From Bdellovibrionota bacterium (GTDB lineage Bacteria > Bdellovibrionota_C > UBA2361 > JAAYZI01): 64,000 nucleotides of DNA. Below are positions 1 through 64,000 of this stretch, one piece after another. The notes under the pieces were generated by a model. The model had not been told where the DNA came from, searched no databases, and saw nothing but the letters and a program-made list of their open reading frames with translations. Every line of letters begins with the position of its first letter. Positions within the stretch are counted from its first letter, which is position 1. Position numbers and translations under genes: made by a program. The stretch spans positions 479,885 through 543,884 of the forward strand of contig JBMNIF010000001.1 of the NCBI GenBank assembly GCA_050950765.1, in the 5' to 3' direction.

Positions 1-1803
1 ACATTTATCTGCAAGTATTTCAAACTTACGCAAACTCTTACACTCACCGGCAGGACAGCGACGCTCAAAGACGTGAGCTTCATATTCATCACGGAAGAAC
101 TTAAGGGTACTAAGAACGGGATTCGGTGCCGTTTGACCTAAACCACACAAGCTGGAATCCTTCACTACATTTGCTAAACGTTCTAAAGATACAACACTAA
201 GCATCCTTTTTAACTCAGTGTGATCACCTTTTTCACCGCCGTGCCCAGTCGAAGTGATGCTCTCTAAAGTTTCAAGAAGTCTTCTCGTACCTTCACGACA
301 CGGTACACACTTGCCGCAACTTTCACGTTGGATAAACTCCATAAAGAACTTAGCAACATCAACCATACAGGTATCTTCATCCATCACAACTAAACCACCG
401 GAACCCATCATGGCACCGACTGTTTTTAGCGATTCATAATCAACCTCAATTCCGATATGTTGCTGCGGGATACAACCGCCGGAAGGTCCACCAATCTGAA
501 CTGATTTATAAGCTTTGCCGTTTGGAATACCACCTCCGATACCAAATACGATATCTTCTACTTTGGTTCCCATCGCAACCTCAACAAGTCCGGTGCGATT
601 GACCTTTCCTGAAAGGGCAAAAACTTTCGTTCCCTTACTGGTAGGTGTTCCGATACTACTAAACCAAGCAGAACCATTTCTTAAGATACCGGGGATATTG
701 GCGAGTGTTTCAACGTTATTGATAACTGTCGGTTTGCCAAAAAGCCCTTTAACCGCCGGAAAGGGAGGTCTAGGACGTGGCATACCACGCTTCCCTTCAA
801 TGCTGTGCAATAGCGCTGTTTCTTCACCACAAACGAAAGCACCAGCACCCATCTTGATAATTATTTCAAGACTGAAATTAGTTCCGAGTATATTTTCCCC
901 TAACAAACCATAAGCGGTAGCATCAGCTATGGCCTCTTTTAAGCGTGCAATTGCTAACGGATATTCGGCACGGATATAAACGTAAGCTTTAGAAGCTCCA
1001 ATACCGAACGCCGCTATCGCCATACCTTCAAGCAACTGATGCGGGTTACCTTCAATCACGGCACGATCCATAAATGCACCTGGATCGCCTTCATCAGCGT
1101 TACAAACTATATACTTCTGTTCATTCTGCTCCTGTAAGGCGAACTTCCATTTTTTACCGGTAGAGAAGCCACCGCCGCCACGTCCGCGCAAGCCACTTTT
1201 CTCAACTTCATCACAGACACTCGCCGCATCCATCGTTTTAATAACCTTGCTTAGCGCTTTGTATCCATCGTTTGCGATGTACTCTTCGATGCTGCGTGGA
1301 TTCGTCTTACCACATTGAGAAAGCACCCAACGGGTTTGTGGTTTAAAAAATGGATGATCATTAATATTCGGCACACCATCCCAAGCTTTTAATCGTGGCG
1401 ATGTGAATTGACCGAGAACGTGGTCCGCAGGGATCTTATCTGCAAAAACATCTTTCAATAAGTTTTTTACCACGTTGTGAGTAACCTCTTGAAAGGAAAC
1501 TCTGGTGCGTCCAGGTAATTGAATATCAACCAAAGGCTCTGCGGAGCAGAGACCGATACAGCCGACCTCAATTATCTCAACATCAAGCCCGTTTTCGGCA
1601 ACGTATTCTTTAATAGCATCTAAAGTTTTTCCAGCACCTGCGCCTAATCCGCACGTTCCAGCACCGACAAATATTACAGGACGCTCAACATCCTCTCTGC
1701 GTAGAGTGGCGCAGTAGTTATTGACCCGTTCTAAAGCATCTCCTTCAAGAGTGCCGCTGAAATAATTAATTAAATCTTGACACGGTTTCTTTGTCTCTTG
1801 CAT
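1..1803 (-). CDS. NuoF/HydB-type flavin-FeS subunit (NADH-binding, bifurcating hydrogenase beta-like) with N-terminal thioredoxin-like [2Fe-2S] domain; 3' end runs off the window
   Basis: Absent from ORF track because no stop lies in the window. Manual translation from ATG at 1803 (AAGGA RBS): MQETKKPC...VGAGTCGLGAG...EVGCIGLCSAEP...SGLRGRGGGGF...CNADEGDPGAF...CGEETAL...ESCGKCVPCREG...SLCGLGQTAPNP...CPAGEC...DKC. Confidence 0.9.
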   Translation of the reverse strand, partial: MQETKKPCQDLINYFSGTLEGDALERVNNYCATLRREDVERPVIFVGAGTCGLGAGAGKTLDAIKEYVAENGLDVEIIEVGCIGLCSAEPLVDIQLPGRTRVSFQEVTHNVVKNLLKDVFADKIPADHVLGQFTSPRLKAWDGVPNINDHPFFKPQTRWVLSQCGKTNPRSIEEYIANDGYKALSKVIKTMDAASVCDEVEKSGLRGRGGGGFSTGKKWKFALQEQNEQKYIVCNADEGDPGAFMDRAVIEGNPHQLLEGMAIAAFGIGASKAYVYIRAEYPLAIARLKEAIADATAYGLLGENILGTNFSLEIIIKMGAGAFVCGEETALLHSIEGKRGMPRPRPPFPAVKGLFGKPTVINNVETLANIPGILRNGSAWFSSIGTPTSKGTKVFALSGKVNRTGLVEVAMGTKVEDIVFGIGGGIPNGKAYKSVQIGGPSGGCIPQQHIGIEVDYESLKTVGAMMGSGGLVVMDEDTCMVDVAKFFMEFIQRESCGKCVPCREGTRRLLETLESITSTGHGGEKGDHTELKRMLSVVSLERLANVVKDSSLCGLGQTAPNPVLSTLKFFRDEYEAHVFERRCPAGECKSLRKFEILADKC

Positions 1804-1813
1804 GGTTCATCCT

Positions 1814-2275
1814 TTATTTCTGTTTACAAGTCTCTATAATCTCGTGAATACGTTCTGGTGTTAACTTGGCAAAGAACTCTCCGTTAACTGTTATGACAGG
1901 AGCAAGCCCGCAAGCACCAATACAAGCAACAACCTCAATACTAAATAAGCCATCTGGCGTTGTTTCTCCAGCCTTAATGCCCAACTCTTCTTGTAATGTT
2001 TCAAGGATACGTAACGATCCCTTAACGTGACACGCCGTTCCACGACAACATTGGATATGATACTTTCCGATCGATTGAAAGCGAAACTGATTATAGAACG
2101 TTGCTACACCGTAAATTTTACTAAGTGGAATATCTAACAACTCCCCAATTGTTTCTATTGATTCACGCGATAAATACCCTTCAGTATCCTGAATCTCCTG
2201 CAAAATAGGGATCAGGGAGTCACGTCCAGGATTTTGATAATGGCTAAGGATCTCCTGTATTTTATTCGTTGTCAT
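1814..2275 (-). CDS. nuoE: NuoE/HydC-type [2Fe-2S] subunit
   Basis: LIPILQEIQ, GVATFYNQF, CRGTACHVKG, VACIGACGLAP motifs; directly upstream of the NuoF-like gene. Confidence 0.9.
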   Translation of the reverse strand: MTTNKIQEILSHYQNPGRDSLIPILQEIQDTEGYLSRESIETIGELLDIPLSKIYGVATFYNQFRFQSIGKYHIQCCRGTACHVKGSLRILETLQEELGIKAGETTPDGLFSIEVVACIGACGLAPVITVNGEFFAKLTPERIHEIIETCKQK

Positions 2276-2438
2276 GCGAACCCCATAATGATGTTACAAA
2301 GCCCTTCCAGTGTAAGAAACACACGCATCAATCCCAGCACCGTCAGAGGGCGTGTTACTTCTGTATCTTCCTTATTAGTAAAGTTTACCAACTTGTAGAT
2401 TATGCTGAAATATTAGCCGAAATGTACGGTGCAAAATA

Positions 2439-2463
2439 GATAAAATCTGCACCAGATTTTATC
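2439..2463. promoter_or_regulatory. Perfect 11-3-11 palindrome upstream of the nuoE/nuoF-like operon (candidate operator)
   Basis: GATAAAATCTG-CAC-CAGATTTTATC read directly. Confidence 0.5.
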
Positions 2464-2597
2464 AAGCATTGCAACTAATTTTACACTGTTACGACTGAGC
2501 GGAGCTTAATAGTAGAGGTTGTGAAACGTCAAGGGGGGAAAGCTTTTTCTTGCCTTATTTTACATCTAAAATCATTCCTAAAAAGGGAGATAAGGAG

Positions 2598-3407
2598 TTA
2601 TTCACCTTTCTCCGTTCTAACCTTCACGTCACTTTTATGATAAACTGATGAATTTGGTGGTACGCTACCTGTTAACCAAACATTACCTCCGATAACGGTG
2701 TTTGCACCGATCACTGTATTGCCGCCGAGAATCGTGGCGTTAGCGTAAATAACGACGTTATCTTCAATCGTGGGGTGCCTCTTCTGTTGCGCTAACTGTT
2801 TTGTAACGCTTAAAGCCCCTAGTGTTACACCTTGATAAAGCTTTACATTCTTCCCGATAACGGTAGTTTCTCCAATGACAACACCCGTTGCATGATCGAT
2901 ACAAAAACTCTCGGCGATTTCAGCTCCAGGGTGAATATCAACTCCCGTCCGTTGATGAGCGTATTCGCTTAACATACGGGGTAGGGTGGGGATCTTTAAG
3001 GTGTGCAGGGCGTGTGCTATGCGATGAATAGCGACGGCTAAAAAACCAGGATACGCCAAGATAACTTCATCTATACTCGTTGCGGCGGGGTCTCCTTGAA
3101 GCATAGCCTCTGCATCAAGGAGTAAGAGGTCATAAATTTGTGGAAGCTTATCAAAAAAAGCTGTGCTTAGTTCGTGAGGTTCTTGCTCTAAATGTTGTTG
3201 TAGTGGTGTCAGGATCGTTGTTAGTTGAACTTTTAAAAGGTCTAATTCATTCTTTATATCTGCTTTACTTCTGATGGAGCACTTCCCGAAGTGGGGGAAC
3301 ATCACCCCTAAAATATTAAGTAGCAACTCTTTCGCCTGTTTATAATCAGGTAGTAATTTTGATTCAGTACTTTGAGCAAGGCGTGTAATAAAATCATCAC
3401 TGGTCAT
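2598..3407 (-). CDS. cysE: Serine O-acetyltransferase
   Basis: GDPAA, TGVDIHPGAEI, IDHATGVVIGET, LYQGVTLGA, KRHPTIEDNV hexapeptide motifs. ATG 3407 preferred (GGAG upstream); track start is 3419. Confidence 0.93.
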   Translation of the reverse strand: MTSDDFITRLAQSTESKLLPDYKQAKELLLNILGVMFPHFGKCSIRSKADIKNELDLLKVQLTTILTPLQQHLEQEPHELSTAFFDKLPQIYDLLLLDAEAMLQGDPAATSIDEVILAYPGFLAVAIHRIAHALHTLKIPTLPRMLSEYAHQRTGVDIHPGAEIAESFCIDHATGVVIGETTVIGKNVKLYQGVTLGALSVTKQLAQQKRHPTIEDNVVIYANATILGGNTVIGANTVIGGNVWLTGSVPPNSSVYHKSDVKVRTEKGE

Positions 3408-3553
3408 AAAATAAAACACTCCGCGAGATAAAAAACAGCAATATGAAAAGATGTTCTTAAGGTGCAGAAAGATTCAACTAACTAATATGATGGATAAAAA
3501 CGTAACAAAAGGGGAGGGAAAAAGGAATTGGTAAGGGAAAGGAAGTGGTGAGA

Positions 3554-3664
3554 GAATAAGAAGTATATAGAGGAAAAAAGGGAGTTTGAGTCAGGGATGT
3601 CTTTAAAATATATTTTGCTGTTTGGCTTAAGGAAGGAATAGGAAGTATATAGAGGAAAAAAGGG
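3554..3664 (+). repeat. 29-bp purine-rich direct repeat, 2 copies (3554-3582, 3636-3664)
   Basis: GAATAAGAAGTATATAGAGGAAAAAAGGG vs GAATAGGAAGTATATAGAGGAAAAAAGGG, one mismatch. Confidence 0.85.
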
Positions 3665-3874
3665 CGGTCACGGTCGAGAACCAATCAATTCGGCTTGATT
3701 TGCAGAGGGGGTAAATCATTTTGACGCCGAGTCAAGATGGTTTGAGCCGAATCTATGTATTTTCAACTGAGACCGCCTAAGGGGCTACATAAAAAGCTCA
3801 ATGCAGGGCTGTTAAACAGAAGGAGTCCTGTATTGAAGCTTAGACTATTTAAGGTTGAAGAGTTTTCCAACCTT
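3662..3874 (+). ncRNA. Candidate structured non-coding RNA, family unknown
   Basis: Nested stems 3662-3778 plus hairpins 3795-3840 and 3851-3874; most mismatches resolve as G-U pairs on the + strand. Confidence 0.45.
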
Positions 3875-4239
3875 TAGTGTATATTATGGTTAGTTAAGAA
3901 AAAGTGTTACTTAAGTACCGTTTTTTATGATAAAATATTGATAAGCCTAATAATTTTAGGTAGTTACACTATTTTTAAGCGCTCACTAGGAGTAGCCTTA
4001 AGGAAAATTGCAAAAGATACCGATAGGATACTGTGAATTGAGTATTCTAATTGTGTAGGATACTCGTTTCGGTTTTAATTCTTTGCTTGGAAATATGACA
4101 AAAATATACTAGCATGCGCCGTATTCTGGATGTTGATGTTATTTTTACTCTTGCGGTATTGGCATTAATTATTTACAGGGTGTGCAGCTTGTTGTTTTAT
4201 TTTATTTTAGCAAGAGCTGGATTTTTTAAGGTATAGGTT

Positions 4240-4731
4240 ATGTACGTAGGTGGACTAACGTTTTCGATTAATAAGTCGTTTGGTAATTTGCAGTTAGTTC
4301 CTGAAAAAACAGGATTGCGCTTATGTTATTCGCCAATTCTTGAGGGTGAAGAAGCTGCTGCTAATACGGAGAATACTGGATATTTAGATCTTTTGTTGCC
4401 GCTTGAAGCTGTTGGTGGCTTATGGGCTACGGCACGTGCTTTTCTGTACGCTGTGGAGTCCCTTGATGAAAATGTCATCATTCAAGGTGCTGGAAATGAC
4501 GAGGAACAGTCTGATATTCTCGTTAAATTGTATCGTGATAAGCCGCGAGGACAGCACGGCAAACTTTCCGGTGAGGAGGTCTGTTGGTTGCGTTTAGTAA
4601 CGGGGCGTTCTGAAGAAGAGCGTAGACGTATTAAATTAGGACCACGCGATCTGCTCTGTATCGAACTTGCTTGCAATGCAGTGTTGGTACTTGCTGGCTC
4701 GCAAGGGACACACAATCCCGTAAAGATTTAA
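4240..4731 (+). CDS. Hypothetical protein, possible Whirly/PC4-like single-stranded nucleic-acid-binding fold
   Basis: 163-aa ORF with ATG; pattern suggests a repeated beta-strand bundle plus helix. Fold call is by eye only. Confidence 0.6.
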   Translation: MYVGGLTFSINKSFGNLQLVPEKTGLRLCYSPILEGEEAAANTENTGYLDLLLPLEAVGGLWATARAFLYAVESLDENVIIQGAGNDEEQSDILVKLYRDKPRGQHGKLSGEEVCWLRLVTGRSEEERRRIKLGPRDLLCIELACNAVLVLAGSQGTHNPVKI

Positions 4732-4801
4732 CGTTTTAACGGCTCTTTAATTTAATTTACTAATTTGCTTAATCTTGAGCCTCGGTGTAGTATCTGTAGG
4801 T

Positions 4802-5029
4802 ATGGGTCGGGTATTATCAATCTTAGTAATATTACTTTCTCTTACAGCTTGTGAAAGCTATCACCTTTTTTGTGCTTCGCAGTCACTTGGGCCTGAACAG
4901 ACGTATCACTTTCAGGCGTTAAACTCTTCCACTACTGAACGCTCCAAAGATCAAGCAGGGATTTTGATCTGCGAATCTTTCCCTCAAGGCATGGGCGGAT
5001 TTAGTCTATCTTGCCGTCGTGCTGGATAA
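4802..5029 (+). CDS. Small putative lipoprotein (75 aa)
   Basis: MGRVLSILVILLSLTAC: basic N-terminus, hydrophobic core, lipobox LTA|C. Confidence 0.6.
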   Translation: MGRVLSILVILLSLTACESYHLFCASQSLGPEQTYHFQALNSSTTERSKDQAGILICESFPQGMGGFSLSCRRAG

Positions 5030-5038
5030 GCTTCCTTC

Positions 5039-5234
5039 CCAAAGATTTTTTCCCTATCCCTAATCTGCTTTTAACATCAACTGCCAAAGATTTTTTTCCT
5101 ACCTCCATCTACATTTTGCTATCAACTGCCAAAGATCTTTTTTTAATTAGCCACATCTTTATTAACCAAAATTTTTTTTCCTACCTCTATCTGCTTTTAA
5201 CATCAGTTCCCAAAAATATTTTTTAAATTAGCCA
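5039..5234. repeat. Degenerate ~45-bp tandem repeat overlapping the 3' end of ffh
   Basis: Units begin CCAAA at 5039, 5084, 5129, 5166, 5210; ATCTGCTTTTAACATCA and TTTTTWAATTAGCCA each recur. Confidence 0.7.
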
Positions 5235-6570
5235 TGCCCTTTCCGCCCAACATCTTCGCCATACCACCTATGCCCATCTTTGAAAGTTTGTTCATAACTT
5301 TTTTCATCTCTGTAAACTGTTTTAAAAGATCGTTTACATCTTGAACACGAGTGCCGGAACCGTTGGCGATCCGTTTTCTACGGCTACCGTCAATAATGGA
5401 ATTACGGCGCCTTTCTAGCGGAGTCATGGAGAGGATAATAGCTTCTACCTTCTTCATCTCTTTTTCAGCTTGTCCTTCATCAAGGTGCTTCGTCATCTTA
5501 CTCATGCCAGGGATCATACCCATTAAGGAACCGATACTCCCCATCTTCTTTATTGTGCGCATCTGATCGAGAAAATCATCTAAGGTAAATTCGTTCTTCT
5601 TCATCTTTTCATGAAGCTTGAGAGATTCCTCCATATCAAATTGCTTAGTGGCTTTCTCTATCAAGCTCATAACATCACCCATGCCGAGGATACGAGATGC
5701 CATTCGATCTGGATGAAAGATCTCGAGCGCATCACTCTTTTCGCCGATACCGATAAACTTAATCGGACACCCTGTAACAGCACGCATTGATAAGGCAGCA
5801 CCACCCCGCGCATCGCCGTCGAGTTTAGTTAAAATTAAACCGTCGATATCTAGTGCAGCGTGGAAACCACTCGCTACATTGACCGCTTCCTGTCCTGTCA
5901 TAGCATCAGCAACTAAAAGGATCTCTTGTGGTTGTAGCGCCATAGCGATCTGCTTTAACTCATCCATCATCTGTTGATCGATCTGCAAGCGTCCAGCAGT
6001 GTCGATAATAATAACGTCAAAGCCGTGATTTTTACCGTATTCATGGGCATTTTTAGCAATATCAAGTGGCTTCTGATCGGGGCTTGAATCAAAAACAGAG
6101 ATCTGTAACTGCTGTCCCAAAGTTTTTAACTGTTCTATGGCAGCTGGTCTGTAAACATCGGCAGACACAAGTAGCGGCTTGCGTTTACGTTCATCGCGTA
6201 GGAGACGCGCCAACTTAGCAGCTGTGGTGGTTTTTCCAGCACCTTGCAATCCGACCAACATAAAAACAACGGGTGGCGCTGCATTAAGGTTAATATCAGC
6301 GGCACCATCACCCATAATAGCTGACAACTGTTCATGAACGATCTTTATAATCTGTTGATCGGGGGTGAGGCTTTTTTGCACCTTCTCACCAAGTGATTCT
6401 TCTGCAACTTTTGCGCAAAATTCTTTGGCAACTTTAAAATTAACATCTGCCTCCAGAAGTGCCATGCGCACCTCTTTCATCACGAGATCAAGATCTTTCT
6501 GTCCGACGACTGCTTTCCCGCGGATGTGTTTAAAAGCGCTATCTAATTTGCTCTGTAATGAATCAAACAT
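5203..6570 (-). CDS. ffh: Signal recognition particle protein Ffh
   Basis: GLQGAGKTT, DTAGRLQID, TKLDGDARGGAALS, Met-rich M domain with SRRKRIANGSG. Confidence 0.98.
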   Translation of the reverse strand: MFDSLQSKLDSAFKHIRGKAVVGQKDLDLVMKEVRMALLEADVNFKVAKEFCAKVAEESLGEKVQKSLTPDQQIIKIVHEQLSAIMGDGAADINLNAAPPVVFMLVGLQGAGKTTTAAKLARLLRDERKRKPLLVSADVYRPAAIEQLKTLGQQLQISVFDSSPDQKPLDIAKNAHEYGKNHGFDVIIIDTAGRLQIDQQMMDELKQIAMALQPQEILLVADAMTGQEAVNVASGFHAALDIDGLILTKLDGDARGGAALSMRAVTGCPIKFIGIGEKSDALEIFHPDRMASRILGMGDVMSLIEKATKQFDMEESLKLHEKMKKNEFTLDDFLDQMRTIKKMGSIGSLMGMIPGMSKMTKHLDEGQAEKEMKKVEAIILSMTPLERRRNSIIDGSRRKRIANGSGTRVQDVNDLLKQFTEMKKVMNKLSKMGIGGMAKMLGGKGMANLKNIFGN

Positions 6571-6956
6571 ACTTTTCTTCCGTTTCTGTTAATGGAGTGT
6601 GTAAAAAACTCTCCTTTAGCAGCCTTAATACTAAGAGCGTTTTTTACATCTGTTGTGAGTAAATAAAATTAGGAGTTCCGCCCCTTGTTATAGTATTGAA
6701 AGGTGTGCTGATAATTATTACCGATAATAATGGCATATTGAGGGTAAAAAAAACATACGTCAAATATCTTAGAAAAAATACAATTTTGAAGGGTATAATT
6801 TAGAACAATATAATTTAGGAATGTAACTTTTAAGTGCAGCACTCAGGAGGAATAGGGTAAATTAAATCCATCCCTCCTAAGTGTTCTCAGGACACCTTTA
6901 GGCAGTATCGTCAGCTCCGCTTGTATTGCGGCGGTAGCGCAGCAACGTCGTTTCTC

Positions 6957-7772
6957 TTAGGTATTCTCCACATCTATCAACGTGGTGATGGATGTGGACT
7001 CAAGAGATCCTGCCGATTGCAACGCTTCTAACGGAGAGTGACTGATTCGACTCCCTGTTTCCAGCGCTAAATTAAGAGCATCATCAAGCTCCCTGATTGA
7101 AACTTGAGAGGCTTCTGAATTTTGAGCTGCTACATCATGCGCATCTATAATCTCTTTGACCTGACTTGCCGCTTCTGTAACCGTTTTTTGCAGAGTTTCA
7201 ATCCTTTGCTGCGCTCTGGCGACAGAGGTTCGAACATTTACGATATTCTCTCTCATGTCGAGTTTTATCTCGCCGATATCAAAGGTTGAACCGTCTTCAG
7301 CGGGGATAATATCATCCAATGTTCTACCTAATTTCTCTTCAATTTCAGCCCTGATCTCATCAGCCGGTAGGGGACGGATCGATTTTGAAGAATCTTGAGC
7401 TTTGCGTTTTATCTCAGCTGCAAGATCGTTAGCCTCTGCTTCTAAAATCTCTCGTCTCTCTTGAGAGACATCACCACTTTCAACCTGTTCAGCTATGCCA
7501 TCAATACTCTTTACCAAGCGTCCGATCTCGGCAGTCGCTTCTTGAACAAGATTGATAGTACTGATGATGGAGTTTGCTTTGTTGCGCGCGTCGTTGGTTT
7601 TCTTAGTACGAGAATTGCCGTCTACATCCAGCTTAACAGCTTCAGGAGTTCGGCAGGCTATGGAATTGGTAAGGCTACCGATACGACGTTGCCGAGTCAA
7701 AGATGTCTCCCTTATCTCAGGACCGGCGGATCGATTAGAGAACTCTATTTCCTTGAATTCTTTTACATCCAT
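6957..7772 (-). CDS. Highly divergent flagellin-like protein
   Basis: ARNKANSIISTINLVQEATAEIGRLV...AEQVESG...ERREILEAEANDLAAEIKR and C-terminal AAQNSEASQVSIRELDDALNLA...ITTLI parallel flagellin N/C helices; sigma28 promoter upstream. Confidence 0.65.
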   Translation of the reverse strand: MDVKEFKEIEFSNRSAGPEIRETSLTRQRRIGSLTNSIACRTPEAVKLDVDGNSRTKKTNDARNKANSIISTINLVQEATAEIGRLVKSIDGIAEQVESGDVSQERREILEAEANDLAAEIKRKAQDSSKSIRPLPADEIRAEIEEKLGRTLDDIIPAEDGSTFDIGEIKLDMRENIVNVRTSVARAQQRIETLQKTVTEAASQVKEIIDAHDVAAQNSEASQVSIRELDDALNLALETGSRISHSPLEALQSAGSLESTSITTLIDVENT

Positions 7773-7900
7773 TTTCTTTTACTATCCCTCTACCCAATCA
7801 ATACAGATCGGAAAGGATAGCCTCCTTTAAAAGATCTTCGTGGCGTTATTATGAAAATCATTTTCATAAATTACTGAAGATCATTTTCCACACGATGTTA

Positions 7901-7927
7901 TTATCGGCACTTTAGGCGTAGTCTTTA
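7901..7927 (-). promoter_or_regulatory. Sigma28 (FliA) promoter
   Basis: Minus strand TAAA-gactacgcctaaagt(15)-GCCGATAA, exact consensus, about 130 nt upstream of the 7772 start. Confidence 0.85.
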
Positions 7928-8216
7928 GGGTTCTTTACTGATTTTCTAATAAAAAGTTATTTTTTTTATTGCGAGATAATTTTTTTGCACCTTTATCAGG
8001 AGGTAAAATAGAGGTGTAGTAGGTAAAATAAGGAAAAAGATAGGAACATAACTGCACAAGAACTATTGCTTTTCAAGGCTTAAGTGTCTAAAAGAGTCTT
8101 TGAAATTAAAAAATATCGTAACTATAACAAACGGTTATTCTTAAAAGTCTTAATTTTAATACTGAAAAGATAAGGAACGGTTACAACGTTGCGCTAATTA
8201 AAGTTAAAAGGAAGTT

Positions 8217-10013
8217 ATGGATATAAAGCATAAAAAATTGCAGGAGTGGGTTTCTGAGATATCTGATCTGTGTGCTCCAGACCAGATCTATTACTGTGAC
8301 GGCTCAAAAGAAGAGTATAACGAGATGTTGGCTTTGATGGAAAAAACGGGAACTGCCCTCCGTCTTAGTCAAGAGAAACGCCCCAACTCGATCTATGTTC
8401 GTTCCGATCCTGCTGATGTAGCTCGTGTGGAAGATAGAACTTTTATCTGTAGCGCTACGAAAGAAGAGGCGGGTCCTAATAACAACTGGGCAGATCCAGC
8501 AGAGATGAAGAGAACTCTATTAAGTCTTTTTAAAGGTTCAATGCGGGGGCGTACTATGTACGTTATTCCGTTTTCAATGGGACCTGTTGGATCACCTATT
8601 GCACAGATCGGAGTTGAAATTACAGACTCTCCTTACGTTGTAGCTAATATGCATATTATGACACGTGTCGGCACAGCAGTCTTGGAGTGTTTAGGATCTG
8701 ATGGTGCTTTTGTAAAGTGTTTACACTCTGTAGGGTATCCGTTGGTGCTTGCTGATGGCTTAAGAAGAGACGATCTGGCTTGGCCGTGTAATGCAGATAA
8801 TAAATATATCGCTCATTTTCCTGAAACAAAGGAGATCTGGTCGTACGGATCAGGATACGGTGGTAACGCTCTACTCGGTAAGAAGTGTTTCGCTTTAAGG
8901 ATCGCTTCTGTTATGGCGCGGGAACAGGGCTGGTTGGCCGAGCATATGTTGATAATGAAGGTAAGCAGCCCCGATGGTAAAGTAACGTATATTGCAGGTG
9001 CTTTCCCGTCTGCTTGTGGAAAAACAAACCTCGCCATGTTGAACCCCACCTTAAAAGGTTGGAAGGTAGAGACTATCGGTGATGATATCGCATGGATGAA
9101 GTTCGGATCTGATGGTCGTCTCTACGCTATCAATCCCGAAGCTGGTTTCTTTGGAGTAGCACCAGGGACAAACGATTGGAGCAATCCGAATGCGATGGCG
9201 ACGATGCAGAAAAATAGCATCTTTACCAATACAGCTATGACTGATGATAACGATGTCTGGTGGGAAGATATGACAGAAGATCTCCCCGAACACTTAAAAA
9301 ACTGGACGGGTGGAGATTGGACCCCTGATTCAGATCTCCCTGCTGCACACCCGAATGCACGTTTTACGACACCGGCAGGGCAGTGCCCTGTAATTGCGAA
9401 AGAGTGGGAAGATCCGCGTGGAGTGCCTATTAGTGCGATCCTTTTCGGAGGGAGACGCGCCACAACGATCCCACTTGTTTCAGAGGCTTTCTCGTGGCAG
9501 CACGGAACATTTTTAGGTTCTATTATGAGTAGTGAAAAAACCGCTGCAGCAACGGGAAAGGTTGGGATGTTGCGAAGAGATCCGATGGCGATGTTGCCGT
9601 TCTGCGGTTACAATATGGCTGATTATTGGGCGCATTGGTTAAAAATGGGGGAGAAAGGTGGCGCTAAGATGCCCAAGATCTTTTATGTTAATTGGTTTCG
9701 CAAGGATGCTGCTGGCAGGTTCTTATGGCCAGGCTTCGGCGATAATATACGTGTTATTAAATGGATTATAGAGCGTTGTAACGGCGAGGGGGAAGCTAAA
9801 GAGACACCACTCGGTTTTGTTCCAACTAAGGACGCTTTAGACCTGACAGGATTACACCTATCCGAGAGTAGCTTAGAAACGTTGCTTGATGTCGATGTCG
9901 ATGATCTTTCAGATGAGATTGAAGATATCAATAAACACTATGCACAGTTCGGAGATAAAATTCCTGAAGTGTTGAAGGAAGAGTTTCAAAACTTAAAGAA
10001 GCAATGTCTATAA
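8217..10013 (+). CDS. pckG: Phosphoenolpyruvate carboxykinase (GTP)
   Basis: [53 protein letters not shown]. Confidence 0.98.
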
Positions 10014-10036
10014 ACCGTTGGTGTGAGCGGTTTTTA
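10012..10036 (+). terminator. Putative intrinsic terminator after pckG
   Basis: AAACCGTT-GGTGTG-AGCGGTTT followed by T run, between convergent genes. Confidence 0.5.
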
Positions 10037-10095
10037 TTGAGTTGTTTTTATAATGCGCGCTACTATCTTGTTTGTTTAATAAAAAAATTAACCTA

Positions 10096-10923
10096 CTAAG
10101 ATAAGATAGGGGTAAGCCCCTGCTTTTGCCCGTGCGGAGTGATAAACTCTTTAACAGTATCGGTGTAAGCTACAATAATCCTTGTCGGAGAGTCTTCTAA
10201 AGCAAAGAGACCACACCCCGTCACACCAGGGAGGGTTAAGACTTCGCTATTAAAGTCCTGCGGGATTTCATCTTTAAACCTAACATCGATTATAAACTCA
10301 CCCTCTCTGGAAAAGAGCGCACCGTAACACCCCGCTTTACCAGCTGTTACAGAAACAGGAAGTGTTAAATCTTTAGCTACTGCGGCACCACGTATGGAGG
10401 TTGTTGCGTTGAACTTTTTTTGAATCATGGCGCTAACAATCAATCTTGCCTCTGGCCTGACGTGTACAGGAACACCATAAACGAAAACCTTTCCCAGTTG
10501 ATCTGACAACTTACTTTCATCAACAATAACTATAAACTCTCCACCGTTTCTTAGAGCTGCCCGTGCAGCATCTTTTTCAGCCAGCGCAGCTGCTCCACCA
10601 CCTTTTATAACGGCACCACTTTTAAGATTCACTTCATCTGCACCATCTACCACTACGCGTAAGCCGCAAGTTGGGATAGCAGGTAATACAGAGAGTTCCA
10701 ATTCTTGACAGAGATCCGCTGTCGGAATCGATGTAACACAAACGGGACGGCTGGGGATTTCAGATCTTTTAAATGCTTCCGCCAGAAACTTGGTAAAGGG
10801 GTCTGCTGTGGAACCCGTACCCAATCCGATAATATCACTCGCTTTGGGTGCAAGTTTGATCACAATCTCAAGAGCTGCTTTTGCAGCCCGTTCTTTAGGG
10901 GATAGTATTGAATCTGAAGACAT
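10096..10923 (-). CDS. rpiA: Ribose-5-phosphate isomerase A
   Basis: IGLGTGST, DGADEV, IKGGGAA motifs. Confidence 0.93.
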   Translation of the reverse strand: MSSDSILSPKERAAKAALEIVIKLAPKASDIIGLGTGSTADPFTKFLAEAFKRSEIPSRPVCVTSIPTADLCQELELSVLPAIPTCGLRVVVDGADEVNLKSGAVIKGGGAAALAEKDAARAALRNGGEFIVIVDESKLSDQLGKVFVYGVPVHVRPEARLIVSAMIQKKFNATTSIRGAAVAKDLTLPVSVTAGKAGCYGALFSREGEFIIDVRFKDEIPQDFNSEVLTLPGVTGCGLFALEDSPTRIIVAYTDTVKEFITPHGQKQGLTPILS

Positions 10924-11282
10924 ATCTTTAAAATTTCTATAACTTTTGGAGGTTTTTTTTGCGTTTAATAAAAAGCACTACATCCTATAACTACAACCCA
11001 TTACGATAAAATATTCAAGAATTTTTGAAGAGAGTTTTTGCCTGTATCGTTATATTTTATTAGGAGTCTCCCTATTAGAAGTGCGACGAGCGTTAGTGAG
11101 TATAAAAACCCATCTTAACTTATTATTAACATTAGATATCTTTACATTTTAGCGATATCGGTGCATACTTAAGCAGTTTTTATGCTGCAAGGAGTGAACC
11201 GGCGCACACGTAAGTTGTACCTGTTTATGCTGCAAAAAAATATAAGTGTAAACGGTTATCACAAAATAGGGGTGAATAGGTA

Positions 11283-11669
11283 ATGGCTAGAATTACAGTT
11301 GAAGATTGTCTTCGTAAAGAAAATAACAGATTTGCTTTGGTGGTTTTGGCGTCTAAACGTACAAAACAGTTGTTGAATGGTGCTAAGAGTTTGCTGCCTG
11401 AAGTGAAAAATAAACAGATCGTAACTTCTCTAAGAGAGATTGCAGCTGGTGTGGTGCGTTTTATGACTCAAGAAGAGTTGGAAGAAGCGAGAGCAGCAGA
11501 AAATAAAAAATTTATGGAACGCTCCGAACAGGTCACCTCTGCTGCGGTTGCTGCCGCTGATGAACTCTTTCTTACAGGTCAGAAGGATGATTTCTCTGAT
11601 TTAGAGGCGGAGCTAGACGCTATTGATCTTGAAGGTAGTGATGAGTTTGAAGAAGAAGATGATGCTTAA
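11283..11669 (+). CDS. rpoZ: RNA polymerase omega subunit with acidic C-terminal extension
   Basis: [10 protein letters not shown]...[12 protein letters not shown]...SLREIAAG; directly upstream of rel/spoT. Confidence 0.95.
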
Positions 11670-11973
11670 GTTAAACATCAGTCATTGCTGAAAAGTTTTT
11701 AACTTATTTTGTTATCTCTGATCTCACAGTTTTTGATACCTGTTTCTTTTAAAGGAGTTGATTTTTAGCTGTTTTGTTTTTATCACGCTTATGTTGTTAG
11801 TGAATAATTAAACTAATATTACCGAAGAGGTATTAGGTGTGTGGTGTTAAAGGTTAGAGCACGTAAGCAGGTGCAACTCTGTGTTACGCTTGTGTTAAAG
11901 CGGGAGTTCGAGCATCCTGTTTAGTGCTTTTTTTGTTTCTAGTCGAGCGTGTTTTTAAGGGGTCTTATTCGGT

Positions 11974-14151
11974 ATGCAGTTTGATGATATTATTACATCA
12001 ATAAAATCTTATTATCCGAATCCGGATGTCGACCTTATCAGGAAGGCTTACGATTACGCTGAAAGTGTACATCGCGGGCAAGTTCGTGCCAGTGGGGAGC
12101 CTTATTTTATTCACTTAGTAGAAACAGCATATATCGTTACGCAGTTAAAACTTGATATCCCGTCAGTGATCGCAGCTTTACTACACGATACCATTGAAGA
12201 CTGCGATGTTAGTAAAGAGTATATCTGCAAAGAATTTGGGCAAGATGTTGCGGATATTGTAGAGGGTGTAACGAACTTAACCCGTTTACAGTTCGGTTCT
12301 GTCGAAGAGAAACAGGCTGAAAGCTTTCGTAAAATGTTATTAGCAATGTCAAAAGATATTCGCGTAATCTTGGTGAAGATCTGTGACAGATTGCACAATA
12401 TGCGGACGTTGCAACACCTTTCTGAAGAAAAACAACGCCGCAAATCTCTTGAGACAAAAGAGATCTACGCTCCATTGGCAAATCGCTTAGGTTTGCACTG
12501 GATAAAGTCAGAGTTAGAGGATTATTGCCTCCTTTATCTTAGACCCGAACTTTTTTATGAAATAAAAAACACCTTAGATAAAACAGAACGTGAACGTGAT
12601 GAGTATGCCAGAAAAACTTCAGAGGAGATATCTAAGGTTTTAGAAGATGCTGGCATTACTGCAAAGGTTAAAGGGAGAGCCAAGCATTACTATTCAATTT
12701 GGCAGAAGATGGAGAAGCAAAACCTCTCCATCGAAGAGATCCATGATCTCTTAGGGTTTAGAATTATCGTTTCGACGGTGCGCATCTGTTATGAAACTTT
12801 AGGGGTGATCCATGCTGCGTGGAAGCCTGTGCCAGGACGCTTTAAAGACTACATCGCCATGCCGAAGCCGAATATGTATCAATCCCTGCATACCGTTGTG
12901 ATAGGCCCTGAAGGACAACGAATTGAAATTCAGGTGCGTACACATGAAATGGATCAGGTGGCAGAGGAGGGTATCGCAGCGCATTGGAGGTATAAAGAGG
13001 GGAACTCTGCTTCTGCTTTTAATCTGCACTGGGTTAAGGATTTAGTTGAGTCACAGCAGTATCTCAAAAATCCTGATGAATTTATGCAGTCAGTGAAAGG
13101 GGAGCTTTTTCCTGAAGAAGTTTTCGTCTTTACCCCTAAAGGCGATCTGATACGGTTACCATATAAATCAACGCCAGTTGATTTTGCTTATGCTGTGCAC
13201 ACTGATATCGGGCATACTACTATCGGTGCACGAGTTAACGGATCTATCGTGCCGTTGAACTATATTTTACGTCACGGCGATACAATAGAGATTATAACTT
13301 CTAAAAATCAGGTGCCGAATAAAGATTGGTTGGGGTTTGTTAGCTCCAGCAAGGCACGTCAAAGGATCCGTTCATTCTTGAAATCTCAAGAGCATGCTAA
13401 GTCGATGGCGATCGGGATGGAGATCTTGGCGAAAGATCTACGAAAAGTTAAGTACGGTTTGAAAAAACTTGAGAAATCTGGAGAGCTGCAAAGTATCGCA
13501 GAGACTTTTGGATTAAAATCGGAGGGTGATCTTTATGCCGAGATCGGTTATGGAAAGATCTCATCATCAAGGGTTGTTGGAAAACTCCTGCCAGAAGGGG
13601 TTGATGTTGAGGAAAAACTAAATGCTCCCCCCAGTCCTTTACAAAGGATATTTCAGAAAGCTGTTGATGCTTCCCGTGATAAAGTTGGAGTTAAGGTTAG
13701 TGGTGCTGATGATATCTTAGTCAGATTTGCAAAGTGTTGTGAACCTCTCCCAGGTGATCGTATCGTTGGCTTTATAACACGTGGCAGAGGGGTGACGATC
13801 CATAATGTTAATTGTTCGCAAGTCTTAGGGTGTGATCCGCAAAGGTGTGTGGAAGTCAGATGGGATACAGAAGCTAAAGCTCCCAGACGCGTTAAGTTAG
13901 CAGTGCACTCTTTAGATCAAAAGGGAATTTTGGCGAGTATAACAAAAACTATTAATGATAATGGAGGGGATATCAAAAGTGCGCAGATCAGGACTACCGA
14001 GTTCGGTAAAGCTGTGATCGCCTTAGAGCTTGCTATTGAAAATGCAAGACAGTTGAATAAAATCAGGCGTGCTATTGAGATGATCTCCGGTGTTATTCGG
14101 GTGGAGAGGATTCACCATTTTGATATGAACATGGATCATCTAAGTAGATGA
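11974..14151 (+). CDS. spoT: Bifunctional (p)ppGpp synthetase/hydrolase (Rel/SpoT)
   Basis: HD motif LHDTIED, synthetase RFKDY...YQSLHT...EIQVRT, TGS (TPVDFAY), CCEPLPGD, C-terminal ACT. Confidence 0.97.
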   Translation: MQFDDIITSIKSYYPNPDVDLIRKAYDYAESVHRGQVRASGEPYFIHLVETAYIVTQLKLDIPSVIAALLHDTIEDCDVSKEYICKEFGQDVADIVEGVTNLTRLQFGSVEEKQAESFRKMLLAMSKDIRVILVKICDRLHNMRTLQHLSEEKQRRKSLETKEIYAPLANRLGLHWIKSELEDYCLLYLRPELFYEIKNTLDKTERERDEYARKTSEEISKVLEDAGITAKVKGRAKHYYSIWQKMEKQNLSIEEIHDLLGFRIIVSTVRICYETLGVIHAAWKPVPGRFKDYIAMPKPNMYQSLHTVVIGPEGQRIEIQVRTHEMDQVAEEGIAAHWRYKEGNSASAFNLHWVKDLVESQQYLKNPDEFMQSVKGELFPEEVFVFTPKGDLIRLPYKSTPVDFAYAVHTDIGHTTIGARVNGSIVPLNYILRHGDTIEIITSKNQVPNKDWLGFVSSSKARQRIRSFLKSQEHAKSMAIGMEILAKDLRKVKYGLKKLEKSGELQSIAETFGLKSEGDLYAEIGYGKISSSRVVGKLLPEGVDVEEKLNAPPSPLQRIFQKAVDASRDKVGVKVSGADDILVRFAKCCEPLPGDRIVGFITRGRGVTIHNVNCSQVLGCDPQRCVEVRWDTEAKAPRRVKLAVHSLDQKGILASITKTINDNGGDIKSAQIRTTEFGKAVIALELAIENARQLNKIRRAIEMISGVIRVERIHHFDMNMDHLSR

Positions 14152-14183
14152 GTACCGGCTTTATTATAGAGAGTTGATTGATT

Positions 14184-15269
14184 ATGCGAGTTTTATCTTT
14201 TTTTGTTGGGATCGTGCTAGCAATTCTTATTGGAGCTCTGTTAGGAGAATACGTTTCTCCTGATGCTGATTCACAAGTGGCGAGACGTTCAGTTGAAGAA
14301 CAGTTGACGATAGATATTTATAAATCAACCAACGAAGCGGTAGTGTTTATCTCAACTGTTACCTTAACTGTAGATCCTTTTGATTGGTTTTCCGAGATCC
14401 GTCCTAATCAAGGTGCAGGAACGGGAACGATCGTTGATGCTAAAAAAGGGATCGTTGTTACCAACTTACACGTTATTCAAAATGCACACGCCATTGAGAT
14501 CTTACTAGGAGATGGTCAAGCTTATAAAGCAAAACTTCTCGGTTATGACAGGCAATATGATATTGCGGTGTTACAGATAAAAAATCCTCCCAAGCATTTA
14601 AAAAGCATCCCGTTCGGAGATTCTACAAAGTTGCAGATCGGGCAACGTGTTTTAGCTATCGGCAATCCGTTCGGATTGAATAGAACTCTTACAACCGGTA
14701 TCGTCTCCAGCCTTGATCGAACGGTAAAAACTCCAGCAGGTGCTTTAATGAAAGGCTTGATTCAAACTGATGCTGCGATAAATCCAGGTAACTCTGGAGG
14801 ACCTCTGATCGATATGGATGGCAATTTAGTTGGTGTAAACTCTGCTATCTTAAGTCAATCGGGAGATTCAGCGGGGATCGGATTCGCTGTTCCGATGCAT
14901 CAGATTCGTCGCATCTTACCGGAACTGATCGCAACAGGTAAGGTTTTACGACCTGATTTAGGCTGGGTGCTGGTCGATACCAATCAAGGTCCGATGGTGC
15001 GACGTGTAGTCGAGGGTGGTTCAGCGGCGTTAGCAGGGGTGATGCCTTTAGAGAGACCTGTCTCTAATGCCTTTGTTAAAGGTTATCTTAGAGATTTTGA
15101 AAAAGCAGACCTGATTTATAAAGTAAATGGAGTGCGTGTTTATTCTCGTAATGATGTTGAAGAGATTATCTCTCAAACAGAGGCAGGTTCTGAGATAACA
15201 TTTACGTTGCGACGTGGTAGTGTGCGTGGATTCGAGCGAGAGCTTAAGATTAAGCCAAACTTATCATAG
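14184..15269 (+). CDS. HtrA/DegP-family S1C serine protease with PDZ domain
   Basis: TNLHVI, DIAVL, IGNPFG, IQTDAAINPGNSGGPL; N-terminal membrane anchor. Confidence 0.93.
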   Translation: MRVLSFFVGIVLAILIGALLGEYVSPDADSQVARRSVEEQLTIDIYKSTNEAVVFISTVTLTVDPFDWFSEIRPNQGAGTGTIVDAKKGIVVTNLHVIQNAHAIEILLGDGQAYKAKLLGYDRQYDIAVLQIKNPPKHLKSIPFGDSTKLQIGQRVLAIGNPFGLNRTLTTGIVSSLDRTVKTPAGALMKGLIQTDAAINPGNSGGPLIDMDGNLVGVNSAILSQSGDSAGIGFAVPMHQIRRILPELIATGKVLRPDLGWVLVDTNQGPMVRRVVEGGSAALAGVMPLERPVSNAFVKGYLRDFEKADLIYKVNGVRVYSRNDVEEIISQTEAGSEITFTLRRGSVRGFERELKIKPNLS

Positions 15270-15295
15270 CTTAAAGGTAGGTGTGTTTATTGTAG

Positions 15296-17083
15296 ATGAA
15301 GATTAATTTATTAGACGATACCGTTATCAATCAGATCGCAGCAGGTGAAGTTGTCGAGCGACCTGCTTCTGTGGTGCGAGAATTGGTTGATAACAGTGTC
15401 GATGCTAAATCCACACTTATAACGATATCTTTAGAAGATGGTGGCAAGCGTTTAATCAGAGTTGTAGATAACGGCTGTGGGATGTCGCGTGATGATGCTC
15501 GACTCGCTTGTGAGCGGCACGCTACATCTAAGATATTAAAAGCTGATGAATTAAGCACCATTCATACCTTAGGGTTTAGGGGAGAGGCGCTCTCATCTAT
15601 CGCTGCAGTTTCGCGCTTAAAACTTATCACTAGAACGGCGGAAGATGATGCAGCAACAGAGATCTCGATAGATGGGGGGGTGTTGCGTTCTGTTAATATC
15701 GTAGCTGCTCCTGTGGGTACAGATCTACAAGTTGCAAACCTTTTTTTTAATACACCAGCGCGCAAAAAGTTTTTAAAACAAGCAGCAACTGAGACACAAC
15801 GGGTTAAACAGTGGTTACTACAATCTGCAATTTCACATCCGCAGATCCATTATCGTTTGGAAGTTGATGGAAAGAATACCTTAAACCTATCCCCGCAGCC
15901 CTCAATGATCGATCGTGCTAAGGGGATCTTTAAAGGGAGCTCCGTAACTTTTAATGAAGAGTTTGGTCCATTAAAGATATGTGGCTTGTTATGCCATCCT
16001 GCTATGGCGCAGGTGGATACTAAAGCCCTAGTTGTTTTAATTAATCACCGTTTGGTTTTTGATAAGATTGTACTTAAAGCAGCGCGCGAAGGTTTCTCCT
16101 CAACATTAAAGGGTGCCGAATATCCTCTCGGTTTTATCAGTATTGAGATGCCTACAAGCGAAGTTGATGTCAATGTTCATCCGCAAAAAAGTGAAGTTAG
16201 ATTTAGATCGGGTGGGGATGTTTTTATTGCAGTGCGCGAAGTGGTTCGACGTAGTGTGCAAGGATTTAGTGGCCCTGTGATTACTAATCAGAAAGGTTAT
16301 GCTTTAGGCGCTACCTTTGAGGGAGGGGGGGGAGTGCAATCACCATATACGACGCCTCCTTTAACGGTTGCTACGAGCCCTACAATAAGTAGTGCGACTG
16401 AAACTTTCTCTAAAAGTCGTCAGCTACCCTTTATAGTTCAGAGCGAAGAGTTTGCACACTCTCTTTCTACCTTAGATCAAGAGGAAGATCTGCCGGAGTT
16501 ATCTTTTAGTAAGTTACGCTACATCGGTCAGACCTTATCGTGTTATCTGTTGTGTGATCTTGATGATGTTTTTTATGTTATTGATATGCACGCCGCACAT
16601 GAGCGGTGTAACTATAACAAGATTAGAAAAGCCTTTACTGATAGAGATGTGGAGAGTCAGTTAATGCTTATCCCGCAAAGTGTTGAGCTAACAGAAGTTG
16701 GTCTTGAGCAGTGTCTTAGTAGGAAAGAGGTCTTACGGCAGTTTGGTTTCGAAATAGAGAGGTTTGGTAATACCACACTCTTAATCCGCGCAGTTCCTCT
16801 AATGATCTCGGGTGCTAATCTGGATATACTTTTTAAAGAGATCGCTGCTTTAGAAGATGAGATGGGGTTAGGGGCTATTGATCGCTTGATAGATCATATC
16901 GCTGCTAGGATAGCGTGTCATGCCAGTCTCCGTTCAGGTGATAAGGTAACGCGAGAGGAAGTTTATGCTCTTTTTGCAGACCTTGATAATGAGCAATTTA
17001 ATTCTGCCTGCCCGCACGGCCGTCCTGTTATAACATCATTTAAGAAAGGTGAGATTGAAAGATGGTTTGGAAGAGATAGGTAG
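15296..17083 (+). CDS. mutL: DNA mismatch repair endonuclease MutL
   Basis: NQIAAGEVVERP, GFRGEALSSI, DMHAAHER, ACH, CPHGRP. Confidence 0.98.
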   Translation: MKINLLDDTVINQIAAGEVVERPASVVRELVDNSVDAKSTLITISLEDGGKRLIRVVDNGCGMSRDDARLACERHATSKILKADELSTIHTLGFRGEALSSIAAVSRLKLITRTAEDDAATEISIDGGVLRSVNIVAAPVGTDLQVANLFFNTPARKKFLKQAATETQRVKQWLLQSAISHPQIHYRLEVDGKNTLNLSPQPSMIDRAKGIFKGSSVTFNEEFGPLKICGLLCHPAMAQVDTKALVVLINHRLVFDKIVLKAAREGFSSTLKGAEYPLGFISIEMPTSEVDVNVHPQKSEVRFRSGGDVFIAVREVVRRSVQGFSGPVITNQKGYALGATFEGGGGVQSPYTTPPLTVATSPTISSATETFSKSRQLPFIVQSEEFAHSLSTLDQEEDLPELSFSKLRYIGQTLSCYLLCDLDDVFYVIDMHAAHERCNYNKIRKAFTDRDVESQLMLIPQSVELTEVGLEQCLSRKEVLRQFGFEIERFGNTTLLIRAVPLMISGANLDILFKEIAALEDEMGLGAIDRLIDHIAARIACHASLRSGDKVTREEVYALFADLDNEQFNSACPHGRPVITSFKKGEIERWFGRDR

Positions 17084-17088
17084 TAATA

Positions 17089-18135
17089 GTGATGAAAGAT
17101 GCTCCTATTATAATCGTTTCAGGACCTACCGCTGCAGGGAAAACGGTTCTAGCATTACGCCTTGCTGAATATTTTGACGGTGAGATTATAAATGTAGATT
17201 CAGTTCAGATGTATAAAGAGTGCAATATCGGTTCTGCCAAACCAACTCTTTCGGAGATGCGAAATATTAAGCATCACCTCTTTGATCTCTGTACCCCTTC
17301 TGAAAAAAACAGCGCTGCTTCCTTTTTAAGGTCTGCAGATGTGGCTATCTCTGATATTGAAAAACGGGGGAAGGTTGTGATTGCTTGTGGTGGCACAACC
17401 CTCTATCTAAAGGCGTTGTTGTACGGTTTAGCTGATCTTCCTAAGGGAGATTCCGATCTTAGAAGTAATCTTGAAGAGCTTTCTAATGAAGATCTCTTTA
17501 AGGTTTTGCAAGAAAGGGATCCGTTATCTGCTGCAAAGCTACACCCAAACGATCGTAAACGTGTTATCCGTGCTCTTGAAGTTCAAACCTTGTACGGAGT
17601 TACTGCTTCAAAGCTGCAAGCGGAGCACGCCTTTTTGGAGTTACAACGTAGCGCCTTTACTATAATACCTTGCTATTCAAGAGAGGAGCTTTATAACCGT
17701 ATTGATAAACGTACTCAAACTATGCTTGATAACGGTTTATTAGCTGAGGTGCAGGCGCTAATCCTTAAATATGGTGAAGATGCTCCTGTTCTTAATACAG
17801 TCGGATATGCAGAAGCGAAGGCTTATCTTTTAGGGGAGCTAAAGAAGGAAGAGCTAGCGCCTGCCATTGCTCAAGCAACTAGACGCTTGGCTAAAAGGCA
17901 ACTAACCTTTTGGCGAAATGAACCGCAAAAAAGGGGGTGGTCAATTTTTATGAAAGAAGGTTCTCAAGGTTTAGTATCAACTAATAGTACGCCGCAAAGT
18001 AAAAGGGGTGTTCAGAAGGACTTTATCCCGCATCAGATATCTTTTTCAAACCTCTGCCGAGCGATCACTGATTTTAAAAATAAAAATGGAGACTACACTG
18101 TGCAGATTATTTTTTGTGCAGCAGATTATTTATAG
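17089..18135 (+). CDS. miaA: tRNA dimethylallyltransferase
   Basis: GPTAAGKT, DSVQMY, IGSAKP, GGTTLY, AKRQLTF; follows mutL. Confidence 0.96.
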   Translation: MMKDAPIIIVSGPTAAGKTVLALRLAEYFDGEIINVDSVQMYKECNIGSAKPTLSEMRNIKHHLFDLCTPSEKNSAASFLRSADVAISDIEKRGKVVIACGGTTLYLKALLYGLADLPKGDSDLRSNLEELSNEDLFKVLQERDPLSAAKLHPNDRKRVIRALEVQTLYGVTASKLQAEHAFLELQRSAFTIIPCYSREELYNRIDKRTQTMLDNGLLAEVQALILKYGEDAPVLNTVGYAEAKAYLLGELKKEELAPAIAQATRRLAKRQLTFWRNEPQKRGWSIFMKEGSQGLVSTNSTPQSKRGVQKDFIPHQISFSNLCRAITDFKNKNGDYTVQIIFCAADYL

Positions 18136-18181
18136 AAGCCTCCTTTATATAAAAACTACTGCACTCTCTTTCTCTATGTTG

Positions 18182-19753
18182 TTATAATAATTGTTCTTGA
18201 AACCCTAATTCATTTATAATCCTATGAAATGGTTTAAGGTCTACACCATACTTTTCAGCAAATAAACGTATCTCTTTAGCTGTGTCATCAGTCATTTCGC
18301 GGTTTCCGCAGATTTCACAGATGTCAGTACCTTCTTCTTTGCAAGAGGTGAGATATGAACCTATTGCTTTTTGTAATTTAGCTTCTTCCACGTCTCCTAA
18401 TTTATGCTCTTTTATAAAAGACAAAATGGTATCGGCATCTTTAATATATCCTTTCATTAAAAACATTAATGAGTTATTCTCTAGGTCATTTATTAAATTA
18501 TTTCTTTTAATTCCATCTATTAATGCGCTCGCCGTCCCTAGTTTTTGCATCAGTGAGATATTTTCAGGGTTTGTACAATAGAGTTTATGTCTGTCAAATG
18601 ATCTGTTATATAATTCTAGGAATTCTTTATTATCGGAAAAATCCAGTGCTGGCACCCCTTGCTTTTCTAGAAAAGAACTCACTATTGTAAGATAGAGCAA
18701 CTCGAAGTTAACTTCTGGGGTATTAGAGATGCAAAGTTTAGTCAACTTCTCGCGCCACGCATCACTTCTAAGTATCTCTTGTGCTTTTTTATTTAGGTCT
18801 TTTAAATCATTTTCCTTTGCAATTGATAATAGTATCGCTGCATTTGGGAAATCAAATTCATTCAATGCGTTAGTAAGACAATCATCAAATGCTTTTTTGA
18901 CATCATCTCTTTCAAGGAGCTTCTTTGCTATTTCATCACAACCAAATTTTTTTATCCCAACAAAAAGGTTATTAACAGGAAATCTTATTTTCCCATACTC
19001 AAAATAGAAGCCTGTGTACAAAGGCATATCTTTAAAAGATTTTTCGTCTGATTTTGAAAAGGCGAGATAAAGAACTCCTTTGTGTAATAGGATACACAAT
19101 TCTTCTGCTAAAGCATATTGTGTCTCTTCTGTCCCCAATTTCTTTTGAATTAAGGTTTCTAATTCTGTTAAATTATTTTCATCTATTAGTTCTGCAGAAA
19201 GGTTAAATTTTTTAAAATAGGTTAGCGCTACTTCTTTTAAGGTTTCTTGTCTATCTTGAAATATCTTTTCTGCAACTTCTCCACATCCATTTTTATGCAA
19301 TAATGATGAAATATCTCTCAATTGTTCAAGGAAATATTCTTCTAAACATATATCTACCCCTTCACCAATGGCAGATATTATCTCACTATCTTTAAGGATT
19401 CCTTGCCTTCTAACTTCTTCCATTGTATTCAAAGCACCTTTTGCAAGGTCCAAATAGGTTTTCCCGTTATAGTAATCAAAAGGGTCTTCAAAAAGCTTAG
19501 ATAAGTTGCTTATTATAGCTTCATCAGGAAGACTTTCTAAAAACTCTTTAGCCCTAGTCCTATCTTCTGTAATTCCCCTTATAAAATCCTTAAATGTTAT
19601 TTCTGTGGGATTTGTAATTTCTGCGGTTGAAAGATCGCCGTTAAAAACTTTATTTGTCCCTTGTGGTGGTGTCTGTGGTCCAGTTATACTTGCTCCATTT
19701 ATCCTTTGTGGTGGTGTCTGTGCTCCATTTGTCCCTCGTGCAATTTCTGCCAT
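18182..19753 (-). CDS. Hypothetical AT-rich, predominantly helical protein (523 aa)
   Basis: Long open frame; N-terminal duplicated QTPPQ motif; no recognisable catalytic motif. Confidence 0.75.
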   Translation of the reverse strand: MAEIARGTNGAQTPPQRINGASITGPQTPPQGTNKVFNGDLSTAEITNPTEITFKDFIRGITEDRTRAKEFLESLPDEAIISNLSKLFEDPFDYYNGKTYLDLAKGALNTMEEVRRQGILKDSEIISAIGEGVDICLEEYFLEQLRDISSLLHKNGCGEVAEKIFQDRQETLKEVALTYFKKFNLSAELIDENNLTELETLIQKKLGTEETQYALAEELCILLHKGVLYLAFSKSDEKSFKDMPLYTGFYFEYGKIRFPVNNLFVGIKKFGCDEIAKKLLERDDVKKAFDDCLTNALNEFDFPNAAILLSIAKENDLKDLNKKAQEILRSDAWREKLTKLCISNTPEVNFELLYLTIVSSFLEKQGVPALDFSDNKEFLELYNRSFDRHKLYCTNPENISLMQKLGTASALIDGIKRNNLINDLENNSLMFLMKGYIKDADTILSFIKEHKLGDVEEAKLQKAIGSYLTSCKEEGTDICEICGNREMTDDTAKEIRLFAEKYGVDLKPFHRIINELGFQEQLL

Positions 19754-20194
19754 TATTCTTCCTATTAAACTTCTAAAATAAACTTTAAGCTATAAAGTGT
19801 ATAAGCCACGTACTTAAATGATTCTATAAAGAATAGAATTCTTAATCAAAAAAATTTTTAAAAAACTATTTCTAAAGTAAGGCACTGATTATTTTATTTA
19901 AATTAAAGAATCTTTAACCTCCTTAACCTTTTTAAGCGTTAGAATTTTATCACCAAATTAAAATCCAGCCATAGCCCAACCATAGAGAGTCTTAATTTAT
20001 CTCCCCTTAGATATAAAAAAAGTGAGCATCTTTCCCTAGCTTTAGAAGTGATCCCGCTTTTAAGGAGAGCTCTTAGAAACAAGCACTAAAAACACCCCTA
20101 CTAAAAACTTTGTAATTTGCAAAAGTAAAAATGTAAGAAAAGTAAAAATAAAGTTAACTAAGAGACTAAGAGAAAAGAGGTTAAAATAGAATAA

Positions 20195-21214
20195 CTAGAT
20201 CCATTTCTTCTTTCTAAAGAAAAACAACATTATAATAGCTATTAGTAGCATGATAGAGGTGATAATCCAGAATCCGTTCCGATTATCTAAGAGTGGAATA
20301 ACCCCGAAATTCATGCCATACATCCCTGTCACTAAATTTAAGGGGACTGCTACCGTTGTGATTACAGCTAAGATACGCATAATATCACCCAGCTGCACAT
20401 TAACCATAGCAAAATAGACATCACGAATACCTACCAAAGAATCTATCTGCGTATCTATGGTTTTACTAATAGCCATAGCGTGATCTTCAATATCACGGAA
20501 ATAACGGCGCAGATGCCTTTCTCTGATTAGAGTGGCTTCATGAGCTAATCGAGAGATAACAACACGTTGATCACGCATAACTTGACGAAGGAAAGCGAGG
20601 CGACGCTTAATTTGAATAATCTCTGTCACATCAAAGCTATCTGGATCTTCAATAATCAGATCTTCTAACTCATCAATAGAGTTTTCAAAATAATTTAACC
20701 CTCGAGAAAAACGATCAATTAGAACGTCCACAATAGCGTGCGTTAAGGTGTCGGTGCCATTAGCTACCGTGCGTTCAGGGATCTGCTTTGAGCGACGAAT
20801 TAAAGCATCTAACCAAGGGATCTCCCGTAAGCGGTGTGTAATAACGAACTTTTCAGAGAGGTAGATAGCAAGCGCTTGAGTGTATTCTTCCTCCGTTGCT
20901 TTATGTGGCTCCTCCCTATTTTTTCCCTCTGCAGCATCTTCTTGGAAAAAAGGCTCGGTACTAAAACTGCGAAAAATCATAAAAAGATATTTGCCGTAAT
21001 CATCCAACTTCGGAGAGTGGTCGGGATCAAGACAGTCTTCAATAGTTAATTCATGGAGTCCGAAGTGTGTAGCAACCCTCTGCAGATCTCCTGTTGATTC
21101 TTCATCAATGTCGATCCAGATCGTATGCTTTTCGTTAAGAGTATCCAAAACATCAAGTGATTCATGACACTGCAAATTACCTTCTTGATCGTATACCATT
21201 ACATTGACTGTCAT
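20195..21214 (-). CDS. corA: Magnesium transporter CorA family
   Basis: FGLHELTIEDC, GMYGMNF signature, two C-terminal TM helices. Confidence 0.95.
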   Translation of the reverse strand: MTVNVMVYDQEGNLQCHESLDVLDTLNEKHTIWIDIDEESTGDLQRVATHFGLHELTIEDCLDPDHSPKLDDYGKYLFMIFRSFSTEPFFQEDAAEGKNREEPHKATEEEYTQALAIYLSEKFVITHRLREIPWLDALIRRSKQIPERTVANGTDTLTHAIVDVLIDRFSRGLNYFENSIDELEDLIIEDPDSFDVTEIIQIKRRLAFLRQVMRDQRVVISRLAHEATLIRERHLRRYFRDIEDHAMAISKTIDTQIDSLVGIRDVYFAMVNVQLGDIMRILAVITTVAVPLNLVTGMYGMNFGVIPLLDNRNGFWIITSIMLLIAIIMLFFFRKKKWI

Positions 21215-21331
21215 GATCTTTATTACCTTGTTGATGGAGCTATCGGCACTCTCTTTCTCTTTTTTGTTGTAGAAAACAGAGAAAGATCACCTAACACCGT
21301 TTTTCTTTAAATATTACATCGGTCTTATTAC

Positions 21332-22360
21332 TCAAAATATACCAAATGCTCTTAACCTATATTCTAAAATCTTTTCAGATGCCACGAACGACTTTACATC
21401 TCTAAGACCTAAGCCTGCAATTGCTGCTGTAAAATTATCCGTATCTTCTACACCACCGTTTTTATAATATTTTTCACCTTCTAGCAAAGCCCTTAATGGG
21501 ATTAACCCTATAATTTCCGAACCGGTGACGGTGCAATCTAAAGACTTCGCTAATTTTGCGGCAGCTTCATAGATAATATGGAGTGGCGGATCACCGATCT
21601 GCCGAAGGTTTGTTGAGATCTGAGCCCGTTTAAAATCTTCTATATACCAACCGATCGCTTCACAATTAGGAAACATTCCCGCCTCTCTAAGGGGCGTGCC
21701 AGAAGCGTCTTTAATAACCTTGCCTGCGGGGTCTCGCTTTAAAGAGCCAGATCCACGTAACTTCGCTGCAATCACTTTTGCCGCTTCTACATTATCGTTA
21801 GCAAGGTTGATGTTGTACGCCAACATCGGTAAACGTGCTCCGATAATCGTTCCGCCAGCGGATCCCACCTCGCTAGGTCCAAAATCGGGTGTGATCTCCT
21901 TATCTTTGATGCGTTTAAGTAAACCTTGATAACCACCCCGTCTGATGTTTGAAAGTTTAGTTTTTGTTGCGCCTGAAGGTGTTACGCCGTATAAAAAAGT
22001 CGGTATCTTTAAATTATTCCCCACCTCTTTTGCAACCTCTTCAGCCAGTAGTGCGCAATCTTGTAAGGTGCTCTCTCCTAATGACACAAAAGGACAAACA
22101 TCTGCTGCGCCGATGCAGGGGTGTACCCCTTGATGTTTACGCATATCAATTAAGGTTGTAGCACTTTTTATAAATGCTACGGCGGCACCTTTCATCAATT
22201 CCAGTGGGGCTGCAAAGGTGATAACAGATCGACCCGCACTGCGACCACTATCAATGTCAAGAATTAAGGCGCCGTTATCTTTCGCCGCATTAGCAACTTC
22301 TTGAATAACGGAGGTATCACTTCCTTCACTTATATTTGCAACACACTCTATTAGTTTCAT
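21332..22360 (-). CDS. ftcD: Glutamate formiminotransferase (stand-alone)
   Basis: MKLIECVANISEG, IDMRKHQGVHPCIGAADVCPF, LSNIRRGGY, SEIIGLIP. Confidence 0.9.
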   Translation of the reverse strand: MKLIECVANISEGSDTSVIQEVANAAKDNGALILDIDSGRSAGRSVITFAAPLELMKGAAVAFIKSATTLIDMRKHQGVHPCIGAADVCPFVSLGESTLQDCALLAEEVAKEVGNNLKIPTFLYGVTPSGATKTKLSNIRRGGYQGLLKRIKDKEITPDFGPSEVGSAGGTIIGARLPMLAYNINLANDNVEAAKVIAAKLRGSGSLKRDPAGKVIKDASGTPLREAGMFPNCEAIGWYIEDFKRAQISTNLRQIGDPPLHIIYEAAAKLAKSLDCTVTGSEIIGLIPLRALLEGEKYYKNGGVEDTDNFTAAIAGLGLRDVKSFVASEKILEYRLRAFGIF

Positions 22361-22489
22361 AAGATACCTCTTATAACCTTAAACGATCTTAAAGACAGTA
22401 TTTTATCAGTTTTTTTCTGAAAAAAATCATATTTGTGGTTTCAACACCTTGCAAAGTTTTGTAGAATACTGCAAAGTTTGGCAGGTTAT

Positions 22490-22563
22490 GGCGACGTAGC
22501 TCAGCTGGTTAGAGCACAGAACTCATAATTCTGGGGTCGGTGGTTCGTGTCCACCCGTCGCTA
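22490..22563 (+). tRNA. tRNA-Met (CAT), elongator-like; CCA not encoded
   Basis: Acceptor GGCGACG/CGTCGCT, D arm GCTC...GAGC, anticodon arm CAGAA-CTCATAA-TTCTG, T arm GGTGG-TTCGTGT-CCACC. tRNA-Ile2 not strictly excluded. Confidence 0.93.
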
Positions 22564-22641
22564 CTATCTTTTTTCTATTGTCCGACTTCTTCTTTGTAAA
22601 CTCTACTTCTTTGATATCATTTTGTATGATTTTCTCTATTC

Positions 22642-23919
22642 ATGGGGAGTTATATGTCATTTTATCAAGTAACGTCAAAGTGCGAAGGTTCAGATCTTGT
22701 TCGTGATCTTGTCAGGAAATATCACTCTCCGTTATACGTTTTTGAAGAAGATATCATCCGCTATCGGTGTCAGGAGTTAAAAAACGCTGTCACCTATAAA
22801 AACACCGTAATACGTTACGCTTGCAAGGCGTTAACCTTACGATCTGTTTTGCAGATTATACGAGGAGAAGGGATCTGGATCGATGCCTCTTCTTTAAATG
22901 AGGTAAAAAGAGCCTTGTTGGCGGGTTATACGCCATCGGAAATTTTGTATACCGGTGAGAACTGTTCGGAATTAGTATTTAAGGAATTGCTTGATCTTGG
23001 AGTATCTATCAATTGCAGCTCATTAGATCAGTTGCACTTACTGGGAAGATTAGCTGAAGGATCTAAAGTCTCCGTCCGTTTTAATCCAGGGGAGGGGCAT
23101 GGGGCTAATAATAAAATAAATACCGGCGGTCCCTCCAGTAAGCACGGTGTGTACTTTGATCAGGTAGATCAAGTAAAGAAAATATTGCGACAATACTCCT
23201 TAAAAATAAACGGCATTCATACCCATATCGGATCGGGCACAGATCTTGCGCATTGGCTCCGCATAAAAAACTTAACGTTTGAGATCGCTAAAGACTTCTC
23301 TGATCTTGATTGGATTGACTTAGGTGGTGGGATACCTGTTGTTTATAATCCAGAGGAGGATAAGCCGTTACCCCTGAAAGAGTGGGGCTCTCAAATGACG
23401 GCGGAGTTTGAAAAGTTTTGTGCCGAATACGGGAAAGAGTTGCAACTCCAAATTGAGCCAGGTAGGTTCCTTGTGGCAGAGTGCGGTTCTTTACTGGCTG
23501 AAGTGCAAAACTTGAAGAGAACTCCCGCCTATAATTTCGTTATACTTAATACTGGGTTTAATCATAATCCACGTCCTGCTATGTACGGTTCTTTTCATCC
23601 GATATCTTTTGTTGCAGGCGATGGCAGAGCTATGCAGGGTGAGGTTGAATATGTTGTGGCAGGTTACCTCTGTGAATCAGGCGATGTTTTTACAGTCAAA
23701 AGTGATGGAACTTTAGCCCCGAGAAAATTTCCGCAACTGCAACTTGGCGACATTATGGTCATGAGAAATGTCGGAGCTTATTCACACTCAATGAAGAGCA
23801 ATTACAATTCAATGAACTATCCACCCTCTCTCTTATTACAAAGTGACGGGTCAGTGCGAGTTATTGAAAGGAGAGGAACTCTTGAAGATATTATACGTCG
23901 AGAAGTTGAATCGTATTAA
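22642..23919 (+). CDS. lysA: Diaminopimelate decarboxylase
   Basis: YACKA (PLP Lys), HTHIGSG, DLGGG, EPGRFLV, LCESGD, GAY. Confidence 0.95.
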   Translation: MGSYMSFYQVTSKCEGSDLVRDLVRKYHSPLYVFEEDIIRYRCQELKNAVTYKNTVIRYACKALTLRSVLQIIRGEGIWIDASSLNEVKRALLAGYTPSEILYTGENCSELVFKELLDLGVSINCSSLDQLHLLGRLAEGSKVSVRFNPGEGHGANNKINTGGPSSKHGVYFDQVDQVKKILRQYSLKINGIHTHIGSGTDLAHWLRIKNLTFEIAKDFSDLDWIDLGGGIPVVYNPEEDKPLPLKEWGSQMTAEFEKFCAEYGKELQLQIEPGRFLVAECGSLLAEVQNLKRTPAYNFVILNTGFNHNPRPAMYGSFHPISFVAGDGRAMQGEVEYVVAGYLCESGDVFTVKSDGTLAPRKFPQLQLGDIMVMRNVGAYSHSMKSNYNSMNYPPSLLLQSDGSVRVIERRGTLEDIIRREVESY

Positions 23920-24289
23920 GTAGTTTTTTACCACGATCTTGTGATGTTGTCCCTATCACGACCGAGATCTTTAACGAAACTAAAGCCTCTTTTATCAGAT
24001 AGATCATAGTGTGGTATTGATGAAGAGATAATCATAAAGCCTAAAGAGGTAGCAGGTAACGTTTAGTAGTTTTTTTTCGGCAAAGCTTGGAGACCTCTTT
24101 TATCTCTTTATCCTTAAAGAAGGTAAAAACATCTTTATAGTAAAGAGAGACTTAAGGAAAGAGCTTTTTAGTGTGACGTTTTACTATTTAAAATCTCTAT
24201 TCAATCTGAATAATAACCTTGAATTATGCGCAAAGGGTGGTTATCTCATCTTATAGCTTTAAAGTCTTAAATAAGGAGAGAGCGTAGAG

Positions 24290-25267
24290 GTGCAATATAA
24301 GGATTATTACGAGATACTGGGGGTAAAACGAGAAGCTTCGCAAGATGAAATTCAGAAAGCTTTTAGGAAACTTGCACGTAAATACCATCCTGATGTTAAT
24401 AAAGAGAAGGGCGCAGAAGAGCGTTTTAAAGAGCTTAATGAGGCTTATGAGGTGCTAAAAGACCCTGAAAAACGCTCCAGATATGATGCTTTAGGTTCCA
24501 ACTGGCGTGACGGTCAAAATTTTCAACCCCCTCCAGGTTTTGAAAATATCTTTGCTAATTTCGGTTCTAAGCAAGGTACTAGAACTTATAGGACAACCTC
24601 CTCGATGGGTGGGGGTGCTGGTGGTTTTAGTAGCTTCTTTGATGCTTTGTTTGGTGGCGCTGGATTCTCTCAAGGGTTCTCTATGGGGGAAGGTGATTAT
24701 TCAGATATATTCGGTCAAAAACCACAAGCGAAGCAACACCAGACGATTAGTGGAGAGCTTTCTATCTCATTACAGGAAGCCTATGCCGGAACCTCTAAGA
24801 TGTTGACCTTAAAACAGGGAGATGGTTCTGAAAAAACTATTAATGTGCGGATAAAAGCGGGTGCTAAAGAAGGCTCTGTTATCCGTTTAAAGGGTCAAGG
24901 TGGTTTGAATCCTGCTACGGGACAAAAGGAAGACCTCCTTTTAAAGATACACGTCATGCCGGATAGTAAATTCCGTTTGGAGGGTGACAGTGTTGTGACT
25001 ACGGTTGTGATCTCTCCGTGGGAAGCGATTCTGGGAGTTAAGCTTGATGTGCCAACTTTATCAGGTTCTGTAAAGCTCTCTATTCCGGCGGGGGTGCAAG
25101 CAGGAACTCGCTTGCGCTTAAAGGAGAAGGGTATGCCGCAGAGAGGGGGTACTTTTGGAGATATGTTTGTAGAAGTTCGAGTTGTTATACCTAAAAAGAT
25201 AACGGAAAAAGAGAAGGAGCTGGTGAAAAAATTATCAGAACTTTCAAGTTTTAACCCGCGTGGTTAA
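24290..25267 (+). CDS. DnaJ-class (CbpA-like) chaperone without zinc finger
   Basis: J domain with KYHPD, G/F-rich linker, DnaJ C-terminal domain. Confidence 0.93.
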
Positions 25268-25346
25268 TCAGATAAAGAGAGGCTCTTAAAAAGTTATTGA
25301 GTCTGTATTGTTCTGCACGGTGTTTTTTTAAAGAGGGGTGTTGATC

Positions 25347-27965
25347 ATGGATTTTAATCGTTTTACACAAAAAAGTCAGGAAGGTATTTTAGCGGCGCAA
25401 GAGTTAGCTATTCGCATGAATCATACGGAGGCTGATGTTGAACATCTCTTGAGTGCGCTTGTGGAGCAGGATAACGGTTTAGTGCCGCGACTTCTTGAAA
25501 AAATGGGGATCTCTGTTAGTGCCGTAGAACTCGCTCTTAAAGAGGAGCTCGCCAAGAAACCAGCTTTAAAAAATTCAGCTGGAACTAAACAGGGTGAGAT
25601 CTATATTAGTCAAGCTTTAAATAAAGTTTTAATAGCAGCGCAAGATGAGGCAAAACGGCTAAAAGATGAATACACCTCTGTTGAGCATATATTTTTAGCC
25701 GCTGTTTCTGATGTAAAAAATGAAAGGCTGAAAAGTATATTTCAATCTTTTGCCTTAACACGATCGAATGTCTTAGCAGCGTTGACCGCTATCAGAGGGA
25801 ATCAACGTGTTGTAAGTGCTAATCCTGAAGAGACTTATGAAGCTTTGCAGAAGTACGGTAGAGACTTAGTTGAAGCTGCTAGGAGAAATGAAGGGGATCC
25901 TGTTATCGGGAGAGATGCGGAGATTCGTCGTGTTATAAGAATTCTTTCAAGGAAAACTAAAAACAATCCTGTTTTAATAGGTGAGCCAGGTGTCGGTAAA
26001 ACAGCTATTGTTGAAGGCTTGGCGCAACGGATCGTTAGAGGCGATGTTCCTGAAGGCTTAAAAGATAAAAAGATCTTTGCGCTTGATATGGGATCTTTGG
26101 TAGCAGGTGCTAAGTACCGCGGAGAATTTGAAGAGAGGTTAAAAGCAGTTCTACAAGAGATCGTTAAGTCACAAGGAGAGATCATCCTTTTTATCGATGA
26201 GCTGCACTTAATCGTTGGTGCTGGAAAAACTGATGGTGCAATGGATGCTGGGAACTTACTAAAGCCTATGTTGGCAAGGGGAGAGTTGCACTGCATCGGG
26301 GCTACAACACTTGATGAATACAGACAATACATAGAAAAAGATAAAGCCTTAGAGCGTCGTTTTCAAACGGTAGTGGTTGATCAACCTTCAGTGGAAGATA
26401 CGATATCTATTTTAAGGGGTATTAAGGAACGTTTTGAGGTGCATCACGGCGTAAAGATTCAGGATAGCGCTGTTGTGGCCGCTGCAGTTTTATCTCAACG
26501 TTACATTACCGATCGATTTTTACCTGATAAGGCGATAGATCTGATCGATGAAGCTTGTGCATCTATCAGAACTGAGATCGATTCCATGCCTGCTGAGCTT
26601 GATGAGGTAACGCGTCGTATTATGCAGCTTGAAATTGAAGAGGCAGCACTTAAGAAAGAGAAAGATAAAGGTAGTAAAGATCGTTTAAAAATTTTGCAGA
26701 AAGACTTAGCTGACTTGAAAGAGAAAGCTGCAGTTATGCGTGCTCAATGGGAAGGTGAAAAAGATGCTATTGGAAAGGTGCAGACCCTACGAGGTAATAT
26801 TGAAAAAGTTAAACGTGAAATCGAACAGGCGGAGCGTTCATACGATCTTAATAAGGCAGCTGAGTTAAAGCACGGTACCTTACCCCGTCTTGAAAAAGAG
26901 CTACTGGAAAATGAGAAATTGATGGATAGCTCTGATAAACCGAAGTTGTTACACGAAGTAGTAACTGAAGAGCAGATCGCCGAGATCGTTGCGCACTGGA
27001 CGGGCATCCCCGTAACCCGTTTAATGGAGGGTGAACGTGAAAAGTTATTGCGCCTTGAAGAGATTCTACATAAGCGTGTAGTTGGTCAAGATGAAGCTGT
27101 ACAGTTAGTCGCTAATGCTGTGATTAGAGCCCGTGCTGGTATTAAAGATCCGAAACGTCCGATAGGATCCTTTATCTTTCTTGGACCGACAGGAGTTGGT
27201 AAAACAGAGTTGGCTAAAGCTCTAGCTGAAACCCTCTTTGATACAGAAGAAAGTATCGTTCGTATCGATATGAGCGAATATATGGAGAAGTTTTCAGTCT
27301 CGAGATTGATCGGTGCTCCTCCAGGGTATGTAGGGTATGAAGAGGGTGGACAACTGACAGAAGCTGTACGTAGAAAGCCGTATTCAGTAATCTTGTTGGA
27401 TGAGATAGAAAAAGCGCATCCGGAAGTTTTTAATGTTTTATTACAGGTTCTGGATGATGGGCGTATTACAGACTCTCAAGGAAGAACTGTCGACTTTAAA
27501 AATACCGTAGTTATTATGACTTCAAATATCGGCTCCTTAGAGCTTTTAGAGGGGTGTGATAAGAATGGTAATATCTCTGATAAAGTCAGTGAGAGTGTTA
27601 TGAAAGAGCTTAGGCTCCATTTCCGTCCTGAATTTTTAAATAGGGTTGACGATATTATCTTGTTTAAGCCGTTACGCCTTGATCAGATCGTAAAGATCGT
27701 TGATTTACAACTTGATAACTTGGGTAAACGTTTAGCTCTTCATGATATTAAGTTAGAGTGCTCTGATGAAGCTAAACGGTGGATAGCTAAAGAGGCGTAT
27801 GACCCTGCTTTCGGAGCTCGTCCGATAAAAAGATACATTCAACACAACCTTGAAACAAAGATCGGACGTACCTTAATTGAACGCTCAATAGGTGAAGGGG
27901 CTACGGTTTCTATAACGCTTAGTGACGGAAAATTGTCGGTAGAGGTAAAGACAGTAGGTGTATAA
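25347..27965 (+). CDS. clpB: Chaperone ClpB
   Basis: Two AAA+ modules ([16 protein letters not shown]), coiled-coil M domain, [11 protein letters not shown]. Confidence 0.98.
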
Positions 27966-28029
27966 TGAAGGTGAAACTCCTCGATCTTCCCTCTTGCTAT
28001 AATAGAAAGCATTTTTCACAATACTGTAC

Positions 28030-29262
28030 ATGAGGGAGTTTAATATACCGAAGCAATATAGATCATCAGCGATCGCAACTTTAAAGTATGCAAGGCAAAA
28101 ACTTGATCCGAAAAAGAGAGATCTGACTCCATCTGTGCTTGATTGTGGAGAGATCTCTTTTAAGATCGCTCGTCATTTCGGTTTCTGTTTTGGTGTGCAA
28201 AATGCGATTGAAAAGGCGTACCGTGCGGTGGAGGAGAATCAAGGTCGCCGTGTGTTCCTTATTAGCGAGATGATACACAATCGGATTGTTAATGAGGATC
28301 TGAAGTCTAAGGGTGTGCACTTCCTTTCTGAGTTAAGTCCTAAGATAGAAGATGCTTTAGAACTCTTAAAGTCTGATGACGTTGTAATTATCCCAGCTTT
28401 CGGTGCCACCCTTGAATTACTTGAAAAATTGAAGAGGCGTGGAATCTCTTCTGAGTTTTATGATACGACCTGTCCATTTGTTGAACGAGTTTGGCGTAAG
28501 GTGCAAACGTTGGGTAAAAGCGGCTTTAGTGTTGTTATTCACGGCAAACATAAACATGAGGAGGTGCAAGCTACCTTCTCACACGCTTCTAAATATGCAC
28601 CTAGTATTGTCATTAAAGATCAGGAAGAAGCGCGCCTACTGGCGGAATTTATTACGGACGAGAGACCTCTTTCTGAATTTGAAGCTACCTTTAGTGGTGT
28701 TGTATCAGAAGGATTTGATGCGAGTAGTGACCTTGATAAAATTGGAGTTGTTAATCAAACAACCATGTTGGCTGAGGAAACTCACGCTATCTGTGAGATA
28801 ATAAAAAACGCTCTTTTACGCCGTTTTGATACGACGGAGATCGGAGATCGTTTTGCCGAGACAGAAGATACCTTGTGTTATGCCACAACAGAGAATCAGG
28901 AGTCTGTCAAGGCGCTATTATCTGACGGTGGAGATCTGGCTTTAGTTGTCGGTGGTTATAATTCATCGAATACTTCACACCTTGTGGAGTTGTTGCAGTG
29001 GAAAATTCCGACCTATTATATAGAGAGCGCAACTGAAATTTTAAATCGTGATCAAATTCAACACTATGTTCTAAGTGCTAAGGATGTTAAAGTATCTTCG
29101 AATTGGCTACCGCAAAAGAGAAAGCCTGTAATTTTATTAACTGCGGGAGCGAGTTGTCCGGATGTTGCTGTAGATGATGTGTTGACACGTGTCGCAGAAT
29201 GTCTTGAACTTAATATAGATTTTGATGCGGTCGTAAATACATATATAAAAGGTCTCCAATAA
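28030..29262 (+). CDS. ispH: 4-hydroxy-3-methylbut-2-enyl diphosphate reductase
   Basis: GFCFGV, DTTCPFV, TLCYAT, NSSNT, TAGASCP. Confidence 0.95.
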   Translation: MREFNIPKQYRSSAIATLKYARQKLDPKKRDLTPSVLDCGEISFKIARHFGFCFGVQNAIEKAYRAVEENQGRRVFLISEMIHNRIVNEDLKSKGVHFLSELSPKIEDALELLKSDDVVIIPAFGATLELLEKLKRRGISSEFYDTTCPFVERVWRKVQTLGKSGFSVVIHGKHKHEEVQATFSHASKYAPSIVIKDQEEARLLAEFITDERPLSEFEATFSGVVSEGFDASSDLDKIGVVNQTTMLAEETHAICEIIKNALLRRFDTTEIGDRFAETEDTLCYATTENQESVKALLSDGGDLALVVGGYNSSNTSHLVELLQWKIPTYYIESATEILNRDQIQHYVLSAKDVKVSSNWLPQKRKPVILLTAGASCPDVAVDDVLTRVAECLELNIDFDAVVNTYIKGLQ

Positions 29263-29723
29263 TGAATAGAAATATCCCTACTAATGAACGTGCTTTTACA
29301 TTAATAGAGCTCCTAATGGTTTCTTTAATTCTCGGATTGTTGCTGTTGATGAGCTCAACTGTTTTTTCAGCTTTGCGTTCTTCTGCCAATTACGCCGTTG
29401 TAGCACAAGGCATGGGTGATGCTAGAAAGGCATTTGTAGCAGGACTTGGTGCGCATGATAAAATAATGAACGCCTTAGAGCTATCTCAAAAGACGGCAGG
29501 GGAGCTTAAAGATAGTACTGCTAGAGAGCTGCTACCAGCTTTTAGATTATCTAAAAAGGTTGCTCTAGATCTGACTTACGATCCGACCTGTGAAGATCTC
29601 GGTTGTGAAGAGCTCTATATTCAGTTGCGACACTGTCAAGGAAAAGAGTTTCAACGTTTAGTGCGCTTTGGAAATGGAATTGAGGTGTTGCAAGAGAATA
29701 TTCAAGGAGAGGGGTGCCCGTAA
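29262..29723 (+). CDS. Prepilin-type N-terminal cleavage/methylation domain protein
   Basis: NERA|FTLIELLMV followed by hydrophobic helix; four C-terminal Cys; start overlaps ispH stop (TAATG). Confidence 0.8.
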   Translation: MNRNIPTNERAFTLIELLMVSLILGLLLLMSSTVFSALRSSANYAVVAQGMGDARKAFVAGLGAHDKIMNALELSQKTAGELKDSTARELLPAFRLSKKVALDLTYDPTCEDLGCEELYIQLRHCQGKEFQRLVRFGNGIEVLQENIQGEGCP

Positions 29724-29820
29724 TTTTGAAGTTAAAAACTTCTTGTGAAGGTATAAACGCCTTGACAATGTCTCTTGATATGAGTAAAACTCGACAAGTT
29801 TAAAAGGTTGTTGTTTTTGC

Positions 29821-29852
29821 CCTTTAACAGCGAATCTGAGAGTTCGCCAAGG
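29821..29852 (+). promoter_or_regulatory. PyrR-binding stem-loop of the pyr attenuator
   Basis: CCTTTAA-ca-GCGAA-TCTGAGAG-TTCGC-c-AAGG resembles the PyrR binding loop; lies 5' of pyrR; TTGACA at 29762. Confidence 0.8.
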
Positions 29853-29994
29853 AAAGCATGACGGTGTTCAAAAAGTCAATTCCCGTATTGTATCATTCAT
29901 TGTGCGCTGCATTTTCTAAGCGGTGTCTAGCGTGTTTTTTTCTTCAACTAAGATATCTTTTAAAAAGTTTTTTAATTATCTTAAAGATTTGTGC

Positions 29995-30027
29995 AAGGCG
30001 TAGAGTCGCAAGGTTACTACCTTTTTC
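29995..30027 (+). terminator. Putative attenuator terminator in pyr leader
   Basis: AAGGcGTAGAGTC-GCAA-GGTTaCTACCTTTTT imperfect hairpin plus T run. Confidence 0.45.
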
Positions 30028-30078
30028 TGTAACGTCCTTTGTCACTACCTTTAGGATCTTGTTTTTTAAGGAGTTATT

Positions 30079-30666
30079 ATGAGCGATGCGGCGGTAAAGG
30101 AGATCCCGAGTGATTGGAAACTCCTCGTTAATTCAGAAACAATAGCGCGTTGTGTAACACGGATCAGTTATGAAATCGTTGAGAAAAATAGGGATCTTTC
30201 ACATCTGGCGATTGTCGGTATTAGAAGCGCAGGTGAATTCTTAGGGCAACGTATTCATGATAAGATTGAAGAGATTGAAAAGCGTAAGATATCATTCGGA
30301 GTTATTGATATTACCTTATACCGAGATGATTTAGCGCAGACTTTGGCGCAACCGATCTTAAAGGGTTCTCATCTGCCATTTTCAATAGATGGGGCACGCA
30401 TAGTTTTGGTTGATGATATTCTTTACACGGGTCGAACGGTACGTTCTGCCTTAGATTGTGTGGTTGATTTTGGTCGTCCTGCTTGTGTGGAGTTCGCTGT
30501 CTTAATTGATAGAGGACACCGTGAGCTTCCGATCAGAGCTGATTATGTTGGTAAAAACTTACCGACACGACGTGATGATAAAGTTAGAGTAAAACTTACG
30601 GATCAAGGTTTTGCAGATGATGGGGTTTATTTAGTGAAAGCGGGTGCCGCTAAAGAAGATTTATAA
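30079..30666 (+). CDS. pyrR: PyrR regulator/uracil phosphoribosyltransferase
   Basis: IDITLYRDD, VDDILYTGRT, DRGHRELPIRADYVGKN. Confidence 0.97.
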   Translation: MSDAAVKEIPSDWKLLVNSETIARCVTRISYEIVEKNRDLSHLAIVGIRSAGEFLGQRIHDKIEEIEKRKISFGVIDITLYRDDLAQTLAQPILKGSHLPFSIDGARIVLVDDILYTGRTVRSALDCVVDFGRPACVEFAVLIDRGHRELPIRADYVGKNLPTRRDDKVRVKLTDQGFADDGVYLVKAGAAKEDL

Positions 30667-30702
30667 AAATAAAAATGGTGATGTTCTATTTAGGAGAGAT
30701 AG

Positions 30703-31659
30703 ATGCCCAAACACTTACTTGGTATTCAACACTTGTCGCTTGAGGAGTTGTACGTTTTCCTTAATAATGCGCAGAACTTTGTTGAAGTTTCCGAACGGGA
30801 TATTAAGAAAGTCCCGACCTTACGGGGAAAGACCATAGTTAATATGTTTCTTGAGCCTAGTACAAGGACTCGAACGAGTTTTGAGATCGCAGGAAAGAGG
30901 CTTTCTGGTGATGTTGTAAATGTTAGTGCAAGTGGTAGCTCTCTTACTAAGGGAGAGAGCCTTTTAGATATGGGGCGTGCCATTCAGGCTATGTCTCCCG
31001 ATATCTTGGTCGTGCGTCATAAAGCGACGGGTGCGCCACATTTTTTTGCGCACTATCTTAAATCTGTTTCAGTTGTTAATGCTGGGGATGGCATGAATGA
31101 ACATCCTACGCAGGCCTTACTTGATCTTTTGAGTTTGAGGCAACGCTTTCAAGGACGAAAACACGGCATTGAAAAATTACGAATTGCTATCGTCGGTGAT
31201 GTCAGGCATTCACGTGTGGCGAGAAGTAATGTCTGGGCGCATAAATTATTAGGTAATGAAGTTAATCTTGTAGGTCCAAATACATTAGTACCGAGAGAAT
31301 TGGGAGAGCCGAGTTGTTTCGGAGAGGGAACTGTTAAACTTTATTCAAATTTAGTTGAAGGGATCGAAGGAGCAGATGTCGTAATGTGTTTGAGGATGCA
31401 GTTGGAGCGTATGCAAAATAATTTTGTTCCGACCCTAGAAGAGTATTCTAACGAATTCTTTATAACGGAAAAGCTACTTTCTAAATATGCGCCGACTGCG
31501 GTTGTTATGCACCCAGGTCCAATCAATCGTGGTGTTGAGGTGGAGACAGACCTGATTGATGGTGAGCGTTCTTTGGTTGAACAGCAGGTAAGAAACGGTG
31601 TGGCGGTTAGAATGGCGGTGTTATTTGCTTTGGCAACTGGTGTGAAGGAGATAAAATAA
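30703..31659 (+). CDS. pyrB: Aspartate carbamoyltransferase catalytic subunit
   Basis: EPSTRTRTSFE, HPTQALLD, HSRVARS, MHPGPINRG. Confidence 0.98.
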   Translation: MPKHLLGIQHLSLEELYVFLNNAQNFVEVSERDIKKVPTLRGKTIVNMFLEPSTRTRTSFEIAGKRLSGDVVNVSASGSSLTKGESLLDMGRAIQAMSPDILVVRHKATGAPHFFAHYLKSVSVVNAGDGMNEHPTQALLDLLSLRQRFQGRKHGIEKLRIAIVGDVRHSRVARSNVWAHKLLGNEVNLVGPNTLVPRELGEPSCFGEGTVKLYSNLVEGIEGADVVMCLRMQLERMQNNFVPTLEEYSNEFFITEKLLSKYAPTAVVMHPGPINRGVEVETDLIDGERSLVEQQVRNGVAVRMAVLFALATGVKEIK

Positions 31660-32948
31660 TGATCTTAATTAAGAATGGAAAGGTAATAGATCCTGCAACC
31701 GCAAAAGAAGGCGAGTTTGATGTTCTGATTGAAGGAGATAAGATTAAGGATCTTCAAAAAAGAGGCGTTATCCCTGATACCTCTGCTGAAAAGATAATTG
31801 ATGCAAAAGGTAAATTAGTAGTGCCAGGATTGATAGATCTGCACGTGCACCTTAGAGAGCCAGGCTTTGAGTGGAAAGAGACGGTAGCAACAGGTGCTAG
31901 AGCAGCTGTTGCAGGTGGCTTTACCTCTATCTGCTGTATGCCTAATACCTCTCCGACTAACGATTGTGCTGAAGTAACAAAAGCTATCCTTGAAAAAGCA
32001 GAGCTAGCTAAGGCAGCTAAAGTGCTTCCGCTTGGTGCTGTTTCAATAGCAAGAAAAGGGGAGAAGATGGCACCTTTTTCGGAGCTCTTTAAAGCAGGTT
32101 GCGTGGCGTTTTCTGATGATGGTAGCCCTATTTATAATGCTGGTTTGATGCGGCGTGCGCTGGAGTGGTGTTTGATGTTGGGTGCTAGAATTCACTGTCA
32201 TGAAGAAGACCTCTCTCTAAGCTCGGCAGGGGTGATGAATGAATCTGCGCTATCTATGAGGATCGGTCTGCGCGGTTGGGCTGCGGTAGCAGAAGAGGTT
32301 ATGATAGCACGAGATATTGAGTTGGCACGTTATGTAAAAGGGAAAGTTCATATCTGTCATATTTCAACAGCACGTGGCGTTGAGTTGGTGCGACGAGCAA
32401 AGAATGATGGGATTGATGTAACGGCTGAAGTAACTCCGCATCACTTAGTACTAACAGAAGAAGCTGTCGCCAACTATGATGTTATGGCAAAGATGTCACC
32501 ACCACTTAGGGAGATGGCTGATGTTGAAGCTTTACGCGATGGTTTAAAAGACGGAACTATTGATGCAGTTGCTAGTGATCATGCACCGCATGAGGCAGAC
32601 TCTAAAATTATGGATTTTGAATCTGCTTCGATGGGGGTGATCGGTTTGCAAAGTACACTACCACTTCTTTTAGAGTTTGCAGCAGATGGGGTCTTACCCC
32701 TCTCCAGAGTTATTGAAGCTATGACTGCAGCTCCTGCTAAAGTTTTAGGACGTTCTCTCGGATCTTTAAAGATCGGTCAGGCAGCAGATATCACCATTAT
32801 CGATCCGAATTACAAATGGTCTTATTCTAAAGATGTGATTCTTTCGAAGAGTTACAATTCGCCATTTTTAAGTAGGACCATGAAAGGGATCGCTGATACG
32901 GTTCTGATTGATGGACGAATTGTGTTAGCGGATAAAAAGATGATCTAG
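31659..32948 (+). CDS. pyrC: Dihydroorotase
   Basis: DLHVHLREPG, MPNT, EVTPHH, SDHAPH. Confidence 0.97.
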   Translation: MILIKNGKVIDPATAKEGEFDVLIEGDKIKDLQKRGVIPDTSAEKIIDAKGKLVVPGLIDLHVHLREPGFEWKETVATGARAAVAGGFTSICCMPNTSPTNDCAEVTKAILEKAELAKAAKVLPLGAVSIARKGEKMAPFSELFKAGCVAFSDDGSPIYNAGLMRRALEWCLMLGARIHCHEEDLSLSSAGVMNESALSMRIGLRGWAAVAEEVMIARDIELARYVKGKVHICHISTARGVELVRRAKNDGIDVTAEVTPHHLVLTEEAVANYDVMAKMSPPLREMADVEALRDGLKDGTIDAVASDHAPHEADSKIMDFESASMGVIGLQSTLPLLLEFAADGVLPLSRVIEAMTAAPAKVLGRSLGSLKIGQAADITIIDPNYKWSYSKDVILSKSYNSPFLSRTMKGIADTVLIDGRIVLADKKMI

Positions 32949-32958
32949 AAAAGTAGTG

Positions 32959-32985
32959 GGCGACTTAAGTAGTCGCCTTTATTTT
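32959..32985 (+). terminator. Intra-operon hairpin between pyrC and carA
   Basis: GGCGACT-TAAGT-AGTCGCC followed by TTTATTTT. Confidence 0.45.
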
Positions 32986-32999
32986 AAGTTGGGATAATT

Positions 33000-34160
33000 A
33001 TGAGAAAAGCTAAACTAGGCTTGGCAGATGGGACGGTCTTCAGTGGCTATGCTTTCGGTGCTGATGCCGATATAGATAGCCCCGCCATTGGAGAGGTTGT
33101 TTTTAATACTTCAATGTATGGCTATCAAGAAATAGTAACGGATGCCAGCTACGCTGGACAGATGGTGTGTTTTACCTATCCGCATATCGGGAATTGCGGT
33201 TGTAATTCTCAAGATATGGAGAGTCCGAAGGTGCAGGTTCGAGGTGTTATTATTAAAAACCTTTCTGTTATCCCATCCAATTTTAGATCTGAAGAGAGCT
33301 TTGATGCTTTTTTAAACCGTTTTGGGGTAATGGGGATCTGCGATGTTGATACCCGTTCGCTTGTAAAGCATATTAGAGATTACGGCGTTCAGATGGGAGC
33401 TATGGCAGCAGGTGCGGATATCGATGAAGAGAGATTGATTCAAGTTGCCAAAAACGCTAAGCCTCTTGAGGGGATTAAACTGGCTGCGGAGGTTTCATGT
33501 TTAGAACCGTTCGGTTGGGAAGAGTCGGCTTGGAGTTTGGCAGATAATGCTTATAAAAAAATTCCGCAAAATAAATTGTGGGCACGTCCTCATCTTGTAG
33601 TTATAGACTGTGGTGTTAGGCGTAATATTTTACGGTTACTTTTACAGGTTGGTTTTAGGGTGACGGTGGTTCCTGCTGATTATACGGCAGAAAAGATTAT
33701 GGCGCTTACCCCTGATGCTGTTTTTATTTCAAATGGTCCAGGGGATCCGACGGCGTGGGGTGGAACGATAGTTACCGTTAAGGAACTTATCGGTCATTTG
33801 CCTATGTTCGGAATCTGCTTAGGACATCAGATTATGGCGTTAGCCGCAGGAGCAAAAACTTATAAATTAAAGTTCGGGCATCACGGTGCTAATCACCCTG
33901 TACTTAACTTAAAATCAAAAAATGTTGAAATTACGGCGCAAAGTCACGGATTTAGTGTTGATCCTAAATCTTTGCCGCAAGGGGTCTCTGTTACACATAT
34001 AAATCTTAATGATCAAACGATTGAGGGCTTAGAGCTCCCTGACTCAAAAGCGTTTTCTATTCAATATTATCCAGAAACGGCTGCGGGGGCGCGTGATGCA
34101 GAGTATCCTTTTAATAAATTTTTTGAATTGGTGGTCGGATATAAGAGAGATGCAGCTTAA
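33000..34160 (+). CDS. carA: Carbamoyl-phosphate synthase small subunit (catalytic His replaced)
   Basis: GEVVFNTSMYGYQE, SNGPGDP, GICLGHQ, FGHHGANHPV; QYYPE in place of QYHPE. Confidence 0.96.
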   Translation: MRKAKLGLADGTVFSGYAFGADADIDSPAIGEVVFNTSMYGYQEIVTDASYAGQMVCFTYPHIGNCGCNSQDMESPKVQVRGVIIKNLSVIPSNFRSEESFDAFLNRFGVMGICDVDTRSLVKHIRDYGVQMGAMAAGADIDEERLIQVAKNAKPLEGIKLAAEVSCLEPFGWEESAWSLADNAYKKIPQNKLWARPHLVVIDCGVRRNILRLLLQVGFRVTVVPADYTAEKIMALTPDAVFISNGPGDPTAWGGTIVTVKELIGHLPMFGICLGHQIMALAAGAKTYKLKFGHHGANHPVLNLKSKNVEITAQSHGFSVDPKSLPQGVSVTHINLNDQTIEGLELPDSKAFSIQYYPETAAGARDAEYPFNKFFELVVGYKRDAA

Positions 34161-34221
34161 AGAGTAGGAGAGAGGGCAGATTTAAGAGATAGGTTTTTAT
34201 ATATTTGAGTGAGTAATACTT

Positions 34222-37200
34222 ATGCCAAAGAGAGAGGATCTAAATTCAGTATTGATAATCGGTTCTGGGCCGATTCGAATCGGTCAAGCCTGCGAGTTTG
34301 ATTATTCTGGTACGCAAGCTATTAAAGCTTTGAAGGAGGAGGGGATAAAAGTCATCTTGGTTAATTCCAATCCTGCCACGATTATGACTGATCCCGAGTT
34401 TGCAGATAAAACATATATTGAGCCGATAACTGCGGAGTTTGTTGAAGAGATCATAAAGAGAGAGCGTCCCGACGCTATTCTTTCCACAATGGGTGGGCAA
34501 GTTGCTTTAAATACCTCTTTGGAGTTGGCAGAAAAAGGTGTCCTTGAAAAGTATAATTGTAAGTTGATTGGAGCAAACGTTGAGGCGATTAAAACAGCGG
34601 AAGATCGGGAGCTTTTTAAGGAAGCTATGGATGAGATCGGTTTGGAATCTGCTAAGAGTGAGATTGTTCATTCCGTAGATGAAGCGATAGCAGCAGCAGA
34701 TAAGATCGGATATCCCGTAATCTTACGCCCCTCACGTACTTTAGGTGGAACCGGAGGATCTGTTGCGAATACTCCTGAAGAATTACCACGTAAAGCAGCT
34801 TATGCTCTTAGTTGTAGCCCCAATCACGAAGTTCTGATTGAAGAGTCTTTACTCGGTTGGAAAGAGATCGAATTGGAGGTGATGCGTGATAGAAAAGACA
34901 ATGTTGTAATGGTGTGTACGATTGAGAATTTTGATCCGATGGGGGTGCACACAGGTGATTCTATAACGGTGGCTCCAGCGCAAACCTTAACACAGAAGGA
35001 GTATCAGTTATTGCGTGACGGCGCTATGAAGGTTATGCGTCGAATTGGGGTTGATTCTGGTGGGTCGAATGTGCAGTTTGCAGTAGATCCTAAGAGTGGG
35101 CGCATGGTAGTGATTGAGATGAATCCGAGAGTTTCAAGAAGCTCAGCCTTAGCATCAAAAGCTACGGGTTTTCCGATCGCTAAAATATCAACGAAGTTGG
35201 CGATCGGTTATACTTTGGATGAACTCTCTAATGATATTACAAAAGATACCTCTGCCTGTTTTGAACCTTCAATCGATTATATTGTGGTCAAAGTGCCGCG
35301 CTTTAATTTTGAAAAATTCCCTTTAGCAGATGATACTTTAGGGACACAGATGAAGTCTATCGGAGAGGTTATGTCTTTCGGTAGAAATTTTCGTGAAGCT
35401 TTACAAAAAGCGATCTGTTCAATGGAGCAGAGCGTTTATGGTTTTGATAAAGGAAAGTTGGTTAATGGCTTAAGCTCTGCGGAGATTTTAGAATCGTGTA
35501 AAAGACGATCTCCGAAACAGTTGTGGTTGGTTGGTGAAGCGTTAAGAGCAGGTTGTAAAGTTGAGGATATCTTTAATGTAACTAAAATTGATCCTTGGTT
35601 TCTTGCAGAATTAAATGAAATTATCCTTGAAGAGAAGGCTATTAGTGGTAAAAAAATAACTGATCTTGATAGGGAGACCCTTTTAAAACTTAAAAGATCT
35701 GGTTTTTCGGATCTTAGGTTAGCTGTTTTATTAGGATGCTCGGAAAGTGATGTCAGGAATAAACGAAGAGAATTTAAGATTAAGCCGAGCTATTTAAGTG
35801 TAGATACCTGTGCCGCAGAGTTTGAGGGGCATACCCCGTACCTTTATTCTTCATACGCTGGGGGTGATGATGCGCCGCCTACTGACAAACGTAAGATTAT
35901 AATCTTAGGTTCTGGACCTAATCGAATCGGACAAGGGATAGAGTTTGATTATTGTTGTGTGCACGCCGTGATGGCGTTAGCTGAAGATGGTTATGAAACT
36001 ATTATGGTCAACTGCAATCCGGAAACTGTTTCAACGGATTATGATATCAGTGATCGTTTATACTTTGAACCGCTAACTTTTGAATCTGTGATGTCGATAG
36101 TTGAGCGTGAAAGACCTGAAGGTGTGATCGTACAGTTCGGCGGTCAGACACCGCTACGTCTTGCGAATGCGTTGCAAGCAGCAGGGGTGCCTATTATAGG
36201 CACTTCCGTAGAGTCTATCGATCTGGCTGAAGATAGAAAAAGTTTTAATGTTTTAATTGATCGTTTAGGTTTGAGACAACCACCAGGGACAACGGCAAGT
36301 TCGTGGGAAGAGGCGCGAGAGGCTTCTAAAAAGATCGGTTTCCCGTTGATGATTCGACCTTCATTTGTCTTGGGCGGACGCGCTATGCGGGTAATTCATA
36401 ATGAAGAGGAGTTGCACAGTTATATCTTAGAAGGTGTTGAAGTCTCTAACGACAGACCGGTTTTGTTAGACCACTATCTTTCAAACGCTATTGAAGTTGA
36501 TCTCGATCTTGTTTCTGATGGGGAAGAGGTCGTGATAGCGGGAGTGATGGAACATATTGAACGTGCCGGTGTGCATTCTGGGGATAGTTCATGTTCATTA
36601 CCACCGATAACTTTACGTCGTACTACGGTTGATGAGTTAAAGAGGCAAGCGGTGGTTCTTGCTAAAGAGTTAAAGGTGGTTGGTTTGATGAATGTTCAAT
36701 TTGCTGTGACGCGAGATGGCTTAATCTATATTTTAGAGGCTAATCCGCGAGCTTCCAGAACGGTACCGTTCGTTAGTAAAGCGACAGGTCTACCGTGGGC
36801 GAAGATTGCAGCACGCTTAATGGCTGGTCAAAAGATTAAAGATCTGGGAGTTCATGAGGTCATCCCGCAGGGGCAATATGCTATAAAAGCCTGTGTTTTT
36901 CCGTTTGATCGCTTTAGTGGTGTGGATACAGTCTTGGGACCTGAGATGAAATCAACAGGTGAAGTTATGGGACGGCATCATGATTTTGCAGGAGCTTTTG
37001 CGAAATCTCAGGTGGCTGCTGGTATAAAATTGCCGTTAACGGGTACGGCGTTATTAAGTATCGCCGACGATGAAAAATCAGAGATGTTGGAAGTTGCTGA
37101 AGATCTTGTTGAGTTGGGTTTTAAATTAGTTGCCACTTCAGGTACGGCGAATTACCTTAAGGAGCGTGGATTTCATGTTGAGGTAATTAATAAAGTGAGG

Positions 37201-37431
37201 GATGGCTCTCCTCATATAGTTGATGTTTTAGGAGCGGGTAAGATAGATCTCGTTATAAATACTCCGGAAGGATCTCAACCTTTATTAGATTCGCGCCCGA
37301 TACGTCTTGTGGCGGGGGAGCTGCGTGTGCCGACCTATACTACCCTTGCCGCCGCAGGAGCTGCTGTAAAGGCGATCAAGATCTTTAGAGCAGATCAGGT
37401 CTTGGAGGTCTCTCCACTCCAAAGATCATAA
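34222..37431 (+). CDS. carB: Carbamoyl-phosphate synthase large subunit
   Basis: [35 protein letters not shown], second ATP-grasp half, C-terminal MGS domain. Confidence 0.98.
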
Positions 37432-37443
37432 ATTAAGGATCAT

Positions 37444-37846
37444 AAAAAGGACACCCACCTTTTACCTCCGTAGAAAACTAGCTGACTCGTTTTGTAGTAT
37501 CAGCCCGTTCAGCCGTCCTTAGAGGGTGCTGTCCCTGAAGGGTGGCACCAGATTTTCCAGATTTTTAACCGCTGTCAAGATTTGATTGATCTGCCCGATC
37601 TGAAGGGTGGCACCAAATTTTTGACCTCCGTGAAGACCTAGCCGATCCGTTTTGTAGTATCAGCCCGTTCAGCCGTCCCTGAAGGGTGGCACCAAATTTT
37701 TAACCTCCGTGAAGACCTAGCTGACTTGTTTTGCAGTATCAGCCCGTTCAGCCGTCCCTGAAGGGTGGCACCAAATTTTTCCGTGAAGACCTAGCCGATC
37801 CGCTTTGCAGTATCAGCCCGTTCAGCCGTCACTAAAGGGTGGCAGT
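37444..37846 (+). repeat. Mosaic repeat array 1 (GGGTGGCACC core, ~79-bp tandem units)
   Basis: Cores at 37540, 37605, 37684, 37763, degenerate at 37837; opens with AAAAAGGACACCCA at 37444. Confidence 0.95.
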
Positions 37847-37889
37847 AATATTACCCTGCGATATTTTCTTTTTTGCGGTTCTTGGGGGC

Positions 37890-39305
37890 TTACATATACC
37901 CCAAGCTTTGCAGCTCTTTAACGATTTCCGGTGCTACTACCTCTTGCTCTCTATCAGGGGAGGTTTTGAAAGAGGTATAAATATCAGATATCTTCTGTTT
38001 TAACTCCGCTTGCTTCGGGTCGCCGTCTTTTAAAATGTTGTGTAATTCAAAGGGATCTTTTTTTAAGTCGTAAAATTCATCTTTTTCACTGTTACTTGAT
38101 GAATATATATATTTAAAGCGATTGTCCTGAATGGCGTATTTGTTTTTGGACGGCCATCCTTTACGCTTTCCCCCATCTTTTGGACGTCTTTGAGAGAAGC
38201 GTACGTCATTAGCTGCTAACGGTTTATCATCAACAAATAAAGTATAAAAAGATCTACCGTCTGATCTATAATTATCGGGTAGTTTTAAATCCAAGAGATC
38301 CGCTAATGTCGTAAGAAGATCCACTGTGCTGACAGGTGTCTTAATCCGACGTTTTTGAAACTGTTTTTCCCCAGCGATATAAAAAAGTAGGGGGATCCTT
38401 AACTGCTCTTGATAGAGGTTTTTTTCATGAAGTAGATAGTTATGATTTCCTAAGCCCTCTCCGTGATCTGATAGGATCACCCATAAAGTATTACCACTGA
38501 AGTTTTTTTCGGAAACAAAGCGGAATAGATCTGAAATTGTATCGTCAACATATGATAGCCCTAGATCGTAACTACTAAGTTGTTGAAACATCAACTCTTC
38601 TGAAGGAAAGAGCTTAGGGTCTATCTTTTGTTGATCAATCCAGTAAGACATTTTTTGAGGATCTGGTTTTTGAGCGATCTGATCTTGATACCTCTTTGGT
38701 AAGCGCCTCAAGAAATACCAATTGTGAACATCAAAAAGGTGAAGCCATAGAAAGAAGCGCTCTTCAGTATGTACCGTTGTTAACCAATCTTTAGCACGTT
38801 TAAGCATAGTATCTGCATATTGAGAACTACCTTTAGGATCTCCCTTAACGTAGGTGTCAGATTGTACACGACTTTTATACACAAATGTCGTATCAGCTGG
38901 AAATCCTGTTGCGCCATTTAAAAACTTTGTAGCAGTAAAAGCCTGCCCTTTGATGCCGTTTGCTTGTAACAAGTTGAAAATAGAAAATTTATCAGAGCTT
39001 AATTTTAAGCCATTTTTTACTACACCGTGATTGGAGGGGTATAGACCCGTGAACATTGTTGTATGAGAAGGTGCTGTTTGACTGGAGGCAGTAATAGCAT
39101 CATCAAAAACTACTCCGTTTTCTGAAAGTTTTGTTAAAAAAGGAGATGTTTCAAAGGGATACCCGTATAACGAAACGCGGTCCCTACGTAAAGTATCAAT
39201 GGTGATAAAAATCACATTATCTACCTTTAACTGCTCCTTATGCGCCGTTGTTGGTTTGCAGCCAGAAAATAAAAAAATACAAGATAGAATAATAAGTATC
39301 CTCAC
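37890..39305 (-). CDS. Sulfatase-like hydrolase/transferase lipoprotein (alkaline phosphatase superfamily)
   Basis: Lipobox LFSG|C; NVIFITIDTLRRD, QTAPSHTTMFTGLYP, SDHGE, YDLKKDPFE, LQSLGY. Confidence 0.9.
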   Translation of the reverse strand: MRILIILSCIFLFSGCKPTTAHKEQLKVDNVIFITIDTLRRDRVSLYGYPFETSPFLTKLSENGVVFDDAITASSQTAPSHTTMFTGLYPSNHGVVKNGLKLSSDKFSIFNLLQANGIKGQAFTATKFLNGATGFPADTTFVYKSRVQSDTYVKGDPKGSSQYADTMLKRAKDWLTTVHTEERFFLWLHLFDVHNWYFLRRLPKRYQDQIAQKPDPQKMSYWIDQQKIDPKLFPSEELMFQQLSSYDLGLSYVDDTISDLFRFVSEKNFSGNTLWVILSDHGEGLGNHNYLLHEKNLYQEQLRIPLLFYIAGEKQFQKRRIKTPVSTVDLLTTLADLLDLKLPDNYRSDGRSFYTLFVDDKPLAANDVRFSQRRPKDGGKRKGWPSKNKYAIQDNRFKYIYSSSNSEKDEFYDLKKDPFELHNILKDGDPKQAELKQKISDIYTSFKTSPDREQEVVAPEIVKELQSLGYM

Positions 39306-39346
39306 AACTTTTCCTCCATAATCAATAAACAGAAGATATCTCTACT

Positions 39347-40737
39347 TCATAAATCATAAAAAGGACACCCACTTTTTACCTCCGTCCAGACCTAGCCGAT
39401 CCGTTTTGTAGTATCACCCCGTTCAAGCGTCCCTGAAGGGATCCTTAGCTGAAGGGTGGCACCAAATCCAAAGCTCCTTAACTAAAAGAAGGGTGGCACC
39501 AACGCTTCCAATTAGGACACCCACCCTTAACCTCCGTAAAGACCTAGCTGACTTGTTTTGCAGTTGCAGCCCGTTCAGCCGTCCCTGAAGGGTGGCACCA
39601 AATTCCAAACCTTAAGATTTTTGCTAACATCCTGATATCATTGGTAGCCCTAAAGGGTGGCACCAAATGACCAAATCCTAGTTTTCTGTTAACAGCTTGA
39701 TATTATTAGCAGCCCATCTTAACTAAAAGAAGGGTGGCACCAAAACCTAGCCTCCGTCCCTAGTGGGTGGCACCAAAAGACCAAATCCTAGTTTTCTGTT
39801 AACAGCTTGATATTATTAGCAGCCCATCTTAACTAAAAGAAGGGTGGCACCAAAACCTAGCCTCCAAATGCTAGCCAAACGAGCTGCAAATCTGAAGGGT
39901 GGCACCAGATCCAAAGCCGTAATTAGGACACCCACTTTTTACCTCCGTCCAGATCTAGCCGATCCGTTTTGTACTATCACCCCGTTCAGCCGTCCCTGAA
40001 GGGATCGTTCGTCCCTGAAGGGTGGCACCAAATTCCCAAATCCTAGTTTTCTGTTAACAGCTTGATATTATTAGCAGCCCACCTTAACTAAAAGAAGGGT
40101 GGCACCAGATCCAAAGCCGCCTTAACTAAAAGAAGGGTGGCACCAGATCCAAAGCCGCCAAATGCTACCCAAACGAGCTGCAAATCTAAAGGGTGGCACC
40201 AAAACCAAGCCTCATAAATCATAAAAAGGACACCCACTTTTTACCTCCGTCCAGACCTAGCCGATCCGTTTTGTAGTATCACCCCGTTCAAGCGTCCCTG
40301 AAGGGATCCTTAGCTGAAGGGTGGCACCAAATCCAAAGCTCCTTAACTAAAAGAAGGGTGGCACCAAATTTCCGTAAAAACCTAGCTGACTTGTTTTGCA
40401 GTTGCAGCCCGTTCAGCCGTCCCTGAAGGGATCGTTAACTGAAGGGTGGCACCAAATTCCCAAATCCTAGTTTTCTGTTAACAGCTTGATATTATTAGCA
40501 GCCCACCTTAACTAAAAGAAGGGTGGCACCAAAACCTAGCCTCCAAATGCTAGCCAAACGAGCTGCAAATCTGAAGGGTGGCACCAGATCCAAAGCCCCG
40601 TCCAGAGCTAGCCGATCTGTTTTGCCGTTGCAGCCTGTTCAGCCGTCCCTGAAGGGTGGCACCAGATTTTTGGGTGTCCTTTTTTTAAACAAGTGCTATG
40701 GTTCGTTGATAGGGGTGGATTTTGGGTGTCCTTTTTT
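39347..40737 (+). repeat. Mosaic repeat array 2 (18 co-oriented GGGTGGCACC cores, reshuffled linker modules)
   Basis: Cores at 39454, 39491, 39590, 39655, 39732, 39765, 39842, 39897, 40020, 40097, 40135, 40191, 40319, 40356, 40444, 40521, 40576, 40654; AGGACACCC at 39362, 39514, 39925, 40227 and inverted at 40672, 40724. Confidence 0.97.
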
Positions 40738-40752
40738 AATAAGTGATTAAAG

Positions 40753-41598
40753 ATGATAAAGATTAAGTCTGTACTGTGCTGGATGGTTTTAGCGAGTGTA
40801 ATTTCCTCCTGCTCTCCTAATCCAGAACCGATTAATGTGGGTGTTCCACAAGATCAAGCCTACCTGACTAGAGGTAGAGAGCTCGTTAAAGGGTTAGCTT
40901 CTTGTGGTTTGTGTCACGGTGCTAGCCCAGATCCCCAAAGTCCGTTGATAGGGGGACGCACTTTTAAAGATCGTTATGGAGCTGTTAACGCCCCAAACCT
41001 TACCCCTGACAAAACAGGTCTTGCTGATTGGAGTGCCGTTGAGATTATAACTGCTATCAGATCCTCCATCGGTAAAAACGGCGAAGAGCTTTCAGAGGAG
41101 ATGCACGAAGGCTATGAGTGGATTTCAGATCAAGATGCTCTTGCAATAGTTGCTTACCTTAAAGCGTTGCCACCTGTAGAAAATAAAGTTGAACGAAGAA
41201 AATTAAATTGGTGGCAGAGGAATATCACCGGTATGTTCGAATCTCGTGAAGTACAATCAGGTTTTGTGCCAGCTATCGATCCGAAATATAAGGCAGAATA
41301 CGGAAAATATTTAACTGAACACGTTGCTAGAGTTGAACAGTGTTTAATGCCGAAAGAGGAGGAGTCTCCTTGGTATTCCTTCATCTTAGGAGGCGGAAAA
41401 TCAACTGACGGCGCTGCCGAGAAAAGATTTAAAGATTGGAGTGTTGATGAGATCGTGTATTTCTTACAAACAGGAGAAAGCCCGACAACAAAAGGAGGGG
41501 ATCGCTACCTTGATGCTGGGACTTGTCCAGTTAAGTTTTATAGGAATGCAGCTGAAGCTGATTTAAATGCTATGGCTACCTATTTAAAATCAAGGTAG
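40753..41598 (+). CDS. Cytochrome c lipoprotein (two-domain type, one intact CXXCH)
   Basis: Lipobox ISS|C; RGRELV...CGLCH; APNLTPDKTGL; DALAIVAYLK repeated as DLNAMATYLK. Confidence 0.85.
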   Translation: MIKIKSVLCWMVLASVISSCSPNPEPINVGVPQDQAYLTRGRELVKGLASCGLCHGASPDPQSPLIGGRTFKDRYGAVNAPNLTPDKTGLADWSAVEIITAIRSSIGKNGEELSEEMHEGYEWISDQDALAIVAYLKALPPVENKVERRKLNWWQRNITGMFESREVQSGFVPAIDPKYKAEYGKYLTEHVARVEQCLMPKEEESPWYSFILGGGKSTDGAAEKRFKDWSVDEIVYFLQTGESPTTKGGDRYLDAGTCPVKFYRNAAEADLNAMATYLKSR

Positions 41599-41704
41599 CT
41601 TTACAACAACCTTTAGCCGCATTCTTAGCTTCCTAGCTTTTAGCTTAACTTGCCCATTATAAAAGCTTAATCTCTTGGAATATAAGAGGAAGTTTTTTTA
41701 AAAA

Positions 41705-42223
41705 ACATTTTTAAAAAGTCTCTAAAAAGTGTCCGTGTATATAGCGCCGCTGCTGCCCCCCAACAGCGGATCAGCTAGAATCTTTAAACCCAAACTCCCA
41801 CCCCCTCCTTACACAATGTTAAGAGGTGATATCTTCCATTAAATAAGACGTAATTCCTTTCTCTCGATATTTTGTTGCCCAATTAAGGGGATTTTTACTT
41901 TCTTTTATACCTGAATACGTATGTCGAGACACCAAAAAAGTTAGCCCCTTTTACATTTTTAAAAAGTCTCTAAAAAGTGTCTGTGGTACATGCTGCCCCA
42001 ACACCTAGCCAGCTAGAATCTTTAAACCCAAACTCCCACCCCTTCCTTACATAAGTTAAGAGGTGATATCTTCCATTAAATAAGACGTAATTCCTTTCTC
42101 TCGATATTTTTCGATATTTTGTTTCCCAATTAAGAGGGATTTTTTACTTTCTTTTTATACCTGAATACGTATGCCAAGACACCAAAAAAGTTACCCCCCT
42201 TTTACATTTTTAAAAAATCTCTA
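41705..42223. repeat. ~250-bp non-coding tandem duplication (2 copies plus start of a third)
   Basis: Units start ACATTTTTAAAAA at 41705, 41953, 42204; long shared blocks such as CAGCTAGAATCTTTAAACCCAAACTCCCACCC and GTTAAGAGGTGATATCTTCCATTAAATAAGACGTAATTCCTTTCTCTCGATATTTT. Confidence 0.92.
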
Positions 42224-42443
42224 TCGCCTATAACAATATTGCTACGTTATAATTACGTAAATCACAGAAAAGTTTGGGTTTTAAAAAGTGTCTAAACTCG
42301 GAAGTCAGAGCTACGGGCTTATTCTATAAGAACCTTGATTATTACTTTAACATCTGTAACCTTTAACCGTTTTTGATAGTGTCAATATCGTTTATGCTGA
42401 TTATATCTCTGAATGTTGTGACGCCTCTTTGTGGAATTTTAAG

Positions 42444-43466
42444 ATGATCGTTTTAGGTATAGAAAGTAGTTGTGATGAAACTGCTATCTCTCTCTTTGAG
42501 TGCGCTCCTTCAGAAAATGGCGTTACACCACGATTGTTAGGTGAAAAAGTAGCCTCACAAGAGGATGTTCACGTTATTTATGGTGGAGTAGTACCCGAAC
42601 TCGCTGCGCGTGAACACTTAAGGAACCTACCGATTTTAGTTTCTGCATTGTGTAAAGAACAAAATATTTCAATCAAAGAGATCGATGCTATCGGAGTCAC
42701 AAAAGGTCCTGGCTTAAAAGGATGCTTGCTAATGGGAGTTTGCTTTGCCGAAGGGTTGTCATTAGCACTGCAGATCCCACTTATAGGGATAAACCATATC
42801 GAAGCACATTTAAGCGCAGCTCTGTTGGATAATCCTGAACTAGATTTCCCATTTTTAGCTTTAATTGTATCTGGCGGCCATACCGAGATAGTCTATGCTA
42901 AAGCCTTAGGCGAATATCAGATCTTAGCACAAACAAGTGATGATGCTGCTGGCGAAACCTTTGATAAATCTGCCAATCTTTTGGGATTCCCATACCCTGG
43001 TGGTGCTAAACTGGCGAAGCTAGCGGATACTGTAACGAGCTCTCCATTTAAACTACCGCGAGTGATGCGGGAAGCCGCCGGTTTCAGTTTCTCGGGACTA
43101 AAAACAGCCATCTCCCTATTAATCGCAGAAGTAAAAGATCAATACGGTGAAGATCTGCCGTTAGCAGAGCTAGCTTATACGATTCAAGATTCAATAGTAG
43201 ATGCTTTGGTCTTTAAATTAAAAAAAGCACTAAAAGAACACGATGTAAAAAAAGTCGCGGTAGTAGGTGGGGTTTCTGCCAATCGCTGCTTAAGAAGAAC
43301 TATCCAATCTTTGCCGAATATCTCCGTCTATTTCCCAGATTTTTCTCATAGTGTAGATAACGGGGCGATGGTTGGATATCTAGCGTGTAAAAGACTTATG
43401 CGTGGAGAGAAAAGTCAACTTAATAGTAGTGTTTTAGCTAGATGGTCTATTGAGGATCTTTCATGA
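42444..43466 (+). CDS. tsaD: tRNA N6-threonylcarbamoyladenosine synthase TsaD
   Basis: LGIESSCDET, YGGVVPELAAREH, NHIEAH, VSGGHT, FSFSGLKT, DNGAM. Confidence 0.97.
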   Translation: MIVLGIESSCDETAISLFECAPSENGVTPRLLGEKVASQEDVHVIYGGVVPELAAREHLRNLPILVSALCKEQNISIKEIDAIGVTKGPGLKGCLLMGVCFAEGLSLALQIPLIGINHIEAHLSAALLDNPELDFPFLALIVSGGHTEIVYAKALGEYQILAQTSDDAAGETFDKSANLLGFPYPGGAKLAKLADTVTSSPFKLPRVMREAAGFSFSGLKTAISLLIAEVKDQYGEDLPLAELAYTIQDSIVDALVFKLKKALKEHDVKKVAVVGGVSANRCLRRTIQSLPNISVYFPDFSHSVDNGAMVGYLACKRLMRGEKSQLNSSVLARWSIEDLS

Positions 43467-44281
43467 TTATTGATGATGTTAAAAAAACATTAAAAAGTTT
43501 AGGAGTTAATCCGCAAAAGGAGAAAGGTCAGAACTTTTTAATTGACCCAGCAGCTGTTCAGGAGATCGTTCGTTTCGGTCGTCCTGAGAGGGGCGGCTCA
43601 GTTGTCGAGATCGGTCCTGGTCTCGGCGCACTTACCGCAGAACTACTAGACGCAGAAGATTTAACAGTTATCGAAATAGAACATAATTTTTGTGAATATA
43701 TAAAAAAACGTTTTCCCTCAGTCAATGTCATCGAAGAGGATGTGCGCTTGGTTGATTTTAGTGAGCTGGGGGAAGGGCTAACTGTTTTCGGTAATCTACC
43801 ATATTCAATCTCTACCGATGTTATTCTGCACCTTTCTCAATTTGCGAATTGCTTTAAACGTGCCGTAATTATGCTTCAAAAAGAGTTCGCTGAAAGGTTG
43901 GCGGCAAAGCCTGCTTGTCGCGATTACGGCGTTATCACCATTACTTGTCAGATGTATGCAGATGTACGGTTGGGACCTGTTATAAAAGGTGATTCTTTCT
44001 GGCCACAGGCAGCCGTTGATTCTCAAGTTCTTGAGTTGCGCTTTTTACCAGCACCACGTTGCGCCCCTAAGGATCCTTATATCTTCAACAGATTGATTGC
44101 GGCAGCTTTTCATGAACGCCGAAAAAAGATCATTAATAGCGTTAGAAAATCCGTTCTGTTTTCCAGTATGGACGTAGCATCTGCTATGCAACGTGCCGAG
44201 ATAGAACCGTCACGACGTGCTGAAACATTGACGATTGCTGAGTATTGCAGATTAAGTGATGAGCTCTCTCAAAAGCCGTAA
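43463..44281 (+). CDS. rsmA: 16S rRNA adenine dimethyltransferase
   Basis: GQNFLID, EIGPGLGALT, GNLPYSIS, MLQKEFAER, RRAETL. Confidence 0.97.
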   Translation: MIIDDVKKTLKSLGVNPQKEKGQNFLIDPAAVQEIVRFGRPERGGSVVEIGPGLGALTAELLDAEDLTVIEIEHNFCEYIKKRFPSVNVIEEDVRLVDFSELGEGLTVFGNLPYSISTDVILHLSQFANCFKRAVIMLQKEFAERLAAKPACRDYGVITITCQMYADVRLGPVIKGDSFWPQAAVDSQVLELRFLPAPRCAPKDPYIFNRLIAAAFHERRKKIINSVRKSVLFSSMDVASAMQRAEIEPSRRAETLTIAEYCRLSDELSQKP

Positions 44282-44437
44282 AATCGTCTTGTATTGCAAG
44301 TAAAATATCGAGATTGTGTCTTTTATTAGAATCCTACGGTAAAAGTTAAATCCATCCTAAAAATAGAAGTTTTTGCCATTTTTTGTGGCGTGTAGTAGCA
44401 TCCGGCGCTTGTTCTTTTAGGCTTTTAGGGAGTTCTG

Positions 44438-45502
44438 ATGGCTAAGCGTGAGATACATCAACTTGTTCATACCTTAAGTTATGGAGATGCTATATCAGGA
44501 GAGGTTCTAGCTTTACAACGTTGCTTTCACAACTTGGGATTCGCTTCTGAAATATTTGCTATAAATGTACATCCTCTTCTAAAAGGACGTGCCAAAAGTT
44601 ATCAGGAGCTGCCCCTTAATTTTAATGGCGAGGTTCTCTTTCATTTTTCATTAGGCTCTCCCCTTAGCGATCTCTACAAAAATATAACAACCGCTAAGCG
44701 CAGTATGATTTTTCATAACTTAACCGATCCACATTGGTTTAAGGGGGTAAATCCTCGTATCGTGGCAGATTTAGAAAACGGTCAAAAACAACTTCCTGAG
44801 ATGTGTCAAGTAACGGATCGTTTAATTGCTGACTCTCCATTCAATGCAAAAGAGTTAAAAAAATACGGTTTTGATGCGGAGGTCTTAGAGCTGCCGATCG
44901 ATGAAGAGAAATGGGGAGTAGAACCGAACTCAGGTATTGCGGCTATGTTAGCAGCAGATCCTTCATTACACCTTGTGCATACGGGACGTTTAGCACCGAA
45001 CAAATGTATTGAAGATATAATTAAGACCTTTTATTTCTTGCATCATAAAATAAATCGTCAAAGTAAATTGTGGCTAGTAGGGATTGATATTGATACAGAG
45101 CTTTATTCATTTTCATTAAAGCGGATGGTTGATGAATTTGATCTGACTGATGCTGTTAATTTTGTCGGCTGTCTGGCAGATTCCGAATTGAAAGCACTCT
45201 ATCAAAATGCCGATGTCTATTTATGTATGAGTGAGCATGAAGGATTTTGCCTACCTGTTATTGAGGCGATGTATTTTAATCTACCCGTTATTACCTTTGA
45301 TTCGACGGCGCTTTCAGATACTGTTGGAGATGGCGCTATTATCGTTAAAGAAAAAAGGCATCATTATATAGCAGAGATGATTCAAGCTATCTTTAGTGAT
45401 TCATCTCTGCGCGATAAGTTAAAACAGGCTGGTGCTGAGCGCGCAAAGCATTTTAGCTTTGAACGCTTTTCTGCGGATGTAGCACGGATTTTTAAAGATT
45501 AA
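44438..45502 (+). CDS. Glycosyltransferase family 4
   Basis: GRLAPNK, SEHEGFCLPVIEAM (EX7E). Confidence 0.9.
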   Translation: MAKREIHQLVHTLSYGDAISGEVLALQRCFHNLGFASEIFAINVHPLLKGRAKSYQELPLNFNGEVLFHFSLGSPLSDLYKNITTAKRSMIFHNLTDPHWFKGVNPRIVADLENGQKQLPEMCQVTDRLIADSPFNAKELKKYGFDAEVLELPIDEEKWGVEPNSGIAAMLAADPSLHLVHTGRLAPNKCIEDIIKTFYFLHHKINRQSKLWLVGIDIDTELYSFSLKRMVDEFDLTDAVNFVGCLADSELKALYQNADVYLCMSEHEGFCLPVIEAMYFNLPVITFDSTALSDTVGDGAIIVKEKRHHYIAEMIQAIFSDSSLRDKLKQAGAERAKHFSFERFSADVARIFKD

Positions 45503-45591
45503 AACAGAGGAACAACAGATATTATATAAGGTCTGCAAATGGATCTTATTCTGATATTAAATGCAGAAGAATATCTGTCTTAAAAAATACT

Positions 45592-46821
45592 ATGACAGTA
45601 CAGAAAAAATCTGACAATCTTATCACCTTAGCACTTGATATCAGCGCCTTAGATCCTGCTTTTAAGGAACACGCAGCACGTGGTATCGGTCGCTACGTCA
45701 GGGAGCTTCATACTGGGCTAAAAGATTTTTTCCCAAGTGCAGATCTAGATTTAAAAACATTTAATCATACCTCTTTAGCGCCATCTCCCAGACTGGATAA
45801 GATATTAAAAAGTTTTCCACTCGGTAAGCAAACTATTAGACAACAACTTTACTATCCGTACCGTTTAAAAAAAATGAAGGGGATAGATCTCCTCCATTTT
45901 CCTGCTCATATGGACCCTCCAGCCTATTGTCCGGTGCCGTATATAGTCAGTGTGATGGATCTGATACCATTATTATTGCCTAATTTATATAAAGCAGAAC
46001 GTTCAGACCTCCGTTTTAAATTGGCACGCTTCCTTGAAATGCAAGCGATAAAGCGAGCCGATTTAGTCTTGGCTATTAGTAAAACCACAGCACTCGATGT
46101 GCAAAACCTCTTGGGTGTGCCTGAAGAGAGGATAGTTGTGACACCTTTAGGAGTGGATGAAAAATTTTTTGGTGCCGAACTTACTTCTAATAGGGAAGAT
46201 TTATGTCTTCGTTATAATATCCCAGCGAATCGAAAGATTATTTTATACGTTGGCGGTATAGATCAACGTAAAAATTGTCGAACGATGCTCGAAGCTGTAC
46301 GTAAAGTGCGTACTGCCACGTTAGAGAAAAATCAAACTCCCCCTGTTTTTGTGATGGTCGGTAAAATTCAAGGCGATCGGCAGTTTCCTAAATTGTGTGA
46401 GTTAATAGCAAAGTTTGATCTGCAAAATGATGTTTATCCTGTTGGCTACGTTCCCGATCAAGATCTCCTGCAGCTCTTCGCCATCTCTTCAGTTTTTTTG
46501 TTTCTTAGTCTCTATGAAGGGTTCGGACTGCCCCCCTTAGAAGCATTAGCAGCGGGATTACCTGTTGTTAGTTCTAAAACTTCAGCTATGCCGGAAGTTT
46601 TAGCAGATGCCGCTCTATTAGTAGATCCTGAAGACGGGATGGAAGCGGCTTCTGCTATCTTAAAGATCTTGCAATCAAAAGAGGTGGCGAATACCTTAAA
46701 AGAAAAAGGAAAAGAGCAGGCTAAAAAGTTTACATGGAAAGAGACGTGTGCCTTAACTGCTTGTGCTTATCAGCAGATGGCAGAAAAAATCAGACAAAGT
46801 AGTAAATTGTTAAATACCTAA
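45592..46821 (+). CDS. Glycosyltransferase family 4 (group 1)
   Basis: RGIGRY, VGGIDQRKN, SLYEGFGLPPLEALAAG, FTW. Confidence 0.92.
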   Translation: MTVQKKSDNLITLALDISALDPAFKEHAARGIGRYVRELHTGLKDFFPSADLDLKTFNHTSLAPSPRLDKILKSFPLGKQTIRQQLYYPYRLKKMKGIDLLHFPAHMDPPAYCPVPYIVSVMDLIPLLLPNLYKAERSDLRFKLARFLEMQAIKRADLVLAISKTTALDVQNLLGVPEERIVVTPLGVDEKFFGAELTSNREDLCLRYNIPANRKIILYVGGIDQRKNCRTMLEAVRKVRTATLEKNQTPPVFVMVGKIQGDRQFPKLCELIAKFDLQNDVYPVGYVPDQDLLQLFAISSVFLFLSLYEGFGLPPLEALAAGLPVVSSKTSAMPEVLADAALLVDPEDGMEAASAILKILQSKEVANTLKEKGKEQAKKFTWKETCALTACAYQQMAEKIRQSSKLLNT

Positions 46822-46846
46822 TAGCAGGATACTTATAAGAGATGTT

Positions 46847-48796
46847 ATGAAAAAAAGATTATTAAGTAGATTAAATAACGATACATTTTGGGTCTCCCTA
46901 GCTATACTCATCGGAATTTTTTTAAGGCTCGATCTATTATTCTCTTCAAACTTTGCCATTGACGCTGATGAAGCTATCGTAGGGCTGATGGCAAAACATA
47001 TCTTGGACGGGCGTGGGATTCCTGTTTTTTATTATGGGCAACATTATATGGGAAGTTTGGAAGCGATCCTTGTTGCCTGCAATTTTTATCTTTTTAATCA
47101 CTCCCAAGTAGCACTAAAGATAGTACCGTTATTCTTCTCTATTGCGCTAATACCCTTAATGTATCTTGTGGCTAAAGCTGCATACGACAACTTAGCAGGG
47201 CGATTCGCCGCACTTTTTACCGCTGTTTCCCCCATTATGTTGATCATTTGGAGTTCTAAAGCGAGAGGCGGATTTATTGAGGTGATTTTCATCGGGGCGT
47301 TGAGTTTTTTACTTTTAATGCGGTGGTTGCGACGACCCACTCTTAAATTAACTTGTGCAATCGGACTCCTACTTGGTCTGGGTTGGTGGGTTAATAATCA
47401 GATAATCTATTTTATGATACCTGTAGCACTTTGGATGGCTTTAAGGTGCGGGATGAACCTCTCTCTGTGGTTAGCAACTATTTCTGCCGGATTAAGCTCT
47501 TTTCTTGTCGGTAGCTTGCCTTTTTGGATCTATAATTTAAGAAATGATTTTATTACCTTTGAAATGTTCGGTTCAGCCGACTCAAAAGGGATCGCCACTA
47601 ATGTAGCTGGACTTTTCCAGACAGCGTTGCCGATTATTTTAGGAGTGAAAAGAGATTGGACACTCCAAGAAAGTTTCCCTAACGCAGTTTGCTGCGGCTG
47701 GATCTTAGTCGGGCTTGTTTTTTTAATTGTGTTATGCCGAAGAAAAAAACACCTTCAAGCCCTCTTTACCCTTAAAGCAGATTTTGAACGTCCTGTTGAA
47801 CTCTTTCTTTTTTTCATATTGGTTGTTTTAGCTGTTTATTCCCTTAGCTCTTTCGGTTCGTTCGCAAAAGAACCCCGTTACCTATTACCTATCTACGTTG
47901 GATTAACCTGCCTTGCGGGTGTGGCAGTCTCCGTCTTGACATATTTTAACCGTTTAGCTGGAGTCCTTTTAGCAGCAGCTATTGTCTTACTAAATCTCTC
48001 TTCCATTTATTGGGGGAATGCCGATCTGCCACAGGAGCCGGAGGTTTTTGAAGGAGAACGAGTTTCAAAAGATCATACAGATCTGATAAAATTTCTTGAT
48101 AAAGAAAATATAAACTTTATCAGGACTGATTATTGGATCGGATACCGTTTAGCTTTTGAGACAGATGAGCGCATCACCTTTATTACCTTTGATAATCCGA
48201 CGAAAAATCGCATCCCAGAATATGCAGACCTTGATTCTAAACACGAATCATTTATACCGTTAGTTTTGGTGCCCAGACAGGCAAAGATCGTACGACAAGC
48301 CTTAAAAACATTGGGATATTCCTATTCTGAAGGAGAGGCTTCGGGATATGTTATAATTTACAATATTAGTAACGCCTTTGAATTAACACCTGTTGTCATT
48401 ACCGACTTAACAGTTGAAGCGAGTGTTAATAATGATAGCGCTAAATTTGCGATTGATGGAGATATCAATACCCGTTGGGGTAGCGCCGAGCCACAAAAGC
48501 CTTTAATGACTTTTACCGTTACCTTGCCAGAACCGCAAAATTTGCAAGGTTTGAAATATCTTTTCGGTTCTTGGGAGCACGATTATCCGCGAGCTTTAAG
48601 GATAGAGCTTGAAGACTCGGAAGGAAATAGAAAAGTTTTATTAGACCCGCCTTCTTTTGCAGCCATTAGATATTTCGGTATTAAGGAATACCTCTTTGCA
48701 TTTCCGTTATTCCCCGTCAAGCGAATATATTTTGTGCAGGAAGGATCAGATCCTGTCTTTGATTGGTCGATTGCGGAGATTCAATTTTTCAAATAG
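46847..48796 (+). CDS. GT-C-type multi-TM glycosyltransferase (ArnT/PMT-like) with C-terminal discoidin (F5/8)-like domain
   Basis: DADEA acidic motif after TM1, many TM helices, RY motif; AIDGDINTRWGS...YPR discoidin-like pattern. Confidence 0.75.
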   Translation: MKKRLLSRLNNDTFWVSLAILIGIFLRLDLLFSSNFAIDADEAIVGLMAKHILDGRGIPVFYYGQHYMGSLEAILVACNFYLFNHSQVALKIVPLFFSIALIPLMYLVAKAAYDNLAGRFAALFTAVSPIMLIIWSSKARGGFIEVIFIGALSFLLLMRWLRRPTLKLTCAIGLLLGLGWWVNNQIIYFMIPVALWMALRCGMNLSLWLATISAGLSSFLVGSLPFWIYNLRNDFITFEMFGSADSKGIATNVAGLFQTALPIILGVKRDWTLQESFPNAVCCGWILVGLVFLIVLCRRKKHLQALFTLKADFERPVELFLFFILVVLAVYSLSSFGSFAKEPRYLLPIYVGLTCLAGVAVSVLTYFNRLAGVLLAAAIVLLNLSSIYWGNADLPQEPEVFEGERVSKDHTDLIKFLDKENINFIRTDYWIGYRLAFETDERITFITFDNPTKNRIPEYADLDSKHESFIPLVLVPRQAKIVRQALKTLGYSYSEGEASGYVIIYNISNAFELTPVVITDLTVEASVNNDSAKFAIDGDINTRWGSAEPQKPLMTFTVTLPEPQNLQGLKYLFGSWEHDYPRALRIELEDSEGNRKVLLDPPSFAAIRYFGIKEYLFAFPLFPVKRIYFVQEGSDPVFDWSIAEIQFFK

Positions 48797-48804
48797 TAAT
48801 TACG

Positions 48805-49764
48805 ATGAAGTTATTGGCACTTTTAAATTCTCGTTTAGTGAAATGGGGTATCGCTTTAGCAGCGCTTACGATACTTTTTCTTTCGGTTGATATACAAAAA
48901 CTTATAGCTGCTTTTAAAAATATTAAACTAGGTATCCTATTATTCTTCCTATTTATCTCCGTAGTATTGATCTATATCAGCTCTTTAAAATGGCAACTTT
49001 TTATGGAAACAGCAGGGAAGCGTATCTCCGCTTTTAAGTTGTTTGCTTTTTATGTTTTGGGATATTTTATCAATCTTTTAGTGCCGTCTTATGTCGGTGG
49101 TGATGTCGTTAGGAGTTGGTATGCTGGAAAAGATGTCGGTAAACATCAAGCTTTTGCAGCTACGGTTCTAGAGCGCTACACTGGATTTGTTGCCATGATG
49201 ATATTGGCACTTATCTTTATGTGGAATGTACAACAAGTTACGTGGCAGATTAGATTGGTTGTAATTGGCATGGCAGCTTCCTTAGCGATTGTCACGATCC
49301 TTTTGTTGCACCCCAAGTTTTTAGATCTTATGCAGAAGCTTTGCCCCCCTTTGGCGAAATATATGCCGCATTTTCGAAAGATTCAGGATGCTTTACGTTA
49401 TGCCCATACACAGCCGATCTTGTTAGTAAAAGCCTTTATTTTGTCACTCCTTTTTCATCTCTGCACTGTGTTAAATGTTATGGTAGCGGGAGCTTGTATA
49501 GGTTGGTGTGGGATCCCTTATCATGATCTATTTGTTGTCTTACCACTCATACTCTTAATTGGTGCTATTCCGATTACCCCCAGTGGTCTCGGTATTCAAG
49601 AAGGGGCGTATTCTTATTTTCTACAAAGTTTAGGTGCTACCCCAGATCAGGCTTTAGCTGTTGGGCTGGCTTTAAGAGCAAAGTCCTATATTTTAGCTAT
49701 CTTTGGCGGCTTTATCTGGTTGTATCTGACGAAAAATAAGACCAGCGAAGATAAAAATAATTAA
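48805..49764 (+). CDS. Flippase-like membrane protein (LPG synthase TM/UPF0104 family)
   Basis: KWQ, NLLVPSYVGGDVVR, ERY, PITPSGLGIQEG motifs; multiple TM helices. Confidence 0.88.
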   Translation: MKLLALLNSRLVKWGIALAALTILFLSVDIQKLIAAFKNIKLGILLFFLFISVVLIYISSLKWQLFMETAGKRISAFKLFAFYVLGYFINLLVPSYVGGDVVRSWYAGKDVGKHQAFAATVLERYTGFVAMMILALIFMWNVQQVTWQIRLVVIGMAASLAIVTILLLHPKFLDLMQKLCPPLAKYMPHFRKIQDALRYAHTQPILLVKAFILSLLFHLCTVLNVMVAGACIGWCGIPYHDLFVVLPLILLIGAIPITPSGLGIQEGAYSYFLQSLGATPDQALAVGLALRAKSYILAIFGGFIWLYLTKNKTSEDKNN

Positions 49765-49858
49765 TTTTTTAAACGCCACTTAACCCTCAAAGGCACCTTC
49801 TAATTACCGCATTTTATTACAAATAAAAAAAATATAAGGGAGGACTTTAATTTTTTGC

Positions 49859-49886
49859 TCAAGTTCACCCCCCTTCGTGCCGTACA
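49859..49886 (+). promoter_or_regulatory. Probable sigma28 promoter of flagellin
   Basis: TCAAG-N15-GCCGTACA, imperfect consensus, about 170 nt upstream of the start. Confidence 0.5.
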
Positions 49887-50058
49887 TACACTTACGCAAG
49901 GTTGGATGGTGTTGTGTGGTAAATCAAAGAAAAAACTCTTCTTGAATATACCACACCAAAAATCTTGTTAGATGTGTGTGGCAGTATCATTCTGATACTG
50001 ACATGACTTGTAGAGCTTAGGGAACAAAGCTCGGTGTCATAATTCAAGGAGGAGTCAT

Positions 50059-50919
50059 ATGGCTGTTACCATTGGTTCGAATATTTCGTCATTGAGAGCT
50101 CAACGTAATTTGGCAACAAGTACGAACAAACTCTCTAGCGTCTTTCAGAAGTTGAGTTCTGGTAGCCGTCTCAATAAAGCAAGTGATGATGCTGCCGGAT
50201 TGTCAATTGCTGATAGCTTAAAAGCCCAACAAAGTGTTGCATCAGTTGCTATTAGAAATGCTAATGATGGTATTTCTTCAATTGCGATTGCTGACGGTGC
50301 AATGAATGAGATTAGTAGTGTATTAACACGTCTCGCAGAGTTAGCAGAGCAATCTGCCAACGGTGTGTACACAACACTACAACGCTCAGCTATTGCGGAA
50401 GAGTTTACTGCTTTAGGATCTGAGATTGAGCGTATTGCAGCAACAACCCAATTTAATGGTGTTAATCTATTAGATGGTAAAAACAACATGATCTTGCAGG
50501 TCGGTTTTAATTCTGCTTCTACCTCTCAAATCTCTTTTACCGGTGTTAGCGGAAAACTTTCTTCGTTAGGATTGGCGACAGCTGGTTCTTCAGCGTTGTC
50601 ATATTCTCTTAACGATATTTCGTCTACGGCAGCGCAGTCTGCTTCGCGTGCTGCTCTTGATGCTGTAAATAGCGCCATTCAATCACTTGCTTCAGCACGT
50701 GGTAATTTAGGTGCTATTGAATCACGTCTTAACGTTGCTATTAACAACCTTTCAGTGGCTAAGGAAAACTTTGCTTCTGCTGAAAGCCAGATTAGAGATA
50801 CCGACGTTGCTGCTGAAGCTGCAGAACTTACTCGGTTGAATATCTTGCAACAAGCCGGTACGGCGGTGTTGGCACAGGCTAATCAGCAACCACAGTTAGC
50901 TTTGAGCTTGCTTGGTTAA
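50059..50919 (+). CDS. fliC: Flagellin (short, 286 aa)
   Basis: KLSSGSRLNKASDDAAGL, RNANDGIS, RGNLGAIESRL, ESQIRDTDVA, ILQQAGTAVLAQAN. Confidence 0.97.
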   Translation: MAVTIGSNISSLRAQRNLATSTNKLSSVFQKLSSGSRLNKASDDAAGLSIADSLKAQQSVASVAIRNANDGISSIAIADGAMNEISSVLTRLAELAEQSANGVYTTLQRSAIAEEFTALGSEIERIAATTQFNGVNLLDGKNNMILQVGFNSASTSQISFTGVSGKLSSLGLATAGSSALSYSLNDISSTAAQSASRAALDAVNSAIQSLASARGNLGAIESRLNVAINNLSVAKENFASAESQIRDTDVAAEAAELTRLNILQQAGTAVLAQANQQPQLALSLLG

Positions 50920-50925
50920 TAGCTC

Positions 50926-50970
50926 TTAATCGTTCCCCCTCTTCAAGGAAGGGGAACGATTAACTTTTTC
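50926..50970 (+). terminator. Intrinsic terminator after flagellin
   Basis: 13-bp stem TTAATCGTTCCCC/GGGGAACGATTAA then CTTTTT. Confidence 0.85.
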
Positions 50971-51120
50971 GTGCGTGCTGCCGGTGATGTAGAAAACAGA
51001 ACCGGCAGAACCTCTTTATTATAAGAGAAAATTTTTTCTAATAAAAAATAAGATCAGAGAAGTACAGATTCATTCGCATGAATGGATGATGCATAACTAA
51101 CCCAAACCTCGCTACTTCTT

Positions 51121-51179
51121 GGGCTTTAGTATTACGGATAATGAGGGCGTTTCCTTATCCACTACTAAAGCCCTTTTTT
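51121..51179 (+). terminator. Second strong terminator-like hairpin in the fliC-slt spacer
   Basis: GGGCTTTAGTA...GGATAA...TTATCC...TACTAAAGCCC followed by TTTTTT. Confidence 0.7.
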
Positions 51180-51339
51180 ATAAGTAATTTCAGGATAATA
51201 TACTCAAAATCTGGTATTTAATTTTAACCGTTTGTTTTTATTATAAATCGTTCTTGAGATAGCGCTCGGTTTTTACCTATTCACTTTTTATAAATTCCCA
51301 GTTATCATGGCGTAACTTTTAGTTTTTACACTATAATTT

Positions 51340-51966
51340 ATGCCACGTTGGTTTTCTTTCATTATCATTTTGGAATTACTTTTGGTGTGTCCGACTGAGA
51401 CAAGTGCGGGACCTGTCTATGTTTATAAAGACTCGGCAGGGGTGGTTCATTTTACCTCAAAGAAACCGCCTAGCGGCTCAAGTGGAAAAGTTTTTACAGC
51501 AAAAAACAGTAAGTTTTCTTATTACTCCACGACGGGAGCTAACAGGTGGTATGGCACTTCCAATAGGCTCTACACCAATACTTATGGTGACATAATTAGA
51601 ACAGCTGCTGCTACGCACGGTGTTAGCACTGGATTGGTTAGAGCTGTTATTCATGCAGAATCTGCCTTTAATCCGTTGGCAGTTTCTCCTAAAGGGGCGC
51701 TGGGTTTAATGCAGCTTATGCCCGATAATTGTCGTCGCTATAAAGTAACGGATCCCTTTAACCCACAGGAAAATATTAACGGTGGGGTGCAGATGTTGGC
51801 AGATTTAATACAAAAATACAGAGGGAACTTGCCTTTAGTTTTAGCAGCATATAATGCCGGTGAGGGAGCGGTTGAAAAACATAACGGAATTCCTCCGTAC
51901 TCCGAAACTCAGCAATATGTGCAGAGGGTGTTAAATCTGAAGCGTCGTTATCAGGGAGTGTTATGA
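51340..51966 (+). CDS. Lytic transglycosylase (SLT) with N-terminal DUF4124-like segment
   Basis: VYVYKDSAGVVHFT; AVIHAESAFNP, SPKGALGLMQLMP, AAYNAG, ETQQYV. Confidence 0.93.
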   Translation: MPRWFSFIIILELLLVCPTETSAGPVYVYKDSAGVVHFTSKKPPSGSSGKVFTAKNSKFSYYSTTGANRWYGTSNRLYTNTYGDIIRTAAATHGVSTGLVRAVIHAESAFNPLAVSPKGALGLMQLMPDNCRRYKVTDPFNPQENINGGVQMLADLIQKYRGNLPLVLAAYNAGEGAVEKHNGIPPYSETQQYVQRVLNLKRRYQGVL

Positions 51967-52577
51967 ATCAGCAAGTTATGCGACGGTTGCCGAATATATT
52001 TACCTTTTTACGGTTAATCTTAATTCCAGTTTTTGTTTTGTTGATGCTGGATCCCAGTATCTTGATGTTGCGCGCAGCGCTAGTTGTCTTCATGTTGGCA
52101 GCTTTTACGGACTATCTTGATGGTCGCATAGCGCGGAAGTATGGTGCCGTCACAGATTTTGGAAAATTACTAGATCCTATCGCTGACAAAATTTTAGTTA
52201 TGGCAGCTCTGATCATGATTATGGGGTTGGGTCCTGATGAATCGGGAGAGAATTTATTACCAGCTTGGTTGGTGGTGATGATCTTAGCCCGAGAGACATG
52301 GGTCAACGGCTTGCGTTCTATGGCGGCTGCTAAGGGAGTTGTTGTTGCAGCCAGTAAAATTGGCAAATTAAAAAGTGCCATTCAGATGTTGGCGATCGTG
52401 CTGATGTTAATGCAAGATTGGCCTATCGAGATAGGAGAGTGGAGTATTCCATGCCCTTACATCGGAATACGTCTTCTTGTCGTATCTGTCGTTATCTCTT
52501 ATTGGGGAGCTATTGAATATTCTATTTTACTATTAGGCAAAGAAACGGGGCTCTTAAATAAAACAGATAACCAATAA
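51963..52577 (+). CDS. pgsA: CDP-diacylglycerol--glycerol-3-phosphate 3-phosphatidyltransferase
   Basis: LPNIFTFLR, TDYLDGRIARK, FGKLLDPIADK, GKLKS. Confidence 0.95.
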   Translation: MNQQVMRRLPNIFTFLRLILIPVFVLLMLDPSILMLRAALVVFMLAAFTDYLDGRIARKYGAVTDFGKLLDPIADKILVMAALIMIMGLGPDESGENLLPAWLVVMILARETWVNGLRSMAAAKGVVVAASKIGKLKSAIQMLAIVLMLMQDWPIEIGEWSIPCPYIGIRLLVVSVVISYWGAIEYSILLLGKETGLLNKTDNQ

Positions 52578-52751
52578 TTCCAGTAGAGATATTGACACCT
52601 TAATCTTCCTTCATAGACGGTGCTATTTTGCTATTTGGAGTTAAATTTTGTATATAAACACCCTGCTTTAATTCGGTTGAAGTTAGAGGTCAGTTTGAGC
52701 GCTAGAGCGCAGGAACTGATAACAGATGTTTTAAATCATTAAGGTAATTTT

Positions 52752-55700
52752 ATGCAAATTGTCCGCCTTGAGCTTTTTGGATTTAAATCGTTTATGGAGC
52801 GTACCGTTCTGCCTTTGGCAGGAGGGGTTACAGGTGTTGTTGGTCCTAACGGATGTGGAAAATCAAATGTAGTTGATGCGGCACGTTGGGTTTTAGGAGA
52901 GACAAGGGCACGTAGCTTAAGGGGAGAGCTACTTGAAGATGTAATTTTTAATGGGACTGATAAATTACGTCCTCTGGGGTTAGCTGAAGTTAGTTTAACT
53001 TTAAGATCTGAAGAGAAAGATTTTTTTGCAGATCTAATATCGCCCACACTTGAAGCAGATCTCTTTGTTATGTCAGAAGAGTTAAACGCTGAAAATGCCT
53101 TAAATGCTGAAAGGCAACCTGAAGAAGGACAGGTGGTGTCTTTAGGACAAGAATCTGCAAAAGAAAATGAAAATGATTTTGAAGAGCATTTGGCTTCATC
53201 AGATGGCGAAGAGAGTAATTCTCTTGATACCTCTTCAACACTTGAAGAGTCTCAAGCAGTTGTTACAGAAGATGAGTATCCTAATGCTACGAGTGGTGCT
53301 TCTGCTGCGCTTTTACAGAAATTCAGTTGGCTTAAATCTGTTAATGAAGTGCAGATAACGAGGCGTTTGTATCGTAGTGGTGAAAGTGAATTCTTTCTAA
53401 ATCGGGTTCCTTGCCGCTTAAAAGATCTGCGCGAGTTCTGTCGTGCGGTTGGAATGGGACCACGTGCTTATACTATTGTAGCGCAGGGAGAGATAACTAG
53501 AATTGTCACAGCGAAGCCAGAAGAACGCCGAGCTATTTTAGAAGAAGCTGCAGGTGTGCAAGGTTTCCGCGATAAAATAATTGCAGCACAACGTAGACTT
53601 GAAGATACAGACCTAAATTTAACGCGTTTTGATGATATAATAAAAGAGGTCTCAAGACAGGTGCTAATCCTTAAACGACAAGCTGCTAAAGCTAGAAATA
53701 GACAACAGTTAAAAGAAGAGATTAAAAGGCTGGACAATATTATATTTGTAGATACTTTATCCGGCTTTAATCAGGAAAATGCGAAGATCTGTGCTGAATT
53801 GGAAAGTGCAGGTCAGGAAGAGGCTGAATTATCTAATTCTTTACGTGAGCGGCAGAATCTCGAAGAAGAGGTGCGCTCTGGATTGATGAATATTGACGTG
53901 CTCGGTGATGAATTGCGTAGTGGTATCGATCAGATTAAAAGCGATTTAGCTGCACGCGATAGGGCACGTGGTGAGCGTTTAGCTAAAATTGGAGAGCTAA
54001 AAGCGTTAATTTCAGGCTCAGAAAGTGAGTTGCAAAACTTGCAAGATCGTCGTGTTAAGTTAGAACAGCGACGTTTAGATTGTGACTCTGAGATTAAAGA
54101 TTTAAACCTCCAAAATGAAGCCTTAAATAAGGAACGTTCGAGTATAGAGCACCTTTCTGGTGGTGATGTGGCGCGCTTGGGAGAAGAGATCGATCGCAAA
54201 CGTAAGGAGCTGCGTCAAAAAGAGTTAGGTGTTCGAGAGTTTCGCGATGAAGTTGTGGCATTAAAAGCAACTTTCTCCTCTTTAAGTGATCAGTTGGTAG
54301 ATGTTTCTCCGGTCGCTAAACTTAAGCGCTTAATGAATGGTGACAGCGATGACACACTCCTCCCTCCTTCAATGAAGGTTTTAGCTGAGGTAATGCACGT
54401 TCCTGCACACTTAGTCAAAGCGGTACAAGTTGCTTTGCGTGAGAAAGCTTCCTTTGTTGTAGTTGAGGATCCCCATCAACTAATGTTGAAATTAAAGGAA
54501 TTAACTAAAGATGAAGAGAATTCCTTAGGAATTGGTGCCGTTGCCACCTCTTTTCGTGCGAACATTCAACAAACTAGGAAGGTGCCCTTTAAGCCGTTGT
54601 TAGATTCCTTAAAAATAGATACCGATTTTGAGCCGTTACTCCATTCACTTTTACACGATATTTATCTAGTAGGCTCTTTGGAAGAGGCTGCTGATTATTT
54701 TTCATCTGAAGAAGGGAAGGATGATTTAGAAACGAAACTTGTCACGCCCACAGGGTGTTTTATAACTAAAAACTCATTTTCAGAGTTAAGTACGGAAGTT
54801 GGTATTATTCAAACGAAAAATAAACTTGAAGAAATTCAAGCTCGTTTAACAGATTGTGAGGCAAAGCATCAAGGTGCTGAAACAGAGTGTGAAAGTTTAA
54901 GAACTGCCATTGAAACCCTTGAAAAAGATCAACTCGCCGCACTCTCTGAAAGTGATAAAGTACAGCAGCAGATCCTTGAATTAGGAAAGAAGTCAGGAGA
55001 GGTGCAGGGACGTTTAGGTGGTCTTTATAATGTAAAAGATGAGTTGGAAGATGATTTTGATCTAACGGAAAGTAAGATCTTAGATGCAGAAAATAGACTT
55101 GATGCTTTGCAGTATAGATTAGATAGCGCTGAAGATGAGTTGGAAAATGCTACAACGGATCAAGATAGCGCCTTAGAAGAAGAATTAGCAAAACGTGTAG
55201 CGGAATATGAGGGGTTGGAACGGAGAAGACAGGAAAAACGTTTACAGATGAATGAAGTGATGCGCGTAGTAGAAGATCTACGCCAACAGGTTGATGCCCT
55301 AAGGATAAAAGGTGCAGGGCTTGAGTTGCGCAAACAAAAAATTGCATTATCAGTTACTAATTTAAAAGAGAAAGTTTTTGCTGAATACGGTGAAGAGGAT
55401 TGGGGTGAGATAGAATCTCAACTCCTTAACTACGAGCCGTTAGAAGATTTTGTCAGAGACGAATATGAAGAGGAGTTGATAAGACTTCGGGCGCGTTTGT
55501 TGAGGGAGGGCGAGGTTGATCCAGAGTCGATTCCAAGATTGGCAGAGGAGCAAAATAGACTGGAGGAGTTAGAGAAACAGAAAGCAGACTTGGAGAGAGC
55601 TTCTGCTATTTTAAAAAAGACTATATCTAGATTGGTTGAAACTTCAGTCGAACGTTTTATGTCTACTTTTGATGCGGTTAAAAGTAATTTTGAAAGATTG

Positions 55701-56120
55701 ATCCCTCGTTTATTTGATGGAGGTCAAGGAACTTTGTCCTTAGCAGATCCCTCAAATCCGTTAGAAACTGGGCTTGAATTAACGGTACGTCCTCCAGGGA
55801 AAAGGTTAAAAAGCATTGAATTACTCTCCGGTGGAGAAAAAGGGCTTTGTGCTGTGGCTCTGATCTTTTCAATGTTTTTGCAACGTCCCAGCCCTCTATG
55901 TATCTTAGATGAGGTTGATGCTCCATTTGATGAGGTAAATCTTTCACGCTTTATTGATCTTCTGAAAGAGATGAGCACTAAAACGCAATTTATAATGATT
56001 ACACATAATAAACAGTCAATGGCAGCATGTGATAATTTGGTGGGAGTAACTATGCAAGAACCAGGGGCTTCAAAGATACTAACCGTCTCATTGGAAGAAG
56101 CGTACGATCATGTCGCTTAA
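52752..56120 (+). CDS. smc: Chromosome segregation protein SMC (atypical)
   Basis: GFKSF, GPNGCGKSN, QG loop, LSGGEK, ILDEVDAPFD, ITH; conserved smc-ftsY order. Confidence 0.92.
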   Translation: MQIVRLELFGFKSFMERTVLPLAGGVTGVVGPNGCGKSNVVDAARWVLGETRARSLRGELLEDVIFNGTDKLRPLGLAEVSLTLRSEEKDFFADLISPTLEADLFVMSEELNAENALNAERQPEEGQVVSLGQESAKENENDFEEHLASSDGEESNSLDTSSTLEESQAVVTEDEYPNATSGASAALLQKFSWLKSVNEVQITRRLYRSGESEFFLNRVPCRLKDLREFCRAVGMGPRAYTIVAQGEITRIVTAKPEERRAILEEAAGVQGFRDKIIAAQRRLEDTDLNLTRFDDIIKEVSRQVLILKRQAAKARNRQQLKEEIKRLDNIIFVDTLSGFNQENAKICAELESAGQEEAELSNSLRERQNLEEEVRSGLMNIDVLGDELRSGIDQIKSDLAARDRARGERLAKIGELKALISGSESELQNLQDRRVKLEQRRLDCDSEIKDLNLQNEALNKERSSIEHLSGGDVARLGEEIDRKRKELRQKELGVREFRDEVVALKATFSSLSDQLVDVSPVAKLKRLMNGDSDDTLLPPSMKVLAEVMHVPAHLVKAVQVALREKASFVVVEDPHQLMLKLKELTKDEENSLGIGAVATSFRANIQQTRKVPFKPLLDSLKIDTDFEPLLHSLLHDIYLVGSLEEAADYFSSEEGKDDLETKLVTPTGCFITKNSFSELSTEVGIIQTKNKLEEIQARLTDCEAKHQGAETECESLRTAIETLEKDQLAALSESDKVQQQILELGKKSGEVQGRLGGLYNVKDELEDDFDLTESKILDAENRLDALQYRLDSAEDELENATTDQDSALEEELAKRVAEYEGLERRRQEKRLQMNEVMRVVEDLRQQVDALRIKGAGLELRKQKIALSVTNLKEKVFAEYGEEDWGEIESQLLNYEPLEDFVRDEYEEELIRLRARLLREGEVDPESIPRLAEEQNRLEELEKQKADLERASAILKKTISRLVETSVERFMSTFDAVKSNFERLIPRLFDGGQGTLSLADPSNPLETGLELTVRPPGKRLKSIELLSGGEKGLCAVALIFSMFLQRPSPLCILDEVDAPFDEVNLSRFIDLLKEMSTKTQFIMITHNKQSMAACDNLVGVTMQEPGASKILTVSLEEAYDHVA

Positions 56121-56154
56121 CGATTTGAGTGGAGATAGATAAAGAGGAAATATA

Positions 56155-57591
56155 ATGGATCAAGTTCAAAATTGGCTTATCAATCTATGGCAGATGTTTG
56201 ATGGCAGCAAACTTCCTAAGGGAGTCACCATCTCTATTTTACTCCTTTTTGTGGCTTTATTGTGTTGTATCCTTCTCTGTCTTTATTTGCGCGCCAAAGT
56301 AAAAAATCTTAGTGGAACAAAACGTAGAGATCTCTCCTCTTTTTGTTCGGAAGATAGTGCGGCAATTATTATCCGTTTAGAAAAAATAGAAAAAACGATT
56401 AATGATCTTCAGAGTAAGTTAGAAAGATATCAGCAATACTGTTGTGAAGAGTTGAAAAATATCAGGCTTGCACTTTCTGATCCTTTTGATGGTGAGCCTA
56501 TCAAAAGAAGTGAAGGGATAACTTGTGCCTCTACGAAGGAGATTGAAAATGATCTCGCCGTTTCGGGTGAGTTACACGATCTTAGTACAGTCTGTTTAGA
56601 TGTAGAGTGTCATGCCACAAAAAGCACTTTAGATGAAGGAGCAACTCCCGAAGTTGATACGACAGATCTCGACTCTATAAGTAAAGGTTTGAAAAAGACT
56701 AGAGAGAGTTTTTTTGGTAAGATTAAGGGGTTATTTGCAAAAAAATCGAAGATTGATCAGGAGATATTCGAAGATCTCGAGGCTTGTTTAATTGGTGCAG
56801 ACTTGGGTGTGCCGCTCGTTACTAAACTACTTGAAGAATTAAAGAGCGACCTTAAATCTGGAGTCACTATCGGCGAAAAAGATCTGATTGAACGGTTAAA
56901 AATAAAGATAACGGAGATCGTGTCTGACGGTGAAAATGAGGAGAATACTTTGGAGCATCCGAAGGAAGATGCCCTCCCTTATGTTGTTATGATTGTAGGA
57001 GTAAATGGAACGGGAAAAACCACAACTGCAGCAAAGTTGGCGTATCGTTGGAAGTGTCAAGGGAAGAGGGTTTTATTAGCAGCAGCAGATACATTTAGGG
57101 CGGCAGCCTGTGATCAACTTGAAAAATGGGGGAAAAAGCTTGATGTGCCTGTTGTACGTGGGGAAGAAGGGGCAAAGCCAGGAACGGTTGCTTTTGATGC
57201 TATGCAGAGAGCTCAAAAGGAAAAGTATGATGTGTTGGTGATCGATACAGCAGGTCGTCTTCAAACTCAGTCTAATCTAATGCAAGAGTTAACAGGTATT
57301 AAGAATATTATAAAACGGTTAAATGATAAGGCACCGCATGAAACTATACTTGTACTAGATGGAGCTACAGGTCAAAATGCGCTATCACAAGCTAGGCAGT
57401 TTAACGAGGCTGTTCAACTAACAGGCTTGGTAATTACAAAATTAGATGGCACACCAAAAGGTGGAATCGTAGTTGCTGTAAAATCGGAGCTGGGGACTCC
57501 TATCAGATATATAGGAGTGGGGGAGTCTAAAAAAGATTTAAAGCCGTTTGATTCAAACGTTTTTGTCGAAGCGCTCTTTAAAGATGTTTAG
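56155..57591 (+). CDS. ftsY: SRP receptor FtsY with N-terminal TM anchor
   Basis: GLKKTR, GVNGTGKTT, DTFRAAA, DTAGRL, TKLDGTPKGG. Confidence 0.96.
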   Translation: MDQVQNWLINLWQMFDGSKLPKGVTISILLLFVALLCCILLCLYLRAKVKNLSGTKRRDLSSFCSEDSAAIIIRLEKIEKTINDLQSKLERYQQYCCEELKNIRLALSDPFDGEPIKRSEGITCASTKEIENDLAVSGELHDLSTVCLDVECHATKSTLDEGATPEVDTTDLDSISKGLKKTRESFFGKIKGLFAKKSKIDQEIFEDLEACLIGADLGVPLVTKLLEELKSDLKSGVTIGEKDLIERLKIKITEIVSDGENEENTLEHPKEDALPYVVMIVGVNGTGKTTTAAKLAYRWKCQGKRVLLAAADTFRAAACDQLEKWGKKLDVPVVRGEEGAKPGTVAFDAMQRAQKEKYDVLVIDTAGRLQTQSNLMQELTGIKNIIKRLNDKAPHETILVLDGATGQNALSQARQFNEAVQLTGLVITKLDGTPKGGIVVAVKSELGTPIRYIGVGESKKDLKPFDSNVFVEALFKDV

Positions 57592-57639
57592 TGTTTGTTA
57601 TATTTTATCTAGATAACACACTACTGTCTTTTTTGAGTA

Positions 57640-59082
57640 ATGGTGTCGATTATGAATAAAATAAATAAGTTCAATGAAGAGTGCGCCTTAGTTGGGATCT
57701 GGAATCATAAGGAAGCTGCGAATATGGCGTATCTCAGTCTATATGCGCAGCAGCATCGTGGGCAGGAAGGGGCAGGAGTTGTTTCTTTAGAGCTCGGCAA
57801 AGATGCAAAGTTTCATGTTCATAAAGGGATGGGGCTTGTTAGTGATGTTTTTGATGACTTTGATTTCTCACGTTTAATGGGAACGTGTTCTATCGGACAC
57901 GTCCTTTATGCGATGGCAAAAAGTCAAAAATTAGTTAATGTGCAGCCATTGTATGCGGAGATCTCTCGAGGTGCGGTAGCTATTGCTCATAATGGAAATA
58001 TCGTTAACGCAGAAGAGTTGCGTGAGAAATTAATAGATGATGGTGCTATTTTTGCGACCAGCTCTGATACAGAGATAGTTTTACACCTTTTAGCTCGGAC
58101 TTCGAAGAATATTTTGCAGGTAGAGGGTGTTATTTCAGCCGTTTCGCAGTTGCGTGGTGCTTACTCACTTCTCCTTATGTTTCAAGATCGTTTGTTTGCG
58201 GTTAGGGATCCTAACGGTTTTAGACCCCTAGCGTTAGGGATGGTGGATGGTTCTTATGTCGTGGTCTCTGAAACGTGCGCTTTGGATCTGATTGGGGCTC
58301 AATATATTCGAGAGATTGAACCAGGTGAGGTCTTGGAGATCTCAAAAGATTCTGAGATTAAATCTTATTTCCCGTTCGGCATGGTTAAAGAGTCTCCCTG
58401 TATCTTTGAATATGTATATTTCGCAAGACCTGATTCTAAAGTTTTCGGACGTGATGTTTATACAATCAGAAAAAATATGGGACGGGAGTTGTGTAAAGAG
58501 GCTCCAGCAAAAGCTGATATCGTTATTCCCGTTCCTGACTCGGGAGTGCCAGCAGCGCTTGGTTTTGCGCAAGAGGCTGGAATTCCATTTGAATACGGCT
58601 TAATGAGAAATCACTATGTCGGTAGAACCTTTATTGAACCGAAGCAATCGATCCGTGATTTTGGGGTAAAAGTTAAGTTAAATCCGAATAAAGGAGTTTT
58701 AGACGGTAAGTCCGTAGTGGTTGTTGATGATTCTATTGTACGAGGAACAACGTGCAAAAAACTAATAAAACTTATTAGATTGGCAGGGGCAAAAGAGGTT
58801 CATATGAGAATATCTTCGCCACCAACCACAGATCCGTGTTATTATGGTGTAGATACCCCTGCAAAAGAAAAACTGATAGCTTCTCAAAAAAATGTTTCTG
58901 AAATTGCAGAGTATATAGGGGCTGATTCTTTAGCTTACTTAAGTTTAGAGGGGTTGTATAAAGCGGTAGGAACTCCTGTCGGTAAGTTTTGTGATGCCTG
59001 TTTTAGCGGATGTTATCCTGTCGCAATAAGTGGGATAAATGGAAAAGCAGTACAGCAGGAGCTTTTTGAAGATCTTTCTTAA
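57640..59082 (+). CDS. purF: Amidophosphoribosyltransferase (glutamine-site residues altered)
   Basis: EEC, QHRGQE, HNGN, CIFEYVYFARPDS, VPDSG, VDDSIVRGTT, CDACF. Confidence 0.96.
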   Translation: MVSIMNKINKFNEECALVGIWNHKEAANMAYLSLYAQQHRGQEGAGVVSLELGKDAKFHVHKGMGLVSDVFDDFDFSRLMGTCSIGHVLYAMAKSQKLVNVQPLYAEISRGAVAIAHNGNIVNAEELREKLIDDGAIFATSSDTEIVLHLLARTSKNILQVEGVISAVSQLRGAYSLLLMFQDRLFAVRDPNGFRPLALGMVDGSYVVVSETCALDLIGAQYIREIEPGEVLEISKDSEIKSYFPFGMVKESPCIFEYVYFARPDSKVFGRDVYTIRKNMGRELCKEAPAKADIVIPVPDSGVPAALGFAQEAGIPFEYGLMRNHYVGRTFIEPKQSIRDFGVKVKLNPNKGVLDGKSVVVVDDSIVRGTTCKKLIKLIRLAGAKEVHMRISSPPTTDPCYYGVDTPAKEKLIASQKNVSEIAEYIGADSLAYLSLEGLYKAVGTPVGKFCDACFSGCYPVAISGINGKAVQQELFEDLS

Positions 59083-59140
59083 AAGCAATCCTCTCTGAAG
59101 TGAGCTTTTTCTTTGATGATTTTATAAATAGGGAACGGTA

Positions 59141-59941
59141 ATGTCGTATTTTTCACTTGATGCTGTGGTTGTAGATCCGCAGCCAGATTGTCGAATGCGT
59201 TTAAAGAATGTGATAATCTCAGTTCCTGAATTTAGGAGTGTTCATATCTTTGATAAATTATCAACTGCGCTAGAGGTTCTTGATGGTCAAGAGATAGGGT
59301 GTGATATCATCTTTCTTTCTGAAAGGTTCGGTGAAGAAGAGCTAGCTCAATTTCGTAAATCTGCAGAAGAGACTTTACAGGGTGCGTGTTGTGCTTACGT
59401 TTTATTGTTAGAACCTCAACATCAAGTGGCAACACGTTTAGCCAGTAGTTTGCAGCAGGGGATGGATGCTGTTCTTTTTGAACCGTATTCTGTGGATGGT
59501 GTAGCAGAGATAGTGCCCGTAGCGCGACAGGTTCAGAGAGAAAGAGCCAAAGTGCAGGGTAAAGCTGCTATGCTTTTTTTGGTTAGGGATTGCTTGTACA
59601 ATATTAATAATATTATCGAATGTTTAAAAACAGATCGCAATCCTGTTATATCATTAAAAAAATTTCAAGAAGTAGCAGCTGAACTTAAAAAACTTGAAGG
59701 AGAGGCGCTAGATAACTATTTCGAAGTTTTAATGGAAGAGTGCGAAAAGATTCCGCCACCTCCACACACCACAATTCCTGAATATTCCGGTGCTAGCACC
59801 AGAGTTAGAGAAAAAATAAATCGACTAGCTTCAAGGATAAGGAAAAAAGAGGAGGAGGTCTCTAAGACGACTCCTGAAGAAGATGAATTACGGCGTGAGA
59901 ATATCTCAAAGAGTTACTATATCGTAAGGAAAATGCGATAA
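59141..59941 (+). CDS. Atypical (pseudo-)receiver domain protein
   Basis: CheY-like pattern AVVVD...CDIIFLS...GMDAVLFEPYS followed by helical C-terminus. Confidence 0.65.
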   Translation: MSYFSLDAVVVDPQPDCRMRLKNVIISVPEFRSVHIFDKLSTALEVLDGQEIGCDIIFLSERFGEEELAQFRKSAEETLQGACCAYVLLLEPQHQVATRLASSLQQGMDAVLFEPYSVDGVAEIVPVARQVQRERAKVQGKAAMLFLVRDCLYNINNIIECLKTDRNPVISLKKFQEVAAELKKLEGEALDNYFEVLMEECEKIPPPPHTTIPEYSGASTRVREKINRLASRIRKKEEEVSKTTPEEDELRRENISKSYYIVRKMR

Positions 59942-60427
59942 TCTTATCGATCCTCTTTTCTGGCTTCCGAGTGTGGATATTTTTTTTAGAATAATTTTTT
60001 TTGGTTCTAAGTTAAAGAAGCAGAACAGAAAATTTCCCTTATTTATAGGTAATTTAAGGCAAAAAACTTCAAAAAATTTGGAAGTCAGGCAATCCCACCT
60101 TTAAACTTTAACTAGGTGTAATGATTGATGATAAATAGGGATTAACTTATTTTTGAGAGACTTTTTTATAACGTGTTAAAAGTTTTATTAAAAAATAAGT
60201 GACTTTCTGTGTAAGATTCAATAGAATCACCCGTTCTTTATTTTTGTTCTTTAAATGACTAACAAATTAAAATGGTGTACCCTTCGTTAAGTCAATTTAA
60301 AGACGCACTGTTTTTATCTTTTTATCTAAAAAGTTTTTTCTTAGGTTCTTTCGCTTCATTTCGACGTTTAAGCGTTCCCCGTTTTTTTTAAGTTGTTACT
60401 TTAACCTCAACACCTTAGGAGAGTTAA

Positions 60428-63400
60428 ATGAAGCATATCCATGCTGTACTGTTTTCGCTATCACTATTCCTTTTTCCGTTTACCTCTTTTGCTCAAGAGA
60501 TGTCTCAAGGACAAAAGATAGAGATTGAGAAAGATGATCTACGTGATAGGGTTTATTCCGTTAGGATTAAAGATAATACCTTTGGAGGAGGAGTAAATTT
60601 CTCTTTTTCTGCACCTCAAATAACCACCAGAAGTAGTTTAATACTAGATTACAAAGAGCTTGCAAAACAGTACCTTGCAACTTATGGGGGGCATTTCGGA
60701 ATTACTGATGTAGCAACACAGTTCTTTGAGGGCGAGGTTACAGTTGATAATTTTGGGATGGCTCACGTTCGTTTCCCTCAAGCTTATCAAGGGGTGGCTG
60801 TTACTAACGGCGAAATGATAGTCCATATTAGGAGTAACGGCGCCTTAAAAACAATTAACGGTATCTTTGTAAAGGGGCTTTCTGGATTAAACGCTACTCC
60901 ATCTATTACAGAAAAAGAAGCTACCGCAGTAGCTGCCTCTTACTGGCAACTTAAATACGGAGTTTCTTATGAGGTTGATGATATAGCCCTTGTTATTATC
61001 TCTCCTTCAGAGTTGAAAAATAAAGACGGTAAAAGTTACCTCTCTTGGCGGATTAGGTTACGTAATGACGGTGAGTTCTTAGACGAAAACGTCTTTATTG
61101 ATGCGCACACCGCTAATTATATTACTTATGAAAGTAATATCAGAGCTGCACACGGTGAAAAGACACCGATTTACCGCAGAATCGGAGAGTTAGCACCTGA
61201 TGGACAGTGGTGGTTAAATGGAGTTTTTCCAGAGTATCCAGGTTATGTCTTTGGACGACTAGAAGCAAGGCCTCCACGTGGACCCAACCCATATGTTAAT
61301 GATGGAAAAAGTGGACCAGATACAGCTTATACTAGGTTAAACCACGTTCATAAGTTCTTTCAAAATGAGTTAGGGATAAATGGTCCCAACGGAAATGGTG
61401 GTGTCTTTGTAGCAGAAAGCGGAATAGCAAAAGGTCAAAACGTAACAGATGCTAACATAGATTCCGCCTTGTGCCCGTCAAACGGAATGTTTTCAAATAA
61501 CCTTATTTTTGTATTTTGCGGATACTCTAAGTTAGAAGATTTACTCGGTCATGAATATTCCCACGCTATTGGGTGGGGTATATTAAAGTATGCCGGAGAA
61601 TCAGGTGCCATAGAGGAAGCTATCGCTGATTTAGGAGGATATCGTTTTCAAAAATACCTAAAAGGTTCCACTGATTGGGTGTGTGAAACTCAATCAGAGG
61701 ATGAGTTGCCTTATAGAAACTCTAAAACCCCAGGTGTTGGAACCCTCTACCCTTCCCCTGTTCACTGGTACGACAGCAATACTAAATGTGACAGCATGCA
61801 CGTTATGTCAACGGTTGCAAGCCACGCTGCCTACCTCGCTTCAGAGGGGGGAGAGCGTGAAGGGTGTAGAGTCCGTCCCGTAGGGATTGAAAGGGTACAC
61901 AATGTTTGGTTTCACGCTAGACTAAACTATTTTCCAAGCACCGTAACGTATAACTCCTCTATTAGTTATATTATGGATGCTTGTGATGACCTTTATCCAA
62001 ATACAGTTAACCCTAAAGAGTTTAGTCCTATCTGCTACCAGATTAAAAAAAGTATGTTAGCAACAAAGATGGATCAGAGAGGATACTGTAATGATAAACG
62101 GAAGATCTATGAAAAGGCTCCGTCCTGTGATTTTTGTCCAGATAACCCTAATAAAGAGGATATCGGATGTAGTGGTAACTGTGATGGTGAGGCAGACCTT
62201 GATAGTGATGGTGATGGCACACCTGATTGTTACGATGAGTGCCCGAAAGATCCCAATAAAGTCACAGCAGGGCGGTGCGGCTGCGGTAATAAGGAAGAGA
62301 TTGAAGACTTAGATGATGACACCTTCTGGGGAGTAGGTTCTTGCCCCGCTATTAGAAACGATTGTGATGATACGAAGTTTAATTCTTTCTATAAAGGATC
62401 TTTAGAGATCCGCGGAGATGGTATCGATAACGATTGTGATGGCATGACGGATGAAGCTGAAATAATCAGTAAGTCTCAGAAAGATTATGATTATAGTGAA
62501 GCCCCAGATATAAGTGGTGATGGACGTTATATAGTGTTTTTATCAAACGGGGCGATGCCTGAAGTAGCTAGAACCAACAGGTATTTAAATGTCTTTTTAT
62601 ACGATAGTAAACTTAACACCTATACCCTTATTAGTAAGGATGCTAGTGGACTTGAAGGGAATGGCTTAAGCCTAGCTCCCCGTATTTCAAAAAAAGGGGA
62701 GACCGTAGTTTTTCAATCATACGCTAAGAACTTAAATGGTAAAATTCTTGCTTGGACAAAAGAAGAGGGGCTACAAGTAGTAACTTCTGAAGGTGGTAAT
62801 AGACCCTCAGTAAGCCCTGATGGCAGATATATTACGTATGATAACGGAGGTGTTATCTATATTTGGAATAAGGAAACAGGTAAACAAAAAGAAATTCCGA
62901 TGGATGGAATATCTGCAAGTTCAGAGATTAGTGCCAATGGAAAATATGTCGCATTTTGTTCTAGTATCAATCACTCTATTAACGGGGACTGGAGTGAAGA
63001 TGGAATTTTTCTATACAATACAAAATCAGAAGAGATTGAGTTAGTTGCTCAAATGAGATCCGATCTTGATAACGGATCTTGCCCGACTATGAAGATCTCA
63101 ATCTCTGATAACGGTCGCTACATCACATATAGCGGATTATTAACTAGTAATACTTATACTGAAGCTCATATTTACCTCTGGGATAGAGATACTAAAAAGA
63201 CAACCCTTGTTGATACAAAGTTTGGCAAAACTTCCATTGCATCTAATGGAGCCTCTTATGATCCTAATATCTCAGGAGACGGTCGTTATATAACGTTCAG
63301 ATCATCTGCGACGAACTTAATAAAATCAGGTTCCATTGGAACTCTTCCTAATATTTTCTTATATGATAAAAGTACTTCTAAGATAGAATTAATCTCTACA

Positions 63401-64000
63401 ACCTTTAACGGAGAAACCCCTGATAAAGGGTCATTTAAGAGCGGTGTTAGTGATGATGGTTCTACCATTGTTTTTGATAGTTATGCTTCAAACTTAATTG
63501 AAAGAGCTTTAGATATTAACAAACAACGTAACGATGTATTTGCAGTGTATCGAGACGTATGCCCTGATGATCCGGATAAATATTCAGTTGGTGAATGTGG
63601 TTGTGGAGTGCCAGATACAGATTCTAACGGAAACGGTATCGCTGATTGTAAAGAAGGGTCAATCTCAATCTTGGATGAAGATGAAGAAGGCTTTCTTGAT
63701 AAATGCCCCAACGATCCTAATAAAACAGAACCCGGAATTTGCGGTTGTGGTGTACCAGATATAGATACCGATGGTGACGGTGTTTTTGATTGTCACGATA
63801 AGTGTCCTAACGATCCGAAGAAAGTATTTCCTGGGATCTGCGGCTGTGGTGTAGTGGATAGCACTAAAGATAGTGATAGAGACGGCACCCCTGATTGTAT
63901 TGATAAGTGTCCTTACGATCCAAAGAAAACAGATCCGGGCTTCTGCGGTTGTGGTAGACCTGAAACAGATAGTGATAAAGACGGCGTTCCTAACTGTATT
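60428..64000 (+). CDS. Large secreted M4 (thermolysin-like) metallopeptidase with propeptide, Cys/Asp-rich repeats and TolB/PD40-like propeller; 3' end runs off the window
   Basis: Not in ORF track. Manual translation open from ATG 60428 (AGGAG RBS) to the window end: signal peptide; HVRFPQAYQGV propeptide; GHEYSH (61550) and ESGAIEEAIAD; DGIDNDCDG; ISGDGRY repeats; CP(D/N/Y)DP.K..PG.CGCG repeats. Confidence 0.9.
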   Translation, partial: MKHIHAVLFSLSLFLFPFTSFAQEMSQGQKIEIEKDDLRDRVYSVRIKDNTFGGGVNFSFSAPQITTRSSLILDYKELAKQYLATYGGHFGITDVATQFFEGEVTVDNFGMAHVRFPQAYQGVAVTNGEMIVHIRSNGALKTINGIFVKGLSGLNATPSITEKEATAVAASYWQLKYGVSYEVDDIALVIISPSELKNKDGKSYLSWRIRLRNDGEFLDENVFIDAHTANYITYESNIRAAHGEKTPIYRRIGELAPDGQWWLNGVFPEYPGYVFGRLEARPPRGPNPYVNDGKSGPDTAYTRLNHVHKFFQNELGINGPNGNGGVFVAESGIAKGQNVTDANIDSALCPSNGMFSNNLIFVFCGYSKLEDLLGHEYSHAIGWGILKYAGESGAIEEAIADLGGYRFQKYLKGSTDWVCETQSEDELPYRNSKTPGVGTLYPSPVHWYDSNTKCDSMHVMSTVASHAAYLASEGGEREGCRVRPVGIERVHNVWFHARLNYFPSTVTYNSSISYIMDACDDLYPNTVNPKEFSPICYQIKKSMLATKMDQRGYCNDKRKIYEKAPSCDFCPDNPNKEDIGCSGNCDGEADLDSDGDGTPDCYDECPKDPNKVTAGRCGCGNKEEIEDLDDDTFWGVGSCPAIRNDCDDTKFNSFYKGSLEIRGDGIDNDCDGMTDEAEIISKSQKDYDYSEAPDISGDGRYIVFLSNGAMPEVARTNRYLNVFLYDSKLNTYTLISKDASGLEGNGLSLAPRISKKGETVVFQSYAKNLNGKILAWTKEEGLQVVTSEGGNRPSVSPDGRYITYDNGGVIYIWNKETGKQKEIPMDGISASSEISANGKYVAFCSSINHSINGDWSEDGIFLYNTKSEEIELVAQMRSDLDNGSCPTMKISISDNGRYITYSGLLTSNTYTEAHIYLWDRDTKKTTLVDTKFGKTSIASNGASYDPNISGDGRYITFRSSATNLIKSGSIGTLPNIFLYDKSTSKIELISTTFNGETPDKGSFKSGVSDDGSTIVFDSYASNLIERALDINKQRNDVFAVYRDVCPDDPDKYSVGECGCGVPDTDSNGNGIADCKEGSISILDEDEEGFLDKCPNDPNKTEPGICGCGVPDIDTDGDGVFDCHDKCPNDPKKVFPGICGCGVVDSTKDSDRDGTPDCIDKCPYDPKKTDPGFCGCGRPETDSDKDGVPNCI

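Follow-up and report, generated by a model that had tools for sequence, protein, structure and literature searches.

HUH/Y1 genes framed by terminal inverted repeats (TIRs) instead of hairpin REPs have been described as TIRtrons (Di Nocera et al. 2013, PMC3733652). Their enzymes (TIRYTs) carry a Y---NP motif, and their TIRs occur elsewhere in the genome too, in dimers or clusters; tentatively, they correspond to TnpA-Y1 subclass 2.1 of Quentin et al. (2018, 10.1101/279083). In the E. coli REPtron/BIME system (Ton-Hoang et al. 2012, PMC3333891), GTAG-footed hairpins in REP/iREP pairs form mosaic intergenic arrays with a small linker alphabet, a conserved linker (BIME-1 L) carries an IHF site, BIME-1 being single, cutting occurs at C^T, and a nick-extend-rejoin scheme has been proposed for amplification (Fig. 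7B legend). The neisserial NIME (dRS3/RS; Bentley et al. 2007, PMC1797815) are long intergenic arrays in which a constant short palindromic core, ATTCCC-N8-GGGAAT, alternates with reused elements of 50–150 bp; a specific recombinase and spacers with physical properties were hypothesised for them. The field still debates by what route arrays of REP/BIME type are amplified and whether transposition by class 2 Y1 enzymes takes place at all, and the portions of the literature examined report no biochemical tests of TIRYTs.

Here we analyse a 64,000-nucleotide stretch of a Bdellovibrionota genome (the window), which holds two mosaic arrays of a short palindromic core. Since the core is the TIR of one HUH/Y1 element (HUH1) and a second motif flanks another (HUH2), we regard the system as TIRtron-like in its working, with arrays resembling BIMEs; of the TIRtron features, the HUH and Y---NP residues, the framing TIRs and their dispersal were found, and the HTH of subclass 2.1 was not. 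New here are duplications that start with CC at GGGTGGCA^CC, a core phasing of about 11 bp and an IHF consensus in one linker, and the TIRtron passages we draw on describe no phasing, IHF sites or nick site. Our literature search, which covered the text of mostly open-access papers, brought up neither this core nor any TIR arrays with phasing; similar TIRs may be listed in figures and supplements.

An earlier note, made from the letters of this DNA, had counted 22 perfect co-oriented cores in two arrays, and the count stands: 22 exact GGGTGGCACC cores lie between 37540 and 40663, all on the + strand, a number reached in 0 of 100 shuffles, and the sole further copy in the window (28402, −) falls within a coding frame (Table 1). 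The context AAGGGTGGCACCA surrounds 21 of the 22. That a small alphabet of linkers is reused also holds, with the counts given for B (four exact copies and one diverged), C (two exact and one with a single mismatch) and D (three, with a 1–2-nt spacer), and with one refinement: linkers A–D are themselves divisible, and modules are head+tail chimeras in which the D tail doubles as the B tail and some C and A modules begin with the head of D. The inverted second motif reported ahead of module A was recovered as five copies of AGGACACCC, with module A coming after every one of them. Dividing the arrays at their cores gives 21 modules of 33–128 bp, nine being exact multiples of 11 and 16 lying within 2 bp of one. 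A CRISPR array (repeat of 23–47 bp, unique even-length spacers, cas genes nearby) was rejected: cores are 10–14 bp, linkers are reused and range genome-wide from 21 to 200 bp, the neighbours are housekeeping genes, and Rfam returned no family at a meaningful score.

Table 1. Features of the two arrays and their surroundings, in window coordinates.
Feature	Position	Strand	Remarks
Array 1	37444..37847	+	Four exact cores and a degenerate one, with module A and an inverted AGGACACCC end; between carB stop (37431) and sulfatase stop (37890)
Array 2	39347..40737	+	Eighteen exact cores with modules A/B/C/D and an inverted AGGACACCC end, closed at its 3' end by two GGGTGTCCT motifs; between sulfatase start and cytochrome c gene
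Sulfatase gene, 471 aa, PF00884	37890..39305	-	Separates the arrays; ordinary neighbour outside the system
First core GGGTGGCACC	37540..37549	+	TIR of the six-copy HUH element
Predicted nick in first core	between 37547 and 37548		GGGTGGCA^CC
9-nt tandem duplication (CCAGATTTT x2)	37548..37565	+	Begins exactly at the core's CC
AGGACACCC	37448..37456	+	Inverted end of HUH2 TIR family
AGGACACCC, further copies	39362, 39514, 39925, 40227		
Typical module A, 79 bp	37613..37691	+	CC-to-GGCA
IHF consensus (WATCAANNNNTTR) in module B	39690..39702	-	Predicted site
IHF consensus, further exact copies	39800, 40055, 40479		One-mismatch copy at 39625
154-bp source block	39347..39500	+	Composed of unique flank (about 15 bp), AGGACACCC, A and two cores
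Exact copy of that block	40212..40365	+	Starts 11 nt past a core, ends at a core
Half core TGAAGGG	39434..39440	+	16 bp ahead of a full core; a similar one at 39997-40003
Two GGGTGTCCT motifs	40672..40732	+	HUH2 TIR family; starts 40672 and 40724

The genome-wide count that the earlier note had named as a check shows that the motif is not confined to the window. The 2.64-Mb genome contains 967 exact cores, where about 5 are expected, and 194 copies of the second motif; clusters of at least three motifs, cores and second motif taken together, number 108 and cover 69.7 kb, or 2.6% of the genome. Nearly all cores (956 of 967) lie outside ORFs of at least 250 aa, the 3' neighbouring gene is directed towards the array for 78 of 105 arrays, and 762 of the 865 modules are distinct in sequence. 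The arrays have no replication-strand bias (leading/lagging 50:42). Among 60 relatives a clear core excess was found only in G019 (51 cores, in a genome 92% complete), the others having 0–20, and short tandem TGGCACCA pairs number 244 in this genome; of 123 further genomes from the class, 21 have between 1 and 8. A combined core-plus-IHF pattern gave 31 single matches, none in an array, in the species-genome collection, one single match in viral contigs and two distant loci in a metagenome scan. The data sets listed as containing the sequence are mostly metagenomes from anaerobic digesters, bioreactors and wastewater, and none of those listed is an RNA data set.

The earlier note had further proposed a trans-acting enzyme encoded outside the window, either a RAYT-like HUH nuclease or a site-specific recombinase, and the genes that the motifs flank elsewhere in the genome support the former, the activity itself being predicted. 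A PF01797 search gave six matches, all to one 322-aa protein, HUH1 (29.8 bits, cut-off 23; one copy at C2:7699-8667), encoded in a 1355-bp cassette that runs from core to core and is present at unrelated loci in six copies, 97.9–99.5% identical, with the gene intact in every one. Because an inverted core lies 45–46 bp upstream, cores point outward on both sides of HUH1 as TIRs do, and arrays continue outward on both sides: the core is the terminal inverted repeat of the HUH1 element. Four further copies are 5'-truncated, starting at positions 943, 1108, 1205 and 1291 of 1355; they are found immediately downstream of full copies, and all four end at the right core. HUH1 residues H61, H63, Y121, N125 and P126 (HFH, Y---NP) are invariant in 14 homologues, and the best fold match to its predicted structure (pLDDT 88) is 4ER8, the E. 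coli TnpA-REP (E 2.9e-6). For the C-terminal 170 aa we found no named family and only unnamed clusters, commonest in Myxococcota.

The HUH1 profile matches 96 of 124 genomes of the class. From 65 homologue loci fetched, 39 were distinct with complete flanks, and inverted repeats of at least 10 bp frame the homologue at 19 of these 39, as against 2 of 39 mirror controls. At two loci the TIR is this very core; a script found ACC within the outer six bases at 7 of the 19, and inspection by eye showed about 14 with A/T-CC at their outer end. No expansion of other relatives' TIRs was detected in five genomes searched with three patterns (0–6 copies per genome), and no HUH1 homologue was found in the 92% complete G019. 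HUH2, a single-copy gene of 350 aa (about C1:418,240-419,290), is framed by AGGACACCC/GGGTGTCCT pairs and has arrays of that motif alone nearby, so the second motif belongs to HUH2 and the arrays of the window mix the ends of two elements. In length and insertion only, HUH2 resembles subclass 2.3 as described by Quentin et al. (10.1101/279083).

Set beside the TIRtrons, as far as the cited passages characterise them, this system shares the TIR-framed HUH/Y1 gene with Y---NP and the additional dispersal of TIRs in dimers or clusters. It differs in scale, the published TIR families being 'moderately abundant' whereas here about 970 cores form long co-oriented mosaic arrays, and in the enzyme, as subclass 2.1 has a C-terminal Bac_DnaA_C/HTH_23/HTH_28 domain and HUH1 gave no such Pfam match at E 0.1. 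With GGGGWSAS, present in the majority of published TIRs and lacking in some, the core agrees by eye at six of eight positions. The likeness to the E. coli system, in the parts of the BIME literature cited, covers the TnpA-REP fold, the mosaic intergenic arrays with few linkers, an IHF site in a conserved linker and the proposed mode of amplification. Here, however, there is no GTAG foot, cores are co-oriented instead of paired, IHF-consensus linkers recur inside tandem arrays, the predicted cut is A^CC inside the repeat, and HUH1 is twice as long as the E. coli protein and multicopy. By profile, HUH1 falls below the REP_Tyr_transpos cut-off (NF047646, 67.4 bits against 80), although the best match to its modelled structure is still 4ER8. 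Where the earlier note speaks of a REP/BIME-like system, the repeats themselves are of TIR type and not GTAG hairpin REPs. With the NIME, judging from the cited account, the resemblance in architecture and in the hypotheses about enzyme and spacers is an analogy only, since the core differs and the enzyme suspected in Neisseria, a transposase/recombinase encoded by a phage, is no core-flanked HUH protein. IS200/IS605 elements (TnpA class 1.1) share the HUH/Y1 fold and the occurrence of several near-identical copies per genome, but have Y---Q, a short TnpA and subterminal hairpins in place of Y---NP, 322 aa and inverted ends; HUH1 scores 18.3 bits against NF033573 (cut-off 55), and the lack of a leading/lagging strand bias of the arrays is a further difference.

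A short repeat follows the core at 51 of the 967 cores. Among the 42 distinct duplications, whose units are mostly 8–16 nt, 28 include exactly CC of the core, nine include three or four core bases and five fewer, and the nine with one or two bases beyond CC equal the chance expectation; a looser count with no length filter gave 19, 20, 45, 9 and 3 for 0, 1, 2, 3 and 4 core bases. As the duplications start exactly at GGGTGGCA^CC, a nick site is predicted there. In G019 exactly CC was found in all eight duplications (nine regions, comprising 30 of its 51 cores), and at other relatives' loci at least CC in 13 of 14, five of which have four or more bases; an unanchored flank-repeat test in relatives was null (outward 25/79, inward 21/78). 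The 9-nt duplication in array 1 is itself a member of the footprint class that places the predicted nick. At the mirror position GGG^TGGCACC, seen as bottom-strand half cores, the signal is weak (7/19; 21/60), and the two half cores of array 2 may be traces of breakage there.

Larger rearrangements also concentrate at cores, as the earlier note had proposed for the reshuffling. In 82 arrays we examined 255 overlapping duplicated blocks, whose left ends fall at cores in 45% and right ends in 47%, against 18% of positions; 82 of 106 recent blocks are confined to one array. Blocks with only the right end at a core (71) and those with only the left end there (65) are balanced (p=0.67), so there was no simple one-way growth, and one-ended (IS91-like) polar growth is ruled out as a general rule. 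The four truncated HUH1 copies, taken by themselves, do fit one-ended growth.

We put at roughly three in four the probability that the arrays are non-autonomous products of HUH1, as a TIR-bounded, TIRYT-like element, interwoven with HUH2 ends; with the corrections given above, the interpretation in the earlier note is supported. HUH1 would bind the palindromic core GGTG-N-CACC, nick it at GGGTGGCA^CC and hold the 5' end as a phosphotyrosine, while a host polymerase would extend the free 3'-OH. Rejoining after 8–20 nt would leave the short duplications that begin with CC; if a later core were the site of rejoining or strand exchange, whole modules would be duplicated, excised or swapped; and rejoining at secondary sites would yield head+tail chimeras, truncated element copies and captured flank. 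The CC-starting duplications and copied blocks fit a nick at A^CC, 3'-OH-primed extension and rejoining. The genome offers an apparently recent six-copy element together with about a thousand target ends, and the base-precise predicted cut is repeated in a second genome.

Distances between adjacent cores peak near 32, 43, 53, 65, 79, 88, 100 and 111 bp, and 832 such intervals give R 0.45–0.48 at 11–11.25 bp. Across 272 module families, which are partly dependent, the best tested period is 11.0 bp (R=0.35, p 2.5e-15), periods of 10–11 being indistinguishable in families of at most 53 bp. The phasing persists in 164 singletons (p 1e-6) and in 94 singletons without inner cores (p 3.7e-6). It holds between neighbouring cores only, coherence of phase over longer stretches of an array being no greater than in shuffles. 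In vivo, fits to looping data put the helical repeat of supercoiled DNA at 11.08–11.6 bp, that of relaxed DNA being about 10.5 bp (PMC1762422). Tandem-core spacings in other genomes were unphased (n=46, excluding four probable coding repeats of G059; p above 0.37), so phasing is not an automatic product of the enzyme family.

Linker B contains WATCAANNNNTTR, which we take to be the IHF consensus. The arrays hold 127 such sites (1.82/kb), compared with 0.10/kb outside and 2.7 in shuffles. Under a relaxed consensus the orientation is 158:3, and 140 of 161 sites lie 35–36 bp from the start of the previous core, a geometry that, like the 11-bp phasing, is testable; the heads between core and site are only 64% identical. 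The sites descend from few module families, which indicates amplification and conservation and not 127 origins. Genes for IHF alpha-like and beta-like proteins are present, both scoring under curated cut-offs. We infer HUH1 activity, IHF binding and looping alike, and see even odds that modules dominate when both their cores face the same side of the helix, in many cases with an IHF bend in between, because such modules make the best substrates or have the host's preference.

Module A occurs about 100 times in the genome, in 97 different sequences whose identity averages 74%, and has a fixed 79-bp length and about 40 well-conserved positions. Its 28 mostly two-allele sites show all four gametes in 360 of 378 site pairs, with r2 falling from 0.13 at 1–3 bp to 0.02. 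Either a protein selects a degenerate sequence or patch recombination is very fine. This near-free recombination at 28 sites is unexplained by the HUH1 model. Loss of mismatch repair as the source of the fine mosaicism was rejected (MutS and MutL frames are intact), as was a structured RNA or ssDNA hairpin, module A folding no better than shuffles (mean z +0.5/+1.1) and having no Rfam family; scans for promoters and terminators stayed at chance level. Its conservation has no helical periodicity (p=0.27).

A more far-reaching version, which we consider rather unlikely, would have an actively mobile HUH/Y1 enzyme read its ends in duplex form, within a complex of two helically phased cores bent by IHF, making it a site-specific shuffler over 2.6% of the chromosome whose arrays were perhaps adopted by the host as a chromosome-folding or recombination scaffold. 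Such duplex reading would differ from the single-strand hairpin reading of IS200 and RAYT enzymes.

It is quite unlikely that the TIR element only seeded the cores, with slippage, unequal crossing-over and gene conversion growing the arrays and the host keeping phased platforms for IHF and another DNA-binding protein, an idea that draws on nucleoid organisation as a proposed role of BIMEs. Symmetric breakpoints at a shared homology of 12–14 bp, the confinement of most recent blocks to one array, the phasing and IHF-consensus sites peculiar to this genome and the site-specific conservation of the length-fixed module A would all suit it; yet generic slippage would not, in two genomes, begin duplications at a single fixed bond, cores mark the ends of truncated element copies and of captured flank, and the HUH1 gene is intact in six of six copies.

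Returning to HUH1 as the source of the arrays, we judge it highly improbable that the modules are shuffled by another enzyme, be it HUH2, a tyrosine recombinase or the transposase of an IS, and that the HUH1 cassette is a core-targeting passenger. Against this, the TIRs of HUH1 homologues in relatives have A^CC ends identical or similar to those here, and the footprint, common at the HUH1 core, was seen once among 194 HUH2 motifs; in favour of such an enzyme are that the HUH2 motif is built into the arrays and opens 21 of 105, that HUH2-only arrays share the IHF-consensus linker, and that IHF-assisted phased synapses are typical of duplex recombinases.

That collapsed or chimeric repeats created the arrays during assembly is scarcely credible, even with no contig or read spanning a whole array, given that most modules are distinct and that independent studies match array pieces exactly. 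We compared contigs from four runs of four studies with the arrays; these are short-read contigs, each covering part of an array, and their joints are uninterpretable, being confounded by other arrays. Three runs gave array pieces of 85–285 bp with 0 differences, and the fourth represents a diverged strain (about 97–99% in flanking pieces) whose array edges lie at the same places.

At the six copies of HUH1, inverted cores are separated by a spacer of 35–36 bp that is 74–97% identical among copies, against 98–99.5% for the gene cassette. Because the spacer has diverged more, these sequences hint that the core-to-core cassette may move, or be homogenised, separately from it.

The related genome G019 carries the core as MITE-like pairs about 120–140 bp apart (loci L068–L076), often immediately 3′ of stop codons, with middle parts that by eye look IHF-like and with CC-starting duplications on the outer side; no HUH1 homologue was found in this 92% complete genome. 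The gene partly duplicated at L070 appears by eye to be asparaginyl-tRNA-synthetase-like, and its duplication could reflect capture of host flank. Three further relatives hold small tandem arrays that possibly represent an early stage of the array-building process proposed for the source genome G000, and HUH1 homologues adjoin those of G110 and G015.

Near HUH2, the arrays lacking other motifs occur in both inverted and tandem layouts and share an IHF-type linker with the core arrays. Genome-wide, the 3′-side gene is directed into the array at 78 of 105 arrays, and replication-strand bias is absent.

Within the window, the pyrimidine operon immediately upstream of array 1 is ordinary. The stray core lies in a frame that reads as IspH-like and is probably a chance occurrence.

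Coordinates of features in the window and in the genomes compared
Feature	Location	Strand	Remark
MutL domain (PF01119)	window ~15938-16255		inside intact 595-aa frame
Single exact core	window 28402-28411	-	within 410-aa ORF 28030-29262
Pyrimidine operon (pyrR, pyrB, pyrC, carA, carB)	window 30079-37431		names read from translations
Arrays with AGGACACCC/GGGTGTCCT as sole motifs	G000:C1:401000-426000 (L007, L008)		cluster surrounding single-copy HUH2 gene
Duplicated 5′ part of gene	G019:C2:389300-391300 (L070)		between co-oriented cores
Small tandem array	G110:C18:70657-70800		TGGCACCA-type ends
Small tandem array	G003:C101:11607-11795		TGGCACCA-type ends
Small tandem array	G015:C30:1645-1940		TGGCACCA-type ends
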